The notes: generated by a model not told the origin, from the sequence alone. DNA of 22,444 bases from Promethearchaeota archaeon (GCA_016839585.1 JAEOTZ010000069.1:1-22444); one strand, 5' to 3'; counted from the first letter of the stretch, positions 1-22,444 are shown. Translations and numbers: made by a program.

Positions 1-147
1 ATCAATTTTCTATAAAATTCTTAAATTTTTCTAATCATAAGTTTCTTATTTTTATTAAAGTTCCTAATATTTTTATAAATAAGGGAATTTAAAATAAAAA
101 TAAACATAAAAAGAATTAATAATTGTATAAATGGATTTAAAAATTCA

Positions 148-2277
148 ATGCAAAAACAGCCAATTCAAAAATTTTTATCATTTGCAGGAAAACTAATTCA
201 ATCATTTGAAAATAATAAAATTTTTGAAAAAGAGGTTAATCGGAATCTTGGAATAATTTACACACCAAACCAAGTTGTTGATTATATTGTATCTAATGTT
301 CTAAGAATATATTTTGAAGAATTGATAAATACTAAAAATTTATTCCAAAATGGACTTAATCTTGAATCTTTGAATTATTTTTTAAATAAAAATCAAAATT
401 TAAAGAAAGAATTAAGAGAGAGAATTAAAAACATAAAAATTTTGGATCCTGCATGTGGTTCTGGAAGATTTCTAGTTTCTGCTGCAGACAAATTGTATGA
501 TATTTATAAAATTCTTAATCCAGAAAAGAAAATATTTGATTTAAGAAGAGAAATAATTGAGAATCATCTTTTTGGAATCGAAATTGAAAAATCTGCTTAT
601 ATTATCTCAAAATTGAGCTTAGTTTTATGGCTTTTTTCCAAGAATATAACCAGTTTCACTTCTAATGAAATAAATATTGAAAATTTAAAGTTTGAGAATT
701 TAGATAAAATTATTGATGGCTTTAATCTCAAATTAAATATCTATAATTTAGATTTTCTTTTTGAATATAATTCAAATCAATTTGATATAATTATTGGAAA
801 CCCGCCCTATATTGAAAATAAAAAAGTAAAAAATAAAAATTATAAGAGGAAATTAATTAAGAAATTCAAATCAGCTTATCGATTATTTGATATTTCTATA
901 GTTTTTATAGAGAAATCTTTAGAATTATTAAAACAAAATATAGGTTGCCTTTCTTTTTTGACTACAAACAAATTCCTATCAGCCGATTATGGAATTAGAA
1001 TTAGAGAAATACTCGTAAATAATACTACACTTAAGGAAATAATCAATATTTCTTCACTACCTGTCTTCAAAAATATATCGGCGTATCCAATCATAATTTC
1101 TTTTCTAAAAAAGAAGCCTAGTAATGATAATTCAGTTTTAATTAAAAAATTCGACAGTTTGCAGGATATGCATAAAAATAATCTCAGTGATTCAAAAATT
1201 TTGCCTCAATTTTCAATAAAAAGCCTTCCTGCTAAAACAATTCCAATATTTGGTAAAATAAATTTATTAAATTATCTATATGATAATTTTAAACCAATGG
1301 CTATAGTGATTGATGATTTAAAAATTGTGTATAGACCATTTGGATTTTTAAATTATTCCAATTATTTTGATAATATCAGTGAAATGAAAGAAACAGACAA
1401 TGATCTCTTATTAATTGGAACTGGAAATGTAGGAAAATATCACATTAAGTTTGATAAACATATCAGAATTGCCAAAAAAGATTTAAAAATCTCATACTTC
1501 AAATTTGTTCCCCGTTTTGAAAATATCTGGAATATTCTCATAAGTGAAAAATTGATCTTTAGAGAAATTGCTAAAGATCTCACTTGGGTTTATGATCCCG
1601 GGTTATTTACAAATATTACAGGATTATATTCTTTAACTGTTCCTTCTTTTTCAACTGATCAGTTATTTAGTCTACTAGCAATTATGAATTCAAATACTAT
1701 AGATTTATCCTTCAAATCTTTATTTAGTTCTCTACACATGTCAGGTGGCTATTTAAGATTTAACGGGAGCTTTATAAGGAGATTACCATTACCCAAAGAA
1801 ATTCCTTTATCATTATCTTATTTAGGGAAGATTAATCAAATTCTCTCCCAATTACAATACGATTTAAATTCAATTGACTTAAAAATATTCAAAAATTCAG
1901 AATTAAATCAATTTAAAGAAAAATTTTACACAGAAATCAATACAAATTTGAAATTTTATAAAAATTTAACCAACACTTTAGTTAATGCATTATATTTTAA
2001 AGATATCTACTCAAAATCTAATATCCAGTTCAACTTATTAAATGAGTTACTTTATGGTAAGGATCATATTCCAAATATTCAATTCAAATACATTTTACCA
2101 CGATTTAATTTATCTAAATTTGAAACTTACCAGAATGAAGAGTTAAATTCTGTATTCTCCAAAATAAATAATTTCTATAAGGAATTGAATCAAAGTGATA
2201 AATTATTAAGTCAGATGGAAAATATATCTTATCAAAATTTAACTCTAGAGAGGATAAAGAGATTTTTTTCAGTTTAG
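148..2277 (+). CDS. N6-adenine DNA methyltransferase, gamma class (TaqI/Eco57I-like) with C-terminal target-recognition domain
   Basis: Motif X GIIYTPNQVV, SAM-binding motif I ILDPACGSGRFL, FGIEI, catalytic motif IV IIGNPPY, and a TaqI-C-like segment (KLIFREIA...LAIMNS...GGYLRF...RLPLP). Confidence 0.9.
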   Translation: MQKQPIQKFLSFAGKLIQSFENNKIFEKEVNRNLGIIYTPNQVVDYIVSNVLRIYFEELINTKNLFQNGLNLESLNYFLNKNQNLKKELRERIKNIKILDPACGSGRFLVSAADKLYDIYKILNPEKKIFDLRREIIENHLFGIEIEKSAYIISKLSLVLWLFSKNITSFTSNEINIENLKFENLDKIIDGFNLKLNIYNLDFLFEYNSNQFDIIIGNPPYIENKKVKNKNYKRKLIKKFKSAYRLFDISIVFIEKSLELLKQNIGCLSFLTTNKFLSADYGIRIREILVNNTTLKEIINISSLPVFKNISAYPIIISFLKKKPSNDNSVLIKKFDSLQDMHKNNLSDSKILPQFSIKSLPAKTIPIFGKINLLNYLYDNFKPMAIVIDDLKIVYRPFGFLNYSNYFDNISEMKETDNDLLLIGTGNVGKYHIKFDKHIRIAKKDLKISYFKFVPRFENIWNILISEKLIFREIAKDLTWVYDPGLFTNITGLYSLTVPSFSTDQLFSLLAIMNSNTIDLSFKSLFSSLHMSGGYLRFNGSFIRRLPLPKEIPLSLSYLGKINQILSQLQYDLNSIDLKIFKNSELNQFKEKFYTEINTNLKFYKNLTNTLVNALYFKDIYSKSNIQFNLLNELLYGKDHIPNIQFKYILPRFNLSKFETYQNEELNSVFSKINNFYKELNQSDKLLSQMENISYQNLTLERIKRFFSV

Positions 2278-2377
2278 TATTATTTAATTGAAAATATAAT
2301 AAAATTAAATTTTAACAAATATTATATAGTTAAGATAATGAAAAGTTAAAATTCAATTAAAGTAAGTTGTGTATAAA

Positions 2378-2698
2378 ATGGCAAAGAAAAAAATTTCACC
2401 TGCAGAGTCTGAGAATGATGAAGTTCCTGAAGGAAAAGTTGATGATGAAGGAGATGAAGTTATAGATTTATTTGAAGAAGAAGATAATTTAGAAGAGGAT
2501 CTTGAGTATGATCTTAGTCATATTGAAGATGAAATGTTAGTAGATGAAACCGAAGAAGAAGGAATTGGACAAGATATAGATGAAGTAGAAATGATGTTAC
2601 GAAAAGTTAAATGTGACCCTTGTCCAGGTAGCTCAAGTAAACGCGATTGCATAGTTAGAGATGATTTTGGCTGTCCTCCCGACAAAGCTAAAAAATAA
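2378..2698 (+). CDS. Small highly acidic protein with C-terminal four-cysteine motif, unknown function
   Basis: ATG at 2378 (MAKKK) preferred over the track's GTG at 2369. 32 of 62 residues in the central tract are D/E. Ends in CDPC-x8-C-x7-CP. Fills an otherwise empty gap. Confidence 0.75.
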   Translation: MAKKKISPAESENDEVPEGKVDDEGDEVIDLFEEEDNLEEDLEYDLSHIEDEMLVDETEEEGIGQDIDEVEMMLRKVKCDPCPGSSSKRDCIVRDDFGCPPDKAKK

Positions 2699-2736
2699 AA
2701 GTTCTCAAGAACCATAGTGATTTTTAAGCAAAAATT

Positions 2737-2780
2737 TTTTATTCAATATCTTTATTTTATGTTCTATTTTATTCAATATC
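2737..2780 (+). repeat. Exact 14-bp direct repeat TTTTATTCAATATC x2 with 30-bp period, upstream of the hydrolase gene
   Basis: Copies at 2737-2750 and 2767-2780 in the intergenic region. Confidence 0.6.
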
Positions 2781-2804
2781 AGTAATTTTTAGTGTATATT
2801 TTAG

Positions 2805-3821
2805 GTGAGGAAGACTATACTGTCCAAGAACCATAAACGTATAATAGTAATAATTATATCTTTCATAGTTAGTGCCTATATCTGGCACGTTAATGATAAT
2901 ATCTTCGGCAATACATTTCAAACATGTCTTAATTTATCAACAACGACATTCCTAATTATATTTACCCCATTTGAGATCTATTTTAGTTTTAGAGATTTAT
3001 GGTTTAAAAGATGGATGCCACTTTACCTGAATGATCTTGAGATTTCGGAAGTAAGAATTGAAATTAATACGAAAAATAAGAAAAAGAACAGATTTCTATC
3101 AGCTGATTTAATCATTCCGAAAAACCGAGAAGCAATTAAATCAAAAAATGCTATTATAATTATTTCTCATGGTTTTTCTGATACAAAAATGACACTCCAA
3201 TACTACTATTTTCCTTTAGCTTATAACGGTTATATTATTCTTGCCTATGATGCAAGAGGGATTGGAAAATCTAAAAAAGCAGGAAATAGAAGCCAATTTT
3301 TAAAAAGAATTAACGATTTTGAAAAAATTATTGATTGGATACAATCAAATAAAAAATTTACCCAAATGAATATATATTGTGTTGGATTTAGCATTGGAGC
3401 CATAACTGTTTTATGTGGAGGGTTTCCTAATCAAAATATTAAGAAAATTGTTGCTATATCTTCAATGTCATACTATAAGCAAAATATTCCAAAATACAAT
3501 CCTTTAATAATTTTAAGCTACCTAATTAAAGGAGTTAAATTATTTCCTAAAGAAAATGAAAACGTAAAATTATCTCCGTATTTAGTTATGGAGGCTGTAA
3601 AAAATAAACTTTCAACTGAAGAATGGAGAAATTTTTCTCAAAAAGTCATGTTAATTCATGCAAGAAACGATAGAATAATTAAATTGAAAAATTTCACTCA
3701 AAATAAATTGTTATTAGAAAGCCAAGAAAACCATCAACTAATTTTAAGGAAAGGGGGGCATGCTCTGAAAAAGAATGAGTTAGTCTTAGTTGGAGCAACA
3801 TTGAAATTTTTTAATTCATAG
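2805..3821 (+). CDS. Membrane-anchored alpha/beta hydrolase (serine esterase/lipase-like)
   Basis: Two hydrophobic N-terminal segments, IIISHGF, AYDARGIGKS, nucleophile elbow GFSIG, LIHARND (Asp) and GGH (His). Start codon uncertain because the GTG overlaps an SD-like AGGTGAGG. Confidence 0.85.
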   Translation: MRKTILSKNHKRIIVIIISFIVSAYIWHVNDNIFGNTFQTCLNLSTTTFLIIFTPFEIYFSFRDLWFKRWMPLYLNDLEISEVRIEINTKNKKKNRFLSADLIIPKNREAIKSKNAIIIISHGFSDTKMTLQYYYFPLAYNGYIILAYDARGIGKSKKAGNRSQFLKRINDFEKIIDWIQSNKKFTQMNIYCVGFSIGAITVLCGGFPNQNIKKIVAISSMSYYKQNIPKYNPLIILSYLIKGVKLFPKENENVKLSPYLVMEAVKNKLSTEEWRNFSQKVMLIHARNDRIIKLKNFTQNKLLLESQENHQLILRKGGHALKKNELVLVGATLKFFNS

Positions 3822-3897
3822 ATAACTGGTTGTTAAATTCTTTTATTTGTTTAGTTTAAATAATTCAATTTAAACTAATATCAAAAGGAATTAACTA

Positions 3898-4080
3898 ATG
3901 ACTAATTGTAAAATTTGTGGATTGAAAATTGGAATTAAAAATTTAAAAGAAGTCTTTCACTTTACCTTAGGAAATACTATAAACGGAAGATTTTATGGTA
4001 ATGAGACTATATATTACCACGTAGATTGCCTAAATGGAAAAAAACACTCTAAGCAAAGATTAATAGCTTCAATTAATTAA
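3898..4080 (+). CDS. Small zinc-finger protein, C-x2-C-x33-H-x2-C (PARP-type/LIM-like treble clef)
   Basis: CKICG near the N-terminus and YYHVDC at residues 39-44. SD-like AAGGA about 8 nt upstream of the ATG. Confidence 0.7.
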   Translation: MTNCKICGLKIGIKNLKEVFHFTLGNTINGRFYGNETIYYHVDCLNGKKHSKQRLIASIN

Positions 4081-4111
4081 AGGAATGATATCAAAATACA
4101 TAATAAAAGTG

Positions 4112-5272
4112 TTAAATTAAATTAATCATTTCTTTTATGGTTTCTAGAGCTAGTTCTATACTCAAATTGATTAGATCCAATTTTTTTTCAAAATAATTTG
4201 ACTCTGATTTTGATTTTTCAATTTCATCAAAAATGTTAAAGAATTGTTTTTGAGATTCTAACTCCATAGAAATAACTTTTTCTCTGGCTGTAGCATCGCT
4301 CATGTTTATAAAGCAACCATGATTTATGAAAGAGTGATCAAAAGCAGGAAAATACATTTTCCATAATTTATTTTTTAGTTTATCATAAACTATATTTGCC
4401 AATCTTCTGCAATAATCTTTACTTTTATTGCTATAACAGAAGTAAAAAGGTAGCTTACCTACACCATTATTTTCAGATAGATACTCTTGCAATTTCTCAG
4501 ATACGGTTTCTATTTGTTTATAGGTCAAATTTATATGAGTATGATCAGCTGAAGGATTACATTTAAAAAATAAAGGTTTTCTAGAATAGGGTATATTATA
4601 CAGTTTAATAATATTAAATATAATACCTTCCTTGAGCCAGTGATCAAATTTATAATATGGTGAAAGATTTTTATTTAATTCAATTAGAAATCTCTTAATT
4701 AAGGAAGTTTCATGAAAATCTAATATATATATTGGTATTGTCTCGTTTTTCCAAAAATCATCAAGTAAATCTTTAACAATTTTTACTTGTTCAGGAGGTG
4801 GATATTCATCTAAATCTTCCATTCCATTCTTAAATTCGGGTACAAAAGCTCTTCGCCAGAATCTATTAATATTTTCCCCATTTCTTAGATAATATCCCGA
4901 TTTATTATTTTTTTGAGGGTTCAGAAACCCATATGGATTCATTAAAGGCAAAAAAATCAATATTTGTTTATTCTGAAAAACATCACTAGTTTTAATTTCT
5001 CCTTCTTGAAGAATTTTAAAAAATTCTAATATCCCAAATAGACCATTATATTCGTTATGCTGTGCTCCTATGAATAATTTTACATTTTTAATCTGATTTA
5101 TATCTAAATTTTTAGTAATTGTTAAAACTGGGATTATACCATCAGAAATTTCATATTCATTATATTGAACATGTTCTAAATTATTATAACTCTGCAATTT
5201 TTTTAAGATTTCATCATATAATGTTTTTCTATCAGAGATATTCAATAACTTTTTTAAAGTTTCAAGATTCAT
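4112..5272 (-). CDS. M14-superfamily zinc carboxypeptidase / AstE-AspA-like deacylase
   Basis: FIGAQHNE (Zn ligands), FLPLMNPYGF, ENINR (carboxylate-binding NR), ILDFHE (third Zn ligand), candidate catalytic Glu in ISMELE. Confidence 0.8.
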   Translation of the reverse strand: MNLETLKKLLNISDRKTLYDEILKKLQSYNNLEHVQYNEYEISDGIIPVLTITKNLDINQIKNVKLFIGAQHNEYNGLFGILEFFKILQEGEIKTSDVFQNKQILIFLPLMNPYGFLNPQKNNKSGYYLRNGENINRFWRRAFVPEFKNGMEDLDEYPPPEQVKIVKDLLDDFWKNETIPIYILDFHETSLIKRFLIELNKNLSPYYKFDHWLKEGIIFNIIKLYNIPYSRKPLFFKCNPSADHTHINLTYKQIETVSEKLQEYLSENNGVGKLPFYFCYSNKSKDYCRRLANIVYDKLKNKLWKMYFPAFDHSFINHGCFINMSDATAREKVISMELESQKQFFNIFDEIEKSKSESNYFEKKLDLINLSIELALETIKEMINLI

Positions 5273-5278
5273 TTCATT

Positions 5279-6718
5279 TCATTCAAGTAATTTATCCCAA
5301 TCTGAAAAATTAATAATTTTTTTATAATTTTCAGCAATACTTTTGAAAAGAACACATCCTATACAAAACATATTAACAAAATCATCAACAGTTAAGTTTA
5401 AAAGTTTACCATCTTGTTTTGAGATAGCTCGTCCACGTTCAACTTCTATTTGTCCATTATACCCAGATAGATTTACAACGAATTCTTGCTTATTTAAACT
5501 TCCACTATATACTCCTCGAGCAATTCTAGCCAAACCACCAATAGGAATTATTTTTCCCATTTTCTGAACTAAATAAATTCTCATATCAAATGTATGTTTA
5601 CCATTTTTCCATTGAATTAAACTGAAATCTGCCATTTCTTGAATAGTATAAGGATAAGGATTTCTACTTTTCATGAATTTAACAAAAAACTCTTTTTCAC
5701 TCTCTTTAATGATATTTTTTATATTCGCCGGATCTTCATCTTTCGATATTGGCATAACTCCAGCTCCTCCCGAACCACCACTAGGTTTAATGATAAAAGA
5801 CTTTTTATATCTTCTTATGGCATATACCAACTTATTTATTAAATCTTCTTCATCGTATGCTTTAGTAAATAAGAGGTATTTTAGATTATATTTTTCGAGG
5901 ATATCTTTACTAAAATAACTTGCTAAATATGTTAGAGATTTATCGTCAGTAACTTCAAAAATTGGATTTACAATTATAGTATTTATTTTATGAAAATCTT
6001 CCTTAATTAATCTAATAAACTCTTCATTATTAAGGCGCCGAGCAATTCCATCCCCTATTAAAACACTTGCATTTTCATCTTGGTATTTAACCCAATTATC
6101 AGAAAATGTTAAATGAGTAGAAAGTTGTTTATAATCAGCTATTAAAAATACAATTTCTGCTTTAAAATCCTTATTATAGTTAGCTGTATTAAAAATTTTA
6201 ACTGAATATCCTTGCCCTTTTATTTTTCTTCTAAAATATTCCACCATTATAACTTTTTCATGAATTAAAGCATCATTAATTGGTACTCCAATTAAAATTA
6301 AGGCTTTATTATCATTTCTCTTATTTAATTTTCTTGCTTGAATAATAGCTTCATAGTATCCATCATACAAAATAGCTTGTTGCTTTTTTGTAATAATTGA
6401 GAGTCCCCTATGAGATCCTCCATTGGTTTCTAGCAAAAAAAACTTTTTTCCTTCCGGTTCATCCGAAACCATAAAATCAATGCTTCCCGCATAAAAAGAG
6501 TCTTTCTCAGATAAGTAATTATCTTTATCTTTTTCCATTTTATCTAAAGCTTTTTTTCTTACTATATCCGCAAATGTATCCTCCTGTGAAGCTCTTAATT
6601 CTGCAAATGAAACCAAGTCTAATCCAAGGGATCTCCCTAAGTTTATTAATTCTAAATCCGAATTAGTAATGCTTTTTGACATTAATTTTAAAAATTTAGT
6701 TAATGGATCCGTCTCCAT
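5279..6718 (-). CDS. Circularly permuted ATP-grasp ligase (CP_ATPgrasp/COG2308-like; local similarity to YheC/D and TTL)
   Basis: The normally C-terminal metal-binding strands (SIDFMV...FFLLETNG; D81, E97, N99) lie at the N-terminus, ahead of IVNP...TDDK, IIKPSGGSGGAGV, YTIQE, FDMRIYLV, GGLARIA and VVNLS. Confidence 0.8.
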   Translation of the reverse strand: METDPLTKFLKLMSKSITNSDLELINLGRSLGLDLVSFAELRASQEDTFADIVRKKALDKMEKDKDNYLSEKDSFYAGSIDFMVSDEPEGKKFFLLETNGGSHRGLSIITKKQQAILYDGYYEAIIQARKLNKRNDNKALILIGVPINDALIHEKVIMVEYFRRKIKGQGYSVKIFNTANYNKDFKAEIVFLIADYKQLSTHLTFSDNWVKYQDENASVLIGDGIARRLNNEEFIRLIKEDFHKINTIIVNPIFEVTDDKSLTYLASYFSKDILEKYNLKYLLFTKAYDEEDLINKLVYAIRRYKKSFIIKPSGGSGGAGVMPISKDEDPANIKNIIKESEKEFFVKFMKSRNPYPYTIQEMADFSLIQWKNGKHTFDMRIYLVQKMGKIIPIGGLARIARGVYSGSLNKQEFVVNLSGYNGQIEVERGRAISKQDGKLLNLTVDDFVNMFCIGCVLFKSIAENYKKIINFSDWDKLLE

Positions 6719-6842
6719 TAAGATCCTTCCTTAGTAATTAAGTTATATAATATTATAATTATACAACAATTCTTTTTTTATTTTATATATTTATATGGGT
6801 AAAAGAAATTATTCAAGGTATTGGCGATAAACTATTATCTCA

Positions 6843-8078
6843 TTATAGATAAAGATATCCTTGATGATTACCTTTAGTGCTAAGTCTAAGACTTCCTAAA
6901 AATATTTTCTTTATATCGAGTTGTTGCTTATAGGTTAAGTCGGAAAATAATAATATATAATTTTTCTCAACATTGATAGTAAAAAGAAGTCCTATTTCTA
7001 TCAATTCAGAGTTTTCAGTACATAATGCTATAATAACATAATGGTATGGGAGATTAATTAAATCATTAAATTTAATTTCGATCTCGACAATTCTCTCGTT
7101 ATCTTTATCATAATCGGTTTTTATAAATTTCATATCATTTAAAGGGATTGACATTTTTCTAAACTTCTCAAATATCTTAGAAAATTGACTTTGCCTCAAA
7201 AATCTTCTTTCTTCTTTACTTTTTTCGTAAAAATATTTGTTTTTTTCCTTGATAAGATATATTTTCCTATCTTTTCTTTTACTTGATGTTATTTTTTCAA
7301 TCTTCTTTAGTTCTTCGATAGTTTCATCATGAAATACGATTAATACATCAGGATCAACAGTCTTAATAAAAAAATTCTTATAAATAATCCCTGCTTCTGT
7401 TTTTATCCATCCATCTGTATCAATTAATAAAAAATCTGTGTTTTTATTATTTACTAAATAATTGTTAATTAATTCTCTGCAGAATACAGAAACGATAAAT
7501 TTGTAATTTCCTTTAGGGAAAGTACTTCCTATAAATGCAGTGTTCTCAGAATCGATATTATCACTTGATATAATATAATCATCTAATTTGCCAATGTTAA
7601 TAGTAGTTGGAAGATATATAATTTGTTGTCCTAGATCAGAATCAAGATATCCTCCTTTCAAACCTTCCTTAAAAAAATTATTTGCTAGATATTTAATGAG
7701 TGTTGTTTTACCACTACTAATCCCTAACACCATTATTTTTAAAGGTGATTCTCTATTATTTTTTTTTAATTCATCTAGAATTGAATCTTTGACTTCTTTC
7801 CATTTATTACTTATTGAATTTTCTTCTATTAATTCAATATTTTCTTCTAAATTAGTAAATATTTCTACTTTTGAATTCTCTAATGCATAAAGAGGATAAT
7901 TATGGGCACTGGGTACTATTAAGACATCTTGACCTTCACTAAATGATATATTTTTACCAGAAACTTCTTTTATTGGTAGAAAAATCTTTCCAAAAACATC
8001 TATTTTACCATCTAATAAGGTAACTCTTGTAGGTCCTTTTACTAATAACGTGTGCCCTTTAATTATCTTCTTAATCAT
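6843..8078 (-). CDS. Clp1/Nol9/Grc3-family polynucleotide 5'-hydroxyl kinase
   Basis: N-terminal beta domain (TLLVKGP...GKIDVFG), P-loop VLGISSGKTT, DSDLGQ, FIGSTFP, LIDTDGW, lid RRFLR. Confidence 0.85.
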   Translation of the reverse strand: MIKKIIKGHTLLVKGPTRVTLLDGKIDVFGKIFLPIKEVSGKNISFSEGQDVLIVPSAHNYPLYALENSKVEIFTNLEENIELIEENSISNKWKEVKDSILDELKKNNRESPLKIMVLGISSGKTTLIKYLANNFFKEGLKGGYLDSDLGQQIIYLPTTINIGKLDDYIISSDNIDSENTAFIGSTFPKGNYKFIVSVFCRELINNYLVNNKNTDFLLIDTDGWIKTEAGIIYKNFFIKTVDPDVLIVFHDETIEELKKIEKITSSKRKDRKIYLIKEKNKYFYEKSKEERRFLRQSQFSKIFEKFRKMSIPLNDMKFIKTDYDKDNERIVEIEIKFNDLINLPYHYVIIALCTENSELIEIGLLFTINVEKNYILLFSDLTYKQQLDIKKIFLGSLRLSTKGNHQGYLYL

Positions 8079-8175
8079 AAGTTAATCATCTTATGTTTTA
8101 ATTAATTTAAAAATATTGTTTTATTATTATAGTCTTTATTGAATTAGAATTTAAATTCATTCTCTTTAATATGCA

Positions 8176-8622
8176 TTATATAATTAATTCATAAAAGCGT
8201 AAGATTTCTTGAAAATCCAATTTTGTAAATAACAAATTGGCAGCTTCATCTAAATTTGGTTTTAATGCTAATCTAATTGATTGAATATGATTCCTTCGAA
8301 AATAATCAATCATATGTCTTATTAATTTTTCGCCAATACCTGTTCTTCTTTTCTCTTCTTTTACAATTAAATTAGAAATATATCCGAATCTGCCATTGTT
8401 TGAAGTTTTAATAGAGCAATGTCCCATTCCAATAACTTGATTTGTAATTTTTTCAAATGCAACAATTACTTCTGAATTTAAATCTTCTTTCATTTTTAAT
8501 TCCAAGTCGCTTCTCCATGCTTCTTCGTCAAATTCTTGATTCCTTAAAGAGCAAAGATATTTCATCAAAGCTGTAATTTCATCAATATCTTGTTCAGTAA
8601 ATTCTCTAATTATCATATTCAT
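8176..8622 (-). CDS. GNAT-family N-acetyltransferase
   Basis: IREFT..DI start, GYISNLIV, acetyl-CoA motif A KRRTGIG, C-terminal AANLLFTKLDF. Confidence 0.88.
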   Translation of the reverse strand: MNMIIREFTEQDIDEITALMKYLCSLRNQEFDEEAWRSDLELKMKEDLNSEVIVAFEKITNQVIGMGHCSIKTSNNGRFGYISNLIVKEEKRRTGIGEKLIRHMIDYFRRNHIQSIRLALKPNLDEAANLLFTKLDFQEILRFYELII

Positions 8623-8687
8623 GGTGTTATTAAAAATGAAAGTATCTTAAATATAATAATCTAATAATTAAAACAATAATTTATATT

Positions 8688-9467
8688 TTAAGGGCAAATC
8701 TCATTAATGAATTTTAAAAGTTCCAAAACAATTATGTGATGATCTGGACTATCTAATATTGAATGTGCGTTATATTCAAGCCAGATTTTTTTCTTATTCT
8801 TGGATTTAATGTTTTCAAAAATATAATCCATACTATCTTTTTTTATCTCAGAATCTAACCTACCTTGAAATAATATAGTAGGACAATTAATTCTAAATAG
8901 ATTCTCATACATCTCATTCATCAATTTTTTTATCTTTGTCGCAATATTAATTGGAATTTTATCATAACCCACCCAATGATTATTTGTTTCCTCTCGAAAT
9001 TTATCCGATGCTATGGAATGATATTTCATGAATAACTTGGCAAGGGGTACAAGTTTAAATCCAAATCTTTGAATACCCGTTGGGGCACTTATTGTGAAGA
9101 TTCCATCAAAATCGTGATAAACCGCCATAATTAATGTGAGGATCCCGCCCATGCTATGACCACCAACGATTATATTTCTACATTTCTCTTTAATTTTATT
9201 TATTTCTTTTTCTAATGCGGTCTTCCATGCGCGTATTGAGGTCTTTCTTAATTCTTCTGGTGAGGTTCCAAATCCGGGTAATAAAGGAACATGAATCGTG
9301 TACCCTTTTGATTTATTCAAGTCTTCTGCTAATGGTTTCAAATCTGCACATGTTCCTCCACCCCCACCATGTATAATTAAAATCCCTATTTTATTTCCAT
9401 CAAAATAAAAAGGTCCAGCACCAGGTAAGATTTTTGAATTAATTTTTTCCAAATTACTACACAACAA
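8688..9467 (-). CDS. Carboxylesterase / monoacylglycerol lipase-like alpha/beta hydrolase
   Basis: GILIIHG, PLLPGFGT, GHSMG nucleophile, CPTILFQGRLD (Asp), NAH (His). Confidence 0.88.
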   Translation of the reverse strand: MLCSNLEKINSKILPGAGPFYFDGNKIGILIIHGGGGGTCADLKPLAEDLNKSKGYTIHVPLLPGFGTSPEELRKTSIRAWKTALEKEINKIKEKCRNIIVGGHSMGGILTLIMAVYHDFDGIFTISAPTGIQRFGFKLVPLAKLFMKYHSIASDKFREETNNHWVGYDKIPINIATKIKKLMNEMYENLFRINCPTILFQGRLDSEIKKDSMDYIFENIKSKNKKKIWLEYNAHSILDSPDHHIIVLELLKFINEICP

Positions 9468-9557
9468 GAGGGATTATTCTAAATTTAATACATATGGAAA
9501 GATATCATTTAAGATTATTAACAAAATTCCAAAGATCATTTAACATATTTTAGTGTA

Positions 9558-10088
9558 TTATTCTGAACGAAGTTTCTTATAACATGGAACACATATATCG
9601 CTATCGTTATAAAACATAAGGCGTGATGACATTGTTAGTTCTCCACAGATCTCGCAGGGCGATGAATCTTCCGATTCTGCCATTCCAGGAGGATCAAATT
9701 TAATGTCATATATATTAAAAATATCTTCAGGTTTTGAATTCATCAAAATTTGAATTTTCTCGTCTCTAGTTAACTTCTTATTTTTAAAAATACTCGCTTT
9801 TAGTGCTAATTTTACAGCTTTTTTGTTATTTCGATCGTAGAAGTTATAATTATTTTTTCCATAATCATTATGAATAAGATTACCCTTACCATAAGTAGTT
9901 CCTAAAATAACTTGGAGCGCATCAACACTACAATTATCATTTTCAACTACAACAACTAATTCTTCATCATGCGAATATTTAGAACCATGTTCTAAAACAT
10001 ACTTAGCCGCTAAAACACCCATTGCTAAACCAGGACAGATATGCCCATGAAACCGAACGGCTTTTTCCATTAGGTCTTTAGTTTCCAT
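9558..10088 (-). CDS. fmdE: FmdE-family protein with C-terminal zinc finger
   Basis: FHGHICPGLAMG, VENDNCSVDALQ, GTTYGKGNL, DYGK, C-terminal CEICGE...CVPC. Confidence 0.9.
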   Translation of the reverse strand: METKDLMEKAVRFHGHICPGLAMGVLAAKYVLEHGSKYSHDEELVVVVENDNCSVDALQVILGTTYGKGNLIHNDYGKNNYNFYDRNNKKAVKLALKASIFKNKKLTRDEKIQILMNSKPEDIFNIYDIKFDPPGMAESEDSSPCEICGELTMSSRLMFYNDSDICVPCYKKLRSE

Positions 10089-10207
10089 TTGTACTCAAAT
10101 TATAAGTTTTAGAAAAATAAAAATTTCAATTATATAATTTAAATGATGATTTAATTATATAATTTATAGAATGATTTAAGTGATATTTATTATCATATTT
10201 TACTAAT

Positions 10208-10702
10208 ATGAAATTTTTAACCGATGGAATGTTAGGGAAATTAACTCGATTTCTTAGAATTTTTGGTTATGATACTATCTATGCGAATGATTTAGAAGAA
10301 TTTTTTCATGTTAATCCTGTACCCGATGAAAAATTAATAGACTATGCTAAGAAAGATGATAGGATTATTCTTACAAAAGATTACCCATTGTATAAGAGTT
10401 TCTTTGAAAAAAGTATATATTTAGAAGGAGAAGGAGTATACAATTATTTAATCCAACTTAAAGAAAAGCTAAGTTTGGATTTTAAGTTTAATATTGAAAA
10501 AGCTAGATGTTCTATATGTAATTCACGATTAAAAAAAATTGAAGAAAAAGAATTAATTAAGGAATTAGTATTAAAAAATACATTTAATCATTATGATGAA
10601 TTTTTTCAGTGTATAAATTTACAATGCAAGAAAATTTATTGGTATGGGACTCATATTATAGATATTATATCAAGATTAAAGAAGAAGTTCGACTTTGATT
10701 AA
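10208..10702 (+). CDS. Mut7-C RNase domain protein (PIN-like with zinc ribbon, DUF82)
   Basis: FLTDGMLGKLTRFLRIFGYDT, RIILTKD, RCSICN, C...CKKIYWYGTH. Confidence 0.9.
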   Translation: MKFLTDGMLGKLTRFLRIFGYDTIYANDLEEFFHVNPVPDEKLIDYAKKDDRIILTKDYPLYKSFFEKSIYLEGEGVYNYLIQLKEKLSLDFKFNIEKARCSICNSRLKKIEEKELIKELVLKNTFNHYDEFFQCINLQCKKIYWYGTHIIDIISRLKKKFDFD

Positions 10703-10714
10703 AATGTTTATTCA

Positions 10715-10945
10715 TTATTCTTTTTTAAAATATTTTTCTTTAATCTCCATAAATCTTTGTTTAGTTTTTTCAGCAAGTTCAGTATAATATCCCTTCATAT
10801 ACATACTATATGCTTGATTCAACAATTCAAGGCACTTACGATATTCTATGTTCTTAAAATGATTTTCTGAGAGTGATACAAGATAATCTCCCTTTTTTTT
10901 ATAGAATTCTATGAATTGGTCACTTGTATCAATCTTTTTCTCCAT
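10715..10945 (-). CDS. Small helical hypothetical protein (single TPR-like unit)
   Basis: ATG at 10945 (MEKK) preferred over the track's TTG at 10957. The pattern ENHFKNIEYRKCLELLNQAYSMY followed by a capping helix resembles a TPR/SNAP helix pair. Confidence 0.55.
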   Translation of the reverse strand: MEKKIDTSDQFIEFYKKKGDYLVSLSENHFKNIEYRKCLELLNQAYSMYMKGYYTELAEKTKQRFMEIKEKYFKKE

Positions 10946-11103
10946 AATTTTTCGCAATTTAAAATTTAATTTTAAATATAAAGAATTTAATTAACTTTAC
11001 TATAATAAAATTATCTAAAAATTTTAAAATTAATACTTTCATCATTTCTGACGAAATAAAAATCGTAAGTTTATATGATGAATATTAAGAATTTTTGAAA
11101 AAT

Positions 11104-12528
11104 TTATAATATTTCAGCTTGCTTTCGAAATTTTTTCATATCAATTATACTATTATTCAGGCGAGACTTATGTGCTGCAAAAGCCATTAAATGACTCTCG
11201 AGAGAAGCCTTAGCATTTGTTAAAGGTTCAGCCATTTCTTTACTAATAAGTGATTTAATAAATACCTCTACTAATTCAAAATCTCCTTGGTCGTATTCTC
11301 TAGCTTTCATTCTAAGTTTTTTCTTATAAATAAGTTTTTCTTTTCCAGAGAAGTGATCATAAAAAATAATTTTCTCACCACTTACATGATACTCACCTAT
11401 AATAGTTGCCCTTGATCCATCAATTCTTAATGTGCGACCTTCCCGTTCACTAAAACCATGCATTGTTAAACTAGCTGTAACTCCATTTTCAAACTCAATA
11501 TTTACTACTTGATGATCAACTACATCATTGTCACAGTGATAGACACATCGACCATAAGGACTTTTTTTTAAAATCTTAGCTTTTGCTTCGTCAGAATAAT
11601 CTTCCTTCTGACCTGTATACAAATAATACACAGGGAAATCTTTATAATACCTCAATTCTTTAAAAGGAGTTAATATTTTAGAAATATATGTTAGAAAGTT
11701 CGCATGATTTTTTCTTAATCTACTTAATATTTTTAATAATTTATTTTCACTTTTGTCCATAATTTGAATCATAGGGATAATATCAATATAAATCCGTGGG
11801 GCATAATATAAACAAGTATCTTTTGCTGGACATCCATCTAAGCAATAATTAGGTGCTCCTTCTGGAGCATTTTCGGGCTTGAAGTGCATTAAACCTCCGA
11901 ATGAACTAATCTTTTTAGGAAGTGAGCCAACTATCCAATAAAGTAAGTCAAGATCATGACAACACTTTGCTAAAATCATTGGGGAAGATTTTTCTACATT
12001 TGCCCATGGTCCTCTAATGAAACTATGGGCATAATGATACCACATAACATTTTCTCTATGAGTAATGTTAATAATATCTCCAATGAGACCTTTTTGGATT
12101 ATCTTATATATCTTTGAAAAAAAATCAGTGTATCGTAAAATGTGTCCAACACCTAAAATTCTTCCAGTTTCTTCCACTTTTTTAACTATTTTAATACAAT
12201 CCTTTAAATTATGAGCCATTGGTTTCTCTAAAAGCACATGATAACCTTTTTCTAACGCTAACATTGTTGGTTCTGTATGCATTTGATCTTGAGTACAAAC
12301 AAAAGCGATATCAGCCAGTTTACTTTCATCAAGTAAATCTTCCCAGCTTTTATAACATCTATCAGAAGGGATACTATGTAATTTTGCAAATTTTTCACGC
12401 CTTGCTTGAATAGGTTCAGCTACAGCCACAAATTTTAATTGTTTTTTATTTTTTAGAGCATAATTTCCATAAGATTGAAAGCCTCTCCTACCTGCTCCTA
12501 ATAATACTGCTGTAATAGGTTTTTCCAT
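11104..12528 (-). CDS. Gfo/Idh/MocA-family NAD(P)-dependent oxidoreductase
   Basis: LLGAGRRG Rossmann motif, HVLLEKPM, GHILRY, AKCCHDLD, YGRCVYHCDNDVVDHQ. SD AGGAG upstream. Confidence 0.92.
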   Translation of the reverse strand: MEKPITAVLLGAGRRGFQSYGNYALKNKKQLKFVAVAEPIQARREKFAKLHSIPSDRCYKSWEDLLDESKLADIAFVCTQDQMHTEPTMLALEKGYHVLLEKPMAHNLKDCIKIVKKVEETGRILGVGHILRYTDFFSKIYKIIQKGLIGDIINITHRENVMWYHYAHSFIRGPWANVEKSSPMILAKCCHDLDLLYWIVGSLPKKISSFGGLMHFKPENAPEGAPNYCLDGCPAKDTCLYYAPRIYIDIIPMIQIMDKSENKLLKILSRLRKNHANFLTYISKILTPFKELRYYKDFPVYYLYTGQKEDYSDEAKAKILKKSPYGRCVYHCDNDVVDHQVVNIEFENGVTASLTMHGFSEREGRTLRIDGSRATIIGEYHVSGEKIIFYDHFSGKEKLIYKKKLRMKAREYDQGDFELVEVFIKSLISKEMAEPLTNAKASLESHLMAFAAHKSRLNNSIIDMKKFRKQAEIL

Positions 12529-12648
12529 AATAAACTCCTAATTAAATTAATTAATTTTTAATTAAGTTGATAAATATTAAAAAGTCAAAATATTTTTTGG
12601 ATATCAACCTTCAATATTGAATTAAAAAAAGACCTTATTATTATACTA

Positions 12649-12891
12649 TTATTCTTTATTATTTTCTTGTTGTTCTCTATAATTAAAGACGCCTTTAGCA
12701 ATCTCTCCTAAATAAATAATGGGATTCATTGATTTTCCACATTTATTACATCTAAAGTCAAGCATATCCTCTATTGAAACCATTGTTCCATCATCACAAA
12801 AGGCACATTGCTCGAATGACCATCTATCAATGATTTTAATAATTTCTTCGATAAATTTTTCTTTAGATGACATGGTATACATAGTTTTCAT
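12649..12891 (-). CDS. Small zinc-ribbon protein (C-x2-C-x15-C-x2-C)
   Basis: CAFC...FRCNKCG flanked by predicted helices. True start may be the ATG at 12873 (MSSKE). Confidence 0.7.
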   Translation of the reverse strand: MKTMYTMSSKEKFIEEIIKIIDRWSFEQCAFCDDGTMVSIEDMLDFRCNKCGKSMNPIIYLGEIAKGVFNYREQQENNKE

Positions 12892-12992
12892 AATGCATTT
12901 TTCATTGTTAATTAATAGTACTTATTATTTGTATTTAAATGAATATATGAAATTATAAATAAATCGTTATTAAATAGTGCTTTAATTATACC

Positions 12993-14102
12993 TTAAGGCT
13001 TAAATACAGTAGGAATTACTCCTTCAATTAACAAAAAATCAATAAGAACAATAGCAGCCATAGCTTCAACTACTGAGACTACTCTTGGTACGATACAAGG
13101 ATCATGCCTTCCATGAAATTCAATCTCTACACTGTTCATCTTTTCGATATTTACTGTTTTTTGAGGAAGACCTATTGTAGCAGTAGGTTTAACTGCAACT
13201 GTAAATTCAATTGGCATCCCAGTGGAGATTCCACCAATAATTCCACCAGAATCATTTTTTTCTGTTTGTATTTTACCTTCCTTTATTATCCAAGGATCAT
13301 TATGCTCAGATCCTTTCATTTTCGTGGCTCTAAACCCTACTCCAAATTCTATACCTTTTATTGCTGGAATTGAAAAGATTGCATGGCTTATCTTTGATTC
13401 AATACTATTAAATATGGGGGCACCTATCCCTACTGGAAAATTATTTACAATACATTTTATACTTCCCCCTATAGAATTTTTTTGAGTTTTAACTTTTTTT
13501 ATTAATTCCTCCATTAGTTTTGCTTTTTCAGTATTAATTGCTCTCACAAGTGTTTTTTCTCTTAAGTTAATGAATTTTTCATAATTATCTATATCATAAT
13601 TCTCTCCATCAACAACATTTCCTATACTTTTTGTATATGCATAAACAGAAATATCGTACTTTCTTAAAATTTGTTTAGCTATCGCACCCGCCATTACGAA
13701 TCCAGCTGTAATTCTACCAGAAAATCGTCCAGAGCCTCTATAATCTGCATAGCCACCATACTTTTTTAAAATAGTAAAATCTACTTGAGATGGTCTTAAA
13801 ATATTCTTATAATTTATATATTTAGACGAATCTTTATCTTTATTTTCAATTATCAAACAAATTGGGGCTCCAGTTGTTTTGTTATCAAAAATACCTGATA
13901 ATACTATCACTTTATCTAGTTCCATACGAGATGTTGTTAGGGTAGAATGTCCTGATTTTCTCATGTCCAATTCATGTTGTATAAAATTTGTATCAAAATC
14001 TAAACCTGCTGGTACTCCATCTACAATAATCCCTACTAAATCTCCATGGCTCTCTCCAAATGATGTTATTTTAAAACGTTCACCAAAAGTATTTTCTCCC
14101 AC
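12993..14102 (-). CDS. aroC: Chorismate synthase
   Basis: FGESHG, TTGAPI, GRFSGRITA, SIPAIKGIEFG, HND, GGIIGGISTG, KPTATI, GRHDPC. GTG start with SD AGGTG 8 nt upstream. Confidence 0.96.
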   Translation of the reverse strand: MGENTFGERFKITSFGESHGDLVGIIVDGVPAGLDFDTNFIQHELDMRKSGHSTLTTSRMELDKVIVLSGIFDNKTTGAPICLIIENKDKDSSKYINYKNILRPSQVDFTILKKYGGYADYRGSGRFSGRITAGFVMAGAIAKQILRKYDISVYAYTKSIGNVVDGENYDIDNYEKFINLREKTLVRAINTEKAKLMEELIKKVKTQKNSIGGSIKCIVNNFPVGIGAPIFNSIESKISHAIFSIPAIKGIEFGVGFRATKMKGSEHNDPWIIKEGKIQTEKNDSGGIIGGISTGMPIEFTVAVKPTATIGLPQKTVNIEKMNSVEIEFHGRHDPCIVPRVVSVVEAMAAIVLIDFLLIEGVIPTVFKP

Positions 14103-14190
14103 TTTAATTACACCTTTCCAAAATAATTATTCAATAATTCTACAATATTATTAATTAATATTATATCTATAACTTTCTATTTATCATTTA
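14103..14190. promoter_or_regulatory. Putative divergent promoter region shared by aroC and aroA
   Basis: 88-bp head-to-head gap. TTATAT at 14161-14166 lies 25-30 nt before the aroA ATG, the typical leaderless archaeal TATA spacing. SD for aroC is on the minus strand. Confidence 0.4.
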
Positions 14191-15501
14191 ATGGACGTAA
14201 CAATAAATCCAATAAAAACTGGTCTAAAGGGTGAAATTATAGCACCAGGTTCAAAAAGCTACTCTCATAGAGCATTTATAGCAGCTAGTCTTGCTGACGG
14301 GATCTCAATTATCAAAAAACCCCTGATAGCTGGAGATGTCGAAATTACAATGAATATTTTAAAATCTTTAGGTGTAAAAATCCTAAAAGTAAATGGTAAC
14401 TCCTATGCTGTTGAAAAGATCAATAAATCTTTCAAATCTATCTTGGAATCTATTGACTGTGAGAATTCAGGAACTTCCATAAGAATCTTCAGCGCTTTAG
14501 GATTAATAATAGAGGGAGGCCTTTCCCTAAAAGGAGAATTTTTGAAGCGTAAGCGCCCAATTCTTCCACTTCTCAATGCTTTAAAATATTTAGGAGGAAA
14601 TTTTAAAATATTAGACGATCAAATTCAGATAAAACGAGAAAACCAAACATGTCAATCAATAAAAATTCGCGGAGATATAAGTTCACAGTTTATTACAGCT
14701 TTATTAATTGTATGTCCTTTATTAAATTGTGAAAAAGGGAATTATATTGATATAGAACTAACTACTCCTATAATTTCTTATCCTTATGTTAAGATTACTC
14801 TTGACGTTTTAAATGCATTCGGAATTAATATTCAAGAAGATATCAAAAATAGAAAATTTACTGTATTATGTGGACAAAAATATAGATCTCAGTTATATGA
14901 AATTCCAGGAGATTTTTCTTCAGCAGCATTTATTATGGCAGCAGCTATAATATCTCGCAATTCTTCACATGTAATAATTAATAACTTAAATGTTCATAAT
15001 TCTCAAGGAGATAAAAAAATTATTAAGATTTTAAAAGAAATGGGTGCAAATATTGAATATAATGAAGAAAACAGTCAAATCATCATTAATGGGAATTATA
15101 ATAAATATCCGTTAAAAGGTATAGAAGTAGATTGTCAAGAAATACCCGATTTATTCCCAGTTTTATCTGTTCTTGGAGCTTTTGCTAAAGGAAAAACAGT
15201 ACTTTATAATGCTTCAAATGTACGTTTGAAGGAAAGTAATAGGATGTCTGCAATTGTCAGAGAATTAAGTAAGATGGGTGTACAAGTTGCTGAAGAAGAA
15301 GATAAATTAATAGTTCATCATTGTGATAATTTAAAAGGAACACTTATCGATCATGAAAATGATCATAGAATAGCAATGGCATGTGTTATTGCTGCTTTAT
15401 ATGCTGATTCAATATCAAAAGTTAAAAATATTGAGATAGTTAGAGATTCTTATCCTCATTTTATTGATGATTTGAAAAAGTTAGGGGTTAATTTTAACTA
15501 A
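14191..15501 (+). CDS. aroA: 3-phosphoshikimate 1-carboxyvinyltransferase (EPSP synthase)
   Basis: PGSKSYSHR, ENSGTSIR, DISSQF, PGDFSSA, PDLFP, RLKESNR, DHRIAM, DSYPHF. Confidence 0.96.
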   Translation: MDVTINPIKTGLKGEIIAPGSKSYSHRAFIAASLADGISIIKKPLIAGDVEITMNILKSLGVKILKVNGNSYAVEKINKSFKSILESIDCENSGTSIRIFSALGLIIEGGLSLKGEFLKRKRPILPLLNALKYLGGNFKILDDQIQIKRENQTCQSIKIRGDISSQFITALLIVCPLLNCEKGNYIDIELTTPIISYPYVKITLDVLNAFGINIQEDIKNRKFTVLCGQKYRSQLYEIPGDFSSAAFIMAAAIISRNSSHVIINNLNVHNSQGDKKIIKILKEMGANIEYNEENSQIIINGNYNKYPLKGIEVDCQEIPDLFPVLSVLGAFAKGKTVLYNASNVRLKESNRMSAIVRELSKMGVQVAEEEDKLIVHHCDNLKGTLIDHENDHRIAMACVIAALYADSISKVKNIEIVRDSYPHFIDDLKKLGVNFN

Positions 15502-15540
15502 AATAATAATCTTAAACTAAGCATAATGTAATAAGCTTTA

Positions 15541-15951
15541 TTATCTGAAAGATTTTTGCCTTCTCGCTCTAGCTTTTTTCCCTCCAAATTTTTTTGGCTC
15601 CGTCCTTCTTGAATCGCCACTCAATAATGAATCATCATATTCTCTAAATGTTCTTTCTATAGTCTTAGTTCCAATGAATTTATTAATGGCTTTTGCAATT
15701 GCTATGCGTACAGCATCGGTTTGACTCATTGTACCCCCACCCTTTACTTTTATATCCATATCACACTTGTTTAATTTTGGATGACTAGCAATCTCTAATA
15801 CTTCTTGAATTCTTAATCTTGCTATCTCGGGGTCATATAAATCTAATGGAACATTATTAATTTTAATTTGTCCTTTTGCTGGATGTGATAGAACGGCTCT
15901 TGCTATTGCTGTTTTTCTTTTTCCTGATGATTGAATTACTTTCATTGACAT
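15541..15951 (-). CDS. rps9: 30S ribosomal protein uS9
   Basis: SGKRKTAIARA, VKGGG, DSRRTEPKKFGG, ARARRQKSFR. Start moved to ATG 15951 (or 15945) just downstream of the uL13 stop; the track's 15999 start overlaps uL13. Confidence 0.96.
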   Translation of the reverse strand: MSMKVIQSSGKRKTAIARAVLSHPAKGQIKINNVPLDLYDPEIARLRIQEVLEIASHPKLNKCDMDIKVKGGGTMSQTDAVRIAIAKAINKFIGTKTIERTFREYDDSLLSGDSRRTEPKKFGGKKARARRQKSFR

Positions 15952-15956
15952 GTAAA

Positions 15957-16430
15957 TTAAACCTCTATAGCTTGTTTTTTCCAACCAATTCGTTGGCATA
16001 AGGTTTCTAGTGTTATATATTTATTATAATATGACAAGCGTTTTTTATCTGCGTGAGCTACATCAATAGGAGTTAGTTTTTGATATTGTTTCTTAAAACG
16101 TTCAGGAATATTTGAGATATAAACATGAACTCTTTTAAGAGCTTCCTTGCCACGTATTTTCTTTCTAGGGAGCATCTTTTTAATGATATTTCTCATAAAA
16201 TTATCTGGTCTTCTTGGCCAAAAAGGACCTCTCCTTGGATTTGTAGCTGTACTAATATTAAGCTTAGCTAAATATTTTTCTTGAATATCTCTTTTATTTC
16301 CGCTTATAATGGCGTCTTTAGCATTAATAATTACTATATATTCACCTAATAACGCTTTTTTGGCAACTTGACTGCAAAATCTCCCTAAAATCTTATTCTT
16401 AGCATCTAATAATTGATATTCAATAACCAT
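15957..16430 (-). CDS. rpl13: 50S ribosomal protein uL13
   Basis: DAKNKILGR, INAKDAIISG, RGPFWPRRPD, KMLPRK, GKEALKRV; lies between eL18 and uS9. Confidence 0.96.
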   Translation of the reverse strand: MVIEYQLLDAKNKILGRFCSQVAKKALLGEYIVIINAKDAIISGNKRDIQEKYLAKLNISTATNPRRGPFWPRRPDNFMRNIIKKMLPRKKIRGKEALKRVHVYISNIPERFKKQYQKLTPIDVAHADKKRLSYYNKYITLETLCQRIGWKKQAIEV

Positions 16431-16465
16431 AGATTTAACACTTTTTCTAGTTGATTTCCCTCTTG

Positions 16466-16822
16466 TTAATAAAAAATTTTTACACCTGTCCCTTTTGGAT
16501 TTTGTTCTAATAATTCTTCAATCGACATCAGCTTGGTTCCCGAAGCTTCTATTTTCTTTTTAGCGGTTTTCGAATATTCCAAACAAGCAATTGTTAAATT
16601 ATGGTCCAAATCCCCAATCCCTAAAACTTTTCCTGGAATTACTATAATATCATCCTTTCTAGTCTTTTTATTAATATGATATAAATTCGCTTTAACCCTA
16701 TTTTTTCTTGGACCACTTATTTTTTTCGAGATAGTTCTCCAAATTTTAATTTGTGTCTTCCATAGATCTCTTATTAATTTCCTATGATAATAGTTACTTG
16801 GACCAGTTATTTTATGAGACAT
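16466..16822 (-). CDS. rpl18e: 50S ribosomal protein eL18
   Basis: IWRTI, ANLYHIN, VIPGKVLG, SKTAKKKI, NPKGTGV; follows rpoD. Confidence 0.94.
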   Translation of the reverse strand: MSHKITGPSNYYHRKLIRDLWKTQIKIWRTISKKISGPRKNRVKANLYHINKKTRKDDIIVIPGKVLGIGDLDHNLTIACLEYSKTAKKKIEASGTKLMSIEELLEQNPKGTGVKIFY

Positions 16823-16889
16823 AAAAGTAAAACACTTTTTTAAAATATGATTTTTAAAATTCTTAATATTTTAATAAATTTTTTATATA

Positions 16890-17723
16890 TTACGATTCTA
16901 TTTCAATATCTCCAAGCCTTTCAGTAAATTCATCAATTTTACCTAAAAAGATTTCAAAAACTTTCTCAATAAGTATGTTAAAAGGCAATACACCATCTGA
17001 TTCTATTGAAAAAATATAAGTATTGTCTTTCCAATTTACTTTTATGGCTCCTTCTGGACAAACTTGTTGACAAGAATTACATAATGTACATGTTTTCCAG
17101 TAATTATCTACTAATTTAGGTGTTTTTTTGTCTGAGAAGTCATATAATTTCTCTGGACACATTCTAAATACAATACATTTATCAGTACATTTTGTACACT
17201 TAGTATCATCAAAATCAATAATCGGATAAAATCGGTAAAAAATATTCGAAACTGCTTGCCATTTTACATGTTCTTTAGCTACCCCTAAAATTGCGTAAGC
17301 CTCTAATATAACTTTGTCATTTTTATCGATTTTTACAATTGGAATCTTTGGATCAACAGGTATAATTTTTGGATCATTTGATTTTAAATCACCAGAATAT
17401 ATCTCTAAAGGCATATTTGTAGTATTAGTGACCTCACAGGTTAAGGAAACCTGACACAATGGGCACCCAAATCCTCCACAACTACAATCTCGTGGCAGAT
17501 TATACGTTTTTAAATCAGTTTTAAGAGGTATCATGCCTAATCGATGAGATATAATCTCGTCATATAATGGGCTGTCATTTTTAAGAATAATTACTTCATC
17601 TATAGCCATTGCGGGAATCTCAGTCAATATTATCCTCCTAATGGCATTAGCCATCTCAATCGACAATCCTTCAACAACAAAGGTTAACTTATGATCACTC
17701 TTTTCAAGAACTTCGAGACTCAT
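16890..17723 (-). CDS. rpoD: DNA-directed RNA polymerase subunit D (Rpo3) with Fe-S domain
   Basis: ANAIRRIIL, PAMAIDEV, NDSPLYDEIISHRLGMIPL, YSGDL, EHVKWQ, ferredoxin-like Cys motifs, ESDGVLP. Confidence 0.97.
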   Translation of the reverse strand: MSLEVLEKSDHKLTFVVEGLSIEMANAIRRIILTEIPAMAIDEVIILKNDSPLYDEIISHRLGMIPLKTDLKTYNLPRDCSCGGFGCPLCQVSLTCEVTNTTNMPLEIYSGDLKSNDPKIIPVDPKIPIVKIDKNDKVILEAYAILGVAKEHVKWQAVSNIFYRFYPIIDFDDTKCTKCTDKCIVFRMCPEKLYDFSDKKTPKLVDNYWKTCTLCNSCQQVCPEGAIKVNWKDNTYIFSIESDGVLPFNILIEKVFEIFLGKIDEFTERLGDIEIES

Positions 17724-17828
17724 AATGATTTGAATATATTAATTTTCCATAAAAATTCGAATAAATTAAGGAATCTATCATTTTAGATAAGTTTTATTAT
17801 TCTAATTAAAAAAGATGATAATTAAGTA

Positions 17829-19157
17829 TTAAAAAAATTTAAGATATTCATAAGCTTTACTGGGAGTTTGAAAGCAATATTTAATTTCTTGAAAGTCCTT
17901 TCTAAAATCAGCTACTTCGTCTTTAACCTTTTTTGGATCTTTTTTATCTATTATTAAATTTTCGAAAAACTCAGCAATATCTGTCATTTCACTTTTACCC
18001 ATGCCGAGTCTTGTAACTTCAGATGTTCCTAATCTTAATCCTCCTGGATTTTGATAATGTCTACCTTCTGCGATATCGTAGGGTAAAAGATTACGATTGA
18101 TTATAATATTTGCTTCTTCTAATAATTTTTCGATATCTCCCCCTAACCCAATAGTTTTCTCATAATCAGTGATATCCACAACAATTTGATGAGATTCCGT
18201 AAAGCCCTTATGTTCCATTAACACTTTTAATCCTCGTTCATGTAACGCGGCTCCCAAGGCTTTAGCATTTTCGATGACATTTTTATGATATTTTTGACCG
18301 AACTCAAGCATCTCAGTTAGTGTTATGGCTAACCCCGCAACATTATGGAGATGGTGATTAGATAATAAAGCTGGAAAAGCGCAAGATCTTAATGTCTCAA
18401 TTAAATCTTCTCTATTCGATACTAGAGCACCATGCTGGGGACCTGGAAGTGTTTTGTGTGTACTCATTGTCATTGCATCAGCGCCCTCTCTTAGAGGATC
18501 TTGAAAAAAGCCTGAACCAATCAATCCTGCAACATGGGCTGCATCATAACCTACAGAAGCTCCAACTTCTTTAGCAACATCACCAAGCTCTTTTACCGGA
18601 TGTGGAAATAGGAAAACAGATCCACCAAATAGTACTAAGTCTGGTTCAAATTCTCTTATAATTTTTGCAGAAGCATCAATATCAAGATTCATCTCATCAT
18701 TATCAAAAGCAAGATATTCAATATTTAATCCTCTTGTAGTTCCAGCTGTGCCAAAGATCTCTCGTCCACTTTTAGCAAATCGTGGACCATGTGAAATATG
18801 ACCTCCCCGAACAATTGACATGCAACACATTTTTCCATTATTATCTGACGTAAAGGCATTGTACATAACTAAATTTGCTACAACTCCCGAAACTGGACGA
18901 ACATCCGCATGAATACAATTAAAATACTCTTTAGCAAGGTCCATACAAATATCTTCTACTTGGTCTATATACTTACACCCTGCATAAACACGTTGTCCAC
19001 TCCATCCTTCTGCATACCGATGACTAAAATCACAACAACAAGCTTCATCTACAGCTGGACTGGTGATATTTTCCGAAGCGATTAATGGAATGCTATTTTT
19101 AAACCAATCATGATGCTCCATCAAAAGTTTTCGGATTTCATGTACTTTCTTACTCAA
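17829..19157 (-). CDS. glyA: Serine hydroxymethyltransferase, archaeal type
   Basis: LIASEN, RYAEG, SGVVAN, GGHISHG, YDAAHVAGL, STHKT (PLP lysine), SNHH, GLRLGTSEVTR. TTG start. Confidence 0.97.
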   Translation of the reverse strand: MSKKVHEIRKLLMEHHDWFKNSIPLIASENITSPAVDEACCCDFSHRYAEGWSGQRVYAGCKYIDQVEDICMDLAKEYFNCIHADVRPVSGVVANLVMYNAFTSDNNGKMCCMSIVRGGHISHGPRFAKSGREIFGTAGTTRGLNIEYLAFDNDEMNLDIDASAKIIREFEPDLVLFGGSVFLFPHPVKELGDVAKEVGASVGYDAAHVAGLIGSGFFQDPLREGADAMTMSTHKTLPGPQHGALVSNREDLIETLRSCAFPALLSNHHLHNVAGLAITLTEMLEFGQKYHKNVIENAKALGAALHERGLKVLMEHKGFTESHQIVVDITDYEKTIGLGGDIEKLLEEANIIINRNLLPYDIAEGRHYQNPGGLRLGTSEVTRLGMGKSEMTDIAEFFENLIIDKKDPKKVKDEVADFRKDFQEIKYCFQTPSKAYEYLKFF

Positions 19158-19360
19158 ATTTATTCAAATCCTTTTTTATTTTATTTTAAATATTAATAAA
19201 ATAATAAATTATCAATTTTTTTAAATCTTATGTCAAAAATTCGAGTTTTAAGCTGCACTATTATGTTCTAAATTTATCAACTAATTCAAATATTAAGATA
19301 ATTCAAAAAGAATAAAGTTTTTTAAGAATTGATATTAATTTAAGCAGTAATTTTACAGAA

Positions 19361-20278
19361 TTATCCTTTAGATTTTTCTAAAATTAATCTTGCTTCATAT
19401 AAATTTAATTTTTTTCCAGCTTTTTGTTTTTCTAGAGCTTTTTCTAATTTATCTTGTTTTAATTTTTCAAGTAATTCATTCTTTTTAGATCTTGGAGTAT
19501 ATTTTTTAACAGGCTTTTTGCTTGCGTAGTAAGGTCGTTTGCCTTTAGAAATTTTTCTTCTTTGATTCATTAATTTCAAAAATTGTTCATGATAATGATC
19601 AGCTGCTTTTTTATTTTCTATTAGCTCTTCCTCCATTCTTTTCTTTTTTTCTTTTAAGGCATTTACTCTTTGGAAGAGATCTTGCATTTTAGCGTGATTT
19701 TCTTGTGATTTGTTTGACCATTTATTTAATTGTTCATAGATTTTGCTTAAATTAATTTTTACTATCTCAATTTTGCGTTCAAGTTTAAAGAGATCACTGT
19801 TTATCTGTTCAGCAAGATATTCTTGTTTCATTTCAGCTAATTTTCTGATATTATCAATAATAGCATTTTCTTCAGCAATGTTGAGATTTTCTGTTTCAAT
19901 TTTTCTTTCTAAATTATCAATTTTGCGTTCAATGTGTTTAATAGAAATAAAATTTTTTGAAGCCTTACCCTCATCAGTAGATTTTTGAATTTTATTCTTT
20001 TCCCCTATAAAATTGTCTAATAAGTTCTTATACTCTATTTTTTTCTCTTTTAATTTCTTTACTTTATTATTCCAATAATCTCTTTTTTTTCTATATTTTT
20101 CCTTTGCAATTTTTAAAGTATTATTGATATCTATCTCAACATCTTGTAATGCATTGATAAAATCCTTTGTTTTTTTATTTAAATCATCTCTTTTCTGTCT
20201 AAAATCTTCAATTTGATGTTGAAGGTCCCTAAAGGATAATCTAGAGCTTTGAGAATTATTGGTTTTATCCTTACTCAT
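19361..20278 (-). CDS. Archaeal coiled-coil protein (COG1340-like)
   Basis: Long heptad K/E-rich sequence with KRDDLN, RDYWN, IETENLNIAEE, SQENH, ADHYH and C-terminal KAGKKLNLYE. Start set at ATG 20278 (MSKDK); the upstream 35 codons look like AT-rich promoter DNA. Confidence 0.75.
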   Translation of the reverse strand: MSKDKTNNSQSSRLSFRDLQHQIEDFRQKRDDLNKKTKDFINALQDVEIDINNTLKIAKEKYRKKRDYWNNKVKKLKEKKIEYKNLLDNFIGEKNKIQKSTDEGKASKNFISIKHIERKIDNLERKIETENLNIAEENAIIDNIRKLAEMKQEYLAEQINSDLFKLERKIEIVKINLSKIYEQLNKWSNKSQENHAKMQDLFQRVNALKEKKKRMEEELIENKKAADHYHEQFLKLMNQRRKISKGKRPYYASKKPVKKYTPRSKKNELLEKLKQDKLEKALEKQKAGKKLNLYEARLILEKSKG

Positions 20279-20458
20279 AAATAAATTCATTAAAGAATAT
20301 TTATAAAAAAGAATTTTATAAATGTAGTTAAGTATGACAATATAATATTTTTTATATATTTTTTGTAAATAAACTAATGACAAAAGAAACCATATGGTAA
20401 AAAATTAAAGATTTGTAAATATATTAGAAATAAATGAAAAATTTGTTTAAAAAATATT

Positions 20459-21325
20459 ATGGACGCAAATTTAGTAAAAGAAAATGATTTAGTCTTCTTA
20501 ATCCTTGATGATAGAAGAAGATGGTTAGTTCAAGTAAAGCCAGGTGGTAATTTTCATACACATAGAGGGATTATTGAATTTGATGATATTATTGGAAAAC
20601 CTTTTGGGTCTGTAGTTTTCTCTAAACCATATGAAAGTCAAGGATATAAATTTTATATTTTAAAACCCTTACCTTCTGATTACGTTCTTCATATGGCACG
20701 AAAAACACAAATAATTTATCCAGAAGATGCTGGTTTAATCATAATTTATTCAGGGATTGGACCTGGAAGTATCGTTATTGAAGCTGGCTGTGGTTCTGGA
20801 AGTCTAACTTGCATTTTAGGAAATTATGTAAAACCAAGCGGTCATGTGTATTCATTTGATATTCGTGAAAAATCTCTTAAAAGAGCTAAAAAGAACATTA
20901 TTAAAGCTAACTTACAAGATGTTATAACTTTACAATATGGAGATATATTAGAAGATATTTATGAATACAGAGATATCGATGCTATTGTTTTAGATATAGC
21001 AACCCCTTGGAAAGCCGTGGAGAAAGTTAAAACCTATTTAAAACTAAGTGGGATATTGGTTTCTTTTTCCCCTACAATTGAGCAAGTAAAAAAAACTACT
21101 TTCGCAATGAGAAATAATGATTTTGTTGAAATAAATACGTATGAATTATTGAAAAGAAGAATACAAGTTAAAGAAAATGCTACTCGTCCAGAAATAAGAA
21201 TGATAGGGCATACAGGATACTTAACTTTTGGTAGAAAAATTAAAAATGTCAAAAACCCTTATCGAGAAATAAAACCAAAAATGAAAGAATATGTTAATTT
21301 TAATGGAATGCCATTAAGAAGTTGA
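20459..21325 (+). CDS. trmI: tRNA (adenine57/58-N1)-methyltransferase, GCD14/TrmI family
   Basis: FHTHRG, RKTQIIYPED, IEAGCGSGSL, VLDIATPW, FSPTIEQ, TRP, IGHTGYL. Confidence 0.95.
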   Translation: MDANLVKENDLVFLILDDRRRWLVQVKPGGNFHTHRGIIEFDDIIGKPFGSVVFSKPYESQGYKFYILKPLPSDYVLHMARKTQIIYPEDAGLIIIYSGIGPGSIVIEAGCGSGSLTCILGNYVKPSGHVYSFDIREKSLKRAKKNIIKANLQDVITLQYGDILEDIYEYRDIDAIVLDIATPWKAVEKVKTYLKLSGILVSFSPTIEQVKKTTFAMRNNDFVEINTYELLKRRIQVKENATRPEIRMIGHTGYLTFGRKIKNVKNPYREIKPKMKEYVNFNGMPLRS

Positions 21326-21332
21326 GATATTT

Positions 21333-21668
21333 ATGGAAATTGAATATGAAGATTTTATTAAATTAGATATAAGAGTTGGACTAATAAAGAGCTGTGAAAA
21401 AGTCCCTAAATCAAGGAATCTCTATAAATTGATGGTGGATTGTGGTGAAAGTAGTCTTAGACAAATTTTGACTGGAATTTCATTGTATTATCCCCCTAAA
21501 GAACTAGTTAATGAAAAAATTGTTGTATTAACTAATTTAAAACCAAGAAAAATCATGGGTGTTGAAAGTCAAGGAATGTTACTCGCAGCTGACTTTAACA
21601 ATGAACCATTTTTATTGAAAATTGATGAGAAAAGGAGTACCATCCCTCCGGGATCTAGAATTAAATAG
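21333..21668 (+). CDS. tRNA-binding OB-fold protein (Trbp111/CsaA/MetRS C-terminal domain)
   Basis: DFIKLDIRVG, LYKLMVD, RQILTGI, NLKPRKIMGVESQGMLLAA, PGSRIK. 7 nt downstream of trmI. Confidence 0.93.
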   Translation: MEIEYEDFIKLDIRVGLIKSCEKVPKSRNLYKLMVDCGESSLRQILTGISLYYPPKELVNEKIVVLTNLKPRKIMGVESQGMLLAADFNNEPFLLKIDEKRSTIPPGSRIK

Positions 21669-22091
21669 TCAAAAACCTTTGAGTTGGGTTCCAACTTTAA
21701 AATCTTTCTTTTTCTTAAATTTTTCAGTTTTGAAATAGTGCCTCTTTTTTTCTGGCAAGATATCAACATATTTTCTTAGTACATCTTCAATGTATTCTTT
21801 AGTTTGCTTATTACTTGTAATTTTATTAGGATTAGATAAAAATTCTAATATCTCTTTATTTTTAGAATCATCTGGTATGCCTAAGTTTTTAATAGGAATA
21901 TGGACAGAATGCAAAAACCAACCAGATGATTGATCATCATGAGCAGACACTTTCAATATATTTGCAACTTCCTTACGAATTTTTATATCAATCAATTTTT
22001 TTCCAGTACGGACTATTATAGAAGCGTATTCTGGGATCTTGTTTTTAGGATCGTGAATTTTTTTCAAGAATTCCTTTAATTTCTCGCTCAT
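21669..22091 (-). CDS. Hypothetical basic protein, 140 aa
   Basis: ATG-initiated ORF filling the gap, stop abutting the Trbp111 stop with no spacer; no recognised motif. Confidence 0.65.
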   Translation of the reverse strand: MSEKLKEFLKKIHDPKNKIPEYASIIVRTGKKLIDIKIRKEVANILKVSAHDDQSSGWFLHSVHIPIKNLGIPDDSKNKEILEFLSNPNKITSNKQTKEYIEDVLRKYVDILPEKKRHYFKTEKFKKKKDFKVGTQLKGF

Positions 22092-22212
22092 TGTTAAATT
22101 ATGAAATTTAATTATAGCATATCTTATTAAAATGGATAAATTAGAATTAATAAAAAAACTTTTTAAAAAAATTTTTTAATAAAAAATTTCTATTGTATCT
22201 AGAGGTGTTACA

Positions 22213-22444
22213 TTGAATTCATGTGAGCTTGTTGAACCAATTGAACAATACCTTAAAAAGAAAATTTGTCTTTTAGGGGGAACTGAGTTATATAAAAATG
22301 AATTTCAGAAAAAAATAAGTTCAAATTGTCTTCCTATAGAAAATAAGGAGAACATAGGTGTAAATATAAGCAGAATTGAACATTTCTATCAATTAACTAA
22401 AAAACATCAAAAATTTGAGTTTCTTTTATGGAATATAGATTGTA
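22213..22444 (+). CDS. Partial (3'-truncated by window) Rab/Ras-like small GTPase-fold protein with degenerate G motifs; absent from ORF track
   Basis: SD GAGGTG at 22202-22207 and TTG at 22213. Manual translation: MNSCELVEPIEQYLKKKICLLGGTELYKNEFQKKISSNCLPIENKENIGVNISRIEHFYQLTKKHQKFEFLLWNIDC. KICLLG, IGVN and FLLWNI match the Rab beta1, switch I and beta3 positions and spacing. Confidence 0.72.
   Translation, partial: MNSCELVEPIEQYLKKKICLLGGTELYKNEFQKKISSNCLPIENKENIGVNISRIEHFYQLTKKHQKFEFLLWNIDC

Follow-up and report, generated by a model that had tools for sequence, protein, structure and literature searches.

The Mg-binding hairpin segment is C-terminal in classical ATP-grasps, and in circularly permuted ATP-grasps such as the eukaryotic glutathione and homoglutathione synthetases (GSS; 2hgs, 1m0w and 3kal) it precedes the Rossmann-like domain. 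The characterised products of the permuted class are all small amides, namely glutathione, homoglutathione, glutathionylspermidine, peptide-spermidine and a precursor of E-64 (PMC12568646). Of these enzymes, GspS/amidase pairs its ligase with a hydrolase, a fused CHAP amidase, that reverses the reaction, and the COG2308 ligases (CP_ATPgrasp_1/2; 3n6x) belong to the same permuted class and are usually encoded with alpha-E, transglutaminase and Anbu partner genes. The tubulin code sets TTL/TTLL enzymes, which are non-permuted ATP-grasp writers, against M14D cytosolic carboxypeptidases, which are M14-fold erasers. The locus described here shares the logic of ligase and hydrolase with GspS and with the tubulin code. 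A search of one library of papers returned none combining RtcB, ATP-grasp and desuccinylase, or Asgard archaea with a circularly permuted ATP-grasp.

The gene pair and its surroundings

The window, by which we mean the whole 22,444-nt stretch of DNA analysed (GCA_016839585.1 JAEOTZ010000069.1:1-22444), carries a ligase gene and a hydrolase gene that are co-oriented on the minus strand (Table 1). A sequence-only reading of the window had placed them 6 nt apart, and this layout holds; with so short a spacer between the ligase stop codon and the hydrolase ATG, the two genes form one bicistronic operon. The spacing varies among relatives from small overlaps up to about 80 nt, and is below about 25 nt inside family f1. 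The linkage is also conserved: among the sampled Asgard genomes, all 44 that carry the hydrolase have it immediately 3' of the ligase, and AstE-like neighbours occur beside the ligase in five other phyla. A GGAAGG sequence lies 8 nt upstream of the ligase ATG, and the AT-rich region 5' of the ligase probably contains the pair's own promoter and ribosome-binding site, as judged from its base composition and motifs. Upstream of this region is a homologue of the Clp1-type polynucleotide kinases, a conserved neighbour of the ligase in family f1 by synteny, and a 60-residue zinc-finger ORF is found at 3898-4080.

Two further points of the earlier reading were borne out. Homologues are named Promethearchaeota or Lokiarchaeota, the phylum to which the genome itself is allied, in keeping with a probable Asgard archaeon. 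When the window's remaining 20 large ORFs were scanned with Pfam, no alpha-E, transglutaminase or Anbu family was found, and likewise none of these (transglutaminase-like proteins included) was found among 98 neighbours of homologues.

Table 1. Positions of the genes and predicted motifs within the window (residue numbers refer to the encoded proteins)
Feature	Position	Strand	Detail
Hydrolase gene (gene 2)	4112..5272	-	386 aa
ELE, residues 337-339	4256..4264	-	putative catalytic Glu in a late beta-strand; position of M14 Glu270 by motif only
DFHE, residues 185-188	4709..4720	-	third zinc ligand His187 (predicted)
NINR, residues 134-137	4862..4873	-	counterpart of the M14 N144/R145 substrate-carboxylate motif, by motif and strand position only
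QHNE, first zinc motif, residues 71-74	5051..5062	-	HxE; one-residue deletion relative to QHGNE of AstE-like relatives
Ligase-hydrolase spacer	5273..5278	-	6 nt; junction TGA-aatgaa-ATG (ligase stop, hydrolase start)
Ligase gene (gene 1)	5279..6718	-	479 aa
IQE, FDMR, GGLAR and VVN blocks	5471..5644	-	central and C-terminal ATP-grasp domain
ATP-binding strand and Gly-rich loop (K311)	5756..5797	-	FIIKPSGGSGGAGV; IKP and Gly loop are residues 310-320
Mg-binding hairpin, residues 75-105 (D81, E97, N99)	6404..6496	-	FYAGSIDFMV...FFLLETNGGSHRG
Intergenic region 5' of ligase	6719..6842	-	124 nt, AT-rich, TATA-like runs
Clp1-type P-loop polynucleotide kinase homologue	6843..8078	-	PF16575, 3.5e-28

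A circularly permuted ATP-grasp ligase

The first gene encodes a circularly permuted ATP-grasp carboxylate-amine ligase, in which the D/E-x-N hairpin that binds Mg has been relocated to the N-terminal side. Its AF2 model (pLDDT 92.9) matches about 40 ATP-grasp enzymes with VIA Z scores of 8-16 over residues 137-465, and its Lys, Gly loop and three acidic/amide Mg ligands align with biotin-carboxylase-type motifs. The motifs named in the earlier reading all lie where it placed them, the later blocks being at residues 359-361 (IQE), 377-380 (FDMR), 394-398 (GGLAR) and 414-416 (VVN). The permuted order was supported in three ways. In an alignment of 43 sequences, extending down to 17% identity, D81 (within SIDFMV), E97 and N99 (E97-x-N99 within LLETNGG), K311 and the Gly loop including G318 and G320 are near-invariant. 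The family profile matches pyruvate carboxylase 2dzd in two segments, both with weak E-values: residues ~38-87 fall on its C-terminal E/E/N Mg hairpin (chain 256-294) and residues 284-331 on chain 156-200, so that the early ligase segment corresponds to the late part of the chain and the later segment to the earlier part, the order being reversed. Finally, two structure searches separated the classes: all permuted ATP-grasps (3k1t, glutathione synthetase, GspS, YgiC/YjfC, 3n6x and Cp1B) aligned from model residue 16-56 onward (about residue 20), whereas every classical ATP-grasp aligned only from residue 124-139 (about residue 137), with the exception of one stray low-Z row, 7pup. GSS, GspS, YgiC/YjfC and 3n6x reach Z 12-15 over residues ~20-440.

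At the sequence level the ligase family is small and covered by no Pfam model, and it is unnamed within the permuted class in any library. Matches to 73 clusters at 50% identity were found at E<=1e-3 among 1.84 billion representatives. Pfam gave only sub-threshold matches to ATPgrasp_YheCD (8e-5), ATPgrasp_ST and GSH-S_ATP, and no match at E<=1 to PF03917, PF03738, PF08886, PF04174 or PF14403; nor was PF03133 (TTL) matched. The sequence profile yielded weak, partial ATP-grasp matches in the PDB, the top one being TTLL7 (E 0.0013), whose resemblance includes the FDxRxY block. The N-terminal half of an 837-residue ligase fusion protein has no Pfam match.

The best structural match is 3k1t (Z 15.9 over 331 residues, rmsd 4.6 Å, model residues 56-469), a GshA-like protein (PF08886, on a lead from the ESM Atlas) from Methylobacillus flagellatus whose function, 'putative gamma-glutamylcysteine synthetase', is known by annotation alone. 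GshA clusters occur among the Atlas look-alikes of the ligase. The permuted architecture is common to both, but the two proteins share only 11% identity and differ in gene context. The Foldseek comparison proposed earlier gave the GSS structures as top matches (E 5e-13 to 1e-10; VIA Z 12-14 over residues 18-438). Although the permutation is shared with these enzymes, identity is 10-16%, there is no sequence-profile match, and the GSS substrate-binding elements are not recognisably conserved. For this reason, and because its Asgard range is essentially one family, the ligase does not qualify as an ancestor of the eukaryotic GSS enzymes, and the gene pair offers no evidence on the origin of that enzyme.

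GspS/amidase, trypanothione synthetase (TryS) and the E. coli peptide-spermidine ligases YgiC/YjfC match with Z scores of 10-15, and 3n6x, representing COG2308, with a Z score of 12.0. Unlike the former group, the Asgard ligase shows no indication of polyamine use, and in place of the fused CHAP amidase of GspS there is a separate protein of M14/AstE fold. The COG2308 systems differ in that the ligase has no Pfam CP_ATPgrasp match, and their partner genes are absent from the window and related loci. The TTL/TTLL enzymes match only residues 137-467, with Z scores of 7.7-11.8, below those of the permuted class; they stand at about 9-11 against 13-16 for the best structural relatives, which are without exception small-molecule amide ligases.

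The predicted M14-fold hydrolase

The second protein has the M14 fold in its AF2 model (pLDDT 90.6) and is zinc-amidohydrolase-like. The model matches CPA, CPB, CPD, CPN and CPT with VIA Z scores of 19-20.6 (~258 residues, rmsd ~3.5 Å), and bacterial CCP-like structures at Z 19.5-19.7. Its sequence is less readily recognised: no Pfam model (PF00246 and PF24827 included) matches it, its profile finds nothing in the PDB, the Pfam M14 and AstE models found no copy of it in the genome, and among 120 listed homologues a precomputed PF00246 flag is attached to just one.

A clearer relationship emerged from comparison with the AstE-like family that accompanies the ligase in other phyla, and which itself matches PF24827 (8.7e-25). 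Profile-profile alignment with hhalign gave a probability of 87.7% (E 3.4e-6), with QH(G)NE, NPxxF, xNR and DxH aligned and QHGNEWNG appearing as QH-NEYNG in our protein. By this sequence comparison the hydrolase appears to be a divergent orthologue of the AstE/AspA-type partner. Compared with AstE/AspA enzymes (succinylglutamate desuccinylase and aspartoacylase) it is ~75 residues longer and has HxE in place of HxxE.

The M14/AstE motifs earlier noted in this gene were found to be conserved in 34 homologues (57-91% identity), although the first zinc motif departs from the canonical H-x-x-E, being HxE in all 34 and in the f2 copy. The residues Q71, H72, N73, E74, N136, R137, H187, E188 and E339 are invariant, and N134 and E337 nearly so. 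The HxE motif, the failure of Pfam M14/AstE models to recognise the protein, and the dispensability of its gene in many lineages could all be explained if it lacked catalytic activity and served the ligase as a regulatory or scaffolding subunit. We consider this very unlikely, since the invariant residues have the pattern of a working active site and the one-residue deletion is older than the split between f1 and f2, with the motif maintained ever since.

The hydrolase is not required wherever the ligase is found. No hydrolase match was detected in 22 of the 64 ligase-bearing genomes of the family, and two more keep remnants only; a second AstE-like gene was not found in the hydrolase-less genomes. 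At least three independent losses of the gene have occurred in lineages whose ligase was kept, at ~72% conservation. The idea that it is an obligate eraser must therefore be given up.

This bears on the proposal that the pair is a protein or peptide writer/eraser system, in which Glu or other residues would be attached by the ligase to the C-terminus or a side chain of a protein, the activity of RimK, TTL/TTLL and LysX/ArgX, and taken off again by the M14-like enzyme in the manner of the cytosolic carboxypeptidases. The pairing of ATP-grasp and M14 folds mirrors that of TTLL and CCP, TTLL7 is the top PDB sequence match, ArgX/LysX match the ligase at Z ~13 (residues 139-463), and the zinc-finger ORF recurs, beside the ligase 3' end or the vacated ligase locus, in five g4 genomes. 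Nevertheless, we regard the proposal as unlikely. The full-length structural matches of the ligase are all small-molecule ligases, the 'eraser' is lost where the 'writer' stays, and ligase relatives pair with transporters. Moreover, no conserved small-protein gene or substrate protein accompanies the ligase and its partners across phyla, and profile comparison places the hydrolase nearer to AstE-like proteins than to the carboxypeptidases of the tubulin code. The zinc-finger ORF was considered as a LysW-like carrier and rejected, being missing from most loci and persisting where the ligase is deleted. Of the original interpretation, the enzyme identities and the conserved operon thus stand; the parallel with TTL and CCP is unsupported, the TTL/TTLL matches being generic, and the pair is no evidence for a tubulin-code-like system in Asgard archaea.

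The three-gene module and its possible function

The ligase is present in 64 of 68 genomes of essentially one Lokiarchaeial family. It was found in none of 21/29 other Asgard families sampled, bar one f2 genome and three weak partial matches. Its Asgard range is thus narrow, and the gene pair looks horizontally acquired. In Actinomycetota, Chloroflexota, Hadarchaeota, Thermoplasmatota and Methanonatronarchaeia (Methanohalarchaeum) the ligase and an AstE-like hydrolase occur in a trio with an RtcB-like enzyme. When a species-level genome collection was queried with a six-sequence alignment, 28 ligase loci were obtained, with an adjoining AstE-like gene in 17 and an adjoining RtcB-like gene in 16. 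The ancestral unit is this trio of divergent RtcB-fold enzyme, ligase and hydrolase, and the Asgard pair is its local form. The pair is thus not self-contained, as had been supposed: the source genome has its RtcB-like gene on another contig (contig 37), outside the window, and one f2 genome has the RtcB-like gene, two intervening genes, the ligase and the hydrolase all on one strand.

In this lineage the RtcB-like gene follows the ligase in being retained or lost. Three genomes that are 98-99% complete (G099, G249 and G264) have no ligase or hydrolase match; the locus was fetched from two of them, G099 and G264, and there a clean deletion has removed the pair from between Clp1 and an alpha/beta hydrolase. 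All three have also cleanly lost the RtcB-like gene from between MetRS and its neighbour. Only two other genomes were scored as lacking the RtcB-like gene, and as both also lack MetRS these absences are assembly gaps. As the three genomes are all from genus g4, the co-loss may have happened just once, in one lineage. The RtcB-like family is present in 141 of 301 Asgard genomes, compared with 69 of 301 for the ligase, and does not depend on the ligase, as it occurs in many Asgard families without one.

The third member of the module resembles RtcB, the RNA 3'-phosphate ligase (PF01139; 1uc2, 4dwq and 2epg), in weak sequence scores and motif order. Its family profile matched only RtcB chains in the PDB, very weakly (E 0.02-0.05), and two of 15 members matched PF01139 at 6.9e-5, below the cut-off; the ESM Atlas agrees with the assignment. 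The motifs PNxCG, SNHF, HxSxxE, (N)HQ, PHGGG and a C-terminal L.P...LK occur in RtcB order, but the Asp of DxxCG is replaced. In addition, the neighbours are phosphoesterases (frequently HD, GDPD and metallophosphoesterase genes) and amide-bond enzymes rather than archease or RNA-repair genes. Transporters also occur near ligase relatives: a distant ligase branch is paired in 8 loci with an MFS-like protein (of which one was tested and gave a weak, sub-threshold Pfam match), a tandem-ligase locus has a clear MFS/POT transporter close by, and ABC exporters are found near some trios.

We give about an even chance to a reading in which the permuted ligase, the hydrolase and the RtcB-like enzyme act jointly on what is likely a small metabolite. 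The ligase would phosphorylate a carboxyl group with ATP and couple it to an amino acid through the latter's amino group, leaving the alpha-carboxylate free. The hydrolase, having kept the carboxylate-binding N-x-N-R motif, would remove the added residue for trimming, recycling or proofreading, a step that must be optional because many relatives have dropped the gene. The RtcB-like enzyme would act on this substrate in a second step, most likely by activating a phosphomonoester with GTP so that a phosphodiester is formed, and the product would most likely be a small metabolite, cofactor or solute and not a protein tag. A make-and-trim pathway for a small molecule is more likely than protein tagging, given the products of the permuted class, the transporter neighbours, and the HD, GDPD and metallophosphoesterase genes beside the RtcB-like gene.

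A polyamine-conjugate ligase of the kind represented by GspS, TryS and YgiC/YjfC, by which agmatine or spermidine would receive a peptide or acid, with the hydrolase as the amidase, would fit the presence of those enzymes among the best structural matches. It would also fit the gene order in family f2, where the RtcB-like gene is followed by a pyruvoyl arginine decarboxylase and deoxyhypusine synthase and then, in G282, by the ligase and hydrolase. However, this polyamine/hypusine context is confined to f2 and absent from 22 non-Asgard loci, and having been seen in a single family it may be plain synteny; the hydrolase NxNR motif, from knowledge of M14 enzymes, argues instead that the group released carries a free carboxylate and is not a polyamine. 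We think such a role highly improbable.

Returning to the joint action of the three enzymes, the coupling of RtcB fold, ligase and AstE-type hydrolase unites two sets of 'hypothetical proteins' in one testable module. It is possible, and we suggest it tentatively, that the trio is an undescribed pathway which anaerobic bacteria and archaea have passed on by gene transfer, using RtcB-type GTP-dependent phosphate activation outside classical RNA ligation. One possibility within such a pathway is that a phosphodiester-linked metabolite or cofactor is built and then capped with an amino acid by the ligase; another is that an amino-acid-bearing group is attached to an RNA end. If the RtcB-like enzyme does act beyond RNA ends, the known chemistry of the RtcB fold would be extended.

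An RNA-linked role proper, in which the ligase and the RtcB-like enzyme, perhaps with the Clp1-type kinase, act on RNA or nucleotide ends (examples being an RNA modification that contains an amino acid, or a pathway of healing and sealing), seems improbable to us. The functional link of Clp1 to the module is weak and uncertain: the architecture of the f1 protein is the one usual for Asgard Clp1, and its identity to the actinobacterial copy is no higher (25-29% versus 26%), deletion of the ligase leaves it in place, Clp1_P occurs in none of seven f2 genomes carrying the RtcB-like gene, and outside f1 its phyletic pattern does not track that of the ligase. The RtcB-like gene also adjoins GDPD, which acts on small-molecule phosphodiesters, and we know of no permuted-class amide ligase or AstE-type hydrolase that acts on RNA. 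On the other side are the RtcB homology and the co-loss with the ligase, the HD, endonuclease-IV-like (AP_endonuc_2) and U32 neighbours at module loci, and the Clp1 gene itself, which lies directly upstream of the ligase in f1 and, as an independent co-occurrence, upstream of the trio in one Actinomycetota MAG.

LIG is a circularly permuted ATP-grasp ligase

The ligase gene (LIG) and the hydrolase gene (PEP) lie on a complete contig of 22.4 kb (G000:C58) in a 99%-complete genome of 3.45 Mb with ~26% GC. Six bases separate the two genes (TGA-aatgaa-ATG) and LIG is preceded by 124 nt of AT-rich spacer containing a GGAAGG box; from this spacing and spacer, LIG and PEP look like a bicistronic unit of their own. 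On translation, all motifs listed by an earlier sequence-only reading were found at the residues it had assigned. A zinc-finger ORF is convergent with PEP.

Coordinates of the genes discussed, on the window contig unless another contig is named
Gene	Length (aa)	Coordinates	Strand	Basis	Location
Eco57I/MmeI-type N6-adenine methyltransferase-like	709	148-2277	plus		
Very acidic protein with Cys-rich tail	109	2369-2698	plus		
CxxC...HxxC zinc finger	60	3898-4080	plus	ORF	
PEP	386	4112-5272	minus	ORF	
LIG	479	5279-6718	minus	ORF	
Clp1-type P-loop polynucleotide kinase homologue		6843-8078	minus		
Protein weakly matching DUF7121 and a KIF21A-like coiled coil	340	19361-20383	minus		
RtcB-like c2	414	9456-10700	minus		contig 37, locus L047

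Against Pfam and NCBIfam, LIG gave only sub-threshold ATP-grasp matches (YheCD at 8e-5 in Pfam), and when 1.84 billion cluster representatives were searched exhaustively, no more than 73 clusters matched at E<=1e-3. The family is therefore a small one without a name. HMM tests of both proteins gave no family match for the named permuted families, TTL, M14 or AstE. Foldseek searches with an AlphaFold2 model of LIG (pLDDT 92.9), built on a 43-sequence alignment, placed eukaryotic glutathione and homoglutathione synthetases on top, followed by 3k1t, 3n6x, YjfC/YgiC, GspS, Cp1B and trypanothione synthetase. A scan of 48,161 chains, independent of Foldseek, produced the identical list of structural relatives, and VIA structure-alignment Z scores were 15.9 to 3k1t, 14.8 to YjfC and 12-14 to GSS and GspS.

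In these model-based superpositions we take the aligned ranges to be the decisive detail. With all permuted enzymes the alignment starts at LIG residue 16-56; with all classical ATP-grasps (LysX/ArgX, Ddl, CPS, PurT/PurK, RimK, bacterial GshB, synapsin, TTL/TTLL and ITPK1) it starts at residue 124-139, the exception being 7pup, a stray low-Z row. In the family profile, residues ~38-87 (GSxDFMV...ilEtN) match the C-terminal Mg hairpin of pyruvate carboxylase, and residues 284-331 (IKPxGGSGGxG) match its ATP loop, which comes earlier in that enzyme. Across the 43-sequence alignment, whose members go as low as 17% identity, Asp81, Glu97, Asn99, Lys311 and the Gly loop hardly vary. Since aligned ranges, profile order and motif conservation agree, the circular permutation is real, as the sequence-only reading had proposed, and LIG is a permuted-class ATP-grasp that stands outside every named family of the class. 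The usual partners of the COG2308 ligases are absent from the window, as had also been said.

The hydrolase and the cross-phylum trio

PEP had no Pfam family match and no PDB sequence match. Its AF2 model (pLDDT 90.6) can be superposed over ~258 residues on carboxypeptidases A, B, D, N and T with Z scores of 19-20.6, and bacterial CCP-like enzymes fall within the same range of Z. Among 34 homologues, Q71-H72-N73-E74, N136-R137, D185-x-H187-E188 and E339 are invariant. Of the M14/AstE assignment made earlier, the M14 fold was borne out, and a candidate N-R pair and candidate catalytic motifs are conserved; the putative first zinc motif reads HxE instead of HxxE. That PEP is an inactive, hydrolase-like subunit seems to us very unlikely.

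Distant homologues of LIG, sought in one genome per GTDB species, gave 28 loci spanning Actinomycetota, Chloroflexota/Anaerolineae, Hadarchaeota, Thermoplasmatota, Methanohalarchaeum and Promethearchaeota; the cultured Methanonatronarchaeum thermophilum also encodes a family member (WP_086636686.1). Outside the Asgard archaea two conserved, mostly co-directional genes flank LIG: c1 (~310 aa), beside it in 17 loci, and c2 (~400 aa), in 16. The c1 family matches the AstE/AspA catalytic domain PF24827 (8.7e-25). PEP aligns with c1 profile to profile (87.7% probability, E 3.4e-6, 183 columns), and the c1 signature (A/G)QHG(N/D)EWNG corresponds, with a one-residue gap, to AQH-NEYNG in PEP. This score and shared signature argue that PEP is the Asgard version of c1, enlarged and divergent, and hence that ligase and hydrolase have an ancient association that extends across phyla. 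The c2 family carries its motifs in RtcB order (PNxCG, SNHF, HxSxxE, NHQG, LPHGGGY and a C-terminal L.P...LK); its match to Pfam RtcB is sub-threshold, RtcB chains are the only PDB matches to its profile, and the ESM Atlas likewise indicates RtcB. With LIG homologues elsewhere set in a trio with AstE-like c1 and RtcB-like c2, the proposal of a self-contained pair did not hold. A literature search found no paper joining these three families.

Tandem or back-to-back LIG-family duplicates occur in Anaerolineae (L025, L023, L032 and L033) and in a metagenome (L095/L096), and one 837-aa fusion has a 380-aa N-terminal extension of unrecognised type; such duplicated or fused ligases may form hetero-oligomers or carry extra domains. 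In three Anaerolineae loci (L027, L028 and L043) the trio is immediately preceded by peptidase-U32 genes, two or three in tandem. L017 and L029 are examples of loci where the trio is compact.

Linkage, loss and co-loss in Asgard archaea

Homologues of both genes are encoded by consecutive locus tags in many Promethearchaeota MAGs, at 57-97% identity. The phylum was sampled evenly with 301 genomes; counts refer to sampled genomes, and those that are related are not independent of each other. LIG is present in 64/68 genomes of f1, the family to which the window belongs, and 1/7 of its sister family (f2), with only three weak partial matches beyond them; PEP is present in 42/68 and 1/7. By coordinate comparison, every genome that has PEP (44/44) carries it co-oriented with LIG and directly 3' of it, in agreement with the linkage predicted from the window.

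LIG occurs without any PEP match in 22 f1 genomes. In two more, PEP survives only as a remnant that contains stop codons: its first 76 residues in G192 and its last 63 in G129. The fetched f1 loci have a constant frame of Clp1-like kinase, LIG, PEP or nothing, and a convergent alpha/beta hydrolase. In the LIG tree the PEP-less genomes of genus g1 form a single clade (support 100/99), G192 falls outside it and the genus g4 genomes stand apart, which implies three or more losses of PEP. No other AstE-like gene was found in the PEP-less genomes tested. In those fetched, LIG retains 58-74% identity to the query (72-74% within g1); PEP is therefore an accessory to LIG and no obligate partner. Four PEP-less g4 genomes carry homologues of the zinc-finger ORF (33-42% identity) beside the 3' end of LIG.

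The c2 member of the window's genome (E 7e-121), the third member of the module, is unlinked to LIG-PEP. It is convergent with metG and keeps the KPNCCG, SNHF, HGSxxE and PHGGG motifs. Found in 141/301 Asgard genomes, c2 is more widespread than LIG and is thus independent of it, in the sense of not needing LIG. In the f2 genome G282, c2, arginine decarboxylase, deoxyhypusine synthase, LIG and PEP follow in this order on one strand.

Four f1 genomes lack LIG, and three of these (G099, G249 and G264; 98-99% complete) also lack c2. LIG and PEP are cleanly removed between Clp1 and the alpha/beta hydrolase in G099 and G264, and c2 between metG and a 209-aa neighbour in all three. In the two remaining f1 genomes scored as c2-negative, metG is missing as well, and these absences are therefore assembly gaps. 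This paired loss of unlinked genes, which may represent a single lineage, is the best evidence that LIG and c2 work together. The zinc-finger ORF remains in G099.

In f2, pyruvoyl arginine decarboxylase and deoxyhypusine synthase follow c2 at L012 (G282:C101), L048 (G210) and L052 (G083), an HD-domain gene is divergent to c2 and a GDPD gene lies nearby; f2 includes a closed 4.4-Mb genome.

Possible function and other window genes

LIG would form an acyl-phosphate and then amidate it. PEP keeps the M14 N-R carboxylate clamp, so the terminal residue of its substrate probably bears a free carboxylate, as does the product of an ATP-grasp ligase that adds an amino acid. All characterised permuted-class enzymes make small amides: glutathione, homoglutathione, glutathionylspermidine, peptide-spermidine and the E-64 epoxysuccinyl-amino acid (PMC12568646). 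A polyamine conjugate as the product is improbable in our view; protein tagging by the pair is a little less so, although still unlikely. GspS synthetase-amidase and the TTLL/CCP enzymes, whose tubulin code had been drawn as the parallel, are likewise ligase/hydrolase couples; LIG-PEP would work alike but belongs to neither.

We prefer, at about an even chance, a three-step small-molecule pathway in which c2 would carry out an RtcB-type GTP-dependent phosphate activation to give a phosphodiester, LIG would add an amino-acid cap and PEP would trim or recycle it. ABC exporters adjoin some trios, one tandem-ligase locus has an unambiguous MFS/POT transporter nearby, and in a more distant LIG branch (metagenome contigs) the gene after the ligase encodes, in 8 loci, an MFS-like protein with a weak Pfam match. 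Genes for HD, GDPD and metallophosphoesterase proteins are often neighbours of c2, and once a RimK-type ATP-grasp. A role at RNA ends, to which the RtcB, Clp1, HD, endonuclease-IV-like and U32 neighbours point, is as doubtful as protein tagging.

The Clp1 homologue is the only copy in the genome, and Clp1_P is patchy across the phylum (63/68 in f1, 0/7 in f2 and none in several large families). The acidic 109-aa gene follows the methyltransferase-like gene, in a synteny conserved across f1, and the 340-aa protein adjoins a ribosomal-protein/RpoD cluster.
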